Source of the DNA: Chloroflexota bacterium
GTDB taxonomy: Bacteria; Chloroflexota; UBA11872; VXNJ01
Direction of reading: 5' to 3'
Assembly (NCBI GenBank): GCA_965261345.1
Contig: OZ253449.1
Location: forward strand, 1,152,001-1,216,000
Length of the DNA: 64,000 nt
The notes under the pieces are model-generated. The model ran no database searches. It saw only the letters and a program-made list of their open reading frames with translations, and had not been told where the DNA came from. The translations under genes were made by a program, and so were the position numbers. Position 1 is the stretch's first letter. Each line of letters starts with the position of its first letter. Positions 1 to 64,000 of the stretch are shown here, piece by piece.

Positions 1-1632
1 CCCGGGACCCGCGCCCGGCCCAACATCGTGCTGATGATGGCCGACGATATGGGCTATTCCGACTTGGGTTGTTTCGGCTCGGAGATTGCCACCCCCAACA
101 TCGACTCGCTCGCTCGCCGGGGGGCCCGCTTTAGCCAGTTCTACAACTGCGCACGCTGCTGCCCGACCCGAGCCAGCCTGCTGACCGGACTTTACCCGCA
201 CGAGGCCGGGGTCGGTCACATGACCACCGACCTGCGGCTTGCCGGTTACCGCGGCTACCTCTCGCGCAACGCGGTAACTATTGCCGAGGCCCTCAAACCG
301 GCCGGTTACACCACCCTGATGTCAGGCAAGTGGCATGTTGGCGGTGATTATCTACTCTCTGACCCCTCGATCCCTTCGGTTGGATCTGAATCCTGGCCGC
401 AGCCGGTTGACCGCGGATTTGACCGCCACTTTGGCACCCTGACCGGGGCTGGCAGCTACTTTAACCCGCACACCCTCACCGAGGACGGGGAGCTGATCGG
501 CGCCCAGGGCGATTTCTATTACACCGACGCGATTGCCAACAAGGCGGTCGAATATATCGACGAATATGGCGACGACGAGGACCCGTTTTTCCTCTACGTG
601 GCCTTTACCGCCCCGCACTGGCCGTTGCATGCGCTCGAGGAAGACATCGCCCGCTATCGCGGCCGGTATCGCGATGGCTGGGAAAACCTGCGCCAGGGTC
701 GGCACGAAGAACTCAAGGGTCTGGGGATCCTAGACGAGCAATGGCCGATCTCCAGGCGCGACCCCGGGCAGCGCGATTGGAGCGAAGTTGCCAACAAGGA
801 CTGGGAGGACTCGCGCATGGCGGTCTACGCGGCCCAGGTCGATCGGATGGACCAGGGCGTGGGACGGATCGTGGACAAGCTCGAGCAGATGTCCCTTACC
901 GAAAACACCCTGTTGATGTTCCTCTCCGACAACGGCGGCTGCGCCGAGTTCTTGCGTGAGGATGGATTTTTCGAGTTTTCGCCGACCAGAACCCGCGCCG
1001 GCGCCCCGATCAAGATCGGCAACGCTGAATCGGTAAATCCGGGCCCGGCCAACACGTACATGAGTTACGACCTGTCCTGGGCCAACGCCTCCAATTCGCC
1101 GTTTCGGCGTTTCAAGCACTGGACCCACGAAGGCGGGATTTCAACTCCGTTCATCGCCTGCTGGCCGGACATGATCAGGCCGGGCCTGCAGATCGATTCG
1201 CCCTGCCATCTCGTCGACGTAATGCCCACCTGCCTCCAGGTCGCGGGCGCCGCCTACCCCAGCGAGCACAACGGATACGAAATCCGCAACCTGCGCGGCC
1301 AGAGCCTGCTCGAACCATTTCAGGACCCGGCCTGGGAACGCGACGGGGCAATCTATTGGGAACACGAGGGCAACCAGGCGGTTCGCCTCGGCCAGTGGAA
1401 GCTGGTCCGCCGCTTTCCCGATGACTGGGAGCTCTACGACATGGCCGCCGACCGCACCGAGCAGATCGATCTGCTCGGGGTCAACCAGGCCCGCTCCCAG
1501 GAGCTGATTGCGCTCTATGACCAGTGGGCCCCGGGCGCCCTGGTGCTTCCCTGGCAGCAGATCATCTCGCGCGACGATATGACCTATCAGCGCCAGCGCC
1601 TGTACAACATCAGCGCCACCCAAAAAGCCTAG
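1..1632 (+). CDS. Arylsulfatase (5' end runs off the window)
   Basis: Frame open from base 1 (PGTRARPNIVLMMADDMG); formylglycine motif CCPTRASLLTG, GKWH, APHWPL, SDNG. Confidence 0.93.
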   Translation, partial: PGTRARPNIVLMMADDMGYSDLGCFGSEIATPNIDSLARRGARFSQFYNCARCCPTRASLLTGLYPHEAGVGHMTTDLRLAGYRGYLSRNAVTIAEALKPAGYTTLMSGKWHVGGDYLLSDPSIPSVGSESWPQPVDRGFDRHFGTLTGAGSYFNPHTLTEDGELIGAQGDFYYTDAIANKAVEYIDEYGDDEDPFFLYVAFTAPHWPLHALEEDIARYRGRYRDGWENLRQGRHEELKGLGILDEQWPISRRDPGQRDWSEVANKDWEDSRMAVYAAQVDRMDQGVGRIVDKLEQMSLTENTLLMFLSDNGGCAEFLREDGFFEFSPTRTRAGAPIKIGNAESVNPGPANTYMSYDLSWANASNSPFRRFKHWTHEGGISTPFIACWPDMIRPGLQIDSPCHLVDVMPTCLQVAGAAYPSEHNGYEIRNLRGQSLLEPFQDPAWERDGAIYWEHEGNQAVRLGQWKLVRRFPDDWELYDMAADRTEQIDLLGVNQARSQELIALYDQWAPGALVLPWQQIISRDDMTYQRQRLYNISATQKA

Positions 1633-1647
1633 GGGCAACCCTTACAA

Positions 1648-3318
1648 GTGAGCGAACCGCCAATGTCAACTGCGCCACCCGTCGCCGGAGCCGGGACCAA
1701 ACCCAACATCATCCTGATGATGGCCGACGATATGGGCTATTCCGACATCGGCTGTTTTGGCAGCGAGATCAACACCCCCAACCTGGACCGGTTGGCAGCC
1801 GGCGGGGTCCGGCTCTCGGGGTTTTACAACTACGCCCGCTGCTGCCCCACCCGCGCGGCCCTGCTAACCGGCCTTGCGCCCCACGAAGCCGGGATCGGGC
1901 ACATGACTCTTGATCTGGGTTCGCCCGCCTACCAGGGTTACCTAAATGACAACTGCGTCACCATCGCCGAGGCCCTAAAACCGGCCGGGTATTCGACCTA
2001 CATGGCCGGCAAGTGGCATGCCGGCGGCGACTACGCATACAGCTCCTGGCGAGAAGCCGGAGGGATCGGCGAGAAGGGCAAGCCCACGCCCCGGCAGCGG
2101 GGATTCGACCGCTTCTACGGGATCCTTGGGGGCAGCGCCAATTACTACGACCCCCATTCGCTCATGCTCGACGACGAGCTAGTCGACATCGATTACCCCG
2201 ACTTCTTTTTCACCGACGCGATCGCCGACGCCGCGGCCGGATTCATCGGCGATCACCAGGACGATAACCCCTACCTGCTCTACCTGAGCTTTACCGCCCC
2301 GCACTGGCCGCTGCACGCCCACTCCGAGGATATTGCCCGCTATCGCGGAGCCTACCGCGGCGGCTGGGACGAATTGCGCGCGCGCCGCCACGAGCGGCTA
2401 AATTCGCTGGGTGTGCTGGAGAACAGCTGGGACATTTCCCCGCGTGATCCGGAGGCCCCGGCCTGGGAGGGCGTCCCCGACCAGGACTGGGAGGACGCCC
2501 GAATGGCCGTCTACGCCGCCCAGGTCGACCGGATGGACCAGGGAATCGGCAGGGTCCTGGACGCGGTCCGGCGACGCGGTGACTGGGACAACACCCTGAT
2601 CATGTTCATCTCCGACAACGGCGGGTGCGCCGAGTACCTCCGGGAAGACGCGATATCCCATACCGCACCGCCGCACACGCGGACCGGAGTCCCGATCCAG
2701 AGCGGCAACGTTCCCGGCCTGATGCCCGGCCCCGAAACCACCTATATGAGCTACGACCTGCCCTGGGCCAACGCCTCCTGTTCGCCGTTTCGCTACTACA
2801 AGCACTTCACCCACGAGGGCGGAATAAGCACCCCCTTCGTGGCCCACTGGCCCAAAGTGATCAGGCCCAGCTCAATCGACCACCAACCGGCCTGGGTGGG
2901 CGACTTCATGGCGACCTTTCTGCATGTGGCCGGGGCCGCCTACCCCACCGAACACCGTGGCCACGCCGTCACCCCGCTGCGCGGTGAGAGCTTCCTCCCG
3001 GCGCTTGGAGGGACAAATATCGGCCGTCAACAGCCGATCATCTTCGAGCACGAGGGCAATTGCGCGGTCCGCGATGGACATTGGAAACTGGTCAATCGCC
3101 ATCCCGGATCATGGGAACTCTACGACATGGCCACCGATCGAACCGAGCTAAACGATCTGGCCGCCGCCAATCCGAAAATGCGCGACTTGCTCGTGGATGC
3201 CTATGCCGCCTGGGCACGCGAGGTCGGCGTGGGCGATTGGGCCAAAATGATCTCCTCCCCCAGGGCCGCACGCTTCCGCGGTTGGATTCGCGAAGTGCCA
3301 AGCGAGGCTGGTCAATGA
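1648..3318 (+). CDS. Arylsulfatase (tandem paralogue)
   Basis: KPNIILMMADDMG, CCPTRAALLTG, GKWH, SDNG; start may be ATG 1663. Confidence 0.93.
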   Translation: MSEPPMSTAPPVAGAGTKPNIILMMADDMGYSDIGCFGSEINTPNLDRLAAGGVRLSGFYNYARCCPTRAALLTGLAPHEAGIGHMTLDLGSPAYQGYLNDNCVTIAEALKPAGYSTYMAGKWHAGGDYAYSSWREAGGIGEKGKPTPRQRGFDRFYGILGGSANYYDPHSLMLDDELVDIDYPDFFFTDAIADAAAGFIGDHQDDNPYLLYLSFTAPHWPLHAHSEDIARYRGAYRGGWDELRARRHERLNSLGVLENSWDISPRDPEAPAWEGVPDQDWEDARMAVYAAQVDRMDQGIGRVLDAVRRRGDWDNTLIMFISDNGGCAEYLREDAISHTAPPHTRTGVPIQSGNVPGLMPGPETTYMSYDLPWANASCSPFRYYKHFTHEGGISTPFVAHWPKVIRPSSIDHQPAWVGDFMATFLHVAGAAYPTEHRGHAVTPLRGESFLPALGGTNIGRQQPIIFEHEGNCAVRDGHWKLVNRHPGSWELYDMATDRTELNDLAAANPKMRDLLVDAYAAWAREVGVGDWAKMISSPRAARFRGWIREVPSEAGQ

Positions 3319-4043
3319 GCCAAACAAGCGCCGTTTTTGACCCGACGGCAGTAAAGGCCCTCACCTTCGATGTATTCGGCACGGTCGTTAATTGGCGTCT
3401 CTCAGTTTCGCGGGCGGCGGCCCAACTGGCCCGCCGCCACGGAATCGAACTGGACGCACCGGCCTTGGCCGACGCCTGGCGCTCGGGCTACCCCGGCAAG
3501 CTGGCCGAGATCAATTCCGGCGCCCGGCCGCGGCGGCGGTTAAATGACCTGCATCGCGAAATCCTGGCCGAAATCGCACCGGCTTTCGGCCTGCAGGATG
3601 TCCCAGGCCACGAACTCGACCGGCTCAACCTGACCTGGCATCGCCTGCTCGGCTGGCCCGATTCGGCGCCCGGGCTCTGGCGCCTCCGGCAACGCTACCT
3701 GGTGTGTGCGCTCTCCAATGGGGACAGTGACATGCTGGCGACGATGGGCAAGTTTGCCGGCCTTAACTGGGACCTGGTCATCTCGGTCGAATTGGCCGGG
3801 GCCTACAAACCGAAGCCGGCCGCCTACCAAAAGGCGATCGAGCTGGTCGACGCCGATCCTCACCAGGTCCTGATGGTGGCCGCCCACACGAACGATCTGG
3901 CCGCCGCCCAGGCCTGTGGAATGCGCACCGCCTACATCCATCGGCCGGCCGAATGGGGGCGGGACGACCCACCTGGAGACAGTTCGAGATTTGACATAAC
4001 CGCCCCCGACCTGATTGACCTTGCGGTACGCCTAGGGGTTTGA
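3315..4043 (+). CDS. Haloacid dehalogenase type II (HAD superfamily)
   Basis: ALTFDVFGTVV motif I, LSNG, YKP, MVAAHxxD; ATG 3315 overlaps upstream TGA (ATGA). Confidence 0.88.
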   Translation: MSQTSAVFDPTAVKALTFDVFGTVVNWRLSVSRAAAQLARRHGIELDAPALADAWRSGYPGKLAEINSGARPRRRLNDLHREILAEIAPAFGLQDVPGHELDRLNLTWHRLLGWPDSAPGLWRLRQRYLVCALSNGDSDMLATMGKFAGLNWDLVISVELAGAYKPKPAAYQKAIELVDADPHQVLMVAAHTNDLAAAQACGMRTAYIHRPAEWGRDDPPGDSSRFDITAPDLIDLAVRLGV

Positions 4044-4176
4044 GCGGACCGGGCCGGGGCGCGCAAACAATCCGGCCCAGGGTGTGCTCGATCCCCCTAG
4101 AATCGCCAGAGGTCCCGGCAATAAAGAGCCGGCCAGGCTGCGGGATCGGATAAGCCAAGTTCGAGGGTTGCTGAGG

Positions 4177-6033
4177 ATGGCGGAGGACTACGAAAAAACA
4201 TTAGATATCCGCCAGCGGGCGGGTTTGGCCAATGCCGGCGGGGTGATCGATTTCATCATCGCCAACAAGTACAAGGCCACATTGTGGTTTGCGGTCACCG
4301 TGGCCATGATCACCCTCTGGGTAACCGCGACCGAGACGATGGCCGGGATTTTCCTAACGATCGCCCAATTCCTGCTCGGCGCGGCCTTCATGATCGTGCA
4401 GTTTGCGGCCCTGTTCCTCTTCCTGGGCCGGGGACGCATCTACTGGGTCCAGCCGGGCGAGACCGGAGTCTCGTTTAGCGATTACCGCGGCAACGACCAC
4501 ATCCTGGAAGTCGCCCGCCGGGTGGTCACAATCCTCCGGGGCCAAAGCGACGTGCGCCAGATGGGCGGAACCTATACCGCCGGGATGCTGCTGGAGGGAC
4601 CGCCGGGATCGGGCAAGAGTTACCTTGCCCAGGCCATTGCCACCGAAGCCGGACTGCCCTTCGCCTACGCCTCGGCGCCTGGTTTTTCCAACATGTTCTT
4701 TGGAGTTGGCAACCTACGGGTGATGATGCTCTACTCCAAGGCCCGCAAATTGGCCCGCAAGCACGGCGGTGCGATCGTCTTTATCGATGAGATCGACGCC
4801 ATCGGGATGGCCCGCTCGGCCCAGACCTCGGGCGGTGGGATGGGGATGATGGGCGGAATGATGGGCGGCGGGTCGATGATCCTCAACGAACTCCTGCTGC
4901 AGATGGACCCGCCGAACTTCGACAACGATTGGCGCTCGCGCCTGCTGCGGCGGCTGGGTCTGAAAAAAGAACGCGCCATTCCGCCGCCGGTACTTACGGT
5001 GGGCGCTACCAACCTAGCCCATGTGCTCGACCAGGCGCTGCTTCGACCCGGTCGTTTCGACCGAAAAATCCACATTGATTTCCCTGATTTCGACGGGCGC
5101 AAAGACATCATCGCCTATTACCTGGCCAAGGTCCGCCACGAGCAGATGCCGCTCGACCGGATGTCCAACGACACCATCTCTTACTCGCCGGTGGGAATCA
5201 AACACCTGGTCAACGAAGCAGTCATTCACGCCCACTTTGACGGGCGCGACGCGATAAATTACGCCGACTATACGCGGGCCCGGGAGGACCACGAATATGG
5301 CCTCCGCGAGCCGATTCGCAACATGTCGCAAGACGAGCGTCGCCGGATCGCCTACCACGAGGCCGGGCACGCAATCGCGCAGGTCAAGCTGCTCCCGCAC
5401 CACCGGATCGCCAAGGTCACTATTGTTCGCCACGGCGACGCGCTGGGCTTTGCCTCGGCCAAGCCGCTGGAGGAACGCTATACCCTGGTGCGCGAGGAAG
5501 CTCTGGCCCACATCCAGATCTCGCTGGCCAGCCGGGCGGCCGAGGAGTTGTTCCTAGGCACCCGCATGAGCGGGGTTTCGGGCGACCTGGCCAACGCTAC
5601 CCAGACCGCCTACTTAATGCTTACTCAATGGGGCATGGACGGCGGCCTGTTCTCGTACGCACCCTGGGGTGGTGGCCAACTAGATCCGGAGACCAAGACC
5701 CGGATCGAACAGGTTCTCGAGCAGGAATTTAAGAAAGCCAAGGCCCTGCTGACCACTTATGCCGGGGCGGTGCACGAGATCGCCGAAGGGCTGCTGGAGA
5801 GCGACGAGCTGGACGGTCAGGACGTAATCGACATCATCGCCAAACACGACGATCTGCTCGCCTCCGGGCGCGGTCCCAGGGTCCTGCCCGAGTACGCACT
5901 GATGGGCGCGGGCGGCATCGGCGGGCCTCCGCCACAGCTGATTGCCCCGAACGGTTCGCATGGCCCCAATGGTCGTGCCGCAGGTAACGGTGAGTCGTCG
6001 GGCGAGTCTTCGGCGTCGGCCGCGGAGGACTAA
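4177..6033 (+). CDS. FtsH-like membrane AAA+ zinc metalloprotease (atypical paralogue)
   Basis: N-terminal TM helices, Walker A GPPGSGKS, Walker B FIDEID, SRH ALLRPGRFDR, HEAGH zinc motif. Confidence 0.88.
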   Translation: MAEDYEKTLDIRQRAGLANAGGVIDFIIANKYKATLWFAVTVAMITLWVTATETMAGIFLTIAQFLLGAAFMIVQFAALFLFLGRGRIYWVQPGETGVSFSDYRGNDHILEVARRVVTILRGQSDVRQMGGTYTAGMLLEGPPGSGKSYLAQAIATEAGLPFAYASAPGFSNMFFGVGNLRVMMLYSKARKLARKHGGAIVFIDEIDAIGMARSAQTSGGGMGMMGGMMGGGSMILNELLLQMDPPNFDNDWRSRLLRRLGLKKERAIPPPVLTVGATNLAHVLDQALLRPGRFDRKIHIDFPDFDGRKDIIAYYLAKVRHEQMPLDRMSNDTISYSPVGIKHLVNEAVIHAHFDGRDAINYADYTRAREDHEYGLREPIRNMSQDERRRIAYHEAGHAIAQVKLLPHHRIAKVTIVRHGDALGFASAKPLEERYTLVREEALAHIQISLASRAAEELFLGTRMSGVSGDLANATQTAYLMLTQWGMDGGLFSYAPWGGGQLDPETKTRIEQVLEQEFKKAKALLTTYAGAVHEIAEGLLESDELDGQDVIDIIAKHDDLLASGRGPRVLPEYALMGAGGIGGPPPQLIAPNGSHGPNGRAAGNGESSGESSASAAED

Positions 6034-6056
6034 CTAACCCACCGGCCGCCTGACCT

Positions 6057-7298
6057 TTACGGGTAGGTGCCCCGCAGGCGCGCCGCTTCGGCCACCCGCT
6101 CAATGGCGACCGCCATTGCGGCCTGGCGCAGGCTAACCGAGAGATCCTCGGAGCGCGTCCTAACGGCCTTGTAGGCGGTGTGCATCGACCGCTCCAGCTC
6201 CCTAACGATTCGCGGTTTGTCCCAGTAGAACTGCTGTAGGCCCTGGACCCATTCAAAGTAAGAAACGGTAACCCCGCCGGCGTTGGCCAGGATATCCGGC
6301 AGGACGGTAATTCCGCGGTCGGCCAGGATCTCATCGGCGACAAAATCGACCGGCCCGTTGGCGCCCTCGGCGATAAGCCCGGCGCGTATCTGCTCGGCGT
6401 TACCGGCGTGGATCTGGCCTTCGATGGCCGCCGGGATCAGGATGTCAACCGGCAGCGCCAACAGATCGGAGTTGTCGATCGCAACGACTCCCGGCAGGTT
6501 GTCCAGCCCCTGTCCAGCGGCAAGCGTTTGCCCGAGCTGTTCGATGTCCAACCCGGCCGGTTGATAGGCGCCGGCACGCGAGGAACTGATCGCCACAACC
6601 CTGAATCCGGCCTCGGCAAACAGGCGCGCCGCTCCCAGTCCGACGTTGCCGGCGCCCTGGATCGCAACGCTCAGGCCGGCATGGCTACGACCCTGGCTGG
6701 CCAGGTGCGCCTGGGTGCAGATTAGCAGCCCCAATGAGGTCGCGTTGGACCGCCCGGCCGAACCACCGACCGCGATCGGCTTTCCGGTGACCGCCGCCGG
6801 AACCGAATAGCCGCGGTGCATGGATAGGGTGTCCATAATCCAGGCCATGATCTGCGAATCGGTGCCCACGTCGGGCGCAGGGATATCCATCTCCGGCCCG
6901 ATCAGCGGAGCGATCTCGGTGGCATAGCGGCGCGTGAGGTTCTCCAACTCAACGCGCGAGAGCGCCCGTGGGTCAACCCGCACCCCACCCTTGGCCCCGC
7001 CGAACGGCAGGTTGGCCAGCGCGCACTTCCAGCTCATCCACATCGCCAACGCCCGAATCTCGTCTAGATTGGCGCTCGGGTGGTAGCGTAGGCCGCCCTT
7101 GGCCGGGCCACGGGCGATATTGTGATGCACCCGATAGCCGCTATACATGCGGAGCGATCCATCGTCTAGCTCGACTGGAAAGTTGACCGTCAATTCCCGT
7201 TTGACCGACGAGAGCACCAGTCGCAACCCGTCGGGGAGGTTGATCAGCTCGGCGGCTGCGCCAAACTGGGCCAATGCCGACTGTAACGGTCCCATCAT
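6057..7298 (-). CDS. gdhA: Glutamate dehydrogenase (Glu/Leu/Phe/Val dehydrogenase)
   Basis: GPAKGGLRY, PFGGAKGG, DIPAPDVGT, GAGNVG, EGANGP, NAGGVTVSYFEW. Confidence 0.92.
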   Translation of the reverse strand: MMGPLQSALAQFGAAAELINLPDGLRLVLSSVKRELTVNFPVELDDGSLRMYSGYRVHHNIARGPAKGGLRYHPSANLDEIRALAMWMSWKCALANLPFGGAKGGVRVDPRALSRVELENLTRRYATEIAPLIGPEMDIPAPDVGTDSQIMAWIMDTLSMHRGYSVPAAVTGKPIAVGGSAGRSNATSLGLLICTQAHLASQGRSHAGLSVAIQGAGNVGLGAARLFAEAGFRVVAISSSRAGAYQPAGLDIEQLGQTLAAGQGLDNLPGVVAIDNSDLLALPVDILIPAAIEGQIHAGNAEQIRAGLIAEGANGPVDFVADEILADRGITVLPDILANAGGVTVSYFEWVQGLQQFYWDKPRIVRELERSMHTAYKAVRTRSEDLSVSLRQAAMAVAIERVAEAARLRGTYP

Positions 7299-7401
7299 TT
7301 GCCCCGCAATCTACACGAACAAGAATGTTGGTGGATAGAGTTTAGAAGCCCCTTGGGCTACTCAAATTTCCTGTCGGACGCTTTGTAAGGAGTCGCCCGT
7401 C

Positions 7402-9231
7402 TTGTGTGGGATAGTCGGCTACTGCGGGGCGCAACCGGCGGCCCCGGCAATCATCGAGGGATTGCGCCGCCTCGAATATCGCGGGTACGATTCGGCCGGC
7501 GTGGCGTTCCTGGGCGAGAGCGGCCTGGAAATCACCCGCCGGGTCGGCAAATTGGCCAAACTGACCTCCGCCCTGGACGGGCGCCAGATCGCCGCCCCCA
7601 CCGGGATCGGCCATACCCGCTGGGCCACCCATGGGCGCCCCAGCGTTGCCAACGCGCACCCGCACACCGATCAATCCGGGCAGGTTGCCGTAGTCCACAA
7701 CGGGATCATCGACAACTTTCGTCTGTTGCAGGAACAGCTGGCCGCAGAAGGCGCCAAGTTTTACTCGGAAACCGATTCCGAGGTGATCGTGCAGCTGATT
7801 GCCCGGCAGCTGCCCGAGTCCGGCGACCTTGCCACCGCGGTGCGGGCGGTCGTATCCCGGCTCTCGGGCAGTTTCGCCTTCGTCGCGCTTTGGACCGGCG
7901 CTCCCGGCGAGATGGTTGCCGCCCGCCAAGCCAGCCCGCTGGTGATCGGGGTTGGTGACGGCGAGAACCTGGTTGCCTCCGACATTCCGGCGGTAATTCC
8001 CCACACCCGCCGGATCATGCACCTACACAATGGCGACGTAGCCCGGATTAGCTCCGACGAGATCGCTATCTGGGATCCCGCGGGGCCGGTCGAGCGCGGG
8101 ATTTCGGTGGCGCCGTGGAGCCCGGCGCTGGCCGAACGGGGAACCTATCGCCACTTCATGCAAAAGGAAATATTTGAGCAGCCGCGAGCGCTGGCTGACA
8201 CCCTGCAGGGGCGGATCCGTCCGGGCAGTCCGCAGGTTGACCTGGCCGACCTCACCGGCCTTGAACTGGATCCCCGCGACATCAACCGGGTGCTGCTGTT
8301 AGGGTGCGGTACCTCGTTGCACGCGGCCATGATCGGCCAGTACTACTTTGAACAGATCGCCGGGATCCGGGCCGAAATCGAAAATGCCGCCGAGTACCAC
8401 CATCGCCTGAGAGAACCTGAAACCGGGACCCTGGTGGTGGCGGTTTCACAATCGGGGGAAACCTTCGACACAGTGCAAGCGGCAATCGCCGCGGGGCCCG
8501 CAGCTGCACTGCTGGCTCTTACCAACGTGCCCGGATCGTCGCTGGCCCGCAGCGCCAAAGCGGCAATGATCGCCCGGGCCGGGCCCGAAATCGGAGTGGC
8601 CTCAACCAAGACTTTTACGACCTCGCTGGCCCTGCTCTACCTGTTGGCGGTCGGACTGGGATATCGGCGTGGCAGCCTGTCTAAAACCCGTGCCATTGAG
8701 TTGCTAGAGGAGATTGCCCGACTGCCGCAACTCTTAGACCAGGTGCTGGCGATTGACCGACAGGCCGAATCGCTCTCCCACGAATTGAGCGGTCTCGCCA
8801 ACGCCTTCTTTATCGGTCGCGGGGCCCTTCGGGCGATCGCGTACGAGGGTGCACTAAAGCTAAAGGAGCTCACCTATATCCACGCCGAAGGCTATCCCGC
8901 TGGCGAGTTAAAGCACGGCCCGATCGCCCTTATTACCGAAGCCGTGCCGACGGTGGTCATTGCTCCGGCCAACGCCATGCGTTCCAAGATGATCTCAAGC
9001 ATGGAAGAAATCAAGAGCCGCGACGGCAAAGTCCTAGTGCTGGGTACCGAGGGCGATGCGGAATTGGCCAAACGCGCCGATTGGATGCTTGCCCTGCCGC
9101 CGGTTCCGTCGCTCTTAAATCCAATCGCCTACGTGGTCCCTTTGCACTTGCTGGCCTACCACATCGCCCTGCGTCGCGGTTGCGACGTTGACCAACCGCG
9201 CAATCTGGCCAAAACGGTAACCGTCGAATAG
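7402..9231 (+). CDS. glmS: Glutamine--fructose-6-phosphate aminotransferase
   Basis: N-terminal MCGIVG (TTG start), LEYRGYDSAG, HTRWATHG, SQSGET, C-terminal PRNLAKTVTVE. Confidence 0.97.
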   Translation: MCGIVGYCGAQPAAPAIIEGLRRLEYRGYDSAGVAFLGESGLEITRRVGKLAKLTSALDGRQIAAPTGIGHTRWATHGRPSVANAHPHTDQSGQVAVVHNGIIDNFRLLQEQLAAEGAKFYSETDSEVIVQLIARQLPESGDLATAVRAVVSRLSGSFAFVALWTGAPGEMVAARQASPLVIGVGDGENLVASDIPAVIPHTRRIMHLHNGDVARISSDEIAIWDPAGPVERGISVAPWSPALAERGTYRHFMQKEIFEQPRALADTLQGRIRPGSPQVDLADLTGLELDPRDINRVLLLGCGTSLHAAMIGQYYFEQIAGIRAEIENAAEYHHRLREPETGTLVVAVSQSGETFDTVQAAIAAGPAAALLALTNVPGSSLARSAKAAMIARAGPEIGVASTKTFTTSLALLYLLAVGLGYRRGSLSKTRAIELLEEIARLPQLLDQVLAIDRQAESLSHELSGLANAFFIGRGALRAIAYEGALKLKELTYIHAEGYPAGELKHGPIALITEAVPTVVIAPANAMRSKMISSMEEIKSRDGKVLVLGTEGDAELAKRADWMLALPPVPSLLNPIAYVVPLHLLAYHIALRRGCDVDQPRNLAKTVTVE

Positions 9232-9359
9232 CCGGGGCAATTTCCGGCCGCTAGCGGCGGCGGCGATGAAGAGAGCAAGCTCGGGCGTCGATCCAAAATA
9301 GATTGTGAGACGGAACCGGGCGCGCGCGGCTGGGCCGCGCCGCGCAAAGGAGACACGCG

Positions 9360-9731
9360 ATGGCACTTCAGATCCTCAAATCAGACGACGGCGAGACGAT
9401 TGAGCGCACGGACGCGGCCATCTTCGAGGGAGGCCAAGTATGGGGGCGAATGCTCGCGGGTGATTCCTCCGCGCACGTGAGCGTGCAGGTGGTGCAGTTC
9501 GGCCCGGGCGCGCGAGCGGGGTGGCACCGCCACACAAGCGACCAGGTGTTGTTCGTAGTGGCGGGCATCGGCAAGGTGGGGAACCGCGAAGGCGAGCACG
9601 TGATCAGCTCGGGCGACTCCGTTAGGGTGCCCGCCGGTGACGACCACTGGCACGGCGCCCATGACACCGGCTCGCCCATGACTCACCTCTCGATCATGGC
9701 GGCGGGCTCGCAGACGACCGTCCTGGATTAG
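9360..9731 (+). CDS. Cupin domain protein
   Basis: GWHRHTSDQ and DHWHGA cupin motifs; AAGGAG RBS. Confidence 0.85.
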   Translation: MALQILKSDDGETIERTDAAIFEGGQVWGRMLAGDSSAHVSVQVVQFGPGARAGWHRHTSDQVLFVVAGIGKVGNREGEHVISSGDSVRVPAGDDHWHGAHDTGSPMTHLSIMAAGSQTTVLD

Positions 9732-9943
9732 CAGGGGTTGCAGTCCGTCCTAAATCAGCATCTGCTACCACATCCCCCAATGGATCGGTGCCCCACGCTG
9801 GCGGCGGTTCTCCAGGTGCACGTGTGGATGGAAAGTCGGGCCCTGCCATCGCGTTCCTGCGTGGCTATCGTGCGTGATCATTCCAATTCCAACACCGCAT
9901 TAGTGGAATTGGTTCGTAGCTTCGTCACATTGACCCCCGGTTC

Positions 9944-10819
9944 ATGCCTGCCACGGCGCTGATATTGGTGCTGCTCTCCGCGGTGGCCCATGCCGGATGG
10001 AACTTCCTTTTAAAGCGGGCATTGGACCACGAGGCCTTCGTCTGGTGGATACAGGTCGCGATCACGGTCTTGTTTCTGCCACTGGGGGTGATCATGTTCG
10101 TGCTCGAACCGATCGAGGGCCGGGGCTGGTTGTTTGTTGTCGGCACCGGGATTTTGCATTCCTTCTACTTCGTCTTCCTGGGGCGCGGGTACGCGCGTGG
10201 CGACCTCTCCCAGATCTACCCGATTGCCCGCGGAACCGGGCCAGTGTTGGTGCCGGTCCTCGGTGTCCTGCTACTCGGCGAGCAGGTCTCGGTTCCGGCG
10301 GTCGGCGGCATCGTCGCCGTTCTGGCGGGCATTTTCATCGTCTATTGGTCCGGACGCGTGGCGCTGATATTGCGCCGCCCACTGATGATCCTGCGAGAAC
10401 CCGGCAATTTGTACGCGGTGGCGACCGGTCTGTTCATAGCCGCCTACTCGATTTGGGACAAGGTAGGCGTGGGTTACGTGGCGCCATTCCTTTACATGTA
10501 CCTAATGGCGCTCAGTACGGGGATCATCCTGACACCATACATGCTCGGCCGCAGGGGGTTGGCCGCGCTGCGCGGCGAGTGGCGGGCAAACGCATGGACG
10601 ATCGTCGCGGTGGGGGCGTTGACCTTCTTTGCCTACGGACTGGTCCTCACCGCGCTGACGCTGTCAAGGGTGAGCTACGTGTGGCCTTCCCGGGAGATCG
10701 GGATAGTGGTGGCGGTGTTGCTGGGCAGCCTGGTATTGAAAGAGCCGTTTGGACGCGGGCGGATCCTCGGGTCGTGCTGCATCGTGGCGGGGGTCGCCGC
10801 CATCGCGCTGGCGCCGTGA
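9944..10819 (+). CDS. EamA/DMT family transporter
   Basis: About 10 TM segments, HAGWN, DLSQIYPIARG, LKEP. Confidence 0.88.
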   Translation: MPATALILVLLSAVAHAGWNFLLKRALDHEAFVWWIQVAITVLFLPLGVIMFVLEPIEGRGWLFVVGTGILHSFYFVFLGRGYARGDLSQIYPIARGTGPVLVPVLGVLLLGEQVSVPAVGGIVAVLAGIFIVYWSGRVALILRRPLMILREPGNLYAVATGLFIAAYSIWDKVGVGYVAPFLYMYLMALSTGIILTPYMLGRRGLAALRGEWRANAWTIVAVGALTFFAYGLVLTALTLSRVSYVWPSREIGIVVAVLLGSLVLKEPFGRGRILGSCCIVAGVAAIALAP

Positions 10820-10883
10820 GCCGCCCCGCCGCAGGGCCCTCGGCCGAATATATTTTTGGCAAACCGGGATAACCCGGTCGGTG

Positions 10884-11519
10884 CTATCGGGCAGCGCCGA
10901 ATGCCGACTGCGGCCAGGCCCGGCGCAGTTGAGCTGGCGAAATCGCCCCGGCGCGAATTAGGCGAGCGGGAGCCACCGTCAGATCCACCACCGTGGACGC
11001 TTCCCCAAGCCGGCAGCATCCTTCAATTACCAGGTCGATCTCTCGGCCAAATTCGGTCGCCACCGCTTCGGCGCCGGTCAATGGCGGGTGGCCCGTACGG
11101 TTGGCGCTGGTCCCGGTGATTCCAGCCGGGATCTGCTTTAGTAGCGAGCGCAGCAGCGGGTGATCAGGGACCCGCAGCCCAACAATGCCGTCCGGGGCCA
11201 ACGTGGCGTCGAGGTTTGGCTTGGCCGGCAACAGAACGGTCAATGGGCCAGGCCAAAAGGACTCGGTGAGCGCTAGAAATCCATCCGGCAGCTCGGCCAG
11301 ATCTCCGGCCGCGCGAGCATCCCCAATTAGGATTGGCATCCCCCGACCTGCTGGGCGGCCTTTAATCGCCAGAACCCTCGCCAGGCCCGCTGGGCGGTCG
11401 GTTCGGGCACCCAAGCCAAACACCGTATCGGTGGGGAAGGCGATCACCCCGCCAGCGGCCAGAACCGCCCCGGCGCGGGCCAATTGGCAGTCCGGCCGGC
11501 CGGACTTAGTCGAGCACAA
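10884..11519 (-). CDS. tsaC: L-threonylcarbamoyladenylate synthase (TsaC/Sua5/YrdC)
   Basis: AFPTDTVFGL, KGRP, FWPGPLT, GLRVPDHP, TSANRTG; start placed at TTG 11519 (uncertain). Confidence 0.88.
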   Translation of the reverse strand: MCSTKSGRPDCQLARAGAVLAAGGVIAFPTDTVFGLGARTDRPAGLARVLAIKGRPAGRGMPILIGDARAAGDLAELPDGFLALTESFWPGPLTVLLPAKPNLDATLAPDGIVGLRVPDHPLLRSLLKQIPAGITGTSANRTGHPPLTGAEAVATEFGREIDLVIEGCCRLGEASTVVDLTVAPARLIRAGAISPAQLRRAWPQSAFGAAR

Positions 11520-12315
11520 AGCGTTCGATCGCCACCGCCACTCCGTCATCTGCGTAACTGGAGGACACGAAGTCGGCAATGGCCTTGGTTTCGGCGGCTC
11601 CGTTACCCATCGCCACCCCGAATCCAGCGGCCTCAACCAGCGGCAGGTCATTGAGGTTATCGCCAATTCCCATGGTCTGGGATATCGGGATCTTTAGGAT
11701 TTTGGCCAGCCGCCGAAGGGCGTCGCCCTTATTGACTTGGCCGTCGATGGCCTCGACTAGACGCGGGTGCGAGCGGGTCACGTTGACTTCGATCGGCACC
11801 GCGGCGGCCAATTCGGCAACCAGCGCGCGTGAACGTCCGCTCTCGGTAATTAGCACCAGTTTGACCAGATCGCGATCCAGCCAATCGCCTAAATCTCCCA
11901 CCAGGCAGGGTTCGATGCCAGAGAGCTGGCGATAGAAATTGCCCTCCTTCGTAAGGCTGCCCATATAGAGTTCGTCGCCGGCAAAGGCATTAACGTGAAC
12001 CCCGCGGGCGACCGCAAACTCGATTACCGCGCGCGCATTGGCCTGCGGTAGCAGGCGCTCGTACAGGGTCGCGCCGGTGGCCGGATCGCGAATCTGCGCC
12101 CCTTGGTAGCAAATTACCGGTCCGGACAGTTCAAGCTGGGTGGCAAAGCGCACCGCGGATCGAAACATCCGCCCGGTGGCAATTACCACCTCCACATCCC
12201 GCCGGCGGGCGGCGGCGATCGCCGCGCTCACCCGCGGCGAAACCCGGTTACGATCATCCACCAGGGTTCCGTCGAGGTCTATCGCGACCAGCTTGATTGG
12301 CGGTTGGATTGTCAA
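11506..12315 (-). CDS. Cof-type HAD-IIB hydrolase
   Basis: IDLDGTL, ATGR, NKG, GDNLND, GVAMGN. Confidence 0.92.
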   Translation of the reverse strand: MTIQPPIKLVAIDLDGTLVDDRNRVSPRVSAAIAAARRRDVEVVIATGRMFRSAVRFATQLELSGPVICYQGAQIRDPATGATLYERLLPQANARAVIEFAVARGVHVNAFAGDELYMGSLTKEGNFYRQLSGIEPCLVGDLGDWLDRDLVKLVLITESGRSRALVAELAAAVPIEVNVTRSHPRLVEAIDGQVNKGDALRRLAKILKIPISQTMGIGDNLNDLPLVEAAGFGVAMGNGAAETKAIADFVSSSYADDGVAVAIERFVLD

Positions 12316-12452
12316 CTTAGGTGGCCTTTAGCAGCCCGGTGTCGCGGGGCGCGCGGTTGCGTCATCGGCCGGCCTCGGCGGGCAAACCATTGACCAGCGT
12401 CCTGGCCATTTTCGCCTCCTCCGGCCTTTGGCGCACCTCCGCCAATTGCCAA

Positions 12453-14312
12453 TTAGCGGTTGGCGGAGATGCTAACGAGGCTTTCAGCTTCCTGGCCAAA
12501 GCGCCGCCCGCCCATCGTCAGGTCGTAGGTGACCACCAGTCGCCTGGCCGGGCGGGCGTCACCAGCGACCTTGAGTTGAAGCGGTAGCAAAACAGTTTCA
12601 CCGGCCGCGAGGGTGCCGGACAATTGCGGCTGCCGAAACGACCATCCGCTTGGGCATTTGGGTTTGATCAGATAGTCGGCGGCCCTGGCAAAGTGGTTGG
12701 TCAAGTGAATCTCCAAGTCCAGCAGTTCGCCCGCGCCAACTATTGCCCAATAGGGCCTGGCCGAAAGAAACTGCGGATCAAGGGCGAAATTTACCTCGTC
12801 GGGATCTTCAACCAGCGCCTGGAAAGCGCCGCCAAGTTCCACGGTTTTGCGGACCAATTCAGTTAGCTGGGCGTGATTTACGCTCAACGCCCCGGAGTGC
12901 CCGGTAAGGAGCAGCTGCGGCGACTGGTCGATTAACGCCTTCAGGGTTGGTTGGAAGCTGCCGAGGGTGTATCGATTGCGAAATATCGGACCGCCCAGCC
13001 GCGGTCCGGTCGGTGAGACGTGGATGTTGTCGCCGGTGAGCGCAAAGCGTATTCCGTCCGCCGAAAAGAAAACCTGGCTGGCGTAATGGGTATGCCCGGG
13101 TGCGTGCTGAACCTTGAGCCGATAACCCTCCCATTCGACCTCTTCGCCGTCCCGGAGTATGCGATCGACCTTGATCGGTTCGCGCATTAGGCAGGGCAGG
13201 TTGTAGCGCAGCGGGTCCGCGACTATCTCGGCAAACACCTCGTGCGCCCAGACTTGGGTCCCAAAGCGCGACTGCAGATAAGGGATTCCGGCGACGTGGT
13301 CATCATGGTAGTGGCTGGGGATGACCACATCGATCTGGTCGACGCCGGCGGCATTGTACAGCTGTTGGAGTGAATGGTCGCCAAAACGGCTCAAGGGCCA
13401 TCCGTGGTCGGCGCTCGGGAAGCCGTAATCGAGCAGCATCGCTCGCCCGCTATCGGACACGAGGGCATAGAAGTTGCTCTCGGTGTCGATGTTGGCCCAG
13501 ACGTGGTCCGACAGCGGATGGATCTGCTGGTCGGTTGATATTCGCGGGGCAGAGGCCAGCCCAGGGATGTGGCGGGCAACGTTGAAAAGATGGGTTAGAT
13601 TGGCGCCCAGCTCGCCCAGGGCAGCTTGCGGGTCCTCCATCAGCTGGCCATGCGAGGGCAGCACCCAATCCGGCTCCGATCGCGCCAGGGTGCGCAGTGA
13701 ACCCATTGCCGCGTTGACCCCGTTGAGGGCGTCGTACCCCCACTGCAAATCGTGGATCCGATGGACCTTGCCGGGGGCGGCAATCAGGTCCCCGCTAAAC
13801 GCCACCCTCCGCCCGTCGATCTCTCCCACCAGGCTGATCGATCCCTTGGTGTGTCCGGGACTGGGGAGGATTTCAAAGCTGAATTCCTCCCAATCGAAGC
13901 GCCCGAAATCAACCAATCGGGCATGGGCTTGGATCGACTCGGCCAGCGATTGGAATTCGGATTGCATTTCGTAATTGGAAATGGTTCGTTTGTGGCGCCA
14001 AAAACTGCTGGCGTAATCCATAAACGAAATCTCGCCGCGGGGGACCGCGATCTGGGTGGAGGTGCCGGCAAGGAGGTGGTCACCCTGGCATTGGTCACGG
14101 TGGTGGTGAGTGTGCAATACCCATTCGAGCTCGTCGACGCCGATCGCGGCAAGGTGTTCGAGGACCTCCCCCGCGCCAAAGTCGATCGCGATCGCCTTCC
14201 GGCCGCTGGCTATGACGTAGACATTACAGGTGTCCACGTAGCGGTAAAGATGGGGTGATAGCTGCTCGAGCACGCCGGGGCTCCGACTGCCTTGCGCCGG
14301 CCGGATTGGCAC
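12453..14312 (-). CDS. Tandem two-domain metallo-beta-lactamase-fold hydrolase
   Basis: Two MBL motif sets: THHHRDQ/PGHT/SGD/PSHG and SHYHDDH/PGHT/TGD/TGH. Confidence 0.8.
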   Translation of the reverse strand: MPIRPAQGSRSPGVLEQLSPHLYRYVDTCNVYVIASGRKAIAIDFGAGEVLEHLAAIGVDELEWVLHTHHHRDQCQGDHLLAGTSTQIAVPRGEISFMDYASSFWRHKRTISNYEMQSEFQSLAESIQAHARLVDFGRFDWEEFSFEILPSPGHTKGSISLVGEIDGRRVAFSGDLIAAPGKVHRIHDLQWGYDALNGVNAAMGSLRTLARSEPDWVLPSHGQLMEDPQAALGELGANLTHLFNVARHIPGLASAPRISTDQQIHPLSDHVWANIDTESNFYALVSDSGRAMLLDYGFPSADHGWPLSRFGDHSLQQLYNAAGVDQIDVVIPSHYHDDHVAGIPYLQSRFGTQVWAHEVFAEIVADPLRYNLPCLMREPIKVDRILRDGEEVEWEGYRLKVQHAPGHTHYASQVFFSADGIRFALTGDNIHVSPTGPRLGGPIFRNRYTLGSFQPTLKALIDQSPQLLLTGHSGALSVNHAQLTELVRKTVELGGAFQALVEDPDEVNFALDPQFLSARPYWAIVGAGELLDLEIHLTNHFARAADYLIKPKCPSGWSFRQPQLSGTLAAGETVLLPLQLKVAGDARPARRLVVTYDLTMGGRRFGQEAESLVSISANR

Positions 14313-14349
14313 CCGCGCAGGTCCTAGACTGCTTCCATTGTTTCATTTT

Positions 14350-15618
14350 CTATCCGCGTGATCGCAATATCCAGCTTTCAAAGCGGTCCAAAAGTTGACC
14401 GACCGGCTCGGAACCCAGGGCGATCGCCCGGTTGAGGGTGCCGGCCTGGCCGGACACGGACTTGTCCGGCCAAAGTCGCCAGTCGTAGAGTGCAAGTTCG
14501 GGATCGAGCAAAAAATCCAGCTGCCGGTCAGTATCGCGCGCTGCTCGCAAGGCAGCCAGGTTGGCCGGGGCCATTGCGCCCGCACGGGCGACCACCGCGC
14601 TGGCCAACTGCCCGTCCAGTCGCGTTAGCGCATCCGGGCCAACCGGGCCGGCGCCCGCCGGAGCCGCCAACCCGTAGCGCCCGCCCCCTTCGAGCGCCGA
14701 GATTCCCGCCGGGGTGGGGACGACCGTCAGCTGCCAGCGCAAGCGGCTCCCCGTCAGCTGCCGACGCAGGGTCGGCCAAAGGGCGAAAGCCATCGCTGCC
14801 TTGCCGCCGGCGATCGCCGAGAGGCGCTGACTCCCGCCAGCATGATCGCGTCGAAACGCGAGCCCAGGATCGTGAAAAAATGACCGGAACATTTCACTTC
14901 CACCACGCGAAAAGCCGGTTGCCGGTTGCCGGTTGCCTCCGGCAAAGAGCAGCCACTGCGGGTCGTGGGTGGCCGGCGACAAGTCGATTCCGGCGAAGGT
15001 AACGAACCTGAGGTCGCGCCGGGTGAGGGCGCCGGCTGATTCATGCAACTCGGTTAAATCAATCGGGGCCGAGAGCAGGTCGGTCCGGATAACCAGGGGC
15101 CTGGCGGTCAGCGCCAGCGGCAGGACATGGAACGCACCCGGGCGGTTGATGGTGGCCAGCCCAGGGCGGTGCCAGGCGGCGATAGCAGCCTCCCCCAGCA
15201 CCGGATCCAGGGATTGGAGATGCCCGCCCCGGGCCATGCTTTGAGGGTTGGGTGGAGAAATTAAGTCGGCGCCGGCTGCCGCGCCCTCGAGCCGCCCAAT
15301 CGCCCAACGATCCCGAGTCACGATGTCGGCCGGCGCCAACCCGCTGCGGGCGAACGCCAGCAGCAGTTCGGATATGACCGCATCGGGCCAGGCCAGAGCC
15401 AGCTTCAATCGGCGCACCACCACCGCGGGGCGGGCGGTCGGGGTGGTGGTGGACACCACGGTTGGCGCCGCCTTGCGGGGACGGGCAGCAGTCGGGGCGG
15501 GCGTTGCCACAGGCAGCCGAGCGGCCGCCGATGGCCCCTCGATGCAACCGGCCAGAACCCCGGCCAGCCCAGTGGTCAACCCGGCCAGGATCCGTCGGCG
15601 CGAGATCTGGGGGCCCAC
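14350..15618 (-). CDS. Tat-exported lipoprotein, divergent solute-binding-protein-like
   Basis: SRRRIL twin-Arg, LAGC lipobox, Pro/Thr linker, weak SBP-like patterns (LQSLDP, LPLA...RTDL, GKAAM). Confidence 0.55.
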   Translation of the reverse strand: MGPQISRRRILAGLTTGLAGVLAGCIEGPSAAARLPVATPAPTAARPRKAAPTVVSTTTPTARPAVVVRRLKLALAWPDAVISELLLAFARSGLAPADIVTRDRWAIGRLEGAAAGADLISPPNPQSMARGGHLQSLDPVLGEAAIAAWHRPGLATINRPGAFHVLPLALTARPLVIRTDLLSAPIDLTELHESAGALTRRDLRFVTFAGIDLSPATHDPQWLLFAGGNRQPATGFSRGGSEMFRSFFHDPGLAFRRDHAGGSQRLSAIAGGKAAMAFALWPTLRRQLTGSRLRWQLTVVPTPAGISALEGGGRYGLAAPAGAGPVGPDALTRLDGQLASAVVARAGAMAPANLAALRAARDTDRQLDFLLDPELALYDWRLWPDKSVSGQAGTLNRAIALGSEPVGQLLDRFESWILRSRG

Positions 15619-15621
15619 TGC

Positions 15622-16818
15622 CTAACCGTCGATCGCGCAACCAGCGTTAATCATCGCCGTTACCTGAGACGGGCTAAGGCCCGCCAGTTGGCATAGCACC
15701 GAGCGTGTGTGCTCGCCCAGACCGGGTGCCAACCGGGCCACCGCGCGGTCAAAGCCGGAGGCTCGAAACGGCGTCCCGGGCACCACCAGATCACCTTCGG
15801 GCAATTCGAGCCGGGCGAGCATGCCGCGGGCTTCAAGGTGCTGGTCGGTGAGCAGATCAGAGATTCGATTGACCCGCCCCGCCGGGATTCCCGCCGCCAG
15901 CAGATCCCGCTCCCACTCGGCCGAATCGGCCCTGGCCAGCTCATATTCGATCGCGGCTATCAACTCGATTACGTTTTCGGAGCGCTGGGCGTTGCTGGCA
16001 AAGCGTGGGTCGTTGGCCAGGGAAGGGTTGCCCAGGCATTCGCACAGCCGCAAAAACAACCCATCATTGCCGCAGGCGATTGCGATCGAGCCATCGGCTG
16101 TGGCAAAGGTGCTAAACGGAGAAATTGATGGGTGGCGGTTGCCGATCGGGGTCGGATCCACACCGGTCGCCTGATACCGCGCCAAGGCATTTTCCAGCAC
16201 CGCGAACACCGAATCGAACATCGCCAGGTCGATCCAGGAGCCTTGGCCGGACTGTCGTCTCTGGAAAAGCGCCGCCAGCACCGCGCTGACGCCGTAGAGG
16301 GCCGGGACCAGATCCCCGAGCGAGGCGCCGACCCGGGTGGGAGGGCCGCCATCGGGCCCGGTGATGCTCATCAACCCGCTCAACGCCTGCACGATGACGT
16401 CGTAGGCGCCGCGGCCGCTGTACGGGCCCATTTGTCCAAAGCCCGAGAGCGACAGATACACAAGACCCGGGTTGCTTTCGACCAGATCGTCATAGCTGAG
16501 TCCGAGCCGGGCCATCGCCCCTGGGCGGTAGTTCTCAACCAAAACGTCAGCGCGCGCGGCCAAGGTCCTAACCGCCGCTAGTGAACGCGGGTCCTTCAGG
16601 TCGAGGGCGACGCTTTCCTTGCCGCGGTTGACGCTGGCAAAGTACAAGCTCGTCTCCCCCTTAAACGGGCCCATCCCGCGCGCCTCGTCGCCACTTGGCG
16701 GTTCGATTTTTATGACCCGGGCACCCAGGTCGCCGAGTGTCATCGTGCAAAACGGACCGGCCAGGATCCGCGAGAAATCCAGGACCAGGACGCCGTCTAA
16801 GAACTTGGCGCCGGTCAC
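15622..16818 (-). CDS. CoA transferase family III (CaiB/BaiF)
   Basis: LDFSRILAGP, NRGKES, ENYRPG, SGFGQxGP, AYDVIVQA. Confidence 0.92.
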   Translation of the reverse strand: MTGAKFLDGVLVLDFSRILAGPFCTMTLGDLGARVIKIEPPSGDEARGMGPFKGETSLYFASVNRGKESVALDLKDPRSLAAVRTLAARADVLVENYRPGAMARLGLSYDDLVESNPGLVYLSLSGFGQMGPYSGRGAYDVIVQALSGLMSITGPDGGPPTRVGASLGDLVPALYGVSAVLAALFQRRQSGQGSWIDLAMFDSVFAVLENALARYQATGVDPTPIGNRHPSISPFSTFATADGSIAIACGNDGLFLRLCECLGNPSLANDPRFASNAQRSENVIELIAAIEYELARADSAEWERDLLAAGIPAGRVNRISDLLTDQHLEARGMLARLELPEGDLVVPGTPFRASGFDRAVARLAPGLGEHTRSVLCQLAGLSPSQVTAMINAGCAIDG

Positions 16819-16872
16819 CGAATCGGGCTTTAGATTCGCTTCACCGGCAGAATTGATCCCAGGGTGAACAGA

Positions 16873-17136
16873 TTAGCCAGTCTTGAAGTAGTCGGCGTTG
16901 ACCTGCAACCATTCGGCCTTGTCTTCGGGGAGGTCAAAGTCCGGGTAGATCGCCTCCACCGGGCAGGCCGGTTCACAGGCCCCGCAGTCGATGCACTCGA
17001 TCGGATCAATATAGAGCATCTTCTCGGATTCGAATTCGGTTTCGTCGGTACGCGGGTGAATGCAGTCGACCGGACACACATCGACGCACGAAGCGTCCTT
17101 GGTGCCGATGCAGGAATCGGTGATTATGTAGGTCAT
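16873..17136 (-). CDS. fdxA: Ferredoxin (7Fe FdxA type)
   Basis: MTYIITDSC...[10 protein letters not shown] and [13 protein letters not shown]. Confidence 0.92.
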
Positions 17137-17210
17137 TTAGGACGCTCGATTTCGACCCAGTCGCCAGATAATCTGGCAGACGAGATTTTACAAGTCTGAG
17201 GCGGCGACAA

Positions 17211-17498
17211 ATGCCCGAACTCCTCGGTGAGGCCGAGTTGGTTGACCGATTGCGATCGGCCAGTGGTTGGGAATTGGACGGTGCCCAGATCCGGCGAACC
17301 GTCACCCTTTCTACGTTTATGGGAGCCATTGCCTTTGTCGGCAAGGTGGCCGCCGTCGCCGAACAGTTAAACCATCACCCGGATATCGACATCCGCTATC
17401 GGCGGGTGGAAATTGCGGTAAGCACCCACAGCGCCGGCGGGCTAACTGAGCTAGATTTCCAACTGGCATCCATGGTCAACGAGCTGATCGAGGTCTGA
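17211..17498 (+). CDS. phhB: Pterin-4-alpha-carbinolamine dehydratase
   Basis: NHHPDI, STHSAGGLTELD. Confidence 0.92.
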   Translation: MPELLGEAELVDRLRSASGWELDGAQIRRTVTLSTFMGAIAFVGKVAAVAEQLNHHPDIDIRYRRVEIAVSTHSAGGLTELDFQLASMVNELIEV

Positions 17499-17545
17499 TC
17501 GCTGATCCGGTTTCCCGCACCAAGCGCGACCGGCGCGCTAATTAC

Positions 17546-17574
17546 CAGGTGGCCCGCCGCCGCCGGGCCACCTG
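17546..17574. terminator. Probable bidirectional terminator hairpin
   Basis: Perfect 11-bp stem CAGGTGGCCCG/CGGGCCACCTG with 7-nt loop between convergent genes; no long U tract. Confidence 0.55.
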
Positions 17575-17602
17575 CCCTAAGTAAAGGTGCTCCCGGGAAC
17601 GC

Positions 17603-17806
17603 CTAGCGCTTTTTGCGGAGGATGGGCAGGCCGGTGCGGGCGTTTTCGGTAACTTCATAGCCATCCGGCATGCCGTCAATGGCGTTGTCGCGGGCGTCGC
17701 CGGCAAAGTAGTAGATGGTCTGCATCCGCCCACCATTTAGCTCGACATCTCGCGAGTGCAAGTAATAGATCTTGCCGGACTTGTTGCTGACAACCGAATA
17801 CGCCAC
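17603..17806 (-). CDS. Conserved small hypothetical protein (67 aa)
   Basis: GTG start with GAGG RBS; MAY...YYLH...GGR.QTIYYF...N.RTG.P.LRK resembles a widespread uncharacterised family (from recall). Confidence 0.75.
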   Translation of the reverse strand: MAYSVVSNKSGKIYYLHSRDVELNGGRMQTIYYFAGDARDNAIDGMPDGYEVTENARTGLPILRKKR

Positions 17807-17842
17807 GTTCAACCTCAATGTTGATTTTTGTTAATTGGAACC

Positions 17843-17871
17843 GTGCTATTGCTGCAAAAGTTTAGTTGCAA
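17843..17871 (-). promoter_or_regulatory. Putative sigma70-type promoter
   Basis: TTGCAA-17 bp-TAGCAC upstream of the 67-aa gene. Confidence 0.35.
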
Positions 17872-18109
17872 GCAGCATTGGGCCTTCGCCTGCAATTTCA
17901 GACCGGTTTCGGCGAAACCACGCCCGTGCGTTTTGCAGGCTAGTACTTCCGCCCCCGAACCGATGATACCGGCCGGCGGAGGCGGCAATTTTGAGCAAAC
18001 CCAACAAATCGTATCAGATTGGGAGATCCGGTGCGGGCCCCTTTTTGATCGCTGCCGACCGCAACCATCGGACCTGCCAGCGCGCGTCTTGGCGGGCGCA
18101 CTACTTCGG

Positions 18110-18183
18110 TGGGCGCAACAGGACTTGAACCTGTGGCCTCCACGATGTCAACGTGGCGCTCTGGCCAACTGAGCTATGCGCCC
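18110..18183 (-). tRNA. tRNA-Val(GAC)
   Basis: Cloverleaf GGGCGCA acceptor, anticodon loop TTGACAT, GGTTCAAGTCC; CCA not fully encoded (ACCG). Confidence 0.96.
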
Positions 18184-18223
18184 TCAGTCCAGCTTGGTCT
18201 TGATCTGGAAAGCGAATGCAAGT

Positions 18224-19042
18224 CTACAAATCGACAATGGCCGCGTTTATCCGCTCGCACAGGGCCTTGGCCGCCGCGCCCGCGGCTTCGGCGAATCCAG
18301 TACCCGAATCGGCGTAGATCACGCTGCGGCCAGCGTTGATCGCCGCTCCCACTCGCACCCCGCTCGCTGACAGCGCCGCCAGAGTTGCCTCCAGGTCCCC
18401 ACCCTGGGCGCCAATTCCAGGGATCAGGGTTGATGTGCTCGGGGCCAGGCGGCGGGCCCTGGCCAGAGCCCGCGGATCGTTCGCCCCGAGCACCAACCCG
18501 CAGTTGTCGGCACGATTGCCGGCCTCGGTTTGCCGGGCAATCTGCAGGTAGACCGGATCGCCCACCGGTCCGACCAGCTGGACTTGATCGCCGCTGCGAT
18601 TTGAAGACCGGCAGAGAACGAAAACACCCTTTTGAGGGTTTGCGCACAATCCCTCGATCGCCTCCCAGCCCATGTAGGGGGTGGCGGTCACGCCATCTAG
18701 GGCGAACGCATCCCGAGCTTTGGCGTAGGAATCTACGGTGTTGCCGATGTCGCCCCATTTGCCGTCGCCGATCAGCAGTCGATCGGCGGGCACGCGCTCG
18801 CGCAGGCTGCCGAGCAGCTCGCATCCCGGAATTCCCAAGGCCAAGAAAAATGCCCAGTTGAGTTTGTAGGCGCAGGCCCATTGGCAGGTCGTTGCAATGA
18901 TCGAGTCGAGGAAATACCTGAGCCCGTTAAAGTCGCGCGGAAGCGTTTCCGGCAGGCGGGCAAGATCGGGATCAAGTCCCACACAGACCAGTGAATCAGC
19001 TGACTGGTTCCCGGCCCTCAGCCTCGCGTTAAAGCTACCCAT
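18224..19042 (-). CDS. pyrF: Orotidine-5'-phosphate decarboxylase
   Basis: CVGLDP, YKLN, DGKWGDIGNT, LIPGIGAQGG. Confidence 0.92.
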   Translation of the reverse strand: MGSFNARLRAGNQSADSLVCVGLDPDLARLPETLPRDFNGLRYFLDSIIATTCQWACAYKLNWAFFLALGIPGCELLGSLRERVPADRLLIGDGKWGDIGNTVDSYAKARDAFALDGVTATPYMGWEAIEGLCANPQKGVFVLCRSSNRSGDQVQLVGPVGDPVYLQIARQTEAGNRADNCGLVLGANDPRALARARRLAPSTSTLIPGIGAQGGDLEATLAALSASGVRVGAAINAGRSVIYADSGTGFAEAAGAAAKALCERINAAIVDL

Positions 19043-19161
19043 GGCGTTGGCCGATGAAATCTGCCGGTTGTTGGTTCATGGGCGCCCTCCCGCGCATAGA
19101 ATGCATTCCGTATTTCCACTGGCGTACGCAGCTAATAAGCGTACGTCCGTACGAAGGGGGC

Positions 19162-19392
19162 GTGGTTTTGGGGTTTTTCGGAAGTAAGAAATCGGTGGCC
19201 GACCTGCCGGTTCGCAAAACGGTGAAAGTGATGCCGCGCGAGACGCTGCGCTCGATTGCCGGCCGTGAATACGGCGACGAGACGCAATGGGAAGTGATTT
19301 TCTCCAAGAACAAATGGCGCTTTGACGGGGCCGACCCGCTCACGATCTATCCGGGGATGGACCTGGATATCCCGGAGATCGAAGGCCAGTAA
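19162..19392 (+). CDS. Small LysM-domain protein
   Basis: ETLRSIAGREYGD..W..I...N...IYPG..L.IP LysM pattern; GTG start after AAGGGGG. Confidence 0.78.
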   Translation: MVLGFFGSKKSVADLPVRKTVKVMPRETLRSIAGREYGDETQWEVIFSKNKWRFDGADPLTIYPGMDLDIPEIEGQ

Positions 19393-19418
19393 CGGTCCCA
19401 GATCCAGACGGCGCTGGG

Positions 19419-19502
19419 TGCCGAAGGTCGGGTTCGAACCGACACGAGGTTGCCCTCACTGGTTTTTGAGACCAGCGCGTCTGCCAATTCCGCCACTTCG
19501 GC
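19419..19502 (-). tRNA. tRNA-Leu(CAA)
   Basis: GCCGAAG acceptor, GGCGGAATTGGCAGAC D arm, loop CTCAAAA, long variable arm. Confidence 0.96.
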
Positions 19503-19503
19503 A

Positions 19504-19579
19504 TGGCAGGAGTGGAGGGACTCGAACCCCCGACCGGCGGTTTTGGAGACCGCTGCTCTTCCAACTGAGCTACACTCCT
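19504..19579 (-). tRNA. tRNA-Trp(CCA)
   Basis: AGGAGTG acceptor, loop CTCCAAA, GGTTCGAGTCC, encoded CCA. Confidence 0.96.
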
Positions 19580-19692
19580 TCTCTCGCGCCAATGGTAAAC
19601 GTTGCGGCCGGGCCTCGCGGTCAATGTGACCGAAAATATTTAGTGCGACATCGCGCCGATGTGCCCGCAACCCCCTCCACGGAGTTCCCTGA

Positions 19693-20520
19693 TTGGCTGT
19701 AAGCCCCGTTTCCAATCCGGAAGCCTTGCCCGCCTGGCCCAATGACTTTACCCATTTCTACGAAGCCCTGACCGGAGACTTTCGTGGCGATGTCCCAATG
19801 TACGTCAAGCTTGCCGAAGAGCGTGGCAATCCCGTGATATTGGACGTTGCCTGCGGCACCGGGCGCGTCGCCATCCCCCTGGCCGAGGCCGGCTTTAGGG
19901 TCACCGGGATCGATTTTGACGCCGAAATGGTCAACCTGGCCAAGGCCAAAGCCGAACATTTGGAATTGCAGAAGCGGGCGGTCTTCTTTCGGCGCCGGAT
20001 GCAGTCGTTCAAGCTGCGGCGTAAGAATTTCGACCTGGTTCTGATCGGGGCCGATTCGTTGGCCCACCTGCTGGATCCGGCCGACATCCTTAGCACCCTG
20101 CGCAGCTGCGGTGAGCACCTGGACCCTTCCGGCTCGCTGTTTGTCACCTACAAGCAGTCTCCCTACTTGGAATGTGCCGGGAAATACCACGTCCAGAAAG
20201 AGCGTCCGCGCCACGTTTTCAACAAAAATCTCAACGAGACCCTGCAGTACAAGGGGACCACGATCGTGGACCCCAACTTTCAGCGGATCATGTTCCACCA
20301 CGAATTTGCTCCACCCCGGACGGAGCGGACCCGCGAGAACACGATCGTGTTTGAGTACAAAACCCGGCCGGTGTTCCCGGGTGAGCTGATCCTGCAGCTC
20401 TCGCAGGCCGGATTCGAAGTGGTCGCTCAATCCGGCGACTTCGCGCTGTCGCCACTGATGCCGCAGAGCGAAAAGCTGATCATCGAAGCTCGCCACCGGA
20501 ACCGCCCGCAGGGCAGTTGA
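19693..20520 (+). CDS. Class I SAM-dependent methyltransferase
   Basis: ILDVACGTGR motif I, GIDF, FDLV, HLDPSG. Confidence 0.88.
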   Translation: MAVSPVSNPEALPAWPNDFTHFYEALTGDFRGDVPMYVKLAEERGNPVILDVACGTGRVAIPLAEAGFRVTGIDFDAEMVNLAKAKAEHLELQKRAVFFRRRMQSFKLRRKNFDLVLIGADSLAHLLDPADILSTLRSCGEHLDPSGSLFVTYKQSPYLECAGKYHVQKERPRHVFNKNLNETLQYKGTTIVDPNFQRIMFHHEFAPPRTERTRENTIVFEYKTRPVFPGELILQLSQAGFEVVAQSGDFALSPLMPQSEKLIIEARHRNRPQGS

Positions 20521-20529
20521 GCCCGCTTG

Positions 20530-22218
20530 CTAAGCGCCGGGCCGATGGCTGTTTACGGTCGCCAGGTAGTTGGCGGCGGTCTGTTCGGCAAACCTTCGAT
20601 CGCGACCCAACAGGCTAGCTAGCAAACCTGCGGCGGGTGCGGCGGCGGCCGCACCGTTGTCGTCGCCGACCAGGAGAATCCGGCGGCGGCGGGCGAACAT
20701 GTCCTCGAGGGTCTGGACCTGTTCATGGGCGACCGCGTACTCCAGCTCGGCCGTCCGCACGTCGGTGCCGGGCAACAATTCTTCCCGGCCGCGACCCGCC
20801 AACCGGGCGATTTCGGCGGCACCCTCACCGTAAACGGTCCGTAGCAATTGCGCCGGATCGGGGTCGGACACCGATGTCGCGCCGCGGTCCGGTGGGTCGC
20901 CGATGCGGCGGTTGACCGGTATCTGGCCGGTGTCCGCACCGCTGCCGGGAAGCTGGTCAAAATCGCCCAGTTCGGCAACCACCAGGGCGGTAAGGCGCTT
21001 GGCGATTTGGCGATAGGTGGTCAATTTGCCGCCACCGACCGCCACCATTCCGCTGCGGCTGCGCAACAGTTTCTCGCGGCGCGAAGTGGCCTCCAGATCG
21101 ATGCCGGCTTGGCGGATGAGCGGGCGTATTCCGGCCTGCGCGCCAATGACCGGAGCTTGGCCCAGACCCAACCCGGGCAGGCGCGAATCGATTGATTCGA
21201 GCAAGTAGGCAATGCCCGGCGCATCCGGCAGCGGGTTGTCCAGCGGCCCTCGGTAGGCGGTGTCGGTGGTCCCAATCATCAGGCGCCCGTACCACGGAAT
21301 GGCAAAAATCAAGCGGCCGTCCGAGGGCGCCGAAAGGGTGAAGGCGGTATCCCTTGGCAACTCGCCCCGCGGCACGAAGATGTGGATTCCCTTGGCCGGG
21401 GCGATAACCGGGTGCCAGTCGGGATCGTCTAGGGCCATTAGCTGGTCGAGCCAGACTCCGCAAGCCAGAACGACCCGCCGGGCGTAGATCACGAACTCGT
21501 GCCCGCCCACCTGATCGGCCACGACCACGCGGTGACATCCATCCTGCTTTTCAATTGCCAGCACCGGGCAATAGTTAGCCATCCGGGCGCCCAGCGAGGC
21601 GGCGGTTTTTGCCACCTGGATTGTCAATCGCGAATCGTCAGTGAGCGCGTCCCAGTAGGTGAACGCGCCGTGCGCACCACCCGCCAAAAGAGGCTGATAG
21701 CGCTCCTGCAAGCTGGCTCGAGAAACCCCGACATTGCGCGAATGCCCACCGAACCCGCCCATGAGGTCGTAGGTAGTTAACCCAACCCGCAATTGCGCGG
21801 CCTGCCAGGGACCTCCGTAGAACGGGAGCACGAACGGAATTTCACTAACCAGCCCCGGGGCCAGCTGCCCCAGTCGGCGGCGCTCGTGAGCTGATTCCTG
21901 GACCAAGTCGAATTCGAGATGCCGGAGATAGCGCAGCCCGCCATGAATCAGTTTTGTCGAACGCGACGACGTCCCGGAGCTGAAATCGCGGGCCTCGATC
22001 AGGCCGGTTGCCAGCCCGCGCGCCGAGCATTCCAGCGCAACTCCGCAACCGGTGATCCCGCCGCCCACAATTAGCACGTCAAGCAGGCCCTGGGAAAGCC
22101 CGTCCACGGCGTCGGCACGCCGTCCCAGCGAGAGACGTCCCTGCCGGTTGGGCGGCGGCTCACTGAAGCGTTGTTGCGGTGTTAACAAGACATCACGCCT
22201 AACATTTGCCAGGATCAA
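20530..22218 (-). CDS. glpD: FAD-dependent glycerol-3-phosphate dehydrogenase/oxidase
   Basis: IVGGGITG, DFSSGTSSRSTKLIHGGLRYL, GTTD, GGKLTTYR; true start probably 30-100 nt downstream. Confidence 0.88.
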   Translation of the reverse strand: MILANVRRDVLLTPQQRFSEPPPNRQGRLSLGRRADAVDGLSQGLLDVLIVGGGITGCGVALECSARGLATGLIEARDFSSGTSSRSTKLIHGGLRYLRHLEFDLVQESAHERRRLGQLAPGLVSEIPFVLPFYGGPWQAAQLRVGLTTYDLMGGFGGHSRNVGVSRASLQERYQPLLAGGAHGAFTYWDALTDDSRLTIQVAKTAASLGARMANYCPVLAIEKQDGCHRVVVADQVGGHEFVIYARRVVLACGVWLDQLMALDDPDWHPVIAPAKGIHIFVPRGELPRDTAFTLSAPSDGRLIFAIPWYGRLMIGTTDTAYRGPLDNPLPDAPGIAYLLESIDSRLPGLGLGQAPVIGAQAGIRPLIRQAGIDLEATSRREKLLRSRSGMVAVGGGKLTTYRQIAKRLTALVVAELGDFDQLPGSGADTGQIPVNRRIGDPPDRGATSVSDPDPAQLLRTVYGEGAAEIARLAGRGREELLPGTDVRTAELEYAVAHEQVQTLEDMFARRRRILLVGDDNGAAAAAPAAGLLASLLGRDRRFAEQTAANYLATVNSHRPGA

Positions 22219-22241
22219 GGCAGTTGGCGAAGGGCCCGAAA

Positions 22242-23279
22242 TTGTCCAAATCGAATGCCCTACCCCTCATCATGGCCGGGTTGGGTGGAATTTCCCGGCA
22301 ATGGTTGGCGGCCCTGGCAGACAATCCGGACTGGGAATTGGTAGCCGCCTGCGACCCCGATCCGGCGGCCCGGCAGCGCCTGGTCGAATCGGGTTGCCTG
22401 CCCGCCGAACGGGTGCATCGCCGAATCGAACCGGCGCTTGAAGTTGCGCCAGGGGCGGCGGTATTGATGCTCATACCTCCGGACCGGCGATTGGAAACCG
22501 GCCGACTGTGCCTGCTGCGCGGCCACCCGCTGCTTAGCGAAAAGCCGATGAGCGTGTTCCCGCAGCACGCCCTGGCTCTGACCGAGACTGCACGGCGCAC
22601 CGGCGTTCCCTATGCGGTAAATCAAAACTACCGATTTTGTGTCTTTGCCCGAACTGTCCGCCAATTGATTGCCGGGCAAGCGGTCGGCCCAATCGCTTTC
22701 GCCGAGGGCTCGACCCACAAATTCTTCCCCGCCCGCGGATACCGGGCCGAAATCGCCGACGTGATGGTTTTTGAAATGGGCGTCCACTATGTGGATCTGC
22801 TCCGCTACTGGTTTGACTGCGAGTTGGCCGCGGTGCAGGCGGTCGCGCCCGCAATCCCATTCAACAGCCACAATTCCGAACCGGTGTTTCAGGCTCTCTT
22901 TGAGATGGCCGCCGGCCCGACGGTGGCGGTTACCGCGAGTCGCGAGAGTCGCGGGCAGGTTGACGGATTCGAAGGGCGCTGGCGCTTTTGCGGTCCCGAC
23001 GGGTCGATCCACATCAACGATTTTGGCCAAGGCTTAGGGGTTTACCTCGACCGGCAGGCCGGCCAACGGCCGGAACTGATTGCCAAGAGCCGCGGAATCG
23101 AAGAAGGGTTTCGCGCCCAGCTGGATGATTTTTGCTCCAGCCTCCGGCAGGGCCGGCCAGCTGAGACCAATTGTTTTGACAACCTGCGCACGATCGCCGG
23201 GTGCTACGCCATTGGACAGGCATATCGCTCCGGTCTCCGGACGACCCCGGCGCAGATGCTTCCGGCGGCTTTCATCTAG
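22242..23279 (+). CDS. Gfo/Idh/MocA family oxidoreductase
   Basis: AGLGGI, SEKPM, NQNYRF, EMGVHYVD; start uncertain (22242 TTG or 22272 ATG). Confidence 0.85.
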   Translation: MSKSNALPLIMAGLGGISRQWLAALADNPDWELVAACDPDPAARQRLVESGCLPAERVHRRIEPALEVAPGAAVLMLIPPDRRLETGRLCLLRGHPLLSEKPMSVFPQHALALTETARRTGVPYAVNQNYRFCVFARTVRQLIAGQAVGPIAFAEGSTHKFFPARGYRAEIADVMVFEMGVHYVDLLRYWFDCELAAVQAVAPAIPFNSHNSEPVFQALFEMAAGPTVAVTASRESRGQVDGFEGRWRFCGPDGSIHINDFGQGLGVYLDRQAGQRPELIAKSRGIEEGFRAQLDDFCSSLRQGRPAETNCFDNLRTIAGCYAIGQAYRSGLRTTPAQMLPAAFI

Positions 23280-23304
23280 GGCCGGCAGGGGGGCCGGTCC
23301 AAGA

Positions 23305-24090
23305 ATGCGAATCGCTACCTTCAATACGTTTGAGGGCGGGCACGCCCGCCTCGGGGCAGTGGGCGGCCGGGAGAACTTGATTTTGAAGGTCGTCCGGGAT
23401 ATAGCCCCTGACCTGATCGCCCTGCAGGAACTGGTCGGTTGGGAGCGCGCCGGCCGTGCCCGGTTCGAATCCTTCGCCCGCGCCACCGGTCTGGTTGGAG
23501 AGATCTTCGTCGGCGGCGGTTTTCCGATGGGGTTGCTGGTGCGCGAGCCCTGGAAGTTGATGGCGGCGCGATTCCTCCGCCAGGGTTTTTGGCATGGCCT
23601 AATCGTCGCCGAGCTCGGTGACCCCGACGGCCGGCGGTGGCAGGTGCTGGCCGCCCATCTCTCTCCGCGTGGACCCAGACAACGGCTGGACGAGCTCTCG
23701 ATCGCGCTGGCCGCGGTCGACCCGGCGGTGCCAACGATCCTGCTCGGTGACCTGAATCTGCTAAGCCATCTTGACCGCCTCCAGTCGTGCGACCTCTCGC
23801 TGCCTACGTTTATCCGGCATTCGAGCGCCGGGCGGCTTGACCAGCGGGTATCGCGGCGGCTGGCAGGGCTCGGACTGGTCGATGCTTTCGCGCACCTCCA
23901 CACCGGTTGCCGCGGCCAAACCATCCCGACTCCAGCGGCGCCCGAGTCGCCGTTCTCGGCAGCGCGCCTCGACTACGTGCACCTGTCGGCCGCCCTGCTA
24001 GCCCGTCTGCGCAGCGCCGCCGTGTATCGCAGCGCCCCAGCCGAATCGGCTTCCGACCACTACCCGCTGGTAGTCGAATTGGAAGATTGA
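23305..24090 (+). CDS. Endonuclease/exonuclease/phosphatase (EEP) family protein
   Basis: MRIATFN, ALQE, AHL, GDLN, RLDY, SDHYP. Confidence 0.88.
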   Translation: MRIATFNTFEGGHARLGAVGGRENLILKVVRDIAPDLIALQELVGWERAGRARFESFARATGLVGEIFVGGGFPMGLLVREPWKLMAARFLRQGFWHGLIVAELGDPDGRRWQVLAAHLSPRGPRQRLDELSIALAAVDPAVPTILLGDLNLLSHLDRLQSCDLSLPTFIRHSSAGRLDQRVSRRLAGLGLVDAFAHLHTGCRGQTIPTPAAPESPFSAARLDYVHLSAALLARLRSAAVYRSAPAESASDHYPLVVELED

Positions 24091-24126
24091 CCGGCTGCTG
24101 GAGCTTGCCGGTCTCGGGCGCCCGTC

Positions 24127-24202
24127 TGGCTCCCCTGGAAGGACTCGAACCTTCAACCTAGCGGTTAACAGCCGCCCGCTCTACCAATTGAGCTACAGAG
24201 GA
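24127..24202 (-). tRNA. tRNA-Asn(GTT)
   Basis: TCCTCTG acceptor, loop CTGTTAA, GGTTCGAGTCC, encoded CCA. Confidence 0.96.
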
Positions 24203-24276
24203 ATGCGGTTCAGTGTGAAGGCGATCAACGATTATTTTGCAACTTTTTACGGCCTGCGGCGGCGGCCCGGCGCGCC

Positions 24277-24903
24277 CTAGCCGACTTTGGCGTTCGCGTC
24301 GGTGACCAGGTGCTCGGCTATGGCGGCGATCGGGACCATCGGGGCGTCGAATTTTCGGGCGAATTCGAGCAATTCTTCGGCGCGCATCATTTCCCCGTGG
24401 CGCCCCTGGATCTCGGAGATGACCGCCGCCGGATATAGGCCGGCCAGCTTCATCAGTTCGATCGCGCCCTCGGTGTGCCCGCGCCTGGCCGCTAGCCCGG
24501 CCGGATGGGCACGCAGCGGGAAGACGTGACCGGGTGAGACAAAATCGGACGGTTTGGAGGAATCGTCAACCAACGCCCGGATCGTGATCTCGCGATCGAG
24601 CGCCGAACTGCCGGAGGTGGTCCCGTGGCGGTAGTCGACGGTCACCGTAAAGGGGGTGTGGAATTCGTCGTCGGTGTTGGACCGCGCCATCAATTCAATG
24701 CCCAACTTGGCCAGCCGCGCCGCAGTCATCGCCACCGTGATAAAGGTTCGGCACTGCTCTGCCATGAAGGTGATCGCATCAGCGGTGATAAATTCCGCGG
24801 CCACAACCACGTCACCCTCGTTCTCACGGTCAATATCATCGACCAGAACGGCCATCCCGCCATGGCGCAGGGACTCTATGGCTTTAGCGAGTTGTTCGGT
24901 CAT
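24277..24903 (-). CDS. ribB: 3,4-dihydroxy-2-butanone-4-phosphate synthase
   Basis: DDIDRENEGD, PGHVFPL, RRGHTE. Confidence 0.93.
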   Translation of the reverse strand: MTEQLAKAIESLRHGGMAVLVDDIDRENEGDVVVAAEFITADAITFMAEQCRTFITVAMTAARLAKLGIELMARSNTDDEFHTPFTVTVDYRHGTTSGSSALDREITIRALVDDSSKPSDFVSPGHVFPLRAHPAGLAARRGHTEGAIELMKLAGLYPAAVISEIQGRHGEMMRAEELLEFARKFDAPMVPIAAIAEHLVTDANAKVG

Positions 24904-25039
24904 ACAACCGCCCGGGCAATTGGTTGAGGGGATTTAAAGGTCGATACCAGACTGCAAAGTTTCGCCTACGGCCCGAGCTTAGATTAGTTTGCCCGATCTC
25001 CGCCCAACCGGCACCGGGGTCATCTGGGGCCAGGCACAA

Positions 25040-26323
25040 ATGCACGATTTACTTTCCGTCGAATTCGCACTGGAGCGCGTCCTAAACCGTGCTCGCCCAT
25101 TGGACCCAGTCTTAGTCGAGCTGGAGGAGGCCGGCGGAATGGTGCTTGCCGCCGATTTGATCGCGCCCAGTGCGGTGCCCCCGCACGACAATTCGGCCCT
25201 GGACGGTTACGCGGTCCGGGCGGCCGATATTGCCGCCGCCGGCCAGCGGTCTCCCGCCCGCCTGGCGGTGATTTACGAACAGCCGGCCGGGGCCGCGAAC
25301 ACGACGCCGATCGGCCCCGGCGAGGCGGTGCGAATAATGACCGGCGCACCGCTTCCGCCGGGAGCCGATGCGGTCGTGGGGTTTGAGGACACCGACCGCC
25401 AGGACTGGGGCCAGAATTCGGGCGCACGCAACACTCCAAGTGAGGACGCCGCCGTGGCGGTGTTGGCGCCGGCAGCCCCGGGCGAGGCGATTCGCCGCGC
25501 CGGCGAGGACCTGCAATCAGGCCAGTTGGCCCTCCCGTCCGGGACCGTAATCAACCCCGGTGCGGTCGGGGTGGCAGCTTCGATCGGGGCCACCAAGGTT
25601 CTAGTCCACCGGCGACCACGAGTGGCGATCATACCCACCGGCGACGAGGTGGTGGAGATAGACGCCTCGCCGGGCCCAGGCCAGATCCGCAACAACCACG
25701 CCTGGGCGTTGGCCGAATCGGTGCGCATCCACGGGGGTTTGCCCGATCGCCGGCCGATCGTCCGCGACCAGATAGAGGCGGTCCGGCAGGCTCTGCTGGC
25801 GGCGGCGGAGAGTTCGGACCTGGTGCTTACCATCGGTGGGGTTTCGGTAGGCGATCACGACCTCGTCAAGAACGTGATCGGCGAACACCGAATTGATTTC
25901 TGGCGGATCCGCATGAAACCTGGAAAGCCGCTGGCGGTCGGCACGATTGCTGGCACCCCGGTGCTCGGCTTGCCCGGTAATCCGGTTTCCGGGTTGGTGG
26001 TATTTGAGCTGTTCGGGCGGCCGCTGCTGCTAACGATGCTGGGGCGCCGCAACACCCGGAGGCCGCGCCTGCGGGCCCGTGCCGCGGGCCCGGTGCCCGG
26101 TGATCTGGTGCGGCGCACCTACGCCCGGGTGACCGTATGGCAGGACGAGACCGGGTACCGGTGCCTGCCGACCGGCGCCCAAGGATCTGGCATCATGTCG
26201 TCGTTGGCCAAGGCCGACGGATTGGCGATTGTCCCCGAGGGGCGCCTTCAGATCGAACCCGGCGAGCTGGTCGAGGTCGAGATGTTCGGATGGTCGGCTA
26301 TGGCGGAGGACCCTGCCGGCTAA
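25040..26323 (+). CDS. moeA: Molybdopterin molybdotransferase
   Basis: SALDGYA, IMTGAPLP, TGDE, GGVSVG, MKPGKP, LPGNP. Confidence 0.93.
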   Translation: MHDLLSVEFALERVLNRARPLDPVLVELEEAGGMVLAADLIAPSAVPPHDNSALDGYAVRAADIAAAGQRSPARLAVIYEQPAGAANTTPIGPGEAVRIMTGAPLPPGADAVVGFEDTDRQDWGQNSGARNTPSEDAAVAVLAPAAPGEAIRRAGEDLQSGQLALPSGTVINPGAVGVAASIGATKVLVHRRPRVAIIPTGDEVVEIDASPGPGQIRNNHAWALAESVRIHGGLPDRRPIVRDQIEAVRQALLAAAESSDLVLTIGGVSVGDHDLVKNVIGEHRIDFWRIRMKPGKPLAVGTIAGTPVLGLPGNPVSGLVVFELFGRPLLLTMLGRRNTRRPRLRARAAGPVPGDLVRRTYARVTVWQDETGYRCLPTGAQGSGIMSSLAKADGLAIVPEGRLQIEPGELVEVEMFGWSAMAEDPAG

Positions 26324-26875
26324 CCGGAATTGCCCGGGCTCGGTGCCCCGGCGGCGGACGGGCTGGGTCTGGATGGTCTTGCGCTTGGCCAGGTGATCGT
26401 GCCAACCGCGGGCATCCCGGTCGGCCAAGAGGGTGATCTAAGGCCACCCAAGGTTGACAAGCACGATTGCCACCAAGATCAAATACAAGAATTGACGGGC
26501 GATGATTGCGCCGGCGCCGTCCTCCGCGCCATCGATTCGCGCCACCCATCGGCCGCGCAATTTCTCGCCGATCATGGCCCGCCCGGGGGCCAGAGCACGA
26601 ATACGGATTTGTAGGCAATACCCGTAATCGGCGGCAGGACGGCAATTACGACGAACGCTAAAAACCGGCGCGGGGCCATCGTCAAATCTGGCCGAGCCGG
26701 CGATGCCGATCCCGCCTGCAACGCCAAATACCAGCGCCACCGGGATGATCGGTGCGGCATCGACTGCGGCAGCGCCCAGACGCTTGGTTTTGGAGGCGGT
26801 ATCCAACTCGGCCTTCCCTCCGAATCCCAGGTAGTCACGCACGCGGCGGCCCGGCCGGTTCACAGGATCGCGCAT
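26320..26875 (-). pseudogene. RDD-family membrane protein, disrupted
   Basis: RDD hallmarks (KRLGAAAVD, GEKLRG, RGWHDHLA) spread over two frames, plus an in-frame TAG at 26440-26438. Confidence 0.6.
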
Positions 26876-26978
26876 CGGGCGATGCGACGCCAATTTGTTC
26901 GATCGCGCCACCGGCCCAGCGCGATTGAGCGGGGCGGGCAAAAACCAATAGACTGGCAGCGCCGTGACGGCAAGTTGC

Positions 26979-27055
26979 GGGCGCATAGCTCAGTTGGCCA
27001 GAGCGCGCGGTTCACATCCGCGAGGTCACAGGTTCAAGTCCTGTTGCGCCCACCA
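26979..27055 (+). tRNA. tRNA-Val(CAC)
   Basis: GGGCGCA acceptor, loop TTCACAT, GGTTCAAGTCC, encoded CCA. Confidence 0.96.
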
Positions 27056-27212
27056 GCCCGGCAACGGAAACCGGGTGAATTGGCCAATGCCGGCCAGCTT
27101 GACCCGGCGTGCCTGCTACCCCGGTTTGCAAACTCCAGGGAACCGGACGCCAGATCGGTATCCGACAAATCAACCGCGCGCTTCCTAACCTTGGCGGCGA
27201 TGACTTTGACAA

Positions 27213-30053
27213 TTGACAACCTCCCGGCCGGATAGGCGATCGCCGATGCGCCCGCCGATTCCGGCTTTGCGGCCAAGGCGTGGCCGATTGACCTCGCCGG
27301 TGATCGCCGCCGCCTCTCTGGCCCTGGTGGCGCTGGCCGCCATGGCGGCGGCGGCGGCGGTGCTACTGGGCGCTGCGTTGGCGCTGCTGCTCTACTCGGC
27401 CCCGTTGATCAACTCAGTCCTTACCGATCTTCCCGATGTCAGCGAGGTAGCCGATTACTCCGACCAGTTGTTTGAGAGCACGGTCATTTATTCAGCTGAC
27501 GGTGTTGAGCTGGGCGAACTGCTCGATGAGGGTCGCCGAACCCTGATCGATCCGGACCAAATACCGCAGCTGGTCAAGGACGCCACGGTCGCATCGGAGG
27601 ATGGCAGCTTTTACGACAATCCCGGCTTCGATCTGATGGCGGTGTTACGCGCGGCGTGGCTGAACCTGCAGGCGCAGGACATCGTCTCGGGTTTTTCAAC
27701 CATTACCCAGCAGGTCGTGAAAAACTCCCTGCTTTCGCCTGAGCAAACCCTGGAGCGAAAGCTGCGCGAGGTGGTCCTGGCCTACCAGTTGTCGCAGGGT
27801 CTGGCCAAGGACGAAATCCTGGCACTCTATCTAAATCAGAACAACTACGGCAACCTCGCTTACGGTATCGCCGCCGCCGCCGACACCTACTTTGGCAAGG
27901 CAGTGGACGAGTTGACACTAGCCGAGACGGCCATGCTAGTGGGTATCCCGCGCTCGCCTACGACCTTGAATCCCTTCGCCGACCTGGCCGGAGCGACCCG
28001 CGCCCAGCACAACGTCCTCGACCTGATGGCCCGCAACCGCTTCATAACCGATGAGGACGCCCGTCGTGCCAAGGACGAACCACTCATCTTTGCCGAAAGG
28101 GCCGCCGAGTTCGGTCCGGCCCCACACTTTTTCCGCTATGTTTCCGATTACCTCCAGGAGCGTTATGGCTCCGAGGTCGCAACCCAGGGTTGGCGGGTCC
28201 GCACCACGTTGAAGCTGGGGGTCCAGCAGGAGGTCGAAGCGGCCGCCCGCCAACACATCGCCGCCCTGTTGGACGCCGGCCATGAGGCCCACAATTCAGC
28301 GGTGGTGGTGCTCGATCCGCGCAACGGCGACATCCTGCTGATGATCGGCAGCGTGGACTTTGGTGACCGTGAAATAAGTGGCCAGATCAACATGGCGCTG
28401 GCACCGCGCCAGCCCGGATCGGCCTTTAAGCCGTTCACCTACGCGACCCTGCTCGAACAGGGCTACAGCCCGGCGACGCTCTTCTACGACACTCCACTTA
28501 CAATCCCCCAATTTCCCCCTGCGGCGCCCTACGAACCGGAAAACTACGACCGCCGCTTTCGCGGTCCGGTTTTGCTCCGCTTCGCGTTGGCTAATTCTTT
28601 GAATATCCCCGCGGTCAAGGCCCAGCAGTTGGCCGGGATCGCCGAAACCCTGGAAACCGCCCGCAGGGCCGGACTGGGCATTGCCGGAGGCCCGGCCGAA
28701 TTCGGCCCGGCCTTGGCGCTCGGTTCGGCCGAGATTTCGCTGCTCGACCTGGCGGCTGCATATGCCGCGTTCGGCCAGGGCGGCTTACACTACCTGCCGA
28801 ATCCGATCCTGGAAATTACCGACAGCCGCGGGCGGACGGTATCAGGTCCGCAACGGCAGCCTCCACAGAAAGTTTTTGACAAACAGGTGGCCTACCTAAT
28901 TAGCGATATCCTGGCCGACCCGGTCACGCGCCAGGCGGTATTCGGGGCCAATCCCAACATGTCAATTGACGGCCACGTCACCGCGGTAAAAACCGGAACG
29001 ACCAACGATTTTCGTGATGCCCTAACGGCCGGGTATTCGACCCAGATTGCAGCCGCGGTCTGGGTTGGTAACGCCGACAACACACCGATGATCGACGTCC
29101 CCGGCTCGCGCGGGGCGTTGCCCATCTGGCATGCCGCAATGCAGGTCGCCCACGATCAGTTGGCCGGCCCGCTGGCTCCGTTTACCCGCCCGCCCGGAAT
29201 CGTTGAGGTCGCCGTCGATCCGGTTTCCGGGCTATTGCCTGGGCCCTATTCGCCGGCGCCGCGCAACGAGCTTTTTGTAACCGGGTCCGAACCAATCGGC
29301 CAAGACGACATCCATGTGCCGGTAGCCATCCACGCTCCATCGGGCAAATTGGCCGGGCCCGACACCCCGGCCGAGGAAGTTGTGACCAGGATATTTGCCT
29401 TCCTCCCACCTCAAGCTTGGAGCTGGCAGTCAGATCTTGCGGCCAATTCACCACTCGCGGCGGCCCCCAGCGAATACGCCGACGAGTTCGATTACCTAAG
29501 CTCGGCCGACGGGCCGCATCTGGCCTACCCGGCCGCGGGCGCCTATCTGGGGGGCATTACCCTGGTCGGCGGCCGACCGAACGGCGCGGCGGCGGCGTTT
29601 GGAGTGGGGAACAATCCCGCCGTCTGGTTGCCCCTCACGCCATCCGACGACGAGTCGTCCGATCCGGCCCAGTTGGGGATGCTGCCAGTTCCAGAACTGC
29701 CCGATGGGCCGGTGATATTGAGGCTCACCACCGAGCGCCCCGACGGCAGCCAAGTCAACACCTATCGGACGGTGACAATCGACCGAGTCAAGCCTGAGGT
29801 CACGCTTTTGCTGGGGCAGACCGGTCCCGAAGCCGAAGCCGGAGTCATCGACCTGGCGGCGCTGGCCAGTGACGACCAGTTCCTCGGGCGGGTCGACTTC
29901 TATGTCGACGGGCATCGCGTGGCCAGTGATTCGCTGGCCCCATTTCACGCCCGCTGGACCGCGCACCCTGGGCCCCACCGCTTCTCCGCCCGGGCCGTCG
30001 ACGCCGCCGGCAACGAGGCCTCCTCGGCGGTCGCCGATCTAGTGTTCCGCTAG
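27213..30053 (+). CDS. Class A penicillin-binding protein (PBP1A) with C-terminal Ig-like domain
   Basis: GT51 motifs EDGSFY, GFSTITQQ, RKLRE; transpeptidase SAFK, SLN, KTG; C-terminal VDFYVDG...AVDAAGN. Confidence 0.92.
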   Translation: MTTSRPDRRSPMRPPIPALRPRRGRLTSPVIAAASLALVALAAMAAAAAVLLGAALALLLYSAPLINSVLTDLPDVSEVADYSDQLFESTVIYSADGVELGELLDEGRRTLIDPDQIPQLVKDATVASEDGSFYDNPGFDLMAVLRAAWLNLQAQDIVSGFSTITQQVVKNSLLSPEQTLERKLREVVLAYQLSQGLAKDEILALYLNQNNYGNLAYGIAAAADTYFGKAVDELTLAETAMLVGIPRSPTTLNPFADLAGATRAQHNVLDLMARNRFITDEDARRAKDEPLIFAERAAEFGPAPHFFRYVSDYLQERYGSEVATQGWRVRTTLKLGVQQEVEAAARQHIAALLDAGHEAHNSAVVVLDPRNGDILLMIGSVDFGDREISGQINMALAPRQPGSAFKPFTYATLLEQGYSPATLFYDTPLTIPQFPPAAPYEPENYDRRFRGPVLLRFALANSLNIPAVKAQQLAGIAETLETARRAGLGIAGGPAEFGPALALGSAEISLLDLAAAYAAFGQGGLHYLPNPILEITDSRGRTVSGPQRQPPQKVFDKQVAYLISDILADPVTRQAVFGANPNMSIDGHVTAVKTGTTNDFRDALTAGYSTQIAAAVWVGNADNTPMIDVPGSRGALPIWHAAMQVAHDQLAGPLAPFTRPPGIVEVAVDPVSGLLPGPYSPAPRNELFVTGSEPIGQDDIHVPVAIHAPSGKLAGPDTPAEEVVTRIFAFLPPQAWSWQSDLAANSPLAAAPSEYADEFDYLSSADGPHLAYPAAGAYLGGITLVGGRPNGAAAAFGVGNNPAVWLPLTPSDDESSDPAQLGMLPVPELPDGPVILRLTTERPDGSQVNTYRTVTIDRVKPEVTLLLGQTGPEAEAGVIDLAALASDDQFLGRVDFYVDGHRVASDSLAPFHARWTAHPGPHRFSARAVDAAGNEASSAVADLVFR

Positions 30054-30736
30054 TGCGAGTCGACGGGTTTGCCCAGGTCGCCTCGATCAATGTCGCCCGC
30101 TACCCGCAAAGCGCGGGTACGCTGGACCCGGCCCCGGTCGAACAGCTTCTGATCACGATGGGGGTGGCCGGGGTTGACGGCGCGGTCTTGGTCCAGCCCG
30201 ACCAATACGGTCCCGATCACTCGTACCTGCTCGATGCGCTTGATGCGTACGGATCAAGGCTCCGTGCGGTGTGCGCCGCCGGTTCGGTCGAAATCGAAGC
30301 TGAGCTCGTCATCGGCGCCCGCTTCAGTCCGGCCCAATTCCGGGCCGATCCCGCCGCGGTGGCTCGGGTTGTAGACCTTTGTAAGTTGCTTTACCTGCCG
30401 CACCCAGTTGACCTGACCCGCTTTGCCAAGGCCAGAGCGGTGCTAGAGGTTGAGCAGGGCCAGCTAACGGAGGACCGCGCCGACAGTTTGGCCGCCTTTT
30501 GCAGCGCCCCCGACCGATGGGTGCTCATTAAGGCATCCAGCCTGCCGTCCGCCGATTTTTCAGCCGCCCTCAATCGGCTCAGCGCGGCCGCCGGCCGCGC
30601 GCGCCTGCTCTGGGGTTCGGGGTTTCCCGCCTGCGGAGGATCAAACGGCTACTCCTCCGCGATTGCCCCCCTAGTGGAGCTGGGCCTACCCGGGGATCTC
30701 TTTTCCGTCGGCCCAGCCCAGGCGCAACAGGAATGA
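30053..30736 (+). CDS. Degenerate amidohydrolase-2-like protein
   Basis: GVDGAVLVQP..YG.DHSYL and RLLWGSGFP match the family, but metal ligands are absent. Confidence 0.6.
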   Translation: MRVDGFAQVASINVARYPQSAGTLDPAPVEQLLITMGVAGVDGAVLVQPDQYGPDHSYLLDALDAYGSRLRAVCAAGSVEIEAELVIGARFSPAQFRADPAAVARVVDLCKLLYLPHPVDLTRFAKARAVLEVEQGQLTEDRADSLAAFCSAPDRWVLIKASSLPSADFSAALNRLSAAAGRARLLWGSGFPACGGSNGYSSAIAPLVELGLPGDLFSVGPAQAQQE

Positions 30737-31561
30737 GACCAGGTGGTCGGTGGTCTGACGCAGGTGGACGTTGTCGGGCGAGAACCCGGCGTTAAAAAAC
30801 CCGTGGTCGGCTCCAGCAAAGCCGATCAGTTGGCAATCGGCCCCCAGTTCCAGCGCCATCTGGCAAAACGCTTCCGATCCAGCAAAGGGCACCAGGTTGT
30901 CGTCTCGTCCGTGCATGATCAGGGTCGGCGGCAGCCAGGTTCCCAGGTGATGGGCGGGGGATATGTCCCGCCCGTTTGTCCCGGCAAGCTTTTCAAACAT
31001 TTCGGCGCGATCCGGAGTGAGCGAAAAGCGTCCGGGCAAATCGGCGGTCAGCAGCAGCGGGTTGTATAGCACGAGCGCGGCGGGAATGATCAGCTCCGGC
31101 TTGGCCTTGCCGGCCGCGATGGTGGCGCAGGCGGCCGCCAGCAGCCCGCCGGCCGAACCGCCAGCGGCGGCGATCCGCTTTCGGTCGATCCCAAGACGTT
31201 CGGAATTGGCGGCCACGTAGGCCATCGCGGCGAAGGCGTCGGTAATGCAATCGCGGGCATTGACCGCGTCGCGCTGGCCGACCCGATAGTCGGCCAGTAC
31301 TCCGACAATTCCGTTTTCAGCCAGGACCCTGGCCTGGTGGTCAAACTGCTGCGGAGTCCCCACCTGAAAACCGCCGCCAAAGAAGAAAACCGCCGCTCCC
31401 AACCCGTCGCCACTGGCAGCACCAGCCGGATAGCGCATCCAGATCCGCAGGTTGCGGCCGCCGGCCCGGCGGAATACGTGCGAGGGCGCGCCGTCTATCT
31501 TGGGGGGATATTGTTCGGAATCGTACGCTTGCATCGCCACCGGCCCGGACTGCACATTCAC
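30686..31561 (-). CDS. Alpha/beta hydrolase (HSL-like esterase)
   Basis: FFGGGF, DYR, GGSAGG, HGRDD, HGFFN; start uncertain. Confidence 0.85.
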   Translation of the reverse strand: MNVQSGPVAMQAYDSEQYPPKIDGAPSHVFRRAGGRNLRIWMRYPAGAASGDGLGAAVFFFGGGFQVGTPQQFDHQARVLAENGIVGVLADYRVGQRDAVNARDCITDAFAAMAYVAANSERLGIDRKRIAAAGGSAGGLLAAACATIAAGKAKPELIIPAALVLYNPLLLTADLPGRFSLTPDRAEMFEKLAGTNGRDISPAHHLGTWLPPTLIMHGRDDNLVPFAGSEAFCQMALELGADCQLIGFAGADHGFFNAGFSPDNVHLRQTTDHLVSFLLRLGWADGKEIPG

Positions 31562-31618
31562 TGGGGGTGAATAATCTTGTAAGTAGGCCCTGTTAGCAAT
31601 TATGCGGAGCAAAGTTCG

Positions 31619-32233
31619 TTGAATCTCTTCGGTTCAAAATCGCGCGCCGAGCGCCGTGCCGCCCAGAAAGCGGAATTTGGCGATCGCTTGCCTTCGGGTC
31701 AACACATCGTCGAGAACTGGCCAGTTCTCACTTACGGACCGACTCCCAACATCGTGCCCAGTGCCTGGCAATTGACCGTTTCCGGATTGGTCGCGGAGCC
31801 AAAAACCTTTGACTTTGAACAGTTCAAGGATTTGGGAACAACGACCCTGCATGCCGACTTCCATTGCGTGACCCGGTTTTCGATGATGGACAACGACTGG
31901 ACCGGGGTGCCGGTTACCCGCCTGCTCGAACGAGTCAGCGTGCTTCCGCAAGCCGGCGCGGTCATGCTCCACTGCTACGGCGGCTACACCACCAACCTGT
32001 TGCTGGATGACTTCGACCGGCCCGAAAACATCTTTGCGCTGGAACGTAACGGCGAGTTGATCGGGCGCGAACACGGGGCCCCGGTCCGCCTGATCGTTCC
32101 TCACCTTTACGCTTGGAAGTGCGCCAAGTGGATTGCCGCAATCGAATTTATCGAACGCGATCGCCCCGGTTTTTGGGAGTTGAATGGCTACCACATGCGC
32201 GGCGACCCCTTCGCTGAAGAGAGATTTGCTTAA
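31619..32233 (+). CDS. Sulfite oxidase-like molybdopterin-dependent oxidoreductase (YuiH type)
   Basis: RLPSGQ, DFHCVTRFS, HGAPVRL, YAWK.AKW, GFWE.NGYH. Confidence 0.9.
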   Translation: MNLFGSKSRAERRAAQKAEFGDRLPSGQHIVENWPVLTYGPTPNIVPSAWQLTVSGLVAEPKTFDFEQFKDLGTTTLHADFHCVTRFSMMDNDWTGVPVTRLLERVSVLPQAGAVMLHCYGGYTTNLLLDDFDRPENIFALERNGELIGREHGAPVRLIVPHLYAWKCAKWIAAIEFIERDRPGFWELNGYHMRGDPFAEERFA

Positions 32234-32262
32234 TTGACGACATCTCCAAGGGCTAAGCGCAC

Positions 32263-32994
32263 ATGACGCGCGAACTGCGCCGCTACCGGCTTTTCCTGAC
32301 CTTTCTGTTGGTGCCGCTATTTATCGTGGCGCTGATCATCATATTTGTGGCCAACGTGTTTTTCGCCTCTGATTCACCACCCGACGGGGCAGCGGTAACC
32401 CTGTCCGGCGTGACAACGCCAACCCTATCGCCCACGTTGCCCACGTCCGCCGACACGCCGGCCGCGGTGACTACGCCGGTCGTGGCGGTTGCTACGCCAA
32501 CCCCGATCGCCCCGCTGGTGCCGACCGCAGCGCCGCCGCCTCCACCGACGGCGACGCCGACGGTCGCCCCGATCGGAAGCTATGTGGTCGCAGACGGCGA
32601 TACCCTCTACGGCATTGCCCTCCAGTACGGGCTAACCATCGACGAATTGGCTGCCTTTAACGGCATCACTGATCCGTCGCTGCTGCCGATCGGACAGGAG
32701 CTGGCAATTCCGGCGCCGGGTACGGTCGTGGTGCAGACCGCCGCCGCTCCGGTCGTTACCGCGGCCCCGGCGCCAACCGCGGCGTCGACCACGCTGCTGG
32801 GGACAGTCTCCACCGGCGGACCGCTCCTGAACGTGCGCAGTGCGCCATCTCTGAGTGCGAGCGAAGTCGTCGGGCAACTCGACGATGGGGTGGTCGTTCA
32901 GTTAACCGGTCGAACCCAGCTGGCCGACGGGGTCACCTGGTATGAGACTGCCAATGGCAATTGGCTGCACGGCAACTTCCTGCAAATCCCCTAG
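32263..32994 (+). CDS. Membrane-anchored LysM + SH3-like protein
   Basis: N-terminal TM, Pro/Thr linker, YVVADGDTLYGIA LysM, LNVRSAPS...WY...GNWL SH3b. Confidence 0.85.
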   Translation: MTRELRRYRLFLTFLLVPLFIVALIIIFVANVFFASDSPPDGAAVTLSGVTTPTLSPTLPTSADTPAAVTTPVVAVATPTPIAPLVPTAAPPPPPTATPTVAPIGSYVVADGDTLYGIALQYGLTIDELAAFNGITDPSLLPIGQELAIPAPGTVVVQTAAAPVVTAAPAPTAASTTLLGTVSTGGPLLNVRSAPSLSASEVVGQLDDGVVVQLTGRTQLADGVTWYETANGNWLHGNFLQIP

Positions 32995-33003
32995 ATTGTC
33001 AAA

Positions 33004-34281
33004 TTGCACGGACCCCGCCGGGCGGCGGCGGGGGTTAGCGAGCGATCTCACCTTCAGCATGCGCACATGAAAACGGCCGCCGACACTAGCGCAGATGGGG
33101 TGCTGCCAACTGAATACGCGGCCCACAACAGCGCCCGCCAATTTTTCGCGCTGGCCGCCGGCAGCGACTCCCCAACCGTGCGCGACCTGGCAAGCCTGGG
33201 CGGCCACGCCGCCCGGCTCATCGCCGCCTACATTGAGTTCGCCCGTCCCGCCGACCCGGTCTTGGCCGCCGGCCAGTTGGAGCAACTGCTCGCGACGCTG
33301 CTCCCGCTCACCGACGGTCGCCGGGTCATGCACGCGCATTCCGAACTCATCGGCCCGGCCCGTTCGGCAGTTGCCAGAGTGTTGCCCGAAGCCTTGGTCG
33401 TCCTGCACGGAGAGGCTGGCGCCGCCGATGCCGCGCCGCGCCGGGTCGGAGACCTGCTAAGAGGGATCATCGCCCGCCTGGCGGCCGACGCGCCGCAACT
33501 CGCCGGCCAGTTGGAGCTGCTCGTTCCGGCCCAGTACCTAAATCACCGTGAAATCGTGGTGCTCACCTATCCGGCCGGACGCGGCGGCGATCCTGGCGTT
33601 TTAGCCCTGCTGCTGGGGCAGGCGATCCCGTTGCTGGAGATTGACGCCCGCCAGTCTCCGCTCATGCCAGCGACGAACTTGCCCGATCCCGCTTGGCACC
33701 GCATATTGCTCGCCGATTGCCTGGGGGCGCGCCGTCTGGGATTTAGTTACCTAGACCAGTTGCTGGCCCTCGGATCGACCGCGCCGTCCGGGCCGCCGCC
33801 GGGCCTGCGAGGCCAGCTGGTCCTGGCGACGCTCGCCGATCTGGGTTATCGCCCGGATTTGCCGGGCCCGCTCGGCCCGGCCCTGGCCCGGGCCCAACGC
33901 CAATTGCCGGTGTGGCCCGACGCCGATCCGCGGTTGGCCTCCCACCTCCTAGATCAGGCCCGAACGATAGACCAATCCACGTATCACGCCGCCCAGTGCG
34001 CCGAGGATATAGCCCCCCTTTTGGCCCTGCTGGGCTGCGGCATCCCGCCGGCCCAAGTAATTGACCCCGCGGGTGGCTGCCGCTGGCCCAGTGCGCGGGC
34101 GGTGCTGGCTACTTCGGCGGTGTTCAATCACGTCGGGCTCGGATCGCTGCGGCGCTATCTGCGACTGGAAGGGCCTCCGCAGCAGGATCGCCTGGCCCTG
34201 CGCCAGCGAAAAGACGAGTTGGTGACCAAGGCGCTTGAGCTGCTGGCGTTCGGCGCCGCCTTCGAGAACGCGCCGCTATGA
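33004..34281 (+). CDS. Hypothetical protein, possible inactive zincin-like fold
   Basis: 425-aa ORF coupled (ATGA) to dcd; start uncertain (33067 ATG or 33100 GTG). Confidence 0.6.
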   Translation: MHGPRRAAAGVSERSHLQHAHMKTAADTSADGVLPTEYAAHNSARQFFALAAGSDSPTVRDLASLGGHAARLIAAYIEFARPADPVLAAGQLEQLLATLLPLTDGRRVMHAHSELIGPARSAVARVLPEALVVLHGEAGAADAAPRRVGDLLRGIIARLAADAPQLAGQLELLVPAQYLNHREIVVLTYPAGRGGDPGVLALLLGQAIPLLEIDARQSPLMPATNLPDPAWHRILLADCLGARRLGFSYLDQLLALGSTAPSGPPPGLRGQLVLATLADLGYRPDLPGPLGPALARAQRQLPVWPDADPRLASHLLDQARTIDQSTYHAAQCAEDIAPLLALLGCGIPPAQVIDPAGGCRWPSARAVLATSAVFNHVGLGSLRRYLRLEGPPQQDRLALRQRKDELVTKALELLAFGAAFENAPL

Positions 34282-34919
34282 CCGATACCGATCGCGCTCT
34301 GGCGGCGGTCTCCGACGCCGAACTCAACCGCCGCCTGCTAGCTCCCGACAAGCACAATGAGTTGGCGGTGATACCGCTCGGAACCGAGCGGGTCAACGGC
34401 TCGGCGATCGATGTTCGCCTGGGAACGCGATTTGTGAGCATGCGTCGCACCGCCACCGCCGCCATCGACCTGATCGATGCCGACCCCGCCGGGGTTGCCC
34501 GACTCTTGGAAGAACGGCAACTGGCGTTCGGTGAGAGTTACAACCTGCATCCCGGCGAGCTCATCCTTGCTGCCACCCTGGAGTACATCGCCCTGCCGTC
34601 CGATTTGGCCGCCACGGTCGCCTCACGCTCGTCCTACGGCCGGGTTGGGTTGGTAATCGCCACCGCCCCCTACGTCCACCCCAATTACCGTGGTTGTTTG
34701 ACGTTGGAGCTGGCCAATCTGGGAAGCACGCCGCTGATTCTCTATGCCGGACTTCCGGTCGCTCAGCTCTCATTCATGCGGGCCCAAGCCAGCACCTTTA
34801 GGCCCTCGCGATACAACCTGGCCACCGGACCGCTTTTCCCAACCGCCGGGTCGGGCGATCGCGCCAATCTGCGCCAGATTAAGAAATCCTTCCAAAAAAT
34901 CTCGCGTCTGGTCGACTGA
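34278..34919 (+). CDS. dcd: dCTP deaminase (trimeric dUTPase fold, variant)
   Basis: IDVRLG, LHPGE, TLEYI.LP, RSSYGRVGL, LTLELAN, VAQL. Confidence 0.85.
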   Translation: MTDTDRALAAVSDAELNRRLLAPDKHNELAVIPLGTERVNGSAIDVRLGTRFVSMRRTATAAIDLIDADPAGVARLLEERQLAFGESYNLHPGELILAATLEYIALPSDLAATVASRSSYGRVGLVIATAPYVHPNYRGCLTLELANLGSTPLILYAGLPVAQLSFMRAQASTFRPSRYNLATGPLFPTAGSGDRANLRQIKKSFQKISRLVD

Positions 34920-35429
34920 TTAGCGTTTGACCCAAAACGCCGCGAGCAAATCGGCACTCATTTTGGCGAGCGCGCTGTCACTGGGATTTGTCACTACGAT
35001 TACCTTGGTTCTCGCTACTTTGTCGTGCACCGTCTGGCCGTCGTTGTCTAAATACTTCCACCAATAGATCGCTCCCAGAAAGACCGGCGCGAAAAAAACC
35101 TGGATGAGCCCGCGGATCGCTACCGTTTCGTTGGCCGCTGGACACGAGCTTTCGCGATCAACGATTCGCAAACCCATGACGGCCTTGCCTGGACTGGCCC
35201 CATAGACGACGTAGAAGAACGGCAGGTAGCCCAATCCCACGACCGCGTTGACCACCATCGCGATGATAAATACTGCAAAACCGAAGATCGGAATCTCGTT
35301 CAGGGTGGCAGCGACCAGGTAAAACAGCGAAATGACTGCACTGGCCAGGACCAAATCGATTCCCAGCGCGAGCAACCGCGCAATATCCTCAGCCGGATAT
35401 CCGTCGACTGGTTGCCGCGCCATTCCCAT
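34920..35429 (-). CDS. RDD family protein
   Basis: RLLALGID, SPGKAVMGLRIV, QTVHDKVART; TM helices. Confidence 0.85.
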   Translation of the reverse strand: MGMARQPVDGYPAEDIARLLALGIDLVLASAVISLFYLVAATLNEIPIFGFAVFIIAMVVNAVVGLGYLPFFYVVYGASPGKAVMGLRIVDRESSCPAANETVAIRGLIQVFFAPVFLGAIYWWKYLDNDGQTVHDKVARTKVIVVTNPSDSALAKMSADLLAAFWVKR

Positions 35430-35853
35430 TCGATCCCATTCGCCGGTACCGACGCAACCTAGCTGGCAGCGGTATGGCAGATCCGGCAAGATTTGATTTT
35501 GTTACTACAAATCTAGTCACCGCAACTACGCCTAACAAAAACAGTACGTCAACTGAAATTTATCCATCGCCGGCCGCCATTGCGCGTGATCGCGCAGCGG
35601 CCATCGCGATGTCGACAACATTGTCAATTGACTGTCGATCGTCTGGCCAATCATCTCCAATTCAAGCTCGCTTAAGCTTTGGTTCGGCCAGATCCGGCGC
35701 GGTCCATTCCAGCCCGACAAATCGGTACATTTCGATTGATTGGGATGCGTTACCCGGATTGGTGCGACCGACGTCAGTATTGGTTTACTCGTTGGGCGGC
35801 CTTTATTCCTACACACCTTAAAAAGCCGCCCCGGACCACTAATTAGGAACTGA

Positions 35854-37167
35854 ATGCTTCAGCCGTCAACTTGGCCTCAGATCGCCTCGCGTCTGGCCGC
35901 CGAAATCGGCCAGAACGAATACGCAACTTGGTTTTCGGGATCAACCCTGTTGGCCAGTGATGATTCGTCCGTAACGATCGGACTACCCAACGCTTTCGTC
36001 CTGACCGCCGCGCAACGCAAGCATGGCGACCAAGTCGCCCATACCGTCGCTGAGATATTGGGGCGCCCCGTCAAGATCAATTTCAAAACCGCTGCGGCCG
36101 ACTCGCCGCCGGTCGGTCGGGACCCTGCGGCACTGACCCAGCCAGTCTCGGATAAACCGCAGTTGCGCCCGCAGTTCAGCTTCGACGATTTTCTGGTCGG
36201 CCCTGAAAACCAACTTGCCAACGCCACCGCCCGGGCAATTGCCGACGGCCAGTCAACGTTTAACCCGCTGTTCCTCCACGGCCCTTGCGGAGTTGGAAAG
36301 ACCCACCTCCTGCGAGCGATCGCCGCCTCGGACCGGCAGGGTGGGCCGGCGATCTACTCCACGATGGAGCAATTTACCAACCAGTTGGTACTTTCGCTGC
36401 GGAAGAATTCGCCTGAATCGCTCCGTAATCGGTACCGTTCAGCCCAGCTGGTGCTCTTTGATGATGTTTATTTCGTGGCCGGTAAAAAGGCGACCCAAGA
36501 GGAGCTCTTTCACACCATTGACTGTGTCGCCGGCAACGGCGGCACAGTCGTCCTGGCCAGCGATCGCTGCCCATCCGAAATGGCCGAATTGCCCGACCGC
36601 CTGCGATCGCGCTTTGCATCTGGCATCGTAGTTGACATCCAGCCGCCCGGGTTTGAGCTGCGTCTCGCCTTCATCGAGCGCCGGTCCCAGTTGGGCCAGA
36701 TCAGATTCCCGGCCGAGGCCCAAGCCGCCCTGGCGGCCGCCAACATTCCTGACTTCCGCAAGCTCGCCGGTCTAATCAATCGCCTGCTGGCCCAGGCTCG
36801 GCTCGACTCGCGGCAGATCGACCTGAACCAGGTGGTTAGCTTGTTGGCCCGCTACGACCAAGACGGGCAGTCAACTCGAATCTGCCCGGAGACCATCATC
36901 AATCAGGTAGCGTCCAGAATGGGGGTCGACTCCCAACTCATCACCGGCACGTCCCGCAAGCAACAGGTGGTCGCTGCCCGAAACCTGTGCGCTTACCTGA
37001 TCCGCCACCTAACCAACGCGCCACTCACGGCGGTGGGTGAAAGCCTAGGCGGCCGTTCACATTCGACCGTGCTCAACGCCCTGTCCCGCGCCCAAATTGC
37101 GCTGCAGAACGATCCACGCTTGCGGGTTATAGCCGAACAGATTGGGATTAATCCGCAAGCGCGCTAG
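35854..37167 (+). CDS. dnaA: Chromosomal replication initiator DnaA
   Basis: YATWF domain I, FDDFLVG..N, FNPLFLHGPCGVGKTHL, TQEELFHT, RLRSRF, domain IV GGRSHSTV. Confidence 0.93.
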   Translation: MLQPSTWPQIASRLAAEIGQNEYATWFSGSTLLASDDSSVTIGLPNAFVLTAAQRKHGDQVAHTVAEILGRPVKINFKTAAADSPPVGRDPAALTQPVSDKPQLRPQFSFDDFLVGPENQLANATARAIADGQSTFNPLFLHGPCGVGKTHLLRAIAASDRQGGPAIYSTMEQFTNQLVLSLRKNSPESLRNRYRSAQLVLFDDVYFVAGKKATQEELFHTIDCVAGNGGTVVLASDRCPSEMAELPDRLRSRFASGIVVDIQPPGFELRLAFIERRSQLGQIRFPAEAQAALAAANIPDFRKLAGLINRLLAQARLDSRQIDLNQVVSLLARYDQDGQSTRICPETIINQVASRMGVDSQLITGTSRKQQVVAARNLCAYLIRHLTNAPLTAVGESLGGRSHSTVLNALSRAQIALQNDPRLRVIAEQIGINPQAR

Positions 37168-37460
37168 CTAAGCTGCACCCAGAGTGGCCCGCTGTCAACT
37201 CGGCGTTCAAACACACCCGAAAGTACCCGATCAATCGACATTTGCTTGGGTCATATAAGCACCGGCTGTCGATTCATGGGTTCTTTTGGGTACACCATTC
37301 AACAACCCGTTATCGCCTCTCCAAACCCTGGGCGGTCGCATCGTTTAAGCATTGAACAGGCACTATGAATACGACTAATAACTTAAATAAATTAGTACTA
37401 GTAATTAACTTGGGCTGTCGATTCATCAGGCTGTCGACCGGATAATTTCTCATAATCGAG
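37168..37460. promoter_or_regulatory. Predicted replication origin (oriC unwinding region)
   Basis: Intergenic region next to dnaA with five TGTCRAY repeats, AT-rich tract 37364-37410, trio-like TAGTACTAGTAA adjacent to a GGGC spacer and two tandem boxes. Confidence 0.75.
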
Positions 37461-37498
37461 CGAGCGCAACAAGGGTCGGCATTGGAGGGATCACGGTA

Positions 37499-37642
37499 AT
37501 GGCCAGACGAGTTCGGCACAAGGTGGCCGCCAAACACGATCTACCGCCGTTGGATCACATCCGCAGCGACATCGTCCGCATTGTCGTTATCGGGGTGATC
37601 GTCATGGCCCTGCTGATACCGGCCTACCTGGTAATCACCTAG
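37499..37642 (+). CDS. Small membrane protein (47 aa), absent from ORF track
   Basis: GGAGG RBS at 37484-37488; MARRVRHKVAAKHDLPPLDHIRSDIVRIVVIGVIVMALLIPAYLVIT*; single C-terminal TM helix. Confidence 0.72.
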   Translation: MARRVRHKVAAKHDLPPLDHIRSDIVRIVVIGVIVMALLIPAYLVIT

Positions 37643-37646
37643 CGTC

Positions 37647-39062
37647 TTGGGGGCGTCGGCGAGCGCCCAGCTGGCCCGGGTTAAGGCCAGTGAGGCTCGC
37701 CTGCTGGGCCTGATCCGGGGAGGGTACGGCAACACCGGCAGCACTCCGGTGGCCTATACCCGATCCGACGTTGCGGCACGTGGCCGGCAGCGCCTTGCCC
37801 GGCTGCGCCAGTTCCTACAACGGTCCGGCGATCCACAGTGCGCCCGACCGGTGGTGCAGGTGGCCGGAACCTCGGGCAAAGGGTCGACGGCGCAATTTAT
37901 CAGCTCCCTTCTCTTGGCCGGTGGATTGCGGGTAGGTGTGCACCAGACCCCCTACCTGCAGAGTCCCACTGAAAAACTGGTTATCGGGCATCGCCTGGCA
38001 ACTGCCGACCAATTTGCTGCGGCAACCAACCGACTGTTTGTTGGTATCGATCGCTTCAATGCCGTCGGTGCCGGATTCGATATGCGTTACGGGGCGGCGT
38101 GGGTGGCCTTGACGTTTGATTACTTTGCCCGCGCGCGGATCGATTTACTGGTGCTCGAATGCGGGGCTGGAGCGCGTTTTGATCTAACCAACGTGACCGA
38201 TCCGGAGGTGAGCGTGATCACCCGGATCGGTCTGGATCACCAGGGTTCGCTTGGCCCGGATATTGCCGAAATCGCCTGGCACAAGGTCGGAATTGCGCGA
38301 ACGAAACGCCCGTTGATAACGGTTGTTCAGGAGCCGCCCGCCCAGGCCGTGATCGAGGCCCAGTCCGACCGGATTGGCGCGCGCCTTACCACCTTGCGCG
38401 CTGGTACCGACTGGACCCAACGCTCGTTGGATGGCGGGTTGGTCGAATTCCATTACCATCGCGACGGGTTGGAAATCGGGCCGCTGCGCCTGCGCGCCCT
38501 GGGGGGCTGGCAGGGCGAAAACGCCGCTTTAGCCTGCGCCGCGGTCGCTGAGCTGCTAAACAACGGTTGGCCGATCGATGTGGCCAACCTGGCCGGCGGG
38601 TTGTGCGGGGCGCGCATCCAGGGCCGGATGGAGGTGGTGCAGAACGCCCCGGAGGTGATATTGGACGGGGCTCACAATCCCCAGAAGGCGCGCGCCCTAG
38701 CCGATTCACTGGCCGCCAGGTTGGCCGACCGACGGCTGATCGCGGTACTTGGGGTGATGGGTTACAAGCCGCCCCGGGGAGTTGTTGGTGGGATCGCCCA
38801 GATGGCCGAAACTGCGATATTTACACAGGCTGACGTTCACCTAAAGACCGCCCACCCAGCGGAAGCGCTGCTGTCACAGATCGGTGCCGGCGACGGGTTG
38901 GCGATCGCCGATCCAATGGCGGCAATTGAGACCGCGATCCGCCTGGCCGGACGAGATGGCGTTGTCTGTGTGGCCGGGTCGCTGTTCTTGGCCGGTCGCG
39001 TACGCGAGCGCTGGTATCCGACCGAGGAGGTGGTGGCGCAGGCTACTCCTTGGCCGGTCTAG
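37647..39062 (+). CDS. folC: Folylpolyglutamate/dihydrofolate synthase
   Basis: VAGTSGKGST, ECGAGARFDLTN, IGLDH, GRME, LDGAHNP, GSLFLAG. Confidence 0.9.
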   Translation: MGASASAQLARVKASEARLLGLIRGGYGNTGSTPVAYTRSDVAARGRQRLARLRQFLQRSGDPQCARPVVQVAGTSGKGSTAQFISSLLLAGGLRVGVHQTPYLQSPTEKLVIGHRLATADQFAAATNRLFVGIDRFNAVGAGFDMRYGAAWVALTFDYFARARIDLLVLECGAGARFDLTNVTDPEVSVITRIGLDHQGSLGPDIAEIAWHKVGIARTKRPLITVVQEPPAQAVIEAQSDRIGARLTTLRAGTDWTQRSLDGGLVEFHYHRDGLEIGPLRLRALGGWQGENAALACAAVAELLNNGWPIDVANLAGGLCGARIQGRMEVVQNAPEVILDGAHNPQKARALADSLAARLADRRLIAVLGVMGYKPPRGVVGGIAQMAETAIFTQADVHLKTAHPAEALLSQIGAGDGLAIADPMAAIETAIRLAGRDGVVCVAGSLFLAGRVRERWYPTEEVVAQATPWPV

Positions 39063-40894
39063 AGTAGCGCCGGGATCACGGTCACCGAAAGCAGGTCTTC
39101 GTCCGGGATTCCGTTGGCGGCAACAAAACGCCGCCAACTTTGATCGACCGGATCAAATACTGCCGCCCCTCCACCAGTTGCCACCAGGATCCGGCCGGAG
39201 TCGTCTTCGGCCAGGGCCCGTACGGTATCAGACGGCAGCCCGGTGGCGGACTGGCGGTGGGCCGTAAATCCAAACTGCCCGGGACCGATTACCGCCAGTC
39301 CGCCAGCAGTTGCCACCCAAACCGACCCATCGCCGGCCAAAAGGATGTCGGTAACGTCCAGATCCGGCAGTCCATCGTCTAGTCCGTAGCTGGTAAATTG
39401 ACCATCTACGCCGGTGATCGAAACGGCCACCCCGTTGGCCGCGGTCCCGACCCAGATCTCACCGCTGGCGGCCACCGCCACGGCGGTAACGTCCAGATCC
39501 GGCAGTCCCTGCATCGTCGTGAGGGTACGCCAATTGGATCCATTGAAAAAGGCCAGTCCGCGGTCGGTCGCCGCATAGATCTGAGGTGGAAATTCCACTG
39601 CCATGACAACGTCGCGGACTTCGCTGGAAGGGAGTCCGCCGCCGCCGGTGGGGAGGGTAGTTACCGAACCGCGGGTTGAACCGAAAGCCGGTTGGACATA
39701 TTGCGCCAGACCGCCCTGGTTTACTGCCAACAGGATGATTCGGCCAGAACGGCCGGCTATCGAACTAACCACGTTGCCGGCAAGGCCAAAGCCGGCGGCA
39801 TCGACTACCACGTTGCGGTCCGGGGCAAAGTACGGGAAGTAAAAGGCCCCGCCATCGGTACCGAGCCACAGTCCCCGGTCCGCGTCCACAAACAGTGACC
39901 GTACGGTATCAGACGCCAGCGATGAGTTGGCCACCTCGAGCGTACGCCAATTAACGCCATCCCAAACCAGCAAACCGGAGGTGCGCGATCCGAAACCATA
40001 GAGCTGGTTGGGAGGCAGTACGTTGGCCGGATCGGGCGCCCTGGTTAAGGGAACCACTTCCAGGATTTCGAACCGGTCGCCTTCTTGCAAGGCGGACGCT
40101 CCGCGGAACGGGACCAATGAATACCAGTAGCCGGCCGGATAGGTCAGATCGCGCAGGATATCTCCCAGTAGGGTCAACTTGACCGGGTCCTGCGGGTCGC
40201 CGGGGTGGTGCTCGAAAACGGCCGCCTGGAAATACTGTCGGACAAAACCCGTAGTTGATCCCGGTGCCAGCAGCGTGCCTGGCGAACCGGTATCGGTGCG
40301 GGCCTCGGTTTTGGGGTATCCGAAACTGGCCTCGCCGCCCAGCCGCTGGTAGAAGTCCATAAATCCGACCGCATGCCCGTTGATGTCCAGATTGGCGACG
40401 CGGTGCCCCCACGGCCCCAGGGCGATCCCTGGATTGGAATTTAGGGTCTCGAGCTCGGTGCCCTGGTCGGTTGAGCCGGCCCGACCACCACCGACGTAGT
40501 CCCAGACCAGGCGGCGTTCGATTACCCAGGCCCCGCCCAGGTCGGACCGCAGGTGGTAATCGACTACCCCGCGTTGGTAGTACTGGGTCAGCGAGTTGGG
40601 TTCTTCGCGCAGCACCTCCGAGGTCGCCAATCCCCAGCGCTCTATCTTGCCGGTGGCCAGGAAATGATCTCTGAAGCTGGCGCGGTGCTCTAGCCCGCCG
40701 ATTACAAGTAGCAGGTTGGGCACGTTGTGCGAGAGCAACGGATTTCCGCCGTGCAGATCCTCCAGGAATAGGGGGGTAACGACCGTCGGATCAGCGAACT
40801 CGGTCGCGTGGGCGCCCGGTGCGAGCAGGAGCGCCAAGCCCACGCCGCCCAGCGCCGCCCAGCGCCAGGCCAGTCCACGCAGCCGGGCGATCAA
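39059..40894 (-). CDS. Secreted protein with GG-x-FGYP-type domain and C-terminal Reg_prop-like beta-propeller
   Basis: Signal peptide ending AHA from TTG 40894; GGEASFGYPKTE/QYFQAAVFE; repeats GLPS..V, GLPDLDV, W(V/L)(G/A)T. Confidence 0.72.
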   Translation of the reverse strand: MIARLRGLAWRWAALGGVGLALLLAPGAHATEFADPTVVTPLFLEDLHGGNPLLSHNVPNLLLVIGGLEHRASFRDHFLATGKIERWGLATSEVLREEPNSLTQYYQRGVVDYHLRSDLGGAWVIERRLVWDYVGGGRAGSTDQGTELETLNSNPGIALGPWGHRVANLDINGHAVGFMDFYQRLGGEASFGYPKTEARTDTGSPGTLLAPGSTTGFVRQYFQAAVFEHHPGDPQDPVKLTLLGDILRDLTYPAGYWYSLVPFRGASALQEGDRFEILEVVPLTRAPDPANVLPPNQLYGFGSRTSGLLVWDGVNWRTLEVANSSLASDTVRSLFVDADRGLWLGTDGGAFYFPYFAPDRNVVVDAAGFGLAGNVVSSIAGRSGRIILLAVNQGGLAQYVQPAFGSTRGSVTTLPTGGGGLPSSEVRDVVMAVEFPPQIYAATDRGLAFFNGSNWRTLTTMQGLPDLDVTAVAVAASGEIWVGTAANGVAVSITGVDGQFTSYGLDDGLPDLDVTDILLAGDGSVWVATAGGLAVIGPGQFGFTAHRQSATGLPSDTVRALAEDDSGRILVATGGGAAVFDPVDQSWRRFVAANGIPDEDLLSVTVIPALL

Positions 40895-41097
40895 TCCTGC
40901 AGCCGCCCCCAAAACGATTTGAGATCCTCCTCGGCTTCGCCGCGGCGGTCGGCGGCGGCGCGAAGCCGGGCGATGTCGAAGCTGGTTCCAGTCCAGCCGG
41001 CGCCGCTGAGGAGGTGGTCGATCGCCTGTGATTCGGTGCGCCACTGCCGCATCAGGCTCAATAGCTGGTTGCGCTGGGAGCGCGAAAGTTGAGCCAT
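40891..41097 (-). CDS. Small hypothetical protein (68 aa)
   Basis: ATG start; its TGA overlaps the TTG start of the downstream gene (TTGA). Confidence 0.55.
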   Translation of the reverse strand: MAQLSRSQRNQLLSLMRQWRTESQAIDHLLSGAGWTGTSFDIARLRAAADRRGEAEEDLKSFWGRLQD

Positions 41098-41180
41098 CGG
41101 CGTCGGGTACCCCTTGCGTTGTCTACTTCAAGCCCGAACAAATATAGAATTTGCCGCCTTTGCAAATCGTCTGCCAGTAA

Positions 41181-41669
41181 ATGATCGAATCGCCCGCTGC
41201 GACTGCGGCACGCCTAAATCAATTGCGTGCGCAGCTTGCGCCCTTAAAAGAAGATCCCGGTTCGGTTATGGAGGCGCTTTACCTCGCCCAGGATATGTTC
41301 GGCTACATTCCGGGTCCGTCGATTGAGGTAATAGCCAGCGAACTCGGCTACCCGGAAGCGCACGTCTTCGGCGTGGTGACCTTCTACACGATGTTCTACA
41401 CCGAGCCGCAGGCCAAGAACATCATCCGTGTCTGTCGCGACCTCTCCTGCCACCTCTCCGGGGCCGGCTCGATCGCCGACGCGATCGAGCAGCGGGCGGG
41501 GATTCGCAACGGTGAGAGCACCGCCGACGGCAAGGTCAAGCTGGAGCTGGTCTCCTGTCTGGGGCAGTGCGATCGCCAGCCGGCGCTGCTGGTTGGGCTA
41601 GACGTCCACGGACCGATGTCCCCCGAGTCCGCCGCGAACCTGGCCGGCCGGCTACTGGAAGACGACTAG
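41181..41669 (+). CDS. nuoE: NuoE-like 2Fe-2S subunit
   Basis: VTFYTMF, CRDLSC, CLGQC. Confidence 0.85.
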   Translation: MIESPAATAARLNQLRAQLAPLKEDPGSVMEALYLAQDMFGYIPGPSIEVIASELGYPEAHVFGVVTFYTMFYTEPQAKNIIRVCRDLSCHLSGAGSIADAIEQRAGIRNGESTADGKVKLELVSCLGQCDRQPALLVGLDVHGPMSPESAANLAGRLLEDD

Positions 41670-41678
41670 GATCTGAGG

Positions 41679-42944
41679 ATGGAAGAGATTCGCGTCGTCA
41701 ACCGCAATCTAGGCAAGCCCAACTCGCACACCCTGGAGGTCTTCCGGGCAGGCGGTGGCTATGCCCAGGCCGAGCGGGCGCTCACCTCGATGGGCCCGGA
41801 GGACGTAATTGCGCTGGTGGAGGAATCCGAGCTCAAGGGTCGCGGAGGCGCATTCTTCCCGACTGGCATGAAATGGAAATTCGTGCGCGCCGATCCCAAC
41901 CTGCCGCGCTACGTGGTGGCCAACGGCGACGAGAGCGAACCTGGAACGTACTGCAATCGCGCGATCCTCGAAGAGGACCCCCACAACTTCATCGAGGGCA
42001 TGATTGTGGCCGCCCACGCGGTCGGGGCCGAGACCGGATACATATACATCCGCGGCGAATTCGGGCTGGGCATCGAGCGAGTCCGGGCGGCGCTGGCCGA
42101 ATGCTACGAAGCCGGGATCCTGGGCCCACGAGCGCTGGGGTCAGAGCACCGGGTGGACCTGATCCTGCGGCGCGGCGCCGGAGCCTATATCTGCGGCGAG
42201 GAAACAGCACTTTTCAATTCACTGGAGGGCAAACGCGGCACCCCGCGCTTCAAGCCGCCGTTTCCGACCAACTCCGGGGTATGGTCCAAGCCCACCGCGA
42301 TAAACAACATCGAGACCTTCTGCAACGTTGCCCCGATCCTGGAAAATGGCGCCCAATGGTTCAAAGATCTGGGCATCGGCGACAGCAACGCCGGAACCAA
42401 GGTTTACTGCCTTTCCGGAACCGTCCAGCGCACCGGGCTATTCGAACTGCCGCTGGGGGTGACTGCGCGCGAACTGATTTACGACTTCGGCGGCGGGCCG
42501 CCGCCAGGGCGAACCTTGAAGGGGTTCAAACCCGGCGGTGCATCGGCGGCGGTGCTGACGGCTGATGAATTGGACGCCCGAATGGACGCCAGCATCGGGC
42601 AGTACGACACCATCCTGGGCACCGGCGGCTGCATCGTCATGGACGATAGCGTTTCGATGGTCGATGCCGCGTTGCGCGACGCGCTCTTCTTTGAGGAGGA
42701 GAGCTGCGGTTTCTGTATCCCCTGCCGCGAGGGCACCCCCAACCTGGTCCAGATCCTGGAGAAGATCCTAGAGGGCGAGGGCGAAATGTCCGACCTGGCG
42801 CTGCTGGAAGACATCGGCGAATCGATGGCCTCCTCGTTCTGCGGGCTGGGGCAATTTGCCTATCGGCCGGTGGTCGGCGCGCTGCGCAAATACCGCAGCG
42901 AATTCGAGGCGATGGTCCGCGATGGAGCCCCGGCCCACGCCTAG
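41679..42944 (+). CDS. nuoF: NuoF-like NADH-binding FMN/4Fe-4S subunit
   Basis: GRGGA.FPTG.KW, DESEPGT, GAGAYICGEETAL, ESCGFCIPCREG, FCGLG. Confidence 0.88.
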   Translation: MEEIRVVNRNLGKPNSHTLEVFRAGGGYAQAERALTSMGPEDVIALVEESELKGRGGAFFPTGMKWKFVRADPNLPRYVVANGDESEPGTYCNRAILEEDPHNFIEGMIVAAHAVGAETGYIYIRGEFGLGIERVRAALAECYEAGILGPRALGSEHRVDLILRRGAGAYICGEETALFNSLEGKRGTPRFKPPFPTNSGVWSKPTAINNIETFCNVAPILENGAQWFKDLGIGDSNAGTKVYCLSGTVQRTGLFELPLGVTARELIYDFGGGPPPGRTLKGFKPGGASAAVLTADELDARMDASIGQYDTILGTGGCIVMDDSVSMVDAALRDALFFEEESCGFCIPCREGTPNLVQILEKILEGEGEMSDLALLEDIGESMASSFCGLGQFAYRPVVGALRKYRSEFEAMVRDGAPAHA

Positions 42945-42960
42945 GGACCTGGACGCCCGG

Positions 42961-44325
42961 TTACGTGAGCAGCAGGGTGGCCACCCCCAGGTAGATCGAG
43001 AGCGCCACCACATCGTTTAGGGTGGCAATCAGCGGCCCGGATGCCCCGGCCGGATCGATCCGCAGCTGCAGAGTAGTCTGCGGCACCGCCGCGCCCAGCA
43101 GGGCGGCAAAGCTCAGCGCCGGAAAAATACTCCCGAAAATTAGCAATCCAAATCGGAAATCGTCCAACCAAAAACCGGCCGCCAGCCCGGCGATTAACCC
43201 GGCCGCGGTCCCTAGCAGGACCCCGATCAGCAATTCACGCAAGACCGGCCGCAACCTCCCGCTGACGGCCCCCACGCGGTCGGCCTCCAGGGTTGCGGCC
43301 AGTGACTGAATGCCGACGCTACCGGCCAACGCCGACACCACTGGCACAAAGATGGCCACCAGCACCACCTGTTCCAGGTTGGCCAGAAAAGCGCTCATGA
43401 TCAGGCCGACAAACATCTCGCCGACCAGGGTCACCAGCAGCCACGGCAGGCGCAAAACCGCCTGATGGAGGGTCCCGAACCGGGCAAGTGGTCCGAGCGC
43501 GCCCGAGAGCGCCAGCAGATGCTCGCCGCCCTCATCGACTAGCACGTCGACCGCGTCGTCCACGGTGAGCATTCCCAGCAGGCGCCCACGCGAATCAACG
43601 ACCGGCACCGCCAAAAGGTCGTACTTTGCCAAAAGCTCGGCCACTTCGGCCTTGTCGTCAAAGTCGTTGGCCGTCACCGGTTCGGGATCGCAGATGTCGA
43701 CTAGGCGCTCCCATTCGTCGGCCGCGAGCAGGGCCCGCAACGAGAGGACCCCCAACAGGTGTCGCTGCGCGTTAACGATGTAGACGTAGTAGATGTTGGA
43801 CACGTTGGGCAGCTGCCGCTTGATTTCGGTGATCGCCGCCGCCGCGGTCGTATCGCCGGGCAACGACACCAGGGCGGTATTCATCAGACGACCGGCCGAA
43901 GTGGGTTCGTATTCGAGGGCCCGGGTCAACGCGGCCGATGCGGCCGGGCCGGCGCGGGCGAGCAGGTCGGCGACGGCCTCGGGAGCGGCCGCGGAGAGGA
44001 GCTCAGCTGCGTCATCGGTTTCCAGTTGACCTATTACTCGGCCCAACCGCTCGCGGCCCAGTCCGGCGAGCAGGTCGTCGGTGGCCGCGATCCCGGTTTC
44101 ATCGATAACCTCGGCGGCGACCGCGTCGGAAAGCAGCGCGAACGCGGCGAGCCGGGCTTCACGCTCCAGTCCGTCGATGCAGTCGGCTATGTCGGCCGGG
44201 TGCAGGGCGGCCAGGATGGCCCTAGCGGCCGGTTCGTTGCCGGACTGGAGGGCGCCGCGCAGGCGCTGTATGATCTGTTCGATCGGGTCGCTCAACGCCG
44301 CTACGCTCGGTTCCGGGCGGCCCAT
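42961..44325 (-). CDS. mgtE: Magnesium transporter MgtE
   Basis: LHPADIA, SAGRLM, CBS pair, RLPWL, SGPLIATLND. Confidence 0.92.
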   Translation of the reverse strand: MGRPEPSVAALSDPIEQIIQRLRGALQSGNEPAARAILAALHPADIADCIDGLEREARLAAFALLSDAVAAEVIDETGIAATDDLLAGLGRERLGRVIGQLETDDAAELLSAAAPEAVADLLARAGPAASAALTRALEYEPTSAGRLMNTALVSLPGDTTAAAAITEIKRQLPNVSNIYYVYIVNAQRHLLGVLSLRALLAADEWERLVDICDPEPVTANDFDDKAEVAELLAKYDLLAVPVVDSRGRLLGMLTVDDAVDVLVDEGGEHLLALSGALGPLARFGTLHQAVLRLPWLLVTLVGEMFVGLIMSAFLANLEQVVLVAIFVPVVSALAGSVGIQSLAATLEADRVGAVSGRLRPVLRELLIGVLLGTAAGLIAGLAAGFWLDDFRFGLLIFGSIFPALSFAALLGAAVPQTTLQLRIDPAGASGPLIATLNDVVALSIYLGVATLLLT

Positions 44326-45065
44326 GCCTGTCCGGGTTCACATACCCGGAAAAAATCGCAGTCGGGGCAATGCGGACCGGTGCGCGGCGGGAACTCGGCG
44401 CCAGTTATACCGGTTCCGAGGCGACCGACCCACCCGGTGGCTTCGGACAGCTCACTCTCGGTTGGCCCGCGTTGGCTGACGATCCCGTCATAGAGGTAGT
44501 GGTAAGCGACATCTGCCGCCGGCAGGTCGAGGGCCGCCCGCGCGGCCAACGCATAGATTTCCAACTGGCGAAAGTTGGGGGCACCGCCGGGGGCACCGCC
44601 GGATTTGTAGTCGACGATCCGCGGAGCGCCCGGCACCAGGTCCACCCGATCGATGATCCCGGCGACCTCAAATCCGCCGATTTGGGCCCTGAAGCGGACT
44701 TCGGTCAGGTACTTTAGATCGTGGCGCGGCCGGTGATCTCGCCAGAACCGCTCCAGAATCAGAAGGCCGCGCTGGCGGAAGTCGGTAACCGACGACCGGG
44801 TCAGGAAGGCGAAGCTGGCCGCTAGCCGGTCCTCAAACTGACGCTGGAGCCATTCCCAGGTCGGTTGGGAGACGGGATCGACGCTAAATAGGTCCTGGAG
44901 CACCAGATGGATCAGGGACCCGAAAAACGGCCAGTCGCTGTACGCTGGACGCTGCCGGTCGATGTAGGACAACCGGTAGGCGTGCGGACAGTGTTCGTAG
45001 AGCGCGAGCTTGGAGTAGCTGAGCCGGGTGCCGCGGCGCTTGCGCGGTCGCGCCGTGGACTTAAT
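44301..45065 (-). CDS. PD-(D/E)XK nuclease, RecB/AddB/Cas4-like
   Basis: LSYSKL..Y..CP, G..IH, GIIDRVD, IVDYKSG, QLEIY, CxxCxxxxxC; conserved N-terminus lies upstream of the ORF-track start. Confidence 0.85.
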   Translation of the reverse strand: MKSTARPRKRRGTRLSYSKLALYEHCPHAYRLSYIDRQRPAYSDWPFFGSLIHLVLQDLFSVDPVSQPTWEWLQRQFEDRLAASFAFLTRSSVTDFRQRGLLILERFWRDHRPRHDLKYLTEVRFRAQIGGFEVAGIIDRVDLVPGAPRIVDYKSGGAPGGAPNFRQLEIYALAARAALDLPAADVAYHYLYDGIVSQRGPTESELSEATGWVGRLGTGITGAEFPPRTGPHCPDCDFFRVCEPGQAWAARNRA

Positions 45066-45691
45066 TAGCGCTCAATCCGGATCGACTCGACCAGCGCCGT
45101 TGCGGTTGGCTTGGACAGCTCGCCCATGGCCGGATTGACGGTGAGCGGAATCGCCGCCAATTCATCGAGAACTTCGAATCCAACCTCGATTTGGCCAAAG
45201 ATCGTGTAGTTGCGCGGAAAGGAGTCCGGCAGGTCGGCAAGGCAGATGAAAAATTGCGATCCGTTGGTGTCGGGGCCGCTGTTAGCCATGGCGATCGTGC
45301 CGCGCTTGTAGGTCAGCTCGGCCGGGATCGGTTCATCGGCGAAGGAGTAACCCGGTCCGCCACCACCGGTGCCGGTGGGGTCGCCGGTTTGGACCACGAA
45401 GCCGGGTACGATGCGGTGAAAAATCAAGCCGTCAAAGTATTCGCGTTCGGCCAGCGATACGAAACTGGACACCGCCAACGGGGCCGCCTCGGGGTAGAGC
45501 TGGCCGGTCATTACCCCCTTGTTGGTGGTAATTTCCACCATGATTGGGCCGCTTAGATCATCTTCAATCGAGGGTGTGGGCACCGCTTTGGCGGAAAGCT
45601 CGGAGCGGGATTGGGGATCACCCGGGTCCTGCTCACAGGCCGCCAGCAACAGCAGGCCGGCCAAAAGCGCAGCCAATTTTCGGAACGACAA
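45065..45691 (-). CDS. Cyclophilin-type peptidyl-prolyl isomerase (lipoprotein)
   Basis: LAAC lipobox, FHRIVPGFVVQTGDP, AMANSGPDTNGSQFFI. Confidence 0.92.
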   Translation of the reverse strand: MSFRKLAALLAGLLLLAACEQDPGDPQSRSELSAKAVPTPSIEDDLSGPIMVEITTNKGVMTGQLYPEAAPLAVSSFVSLAEREYFDGLIFHRIVPGFVVQTGDPTGTGGGGPGYSFADEPIPAELTYKRGTIAMANSGPDTNGSQFFICLADLPDSFPRNYTIFGQIEVGFEVLDELAAIPLTVNPAMGELSKPTATALVESIRIER

Positions 45692-45791
45692 GGATTGGAA
45701 ACCGATCGAAAAACACCATCGTCATTTCAAGGTTAAATCGGGACAGGCCATTTCCGCTAGCCGTGGCCAAGCTGACTGATTCGTATAGGGA

Positions 45792-47132
45792 ATGCAGATG
45801 GGGATTAGCAAAGAGGCGGCCAAGGCCGCTGCGACTGCGACGATCCAAGCCGATCGTGATTTGATCGTCGCCTTGGGCGAGGCGATTTTTGACGATCCCG
45901 AAATGGGTTTTAAGGAGTTTCACACTTCGGAACGGGTGTACCAGCAGCTGGCCGAACTGGGGCTCGACGTGCAGACCGGATTCGGGATAACCGGCCTGAA
46001 GGCGATCCTGGATACCGGGCGGCCAGGTCCCACCCTGGCGGTGATGGGCGAGCTTGATGCGATCGGGGTGCGCGGACACCCGCGCGCCAATCCGGCAACC
46101 GGCGCCGCCCACGCCTGTGGGCACAATGCCCAGCTGGCGACCATGACCGCGGTTGCGCGGGCCCTCTCCAGCTCGCGCCTGCTGGCCAATATGAGCGGCC
46201 GGATCGCGTTGATGGCGGTCCCGGCCGAGGAATACGTGGAAATTGGCTGGCGGCGAGAGCAGGTTCGCGATGGCCGCCTGCAGTTTCTGGGCGGCAAGCC
46301 CGAGCTGATCGCCACCAGGGCCTTTGACGATGTCGACCTGGCGCTTCTGGTGCATTCGCGGACCGGATCCGACAAGGTGATGATCTGCCGCTCGGAAAAT
46401 GGCACGGTGGTGAAAAACATCACCTTCCGCGGTCGCGCCGCGCATGCCGGGGCCCACCCCGAGCTGGGAATTAACGCCCTCTACGCGGCCAACCTGGCGC
46501 TGGCCGCGATAAATGCAATCCGTGAGACCTTTACCGATGACGATGCAACCCGCGTGCATCCGATCATCACCCGCGGCGGCGATATCGTAAACGTCATCCC
46601 CGACACCGTGACGATGGAGACTTTCGTGCGCGGAGCCACCCTGGAGGCGATCGACCGCGCCGACCGGAAGGTTGATCGCGCCCTGCGCGCCGGGGCACTG
46701 GCGCTGGGCGCCGAAATCGAGATTGCCAACATGCCCGGCTACATGCCGTTGGCCAACAGCTCGGCGATGGCCGATGTTTTTGCCGCAAACTCGCGGGCCC
46801 TTTTTGGCCCGGACTGCATCGGCTACGTGGGTCATCGTCCGGGCAGCACCGACATGGGCGATCTGAGCCAGATCATGCCGGCGCTGCAGCCGCAGATGAA
46901 CGGGATGGTCGGTTCCAACCATGCCGCGGACTGGGCGATTGTCGACGCCGATGCGGTTTACATCGATCCCGGGATTGCGATGGCCCATTTCGCCATCGAT
47001 CTGCTCTGGGGTGATGCGCAGCTTGGAGCTCGGATCGTTGACGAGTACGAGCCGGAGCTAACCCGCGAGCAATATGTCGCCGCCCAGAACGCAAAATTCG
47101 AGACCAAGAGCTGGAACTACCGGGACGCTTAA
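45792..47132 (+). CDS. M20 family amidohydrolase
   Basis: PEMGFKE, GELDA, HACGHN, PAEE, AHAG..P, GSTDMGD. Confidence 0.9.
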   Translation: MQMGISKEAAKAAATATIQADRDLIVALGEAIFDDPEMGFKEFHTSERVYQQLAELGLDVQTGFGITGLKAILDTGRPGPTLAVMGELDAIGVRGHPRANPATGAAHACGHNAQLATMTAVARALSSSRLLANMSGRIALMAVPAEEYVEIGWRREQVRDGRLQFLGGKPELIATRAFDDVDLALLVHSRTGSDKVMICRSENGTVVKNITFRGRAAHAGAHPELGINALYAANLALAAINAIRETFTDDDATRVHPIITRGGDIVNVIPDTVTMETFVRGATLEAIDRADRKVDRALRAGALALGAEIEIANMPGYMPLANSSAMADVFAANSRALFGPDCIGYVGHRPGSTDMGDLSQIMPALQPQMNGMVGSNHAADWAIVDADAVYIDPGIAMAHFAIDLLWGDAQLGARIVDEYEPELTREQYVAAQNAKFETKSWNYRDA

Positions 47133-47197
47133 CAGCAAGTGCCGGAGTCTGGCCCTGACCGGTTGGACCAGCCCAAAAATCGCAAAGGAAATAGCGC

Positions 47198-48031
47198 ATG
47201 GCCGAATGGATTTTGGAAGACGAATTTGGCGATGTCGTCGGCAAGGCCCGCCGCGGGTTAGGGCTCTCGGTCGATCAGCTGGCAGTCGCCGCCGGTCTGC
47301 CGGCCGAAACCGTAGCGGCGTTCGAGGGCTATCGTCGCGATCCCGACCGCGAGCAGTCGCGTGCCCTGGCCGTTTCGCTGGGGTTGCGGCCCGATCAGCT
47401 TTGGGAACTGGCCGAAGAGGCCTGGCTCCCCGAGCCACCGTCGCCCGATCTTGGCGGCGGCGTCCGGGTCGACAGCCTGTACCTGCCGACCGACCGCGTA
47501 TGGACCTATCTGCTAGGTGATTTGGATGCCTGCCTGGCAATTGACTGCGGAGCTGGCCTGGCTGACATCGAAGCGGCAATCGGGGACCGGGAACTGCTGG
47601 CGATTGTGCTCACCCATGCCGATGCCGACCACATCTACTCGCTGTCCGGCCTGCTGGCCAATCGCCAAATTCCGGTGTTTGTGCACGAGACCGAGCGTGA
47701 CCGGGTGGTCGCGGACGATGTGCGGTGCTTTGTAGATGGCGACCTGCTCACGCTGGGACGCTTCCAGCTTTCGGTCCTGCATGCCCCGGGACACTCCCCA
47801 GGCTGTTGCGGCCTACATGTCCCGGGCGCGGTGTTTACCGGCGATACCGTGTTTGCGGCCTCGCTCGGCGGGACCCGGATGGGGCCGGAGCACTACGCGG
47901 GGCATTTGGCCGCGGTGCGCTCCAAGATACTCGCGCTGCCCGGGTCAACCAAATTGTTCCACGGTCACGGCGCCCACTCGACGGTGGCTGAAGAGTTGGA
48001 CCACAACTCGTTTTTTGATGCCGCTTCCTAA
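47198..48031 (+). CDS. HTH (XRE-like) fused MBL-fold metallohydrolase
   Basis: LEDEFGDVVGKARRG N-terminal HTH; THADADH, PGHS, TGD, GHG. Confidence 0.8.
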   Translation: MAEWILEDEFGDVVGKARRGLGLSVDQLAVAAGLPAETVAAFEGYRRDPDREQSRALAVSLGLRPDQLWELAEEAWLPEPPSPDLGGGVRVDSLYLPTDRVWTYLLGDLDACLAIDCGAGLADIEAAIGDRELLAIVLTHADADHIYSLSGLLANRQIPVFVHETERDRVVADDVRCFVDGDLLTLGRFQLSVLHAPGHSPGCCGLHVPGAVFTGDTVFAASLGGTRMGPEHYAGHLAAVRSKILALPGSTKLFHGHGAHSTVAEELDHNSFFDAAS

Positions 48032-48041
48032 TCGGCCGGCG

Positions 48042-48596
48042 CTAGCAGGCCGGCGATTCGGGCGGAATAGTGAGCACCTGTCCGATTAGCAGGCTGTCGT
48101 TTTCGGCCAGTCCATTGACCTGGCGCAGCGATTGCACTGAGACCGAGTAATCGGTGGCGATTCCCCAGAGCGATTCGCCAGCCTTGACCCGATAGCGGCA
48201 GTCGGCCAGTTCGCCCACCGGCAGCGGCGCGACCGAAACGGTGCTGGGGAGGCGCAGCACCTGACCGGCCTGGACTTCGTTGGGGTCGCTGATGCCGTTG
48301 TAGGCGGCCACCGTATCGACGGTTAGGCCGTATAGGTCGGCGATTTGCTGCAGGGTTTCTCCCAGGGCAATGATGTGCTGGCGCGGGATCGCGGTAGGTT
48401 CGGGGGTAGGCGGAATGGTCGGCGCCGGCGGCAGAGTGGGCGCCGGCGGTTGCGGAAGATTGACCATCGGCCCCAGCACGTTGGCGGCTGAATTTGGCGC
48501 CGGGCCGCCGGTGCGGGTGGCGATAAGCCAAACCGCCAGCAGCAGCAGCAGGACCCCCAGGGTTCCTAGAATGCGTTCGCGCCGGCTCGAATCCAT
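48042..48596 (-). CDS. Membrane-anchored double-LysM protein
   Basis: TM helix, Pro linker, two LysM repeats (GETLQQIA, GESLWGIA). Confidence 0.88.
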   Translation of the reverse strand: MDSSRRERILGTLGVLLLLLAVWLIATRTGGPAPNSAANVLGPMVNLPQPPAPTLPPAPTIPPTPEPTAIPRQHIIALGETLQQIADLYGLTVDTVAAYNGISDPNEVQAGQVLRLPSTVSVAPLPVGELADCRYRVKAGESLWGIATDYSVSVQSLRQVNGLAENDSLLIGQVLTIPPESPAC

Positions 48597-48744
48597 TAGC
48601 TCCCGCCGGGTCGTTCGCGCCGAAATTGGCAGCGCGCCGAATGTTGCCCCGCGGCGATTTTAGTGAGCCTGCATGGGAACATTGCCAAGGCGACCCCGCC
48701 GGGGCGGTACGGTTGGGCGTAATTTTCCGAGAGGCTTTTTGGCA

Positions 48745-49488
48745 ATGCAGGCCTTGATTCTGGCTGGTGGTTACGGGACCAGGTTGGGTGATTTGACCCG
48801 CAATCGGTCCAAGGTCCTATTACCGATCGGTGGCCGCCCGATGGCCGATTGGGTGCTCGAGAAGGCGCTGGCCCTGCCGGCGGTCGAGCAAGCCGTGGTT
48901 GTGACTAACGATCGGTTTTTTGACGATTTTGGCCGATGGCATGACTCGCACCCGGACCGCGACCGGATAGCCGTCCTAAACGATGGCACCACCAGCAACG
49001 CCAACCGGCTGGGGGCAGTCGGCGACGTGCTTTTTGCAATAGAGCATCAATCGATTGACGACGACCTGCTGATCATGGCCGGCGACAACGTCTTTGATTT
49101 CGACCTGGCCCCGATGGCCCTGATGCTGGGCGCCAAGGGCTCCTGCGCGGCGCTCTATGATGTCGGCTCGCTGGAGGCGGCCAAGCGTTACTCCAACGCC
49201 AGCATGGATGCCAATGGGCGCATCACCGGGTTCGTGGAGAAGCCACCAAACCCATCCTCAACGATGGTTGCGGTGGCCCTTTATATGTACCGGGCCAGCG
49301 ACCTGGCCCTTTTTGCGAGTTTTTCCGACGAAGGCCACAACCTGGACCTAATAGGCGGATTTCTGCAATGGGCGCACCGGCAAACTCCGGTCTTCGGCTG
49401 CCGGTTCGAGGGCAACTGGTGGGATATCGGCGCGCGCGCGGAATTTGAAGCCGTCAACGCCTATCTGCGGGGGCGCGGTGAGGGCTAG
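48745..49488 (+). CDS. Sugar-1-phosphate nucleotidyltransferase
   Basis: LILAGGYGTRL...K.LLP, AGDN, FVEKP, WWDIG. Confidence 0.88.
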   Translation: MQALILAGGYGTRLGDLTRNRSKVLLPIGGRPMADWVLEKALALPAVEQAVVVTNDRFFDDFGRWHDSHPDRDRIAVLNDGTTSNANRLGAVGDVLFAIEHQSIDDDLLIMAGDNVFDFDLAPMALMLGAKGSCAALYDVGSLEAAKRYSNASMDANGRITGFVEKPPNPSSTMVAVALYMYRASDLALFASFSDEGHNLDLIGGFLQWAHRQTPVFGCRFEGNWWDIGARAEFEAVNAYLRGRGEG

Positions 49489-50638
49489 CCCGGCCTGGAC
49501 CGACTCGCTGACACGCCAGCTGGATTGGCGCGATGCCGGATTCTGGGTTCGCGCTCCCGGCCGGGTAAACCTGATCGGTGAGCACACCGATTACATGGGC
49601 GGCCTGGTGTTGCCGACCGCTCTGGACCTTGAAATGCGCGGCCTGGTTCGGGTAAGAGACGATCGCCAGGTAAGGCTCCGCTCGTTAAAACTCGGTGCCG
49701 CCGACCGCTTTCAGTTGGGCGAGGAGAACGCCCTGTCCGACCCAGGGTTCGGCCGCTACGCTCGCGGGGTTACCGCCGCGCTTTCCCAGCATCACCGCCT
49801 GGAGCGGGGCTTCGAACTGGTCTTTGATTCGCAGATTCCGGTCGCCGCCGGACTGGCCTCATCGGCGGCGCTGGAAGCGCTGGTCGGCCTTGCGGCCCTG
49901 GCAGTCAACGGTCTCCCGCTCGATCGGGACCGGCTGGTGGACGCCTGTCACTGGGCCGAGAACCAGTTTGTGGGAGTGGCCTGCGGGCTCATGGACCAGA
50001 CGATCTGCATCCACGGCCAGGCCGGCAACGCGGTGCTAATTGATTGCCAAAGCCGCGCCCGCACGCTGGCCCCGATCGGGAATATGGCGATCGTCGTTTG
50101 CAATACGCTCTCGTCGCGCCAGCTTTCGGCTTCCGCATACAACCTCCGCCGGTCCCAGTGCGAGCAGGGCCTGGCCGGGCTTGCCAGGCAGGATCCGACG
50201 ATCCGCAGTCTGCGCGATGTCGACGTGGCCGCAGCGGCGGAGCTGGGAACCCGTTTGGAGCCAGTCATCGCCCGCCGGGTTGGCCACGTGGTCTCTGAGA
50301 ACCAGCGCGTTCGGGCGATGGTAAAGGCGCTCGCGGCCGGCGATCGGCCGAGCATCGGGCGGCTTTGTGCGGCCTCGCAGGATTCGTTGCGCGACAACTT
50401 TGAGGTTTCCTCCCCCGAACTGGAGGCGATGGTCGCGGCGGCCCGGGGCGCACCCGGACTGATCGGTGCCCGCTTAACCGGCGGCGGGTTCGGGGGTTGC
50501 ACGGTCAATCTGGTCGAACCGGCCCGGACCGCCGATTTTGCCGCCGCGGTGGAGGCAAGCTATCTGCGGGAAACCGGCCAGGAACCGGAAATCTATGTCT
50601 GCCAGAGCGCGGCCGGAGCCAGCTGGGGACCGGTTTGA
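49478..50638 (+). CDS. galK: Galactokinase
   Basis: APGRVNLIGEHTDY, P.AAGLASSAA, CGLMDQ, GARLTGGGFGGC. Confidence 0.92.
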   Translation: MRASPAWTDSLTRQLDWRDAGFWVRAPGRVNLIGEHTDYMGGLVLPTALDLEMRGLVRVRDDRQVRLRSLKLGAADRFQLGEENALSDPGFGRYARGVTAALSQHHRLERGFELVFDSQIPVAAGLASSAALEALVGLAALAVNGLPLDRDRLVDACHWAENQFVGVACGLMDQTICIHGQAGNAVLIDCQSRARTLAPIGNMAIVVCNTLSSRQLSASAYNLRRSQCEQGLAGLARQDPTIRSLRDVDVAAAAELGTRLEPVIARRVGHVVSENQRVRAMVKALAAGDRPSIGRLCAASQDSLRDNFEVSSPELEAMVAAARGAPGLIGARLTGGGFGGCTVNLVEPARTADFAAAVEASYLRETGQEPEIYVCQSAAGASWGPV

Positions 50639-51192
50639 GCGGGGTCGAGGAGATCGCGCTGGCGCTGGCGCTCGCGGTGAGCGTGGGCATGGCCCCCTTC
50701 ATCGGACTTGCCATCCTGAGCATGGGCCTGGGCTTTGGCTACGGAACCGCCAATTGGGCCAGTTCCGCGCTGACCGGAATCGGGGCCCTGCTCGTCCTGC
50801 TCGGTCTAATCGCGCTCGATATCGTCCTGGACAAGCTGCCGGCGGCCGCAAGGATCTGGGCCCCGTTGTCCTGGGCATTTCGGGTCCTGGCGGGAGGGTT
50901 GATCGGCTGGAGCCTCACCGGGACGGTTTTCTGGGCGGCCCTGGCGGCGGCGATCGCCGTTGCGGTCAACCTGCTGCGGACGCGCCTGGCCGCCCGGGCC
51001 CAGCGCAAGATTCCCGGCCTGGGGCGATTCGGGGCCCTGGCGGCGGCCGATTTTCTGGCGGCCGTAATCGGCGCTATCGCCGTGGTGGGGCCGTACGTTG
51101 GCCTCGCGCTGGCGCTGATCGCCGGCCTGGGCGGGGCACTGCTGCTGGCCGCATCCTCCCGCGCGGACAATGTGGGCGATACTAGCGATTGA
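50635..51192 (+). CDS. DUF4126-like membrane protein
   Basis: Highly hydrophobic, IVLDKLP motif; TTG start overlaps galK TGA. Confidence 0.55.
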   Translation: MSGVEEIALALALAVSVGMAPFIGLAILSMGLGFGYGTANWASSALTGIGALLVLLGLIALDIVLDKLPAAARIWAPLSWAFRVLAGGLIGWSLTGTVFWAALAAAIAVAVNLLRTRLAARAQRKIPGLGRFGALAAADFLAAVIGAIAVVGPYVGLALALIAGLGGALLLAASSRADNVGDTSD

Positions 51193-51232
51193 TTAGGGGT
51201 TTGAAAACCAATCCGATTGCGAAATCTGCAAA

Positions 51233-52294
51233 TTGAGTAAAACCGGGCCAATCGACCTGCGTTCGGATACGGTGACCCGGCCGACCGCGGCGATGCGGAC
51301 GGCAATGGCGGAGGCCGAAGTCGGTGACGACGTATTTGGCGAGGACCCCACCGTCAACGCGCTCGAAGCCGAAGCCGCCCGGGTGTTTGGCAAACCGGCC
51401 GCGCTGCTGCTGGCCTCGGGCACCCAGGCCAACGCGGTTGCCACCCTGGTCCACACACACCCCGGACAACTGGCGTATTGCGAACTTGGGGCCCACGTCG
51501 GGGTTCACGAGGGTGGCGGCTATGCTGCACTTGCCGGAATCGCGCTGGAGAAGATCCCTACCGCGGATGGCGTGCTCACCGCCGATTTGGTGGCCGAGCG
51601 GATCCTGCCGGAAGACCCACACCTGGCCGAGCCGGCCCTTATCTGGGTTGAAAACACTCACAACGGCGCCGGTGGGGTCCCGACCCCCAAGTGCGTAATC
51701 GACGAGCTGGGACAGCTGGCCCGGTGCAAAGGCTACGCCCTACATATCGACGGCGCACGAATCTTTAACGCCGCGGTGGCGCTGGGCACACCGGTTGCGG
51801 AGTTGACCGCCAGCGCCGATTCGGTCCAGTTCTGCCTCTCCAAAGGCCTGGGGGCGCCGGTCGGTTCGATGCTGGTTGGCAGCCGCGACTTCATCACCCG
51901 GGCCCGCCGCAAGCGCAAGCTGCTGGGTGGGGCGATGCGCCAGGCCGGGGTGATCGCCGCCGCCGGACTGATCGCCCTCACCGAGATGCCCGCCAAACTG
52001 GCTAACGATCATGCCCGGGCGCGCCGCCTGGCCCAGGCGCTTAGCGATCATGCGGGACTGTCGGTGCTCAATCCCGACCCGGCCAGCAACATGGTTTATC
52101 TCAGGATCGATGCCGACTTGATCGATCCGCCGGAGCTGGTGGCGCGTGTCGCCGACGCGGGCGTTTTGATCGGCCCGGTGGCCAGGACGGGCAATGTTTC
52201 GCGCTTGGTCCTCCATCACCAGATCAACGACCGTGACGTGGGATCCGCGATCGCGGTCATCGGCCAGTTAGCGCTGGCCGGGGCACGACGGTAG
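51233..52294 (+). CDS. ltaE: Low-specificity L-threonine aldolase
   Basis: DLRSDTVT, GDDVFGEDP, ENTHN, HIDGARIFNA, CLSKGLGAPVG. Confidence 0.93.
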   Translation: MSKTGPIDLRSDTVTRPTAAMRTAMAEAEVGDDVFGEDPTVNALEAEAARVFGKPAALLLASGTQANAVATLVHTHPGQLAYCELGAHVGVHEGGGYAALAGIALEKIPTADGVLTADLVAERILPEDPHLAEPALIWVENTHNGAGGVPTPKCVIDELGQLARCKGYALHIDGARIFNAAVALGTPVAELTASADSVQFCLSKGLGAPVGSMLVGSRDFITRARRKRKLLGGAMRQAGVIAAAGLIALTEMPAKLANDHARARRLAQALSDHAGLSVLNPDPASNMVYLRIDADLIDPPELVARVADAGVLIGPVARTGNVSRLVLHHQINDRDVGSAIAVIGQLALAGARR

Positions 52295-52304
52295 GGCGGC
52301 GACC

Positions 52305-53342
52305 ATGGCGACTCTAATAACCGGAGCCACCGGAACGATCGGCCGCCGGCTGGCAGCCGCTCTGGCCAAGCGCGGCGACGAACTGGTTGCACTGATTCGG
52401 GAAACCAGCAATGACGATGTCCTCGGCGACCTGGAGCTCGACCTGGTCGAGGGTGACATCACCGACCTGGCCGACGTGCGCGAGGCGATGGCCAGCTGCG
52501 ACCGGGTTTTTCATCTGGCCGGGCAATTTAGCGAGTGGCTACCCGATGAGCGCGAATTCTTCGACGTAAATACTGGCGGGACGGTTAACGTGCTCGAAGC
52601 CGCGGCCGAACTTGGCATCAAGAAGTTGGTGCATGTCTCCTCGGCGGCCGCAATCGGGCAGTCGCGATTTGAAATCGGCAACGAACAGACCACCCATCGC
52701 GGCAGCTTCCTGACCACCTATGAGCGGTCCAAATGGGAGGCCGAGCAATTCGTGCTCGAAGCGGCCGCCGAAGGCCTGCCGGCGGTCATTGTATGCCCGG
52801 CAATGGTCTACGGCCCGGGCGATCTGCGCCATAACGGCCGGCGCCTGGTCTCGCTGCTCAACGGGCGGCCGGTGGCCACCCTGACAACCGATTCCTCCTA
52901 TGTTTTTATCGACGACGTGGTGCGTGGCATCATCGCCGCCGACGAGCGCGGCACGTCCGGCGAGCGCTACATCCTCACCGGCGGAAACATGACCCGCGAG
53001 GCGTTCCTGTCGGCGGCGCTGGAAGTGGCCGGGGTTAAGGGCAACCTGCAGCGGGTGGCCCCCTGGCAGTTGCGCCTGCTCCAATTTATGGACAACGTGC
53101 GCCGGGTGATAAAGCCCAAGGAGGCGCCGGTGGTTACCAAGCAAGGGATCGACTTCGCCCTGTTCGGCCACAGGTTTGACGCCTCCAAGGCCGAGCGCGA
53201 CCTCGGGGTCACCTTTACCGAGCTGGAAAACGGCTTGGACGAAACCATCGAATGGCTCTATCAGGAGAGCCTGATCGAACTGCCCGAAGACGTGCTGCCC
53301 GAGGACGAGGACGACGACGACAGGCAAGAGCCGATTGTCTGA
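52305..53342 (+). CDS. NAD-dependent epimerase/dehydratase (extended SDR)
   Basis: TGATGTIG, FHLAG, YERSK, VYGPGD. Confidence 0.88.
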   Translation: MATLITGATGTIGRRLAAALAKRGDELVALIRETSNDDVLGDLELDLVEGDITDLADVREAMASCDRVFHLAGQFSEWLPDEREFFDVNTGGTVNVLEAAAELGIKKLVHVSSAAAIGQSRFEIGNEQTTHRGSFLTTYERSKWEAEQFVLEAAAEGLPAVIVCPAMVYGPGDLRHNGRRLVSLLNGRPVATLTTDSSYVFIDDVVRGIIAADERGTSGERYILTGGNMTREAFLSAALEVAGVKGNLQRVAPWQLRLLQFMDNVRRVIKPKEAPVVTKQGIDFALFGHRFDASKAERDLGVTFTELENGLDETIEWLYQESLIELPEDVLPEDEDDDDRQEPIV

Positions 53343-54639
53343 ACCCGGCCCGTTGCGGGTGGGCATGCTGGGGCTTGGCAACGTCGGGGCCGGAGTGGCG
53401 ACGGTTCTGGCGGCCAAACAGACCCAGCTGACAGCCACGCTCGGACGCGGCATCGAGCTGCGGCGGGCGCTGGTCCGGGACCCGTCCAAGCCGCGCGGGT
53501 TGGACCTGCCGGAGGGCACGCTGACCTGCGATCCGCAGGCGGTTGTGGCCGCCGCCGACATCGACGTGGTGGTCGAACTTCTCGGCGGGCTGGAGCCGGC
53601 CCGCGGCCTGATGGCCCAGGCGATCCAGTCAGGGAAACATGTAATTACCGCCAACAAGGAGGTCATGGCCCACCATGGGGCCGAACTCCTGGCGGCGGCG
53701 GCGGACAAGGGTGTCGACCTGTTCTTTGAGGCCTCGGTCGGAGCCGGCATCCCGCTGATCGGGCCGTTCCGGCAGAATCTGGCGGCCAACCGGCTTGACG
53801 CGGTCGAGGCCATCATCAACGGCACCACCAACTACATCCTCACCCGCATGGCCACCGAGGGTGCCGATTACCAGGCGGTGCTCGCCGATGCCCAGCGGCT
53901 CGGCTATGCCGAGCCGGATCCCACCAACGACGTTGCCGGCCATGATGCGGCCTACAAGCTGGCGGTACTCTCGACCCTGGCCTTTGGCGTGGAGGTTCGT
54001 CCCGAGGCGATCTATCGCGAGGGCATCACCGCCCTTGCGGCAGCCGATTTCCGGGCCGCCGGCGAACTGGGCTACGCGATCAAGCTGCTAGCCATTGCCC
54101 GCTCGCAGGATGGGGCGATCCAGGCCCGGGTGCACCCGACGATGGTCCCGCAGGGCTGCCTGCTGGCCCAGGTCGGCGGGGTCGAGAACGCGGTGCGAAT
54201 CCATGGCGACCTAATCGGCCACGCCACCTTCGTGGGGCGTGGGGCCGGTCGCGAGCCGACCGCCAGTGCGGTGGTCGCCGACCTGATCGAGCTGGCCCAC
54301 AACATCGCCGCCGCGGCGCATGCCCGGGTCCCGCTGAAAATCGGGCCGAAATGTGCATTTCGGCCAATCGCCGACGTCTTCTCGCGCTACTATCTGCGGC
54401 TCTGGGTCAGCGACCAGCCTGGGGTCCTTGCCCAGATTGGCCATGTTTTCGCCGAGCACGCGGTCTCGATCGCCGCGGTAACCCAAAAGGAACGTGATGA
54501 CGAGTCCGACCTGGCCGAACTGGTAATCATCACCCACATGGCCCAGGAGCGCGACATGCAGGCAGCGGTTGCCCAAGCCTCCGCGCTGGAGATTACCGAT
54601 CGGGTGGCGGCACTCATCCGCATCGAAGACCTGGCCTGA
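53335..54639 (+). CDS. hom: Homoserine dehydrogenase with ACT domain
   Basis: GLGNVG, TANK, FEASVGAGIP, NGTTNYIL, GYAEPDP, DQPGVLA. Confidence 0.95.
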   Translation: MSEPGPLRVGMLGLGNVGAGVATVLAAKQTQLTATLGRGIELRRALVRDPSKPRGLDLPEGTLTCDPQAVVAAADIDVVVELLGGLEPARGLMAQAIQSGKHVITANKEVMAHHGAELLAAAADKGVDLFFEASVGAGIPLIGPFRQNLAANRLDAVEAIINGTTNYILTRMATEGADYQAVLADAQRLGYAEPDPTNDVAGHDAAYKLAVLSTLAFGVEVRPEAIYREGITALAAADFRAAGELGYAIKLLAIARSQDGAIQARVHPTMVPQGCLLAQVGGVENAVRIHGDLIGHATFVGRGAGREPTASAVVADLIELAHNIAAAAHARVPLKIGPKCAFRPIADVFSRYYLRLWVSDQPGVLAQIGHVFAEHAVSIAAVTQKERDDESDLAELVIITHMAQERDMQAAVAQASALEITDRVAALIRIEDLA

Positions 54640-54647
54640 GCGCAGCG

Positions 54648-55703
54648 ATGGCCAAGCTCGGCGTGGTGGCTCGCTGGCGCAAATTTTTCCCGGTCGGCGA
54701 GAAGACCCCGATCGTCTCGCTCGGCGAAGGCGATACCCCGCTGATCCGGATGCCCAGCTTCGAGCAGGCGACCGGCGTCCGGGCGGTTTGGGTCAAGTAC
54801 GATGGCGCCAACCCCACCGGTTCCTTCAAGGATCGGGGGATGGCCCTGGCCATGAGCAAGGCGCTTGAAGCCGGCGCCCACACCGTGATTTGCGCCTCAA
54901 CCGGCAACACCTCGGCGGCCGCGGCAGCCTACGCCGGGCGCGCCGGGTTGCGCTGCCTGGCCCTGGTCTCCGATGCCATCGCGCGCGGCAAATTGGCGCA
55001 AGCCCAGATCCTGGGGGCCGACGTAGTGGTGATGGCGGGCAACTTCGATGCGCGCCTGGCGGTGGCCAAACAAGTCTGTGCCGAACACCCGGGGATCGCG
55101 CATGTCAATTCGGTCAATCCGTACCGCCTGCAGGGGCAGCAGTCGGCGGCATTTGAGATTTGCGAAGAACTCGGCCGGGCCCCGGACGAGCTCTATATTC
55201 CGGTTGGCAATGCCGGCAACATCCACGCCTATTGGCGCGGTTTCGAAAAATTTGCCGCAGCCGGGCTAATCGATGCGAAACCGCGCCTGCGCGGCTTCCA
55301 AGCGGCGGGAGCGGCGCCGATCGTGATCGGGCGTCCGGTATCCGATCCGCGCACCATCGCCAGCGCGCTGGAGATCGGCAATCCAGAAAATTGGGGCAAG
55401 GCGACAGCTGCCCGCGACGCTTCCGGCGGTTCGATCGAGGCGGTCGGCGACCCGGCGATCGTAAGTGCCTATCAAGACCTGGCCGGTCAGGGGCTTTTCT
55501 GCGAACCGGCCTCGGCGGTTTCGCTGGCCGGTCTGCTGGACCGCGCCGGGCGCGGTCTGCTGGATCCAGATTCAGAGGTTGTCTGCGTACTGACCGGATC
55601 AGGCCTCAAAGACCCCGACCTGGCGCTGCGCAGCGCCAGGTCGCCGGTGCTGCGCCTGGCCGAAACCTCGGCCGCCGCCCTGGACGCGGCGCTCGGGCTC
55701 TAG
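54648..55703 (+). CDS. thrC: Threonine synthase
   Basis: NPTGSFKDRG, CASTGNT, PVGNAGN, CEPASA, LTGSGLKD. Confidence 0.94.
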   Translation: MAKLGVVARWRKFFPVGEKTPIVSLGEGDTPLIRMPSFEQATGVRAVWVKYDGANPTGSFKDRGMALAMSKALEAGAHTVICASTGNTSAAAAAYAGRAGLRCLALVSDAIARGKLAQAQILGADVVVMAGNFDARLAVAKQVCAEHPGIAHVNSVNPYRLQGQQSAAFEICEELGRAPDELYIPVGNAGNIHAYWRGFEKFAAAGLIDAKPRLRGFQAAGAAPIVIGRPVSDPRTIASALEIGNPENWGKATAARDASGGSIEAVGDPAIVSAYQDLAGQGLFCEPASAVSLAGLLDRAGRGLLDPDSEVVCVLTGSGLKDPDLALRSARSPVLRLAETSAAALDAALGL

Positions 55704-55718
55704 GCCGGCCGCTCGCCC

Positions 55719-56267
55719 CTAGCGGAAACCGGCCGCCAGGTCGGCCTGCTCGATGAGGATCTCCCGGTTTAGCAGGCCGAAGCGAATGTGGGTTACCAAT
55801 TGCTCTGAGTCGGCAAAAACGGTAACCGGCAGGGCCGCCTGCCCCAGCAGGTCGAGGCTGACCGTGCGGCTGGCCAGGGCCACCGGCATGGTCAGATCGA
55901 GTTCGGAGACAAACTGATCGGCCACGAACCGGCCCTCGGCCACGTTGATTGCCAGCAGCCCCAGGTTCGGGTAGGTCCGTTCCCGCCACAAGCGTTCGAA
56001 TTCCGGCATCTCCAAACGGCATGGACCGCACCAGCTGGCCCAGAAATTGACCACGATTGGGTCGCCGGCCAGGCCTGCCAGATCCGTCGCCGATCCGGTA
56101 AGCGCCTCCAGCCCGGCCGCCGGCAGGAGCTGGCCGACGGTCAGCTGGCGGGGTCGCTGGCCCGAATCGGGTTCCTGTGCCCGGCAGGCGGCCAGCACCA
56201 GCCCCGCCGCCGCCCCGCCCAGCAGGGCCCTCCGACCGATCGGTCGTACCCTATCTACCCGAGTAAT
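55719..56267 (-). CDS. TlpA/ResA-like thiol-disulfide oxidoreductase (Tat lipoprotein)
   Basis: NFWASWCGPC; GRRALL...LAAC signal lies upstream of the first canonical start (56198); start uncertain. Confidence 0.8.
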   Translation of the reverse strand: MTRVDRVRPIGRRALLGGAAAGLVLAACRAQEPDSGQRPRQLTVGQLLPAAGLEALTGSATDLAGLAGDPIVVNFWASWCGPCRLEMPEFERLWRERTYPNLGLLAINVAEGRFVADQFVSELDLTMPVALASRTVSLDLLGQAALPVTVFADSEQLVTHIRFGLLNREILIEQADLAAGFR

Positions 56268-57196
56268 TGCACGAGTCCGAGATCGAGGTTGATCAACACC
56301 ACGCCCGTTCCAGATATCGCCAGACCGGTAAGGGTCAGCGGCGAGAAGCGTTGCCGCCAGAAGATGAAATCGATGATCGCGATCATCACCAGGAAGCTGG
56401 CCGAGGACAGCGGGAATATGAATGAGGCGTCAAATATCGTAAGCGCGGAGATCAGGGCCACGTTCTGAACCCAGTTTGATGCCCCCAAGGCGATCCCGAA
56501 TCCGATCGCGCGAGGGGTGAACTGGACCTTGTAGGGAACCTGAGAGGGCCGCCCGATCGCCTCGCGCGCCCAATCGCGGCGGGCCATCCGGCTGGCCAGC
56601 GGCCAGGTTAGCAGCGAGGTTACGCTCGCGGCGCTAAACAGCCAGAACGCATAGTCGGCCGGATTGGAGTTGGACCGAGCCTCGACAAACCATTTGGCGC
56701 CTACCTCGGATCCACCCAGCAGAATGAAAGATATCAGGACCATCAGCGGCAGCAGCCAGCTACCCTGGTTGGTGCCGACCGCCCTTCGCTGGGCATCAAT
56801 TCCCAGCAGCGGAGTGGCCAGGATGATGGCGACGATCCCCAGATACTGCTCGGGCGAGGGTTGTTCCGCCCAGACTACGATCGCCGCCACGGTGGGCACC
56901 AGCACCGCCAGTCGGTTGATCGTAGAGGAGATGGCCATCCCGCCCAGGCCGATCATTACGAAGATGACCAGATACATCAGCTGGTAGGCGACGCCCTGCA
57001 GGCCGCCCAAAATTACCGCCGCCGGGTCCAACGCGATGCCGCCATGCACGGCGAACGCCCAGATGGCGGCAATCACCATCGCGGCGCTGTAGTTGGTCGC
57101 GCCGATTACGAAGAACCCGCGCGGGTCGTTGCGGGCGTAACGCGCGATGTTTACAAATGCGAGTGTGCCGGCCAGGTGCAGAAATAAAAAGTGCAA
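56255..57196 (-). CDS. DMT/EamA-like membrane transporter
   Basis: About 10 TM helices in two repeats, W.EQP, GVVLINL end. Confidence 0.75.
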   Translation of the reverse strand: MHFLFLHLAGTLAFVNIARYARNDPRGFFVIGATNYSAAMVIAAIWAFAVHGGIALDPAAVILGGLQGVAYQLMYLVIFVMIGLGGMAISSTINRLAVLVPTVAAIVVWAEQPSPEQYLGIVAIILATPLLGIDAQRRAVGTNQGSWLLPLMVLISFILLGGSEVGAKWFVEARSNSNPADYAFWLFSAASVTSLLTWPLASRMARRDWAREAIGRPSQVPYKVQFTPRAIGFGIALGASNWVQNVALISALTIFDASFIFPLSSASFLVMIAIIDFIFWRQRFSPLTLTGLAISGTGVVLINLDLGLVQLLG

Positions 57197-57289
57197 ACTG
57201 CGCCTTGTATTGGCTGGCCGAGATTATCCGACTGATAATCGGAAGCGCAATTTTCGCCGTTTTATCAAATAGCCGCATGCTAAATCGAC

Positions 57290-59047
57290 ATGAATGACCT
57301 TGAGAGGATGCGCCACTCCTGCGCGCATGTTATGGCCGCCGCGGTCCAGGAGATCTTTCCCGAGGCCAAATTTGGCTTCGGGCCGCCGATCGAGGACGGT
57401 TTCTACTACGACTTCGAGCTGCCGCGGCAGCTGAGCCCCGACGATTTCCCGCAAATCGAGCGGGCCATGGCCCGGCTGGCCAAACAGGCCCACCGGTTCG
57501 AGGACCAGGTGATCGAACCCGACGAGGCCCGGGCGTTGTTCGCAAATCAGGGCCAGGACTATAAGGTTGAGGCGATTTCCGATCTGGCCGAACGGGGTGA
57601 GGAGATCAGCATCTATCGCTGCGGCCAGTTCGTGGACCTGTGCCGCGGTCCGCACGTAGGTGACACCTCGGCGGTCGGACGATACAGCCTGCTCTCGGTA
57701 GCCGGCGCCTACTGGAAGGGTTCAGAGCAGAATCCCCAGCTGCAGCGACTCTACGCCACCAGTTTTCCCACCCAGGAGGGGCTCGATCAGCACCTGGCCC
57801 GGCTGAAGGCGGCCGAGTTGCGCGATCATCGCCGGCTGGCCCGCGAACTCGACCTCTTTTCAATCAATAGCGAGGTCGGCGCGGGACTGGTGCTCTGGCA
57901 TCCGCGCGGCGGGGTGCTGCGCGAGATCCTGGAAGACTTCTGGCGCGCCGAGCACCGCGCGGCCGGATACGATATCGTCTTTACCCCGCACATCGGCCGC
58001 AAGGAGCTGTGGGAAACCAGCGGACACACCCGCTGGTACTCGGACGGGCTGTTCCCGGAGATGGAGCTGGAGAACCACGCCTACATCAACAAGCCGATGA
58101 ACTGCCCGTTCCACGTCAAGATCTTCGCCGCCCGGACCCGCTCCTATCGCGATCTGCCGCTGCGCTTTGCCGAGCTGGGCACGGTCTACCGCTATGAGAA
58201 ATCGGGCGTGTTGCACGGCGCGCTGCGGGTGCGCGGCTTCACCCAGGACGATGCCCACATCTTCTGTCGGCGCGAGCAGTTCAGCGATGAGATCGCCGGC
58301 GCGCTCAAGATCGCGCGCGATCTCCTGGGGGCCTTCGGTTTTGACGATCTGGCGGTCTCGCTCAGCGTCCGCGACCCGGGCGATACATCCAAATACGTGG
58401 GCTCCGACGAGGCCTGGCAGCTGGCCGAGGCTGGCCTGGTCGAAGCCCTCACCCGCGCCCAACTGCCCTACCAGCGGATCCCCGGCGAGGCCGCTTTCTA
58501 CGGCCCCAAGATTGATATTCATATCCGTGATGCGATCGGACGGCGGTGGCAACTCTCGACCATCCAGGTGGACTTTAATCTCCCCGAGCGATTCGACATC
58601 GACTACGAGGCGGCTAGCGGCGAACGCGAACGGCCGGTGATGGTCCACCGCGCCCTGCTGGGTTCGATCGAGCGGTTCGCAGCCATCCTAATCGAGCACT
58701 ATGGCGGGGCGTTCCCGCTGTGGCTGGCGCCGGTGCAGGCCCAGCTGATTCCGATCGCCGACCGCCACAACGACTACTGCCAAAAGATCGCCGAGCGGCT
58801 GTCGGCGGCCGGCCTGCGGGCGACGGTTGATGCGCGCTCGGAGCGCATGAACCGCAAGGTCGCCAATGCCCAGAACCTAAAAATCCCCTACATGCTGATC
58901 GCCGGCGACCGCGACATCGCGGCCGACCGGGTCTCGCTGCGCCTGCGCGACGGGCGCCAACTCGGCACGGTCGACGTCGACGAGTTGATCGCGGTTATGC
59001 AGCGCCTGGTTCGCGAGCGGGCGGAAGGCTACGGCTTTAGCCCCTAG
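57290..59047 (+). CDS. thrS: Threonine--tRNA ligase
   Basis: RHSCAH, DLCRGPH, KPMNCP, RVRGFTQDDAH, FYGPK, HRALLGSIERF. Confidence 0.97.
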   Translation: MNDLERMRHSCAHVMAAAVQEIFPEAKFGFGPPIEDGFYYDFELPRQLSPDDFPQIERAMARLAKQAHRFEDQVIEPDEARALFANQGQDYKVEAISDLAERGEEISIYRCGQFVDLCRGPHVGDTSAVGRYSLLSVAGAYWKGSEQNPQLQRLYATSFPTQEGLDQHLARLKAAELRDHRRLARELDLFSINSEVGAGLVLWHPRGGVLREILEDFWRAEHRAAGYDIVFTPHIGRKELWETSGHTRWYSDGLFPEMELENHAYINKPMNCPFHVKIFAARTRSYRDLPLRFAELGTVYRYEKSGVLHGALRVRGFTQDDAHIFCRREQFSDEIAGALKIARDLLGAFGFDDLAVSLSVRDPGDTSKYVGSDEAWQLAEAGLVEALTRAQLPYQRIPGEAAFYGPKIDIHIRDAIGRRWQLSTIQVDFNLPERFDIDYEAASGERERPVMVHRALLGSIERFAAILIEHYGGAFPLWLAPVQAQLIPIADRHNDYCQKIAERLSAAGLRATVDARSERMNRKVANAQNLKIPYMLIAGDRDIAADRVSLRLRDGRQLGTVDVDELIAVMQRLVRERAEGYGFSP

Positions 59048-61119
59048 AAACCAGGCCGAAAAGCCCAAAACGCGCGTCGGGGCTCAAACAGATTAGCAAT
59101 GACCTCGAAGACCTCCCTGAGGCCGCCAAACCGATTTAGGACACTCTGGATCGATATTTCGTGGGAATTCTGGGCCCATGCAACGATCGCGCCGGCGGCA
59201 ACCGCATTTTTAAGACCCCGCGCCAAATCCCGATTCGCAGGTCCTTCCATTACCGGCGCAGAAGCTACTTCCCGGCCTTCGGCGACCCCGTTCCGATTGC
59301 CCTCCATCGCCATCTGCGCCGCCTCCCGGCCGTTTGCGGCGGCCGCGGTCAGCCCGGCTTCCCGGCCCGGGTCGGTTCCCGAGGGTTTCCTTTTCCACGA
59401 CTCCCCTTCGGCAAGCGTTAGGTTGGCCACCGTGGCCGCCATCAGCAGCTGGAACCCGGCAAGTTGCCTGCCAAAGAACCGCGACTGGCGCACGCCCAGC
59501 TGGCAGAGCCTGGCCAGGCGGTGCTCGACGCGGGTTCTAAGGCGCGCGATCTTTAAGCCTTCCTTACTGCGCTGGCGGATGCGGGCCTGCTGCAGCAGGC
59601 GTTCCTGGGGATGGACGCTGATGCGGCGGTTGGGTTTGGTCGCAGAGCGTATGCAGGATCTCTTGAGCGGACAGGCCGAGCACTGCTCTTTAGCGAAGTG
59701 GAAGAGGCCGGCGCGTGTCTTGGCGCTGCGCCGGGAGCGCGAGCGGCGGTAATCGGAAGTTATCTGCCCGGCCGGGCAGATGCAGGTTCCCTTTTCCAGA
59801 TCGATGGCAAAGTCCTGCTTTACAAAGTAGCGGCTGGCTGGTTTACCCGGCGCCCTGGCGAAGAGGTCGTACCCGGCGTCGGCGAAGTCCTTGCGGGTGT
59901 CGCCAGCCCCGTAGGCGCAGTCGCCGATGACGATCTCGACTTTGGCGGCGGCGTTCTCTTCGGCCTCCCGCACCAGCGCCAGGGCGCCGCAGTTGTCGGG
60001 GGCGTTGCCCGGGATCACGTCCACCGCGGTTACCAGGCCGGTTGACAAATCTACGGCGATGGCGGCCTTGTGGCCGGCAAAGCGGTTGGTCGAGCTCTTG
60101 CGTCCATGGCGCATCTGCGGATCGTGCGCCGATATGATCCGGTCGCGTCCGCCCCGGACGATCTCCACTTCCTCGCCATCTGCGCCGTCGGCCGAATCCC
60201 TGGCCGCGACACCCCTGTCTCTGACCGCCACCGGGGCGGGATCGACCTCGCCGGCGTCGGTTCCCGCCGGCAGCAGCAGCCGATCGCGGTCGTCGGGAAC
60301 CGGTTTTGCCGGTTCCGCGGGGACGCGTTTTACGTCCTGGAGCAGGATCTGCGACAGCAGCTGCGAGCAGGCCAGGATCTTATCGGCGCGCTTATTGTCG
60401 GGAGCAGGGGATTCAAGCGCGCTGCGGGCCCTTGCCAGCAGCGAGTCGGCGTCTCTGACGATCCGCCCCAGGAACCGGCGGCGCTGTTTACGGTCCGACC
60501 AGTCGATGGCGACAGCGCCCTTCAGGCTCTTGCCGGCATGCAGGTTGTAGCCGTGTTGGCGGGCCCACTCTTTGGGGTCTTGGCCATCCTGTTCGGCCAG
60601 GGCGCCGACCAGCAGGCGGCAGCCGTCCCCGATCAGGTTGTAGGCGTCCCGCACCGCGCCCCTGCCCAGGATGGCGGTGGTATCGATCGCCAGCTTCATG
60701 CTCTGGCCCTTGAAGAAGCCCTTTTTGCGGGCGTGCTGCAGGGAGCGGCGAAATATCCCCCGCGCCCTGCCGTGAACGATCAGCTGCGAGCGAAACAGCT
60801 GCAATGTGGACTTGGCGAACGCGCGTTCTTCCAGCTCGGTCCCCAGCGCCACCTTCCAGCGCAGGTCGTAGTCGGCCCGCTGCTTGGCCTCGTTGTCAGA
60901 GACCTTATCGTGGGCCTGCAGCAGGAGAACGGTGGCCAGCAGCGAGGGCGCCACGCTGGGGCGGCCGTTGTCGGCGCAGTAGAGATCGGCGAAATCTTCG
61001 TCTTTGAACAGCTCTCCCCGCATGCCCGCCAGGCGGCCGTAGAAGGTATCGCGTTCTACGTAGTCAAGGTGCAGGCCGTCGGTCGGGAAGAAGCCCTTTT
61101 GGGCATGGGTCCCCAGCAT
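59044..61119 (-). CDS. IS1182-family DDE transposase
   Basis: GRPSVAP..L..., DLRWKVALG, AIDTT, GDCAYG, CPAG, CxxCPL..C, R.RVE; ATG 61119. Confidence 0.9.
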   Translation of the reverse strand: MLGTHAQKGFFPTDGLHLDYVERDTFYGRLAGMRGELFKDEDFADLYCADNGRPSVAPSLLATVLLLQAHDKVSDNEAKQRADYDLRWKVALGTELEERAFAKSTLQLFRSQLIVHGRARGIFRRSLQHARKKGFFKGQSMKLAIDTTAILGRGAVRDAYNLIGDGCRLLVGALAEQDGQDPKEWARQHGYNLHAGKSLKGAVAIDWSDRKQRRRFLGRIVRDADSLLARARSALESPAPDNKRADKILACSQLLSQILLQDVKRVPAEPAKPVPDDRDRLLLPAGTDAGEVDPAPVAVRDRGVAARDSADGADGEEVEIVRGGRDRIISAHDPQMRHGRKSSTNRFAGHKAAIAVDLSTGLVTAVDVIPGNAPDNCGALALVREAEENAAAKVEIVIGDCAYGAGDTRKDFADAGYDLFARAPGKPASRYFVKQDFAIDLEKGTCICPAGQITSDYRRSRSRRSAKTRAGLFHFAKEQCSACPLKRSCIRSATKPNRRISVHPQERLLQQARIRQRSKEGLKIARLRTRVEHRLARLCQLGVRQSRFFGRQLAGFQLLMAATVANLTLAEGESWKRKPSGTDPGREAGLTAAAANGREAAQMAMEGNRNGVAEGREVASAPVMEGPANRDLARGLKNAVAAGAIVAWAQNSHEISIQSVLNRFGGLREVFEVIANLFEPRRAFWAFRPGF

Positions 61120-61240
61120 GTCTCCACCACCCGGCAATGCTATGTTTTTATCAATGGAAAGGCTCCGCAAGATGCCTGTTGATATTTTATATGTTTGATG
61201 ACGGATTAGCCCTTTGTACAGGGGCTTTTCGGCCGGGCTT
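59048..61240 (-). mobile_element. IS1182-family insertion sequence (about 2.19 kb)
   Basis: Terminal IRs AAACCAGGCCGAAAAGCCC / AAGCCCGGCCGAAAAGCCC (17/19 match) flanked by CTAG at 59044-59047 and 61241-61244. Confidence 0.9.
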
Positions 61241-61266
61241 CTAGGATCCCGTCTGCGGCGAGGCTG

Positions 61267-61962
61267 GTGGCAATCTTTGACCAGCTGCTTTCCTACCACG
61301 GGCCGCAGCGGTGGTGGCCCGAGAGCGGTCCCAACCGGGCCGATTACATCTGCCTGGGGGCGATTCTTTGCCAGAACACCGCCTGGCGCAACGCGGCGGC
61401 GGCGCTTGACCGGCTCGAACGCGCCGGGCTGACTGCGGTTGCCGACCTGGCGCAGATCGAATCGGAAGAGCTCGCCGAGCTGATTCGACCGGCCGGCTAC
61501 TTTCGCCAAAAGAGTCGGAAACTAAAGGAATTCGCCAGCCTGGCAGATGCCTACGGCGGGCTTTCTGGATTGCTCGAACTGGACACTGCCAACCTGCGCC
61601 GGGAGCTGCTGGGCTGCTGGGGGATCGGCCCCGAAACCGCCGATGCGATCCTGCTATTTGCCGCCCGGCGGGCGACCCTAGTCATTGACACCTATGCGGT
61701 ACGGACCTGGTCGCGGATCGGGCTGCTTGATGCAGGCGTTGATCGCGAGGCCCTCCGGACCGCCCTCATCGCGGCGCTCAACCCCGACGCCGAGTTCGCC
61801 GCCGAGTACCATGCCCTGCTCATCCAGCATGGCAAGAACCACTGTCGCGCCCGTCCGCTGTGCGGCGATTGCCCGCTGCGGGGCGAGTGCGCCTACGGTG
61901 CCCGCCACCCGGACCGGCCGGCGCTGGGACCGGCGCGCAACGCCTGGTCGGGCCGGGATTGA
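61267..61962 (+). CDS. Endonuclease III-like HhH-GPD DNA glycosylase
   Basis: GPQRWWP, GAILCQNT.W, GIGPETAD, VIDTY, C-x6-C-x2-C-x5-C. Confidence 0.9.
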   Translation: MAIFDQLLSYHGPQRWWPESGPNRADYICLGAILCQNTAWRNAAAALDRLERAGLTAVADLAQIESEELAELIRPAGYFRQKSRKLKEFASLADAYGGLSGLLELDTANLRRELLGCWGIGPETADAILLFAARRATLVIDTYAVRTWSRIGLLDAGVDREALRTALIAALNPDAEFAAEYHALLIQHGKNHCRARPLCGDCPLRGECAYGARHPDRPALGPARNAWSGRD

Positions 61963-62049
61963 AGCGGCGCGAATGCAAAATCTTGAATCAACTGGCAGGG
62001 GGTCGCCGGTGGCAGGTGATCCCATAGCAAACTACCAAGGGCCGAATAA

Positions 62050-62979
62050 ATGCAATATCGCCGCCTAGGCAAGACCGACTGGCAAGTTTCCGTGGTGAGC
62101 ATGGGGGCGTGGGCGCTGGGCAACCAGTGGGGCGAACTGTCCGATGCGGGCGCCACCGCCACCGTGCGCGCCGGATTGGACGCCGGGATCAATCTCTTTG
62201 ATACCGCCGACAACTACGGTCCGCTGCTGTCCGAGCAGCGATTGGGAAAGGCCCTCGGGGGTGATCGCGCCAACGTCCACATCGCCACCAAGGTCGGGCA
62301 TCTGCTCTACCGCCAGGGCCACCCGCAGGTCTATACCCACCCGCTGCACGTGGTCGCGGCCTGCCATGGCAGCCTGCACCGCCTGGGGACCGATTACATC
62401 GACATATTCCAGTGCCACGACCAGGACCCCCCGCACCCCGAGGTATATCTGGAGGGATTTGAAATCCTGCGCCAGCAGGGCAAGATCCGCCATTTTGGAA
62501 TTTCCTCGGGTAAGCCGCAGGTCATTGCCGCATTCGATCAGGACGGCGGCTGCGCGACCGCCCAGATCGACTATTCGGCGATCCGGCGGTCGGCCGAACG
62601 CGAGGCACTCCCGTTGTGTGCTGAGCGCGACATCGGAACCCTGATCCGCGGCGCGCTGGGCCAGGGAGTTCTAACCGGCAAATACACCGGCGAAAGCAAG
62701 TTCGACGACGACGTGCGCGGGCAATGGAATTCGGGTGAACGCCGCCGCCTCTTTCTCGCCGAGCTGGGCATCGCCGAGGAGATCGCCGAACTCGGCCGGC
62801 CGGACCGCACGATCATCGACCTGGCGCTGGCTTTCGTACTTGCCCAGGATGGGGTAACCTGCGCAATCGCCGGAGCCAAATCGGCGGACCAGACAATCGC
62901 CAATTCCAGTGCTGCATCGGTTGAGTTGACCGTGGGCGAGCTTGAGAAAATCCGTGCCCTCAGCGCAGCTATGGTATAG
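62050..62979 (+). CDS. Aldo/keto reductase
   Basis: MQYRRLGKT, FDTADNYG, IATK, LGTDYID, GKIR..G.S. Confidence 0.92.
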   Translation: MQYRRLGKTDWQVSVVSMGAWALGNQWGELSDAGATATVRAGLDAGINLFDTADNYGPLLSEQRLGKALGGDRANVHIATKVGHLLYRQGHPQVYTHPLHVVAACHGSLHRLGTDYIDIFQCHDQDPPHPEVYLEGFEILRQQGKIRHFGISSGKPQVIAAFDQDGGCATAQIDYSAIRRSAEREALPLCAERDIGTLIRGALGQGVLTGKYTGESKFDDDVRGQWNSGERRRLFLAELGIAEEIAELGRPDRTIIDLALAFVLAQDGVTCAIAGAKSADQTIANSSAASVELTVGELEKIRALSAAMV

Positions 62980-63046
62980 CGCCGGGCAGCTGCCCCGGGG
63001 TTCATTACTGCCGCCAGGGCGGCGGGCAACTGGCCCACCGGCTCAA

Positions 63047-63247
63047 CTATTGCGTCGGCGCAGAGCCCGGCGGGCGGGAGGCGGTCAGGTCGCCGGGCAG
63101 CCGCTGGGCATCGCGAAGGGTCGCGATCTGGCCGGCCGCCGCGCGCGCCGATTGCAACGCCAACTCATCGTCGCGGATCAGGGTTTGATCCCTGTCAAAC
63201 ACCAGCGCCGGGATCGATCCGTGCGCTATCGCCGCAGCGGCTGCCAT
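63047..63247 (-). pseudogene. Possible truncated HAD-hydrolase remnant
   Basis: ALVFDRDQTL resembles HAD motif I but the ORF ends after about 66 aa. Confidence 0.3.
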
Positions 63248-63828
63248 TGCAACCCGGGCGGCAATTCGGAGTTGATCCCAGTCCAGACGAGCAGCCGCTG
63301 GACCGTCGCCGCAACGATCTGGTCGAGCGAGTCCGGGCGATCGTAAAAAGCCGGCATCGGCGGGGCGATCACCGCCCCCAATCGGGCCAGGGCGAGCAGG
63401 TTCTGCAGGTGAATTGCCGAGAGCGGGCACTCGCGTGGGACCAGCACCAGGGTCCGCCTCTCCTTGATTGCCACGTCGCCCATCCGGTGGATCAGGTTCG
63501 AGCCGACTCCACTGGCAATCGCTCCCACCGTGGCCATCGAGGCCGGGGCGATGGCGTAGGCGTTAACCGGATAACTGCCCGAGGCCAATGGCGAGGCCAG
63601 ATCGGAGCTCTTGTGGACCTGCAACCGCCCCTGATCGGACAGCTTTTCGATATCGGCCTCGATCGGCCGGCCCAGCTCCTGGCTCCACATCAGCCGCCCA
63701 AAGCCCGAGCAGACGAACTCCAGCCGCCAGCCAGCCGCCAGCACCGCCTCGGCCAGTGCCAGCGCCAGCACTGCCCCCGAGGCTCCGGTTACCCCCAGGG
63801 CCAGGCGCCGATCGACGGCCGAAGACAT
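63226..63828 (-). CDS. ubiX: Flavin prenyltransferase
   Basis: GVTGASGA, ASGS, APASM, RMGDV.IKERR.LVLVPRE, PPMPAFY. Confidence 0.93.
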   Translation of the reverse strand: MSSAVDRRLALGVTGASGAVLALALAEAVLAAGWRLEFVCSGFGRLMWSQELGRPIEADIEKLSDQGRLQVHKSSDLASPLASGSYPVNAYAIAPASMATVGAIASGVGSNLIHRMGDVAIKERRTLVLVPRECPLSAIHLQNLLALARLGAVIAPPMPAFYDRPDSLDQIVAATVQRLLVWTGINSELPPGLQWQPLRR

Positions 63829-63830
63829 CG

Positions 63831-64000
63831 CTAGGCCGCCGCCAGCCCGAGGACTACGACCGCCAGCAGGATGATGGCCACGTACCCGTTCAGATCAAAG
63901 AATGCCTTGGGCAGGCGCGAGAGGTCGTTGGGCTTTACGATGGTTCCCTCGTAGGCGAGGATGAGCAGCACCACCACCACTCCGGCCCAGTAGGGCCAGC
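63831..64000 (-). CDS. UbiA-like polyprenyltransferase (MqnP type), 3' end only
   Basis: Hand translation ...LAYEGTIVKPNDLSRLPKAFFDLNGYVAII...*; directly upstream of ubiX. Confidence 0.75.
   Translation of the reverse strand, partial: WPYWAGVVVVLLILAYEGTIVKPNDLSRLPKAFFDLNGYVAIILLAVVVLGLAAA

Follow-up and report, generated by a model that had tools for sequence, protein, structure and literature searches.

The closest described counterpart of the locus reported here is the basal unwinding system (BUS) of B. subtilis, which comprises DnaA-box 6/7, a GC spacer and a series of DnaA-trios (PMC8287927, PMC10721633). It is already known that DnaA boxes can be species-specific, and a box with G at position 6 has been predicted within the same phylum: TTATCGAAA, proposed computationally for Dehalococcoides by Ori-Finder (PMC2275245). 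Nearly all of the tested boxes differ by at most two changes from the canonical TTATCCACA (PMC4285127). For T. maritima a 12-bp box, AAACCTACCACC, with a C-rich 3' end was shown experimentally (PMC4285127, PMC7561715), and bilateral oriC architectures have been reported, in which the unwinding element is flanked by DnaA boxes left and right (PMC13643167).

We analysed a stretch of 64,000 nt (the window, to which all positions refer unless given otherwise) from the genome of an uncultured Chloroflexota bacterium (G000; a single 2.39-Mb contig, 95% complete, of which the window covers positions 1,152,001-1,216,000). The origin it contains resembles the BUS of B. subtilis in various respects: oriC lies directly downstream of dnaA; it holds two co-oriented boxes, a 4-nt GC spacer, six trios starting with 3'-GAT-5' and an AT-rich tract; and the trio-pocket residues and the arginine finger of DnaA are kept. 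It differs in that the boxes are five mismatches away from TTATCCACA and, being set at a 7-nt period, overlap each other, that two of the six trios have C in the middle, that four of the six base-reading residues of domain IV are different, and that there is an extra box and trio array on the opposite strand. With Dehalococcoides the locus shares the phylum and a G at position 6 (PMC2275245), and with the Dehalococcoides-like genomes described below a serine at position 433 of DnaA. However, Dehalococcoides represents a different class-level lineage, its box has retained T1-T2 and carries T at position 8, the sites of G000 are 3-6 mismatches away from TTATCGAAA, and the DnaA of the Dehalococcoides-like genomes that we recovered has H434A and keeps H439. 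T. maritima likewise combines a non-canonical box with a changed domain IV that has serine at 433, whereas the sites of G000 are 9-mers that end in ACA and are predicted only. For the bilateral architectures, the part of PMC13643167 considered here describes no second trio array on the opposite strand, such as the trio-like array of G000.

The full-text literature that was searched, in which few subscription journals are represented, yielded no paper on the origin of this genus, and neither a TN[A/G]ACA box nor two facing trio arrays were found in it; the supplements of PMC8287927 list a predicted BUS for 2070 species and may hold Chloroflexota entries. What the locus adds is a variant of the known DnaA/BUS type of origin with predicted boxes: as judged from sequence comparison, the boxes and the box-reading part of DnaA have shifted genus-wide, and the strand-opening machinery appears conventional.

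The origin and its initiator

The intergenic region that we assign to oriC (37168..37498, unstranded) directly follows dnaA (35854..37167, plus strand; 437 aa; Pfam domains I, III and IV) and is bordered on the other side by a 47-codon ORF and then a folC-like Mur-ligase gene. The minimum of the whole-genome cumulative GC skew (genome position 1,189,328, window position 37328) falls inside it and is the basis of its assignment. So does the AT-rich unwinding tract (37362..37411, unstranded; 40/50 A+T), which is the most AT-rich 50-mer of the genome. The domain IV profile PF08299 has a single match in the genome, i.e. this dnaA, which is the only full DnaA; a second dnaA with canonical specificity is ruled out by that single match. 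TTWTNCACA does not occur between genome positions 1,100,898 and 1,275,554, and therefore there is no canonical cluster near the skew switch. Sites with at most two mismatches from TTATCCACA number three in 35400-37700 and zero in the intergenic stretch after dnaA, and TTWTNCACA with at most one mismatch was found zero times in the dnaA flanks of G000, three times in those of five genus genomes and 69 times in those of 25 others. The locus thus displays a skew switch, an intact adjacent dnaA and an AT-rich element, with a cluster of lineage-specific boxes instead of canonical ones, and there is hardly any doubt that it is a real, DnaA-dependent oriC.

A preliminary description of this DNA, made from its letters, had proposed a probable oriC and had noted that canonical boxes were missing near dnaA; both statements stand, and the skew switch that it had asked to be computed does not lie elsewhere beside canonical boxes. 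Its expectation that standard origin finders could miss such an origin is right for scoring with TTATCCACA, which would fail at 3-5 mismatches per site, but adjacency to dnaA and skew together locate it as far as this intergenic stretch. Of the three other genus genomes that consist of a single contig, G003 and G006 have a local skew minimum at most about 1 kb from the 3' end of dnaA. The minimum of G002 is found at 604 kb, 84 kb off, because of an IS-flanked inversion (or misassembly): the displaced segment lies between two inverted 1.7-kb IS-like copies, 99.9% identical (605.5-607.2 and 686.9-688.6 kb), and folC has moved along with it. This 83-kb segment (G002:C1:605511-688600) adjoins oriC and has reversed skew, which a recent inversion or a misassembly explains.

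Some further observations concern the neighbourhood. The gene dnaN (G000:C1:1723015-1724010) is located about 534 kb from dnaA. The small ORF just before the folC-like gene (37499-37642, plus strand; 47 aa with a hydrophobic C-terminal half) is present in all six genus genomes read and has no Pfam match over the cut-off, and in G001 (C66, L004) an insertion of about 340 nt, with a short ORF in it, separates oriC from dnaA. No ParB match (PF02195) was recovered from the four single-contig genus genomes (G000, G002, G003 and G006), the sister genome G013 has one just after oriC, and the parS pattern was not found in G000. Sister genera carry a parA-like gene after oriC, and the best match in G000 is 435 kb off (G000:C1:754126-754908); the genus seems to have lost an origin-linked ParABS along with the change in DnaA. 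The DnaA ATPase domain has four further matches, all weak and of the same score (G000:C1 188164, 223824, 238429 and 2318783), which are presumably IstB of an IS21-type element, a family that we assume from the Pfam overlap.

The residues of E. coli DnaA that read bases are R399, P423, D433, H434, T435 and H439 (PMC2533591, PMC7561715). Aligned to PDB 1J1V and numbered as in E. coli, the DnaA of G000 has P423T, D433S, T435S and H439N, so that only R399 and H434 of the canonical six are kept. We found 16 DnaA proteins of the clade, 15 of which include domain IV, and these have a residue other than proline at 423, S or T at 433 and S at 435 throughout (15/15) and N at 439 in 14/15, at 55-60% identity to the query; the two dnaA copies of G001 are duplicates (98.9% identical). 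In 35 other loci of the class position 433 is Asp in 35/35, position 423 Pro in 32/35 and position 439 His or Tyr. Of the 88 class genomes in which domain IV was matched, those of the genus have the seven lowest scores. The trio pocket, for which we used the residue list of PMC10721633, is kept in an alignment to 8BTG (E183, N187, N196, R202, K222, E228 and the arginine finger), with I190 and I193 changed to V and L. The corresponding residues of G000 (E172, N176, V179, L182, N185, R191, K211, E217 and R253) are invariant in 5/5 genus proteins.

Composition of the predicted boxes

The five 9-mers to which the preliminary description had drawn attention are all present at the positions and on the strands reported there: GAGTTGACA (37193..37201, minus strand; score 7.4 on the relatives' matrix described below; not aligned as conserved), CAATCGACA (37232..37240, plus; 10.7), GAATCGACA in two copies (37267..37275, minus, score 10.2, and 37416..37424, minus, without conservation in relatives), and the weak site CGGTCGACA (37432..37440, minus; 5.5). 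The two copies of GAATCGACA lie in a 14-nt repeat that is exact, as had been claimed (37264-37277 and 37413-37426). The weak site abuts GATAAT (37441-37446), which is aligned in 5/6 genus genomes and is a possible -10 element of the downstream genes; a sigma-70 promoter scan of 35450-37700 did not return a full site. Three more box-like sites on the plus strand fall outside the RTYGACA pattern of the preliminary description and were absent from it: CATTCAACA (37296..37304), which has the highest score of the region (13.7), and the sites at 37343-37351 and 37350-37358, which together form the conserved unwinding module discussed below. Upstream of dnaA a box-like pair, CAATTGACA and CGATCGACA (35622..35641, minus), is aligned in 5/5 genus genomes having the upstream region and probably represents autoregulatory or oriC1-type sites. 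Another conserved upstream element, ACAAA-N5-ACATT (35713-35732, in 5/5 genus genomes), may be a further box pair or the site of a regulator.

Enrichment of RTYGACA against the genome background had been put forward as a check, and the outcome was divided. G000 contains the motif 1257 times (0.158 per 300 bp). Five or more occurrences within 300 bp are reached at no more than two places, one being this locus and the other a coding stretch at 1,798,966. But when the freedom of a post-hoc choice is granted (any 7-mer with two two-fold degenerate positions), 160/300 random 293-nt genomic windows and 15/200 first-order Markov simulations of the locus also reach five. The motif was picked afterwards, and therefore the count by itself is weak and evidence from outside the locus is needed. 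Motif discovery on dnaA flanks of relatives, also suggested beforehand, did not provide it: unsupervised EM on 11 genus flanks converged on an AAATT low-complexity motif and did not recover the box.

We then compared homologous sites. The region after dnaA was obtained from 6/7 genus genomes (the dnaA search gave no match in G005 of the genus and in G007 of the family), and since two metagenome scans did not add a locus of the clade, these six are the basis for comparing the DNA. The 22 sites that were collected comprise 12 BUS boxes, in which position 6 was free, and 10 sites upstream of dnaA. Within these 22, T4, C8 and A9 are invariant, A7 is found in 21, and positions 1-3 are loose, which bears out the relaxed positions 1-2 of the preliminary description. 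Position 6 holds A 11 times, G 8 times, C 3 times and T not once, counts in which the upstream sites contribute a purine by construction, as the pattern used to extract them was written after viewing the alignment and prescribes a purine there. Among the BUS boxes themselves C occupies position 6 in 0/6 distal and 3/6 proximal ones. The box of the genus, as predicted from these alignments, is NNNTN[A/G]ACA with position 6 mostly A or G; the earlier formulation of a box re-coded from C6 to G was correct in that position 6 has moved away from C, but the replacement is A or G and not strictly G.

A matrix built in a leave-one-genome-out manner (17 sites, relatives only) and applied to the region of G000 with the threshold set at three levels recovers 9, 7 and 5 sites, including the sites of the preliminary description and, in addition, 37296 and 37350. 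It places the region in the top 0.016-0.067% of 330-nt windows, where 7-11 other loci equal or beat it, i.e. the region is among the top 8-12 and not the single best. In the dnaA flanks the ratio TN[AG]ACA:TNCACA is 48:7 for five genus genomes (G004, which has no upstream DNA, was left out) and 92:92 for 25 genomes of ten other genera. The flanks of the other genera are strongly C-enriched with respect to the 22% background of G000 and those of the genus are not, their C share of 7/55 giving P = 0.054 for depletion, a value that, like the other flank P values, overstates the significance because kin are not independent. The loss of C6 enrichment in the genus is therefore firm; a preference for G is not. 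Taking these comparisons together, it is probable that the sites are the DnaA boxes of the genus.

Two other readings have to be weighed against these data. DnaA may not have been re-coded at all, having simply lost discrimination at position 6 (and 1-3), so that it would use low-affinity TNNACA sites in which A and G accumulated by drift. The persistence of C6 in 3/22 homologous sites, the near-background C share of the flanks, the same trend in sister genera without a change in the protein and the domain IV scores of the genus, the seven lowest of the class, all fit such a loss, which we regard as tenable but not probable. However, C6 is missing from all six distal BUS boxes and T6 from all 22 sites, and the substitutions are fixed across 15 proteins of 55-60% identity to the query, which suggests selection. 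The second reading holds that the GGCTGTCGA repeats are sites of another protein, a regulator or a methyltransferase recognizing TCGA or GANTC, within an otherwise ordinary oriC. Beyond the 9-mer the copies do share flanks (GGC in three, CAGC in four), they are not conserved in relatives, and the region contains 5 TCGA and 2 GANTC. We nevertheless consider this very unlikely, as the sites score highly on a matrix derived from relatives' BUS and dnaA-upstream sites. Some relatives have TCGA and GANTC counts as low as 0, and over the whole genome neither word shows a skew (ratios 1.08 and 0.96), so that methylation sites are not supported by these counts.

Predicted unwinding modules on the two strands

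On the plus strand, the distal BUS box GTTTAAGCA (37343..37351), found at the homologous position in 6/6 genus genomes, and the proximal BUS box CATTGAACA (37350..37358; score 13.3), set at a 7-nt period, are followed by a GC-rich spacer, GGCA (37359..37362; 4 nt in 6/6), and by six DnaA-trios (37363..37380; top strand CTA TGA ATA CGA CTA ATA), all with A or C as the middle base on the bound (bottom) strand. The same arrangement, in which two boxes ending in ACA and set at a 7-nt period precede a 4-nt GC-rich spacer, CTA-first trios and an AT-rich tract, occurs on the dnaA strand in 6/6 genus genomes, in each of which box-box-4 nt-CTA is the top candidate of a scorer with the spacer fixed at 4 nt. 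In sister genera the BUS points in the same direction, with near-canonical boxes set at 8-nt periods. A box of the lineage type lies 4 and 11 nt from the first trio, i.e. within 16 bp, on the plus strand in 6/6, and a run of six trios as in this module arises in 0.0005 (0.05%) of shuffles. The trios conform to one of two published rules. By the strict rule of 2021 (at least three consecutive 3'-NAN-5' trios) no such run was found in the module's own register in any of the six genomes; what qualifies is confined to an off-register run in G004 and, in G000, the array on the minus strand. By the rule of 2023, which admits A or C in the middle, as C is accepted by B. subtilis DnaA (PMC10721633), there are six trios in G000, six in G002 and four in G003, and only the first two or three are in register in G001, G004 and G006.

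The distal box is degenerate in the sequence of the window, and a 37349 G>A allele restores the consensus ...ACA; it was recovered, in two studies, on contigs of runs X3 (depth 6) and X5 (depth 2.8, 19 nt from the contig end). Run X1 has the sequence of the window and may be its source, and run X4 does not cover 37349. The depth of these runs, which were available as contigs, is flat. With good confidence we take the plus-strand module to be the main BUS, and its conservation in the genus suggests that it is probably the ancestral, working one.

The preliminary description had instead read the order of elements on the minus strand as matching the B. subtilis system. A BUS-like module is indeed present and the minus-strand order was quoted correctly, but the genus-conserved module is on the plus strand, on the other side of the AT-rich tract. 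A repeated BUS search with spacers of 0-16 nt on both strands returned two candidates in G000. The second consists of box 37416-37424, an 11-nt distance and a trio-like array, TTA CTA GTA CTA ATT (37390..37404, minus), which is absent from 5/5 other genus genomes. This module could be the working BUS of the species, alone or together with the plus-strand one, in which case a single tract would carry two filaments facing each other, one per strand. Among the candidates of G000 the minus-strand module alone has five strict 3'-NAN-5' trios, its 11-nt box-to-trio distance equals the distal-box distance of the genus and falls in the 10-13 bp peak given in PMC8287927, shuffles yield four NTA trios in 1.1% of cases, and the distal box of its plus-strand counterpart is degenerate in the haplotype of the window. 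Yet it is restricted to G000, an intact plus-strand distal box exists in two other runs, five N-T-N trios arise in 12% and at least three in 64% of shuffles of the AT-rich stretch, and it has no proximal tandem box (the starts of the minus-strand boxes 37416 and 37432 lie 16 nt from each other, with a 7-nt gap between the boxes, which do not abut). We consider a working minus-strand BUS unlikely.

Initiation from the plus-strand module could proceed as follows, the steps being modelled on B. subtilis and also on E. coli. DnaA-ATP would bind dispersed NNNTN[A/G]ACA 9-mers, intergenic as well as upstream of dnaA, through the altered major-groove residues of domain IV. By homology with the B. subtilis BUS, two protomers on the co-oriented overlapping boxes (37343-37358) would seed an ATP-DnaA filament, which would cross the 4-nt GC spacer to the six bottom-strand trios (37363-37380), whose bases the conserved domain III pocket would capture; the adjoining AT-rich tract would then melt and the helicase be loaded there. 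The boxes at 37416 and 37432 may serve as an extra right-hand DnaA platform of the species of G000, which would make the origin bilateral and may in addition contact the downstream genes' promoter, and the upstream pair at 35622-35641 may autoregulate dnaA. As a whole, a DnaA-dependent oriC with an altered domain IV, NNNTN[A/G]ACA sites and a plus-strand BUS is in our view the probable explanation and the best one.

Changes in protein and box, and their significance

To relate the two changes we searched 401 Chloroflexota genomes and inspected 30 whose domain IV scores were low. Three of the 30 (G117, G128 and G178), which we infer to be Dehalococcoides-like, box and gene order being among the grounds, carry Ser at 433 and, after dnaA, five repeats each of the TTTTCGATAAC type; TTTTCGATAAC is the reverse complement of TTATCGAAA, the box with G at position 6. 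G232 has Asn at 433 and A6 boxes. A rule by which residue 433 decides position 6 was rejected on several counter-examples: G170 and G372 have Asn at 433, yet keep TTATTCACA; T. maritima has Ser at the 433 position and a box that contains C (PMC4285127); and in sister genus g3 the distal BUS box has A, G or T at position 6 while the RDHT..H signature is intact. Since position 6 is relaxed in g3 with a canonical protein, relaxation would have preceded the protein change, and as sister genera are partly relaxed with a canonical protein, causation by the protein change is unproven. Separately, in small-genome Chloroflexota (L198-L215, of f22, f51, f60, f68, f46, f52, f61 and f14) many signature helices of DnaA are strongly altered (RSAS, RNPS, RTAA, KNHS, TAKA), which suggests several further lineage-specific boxes.

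The most far-reaching reading would be that P423x, D433S/T and H439N switched position 6 from C to purine and dropped positions 1-3, independently of Dehalococcoides, and that a second, opposite-strand BUS faces the ancestral one. We hold this combination to be decidedly unlikely. If true, two filaments could open and hold both strands of one 50-bp AT-rich tract, and with the ancestral distal box polymorphic in the population the origin would have been caught while changing polarity.

The significance of the locus lies in a small clade where the predicted box and four of the six base-reading residues have both moved, and the pocket that reads the trios has stayed untouched. Sister genera serve as near-canonical controls, and another lineage of the same phylum provides a parallel case. 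This makes the recognition code of DnaA boxes testable by a few swaps in a purified domain. Annotation of these origins needs the NNNTN[A/G]ACA motif together with the A/C trio rule, and the possible facing second BUS bears on the loading of two helicases at one origin. The clade also offers an orthogonal initiator-origin pair.
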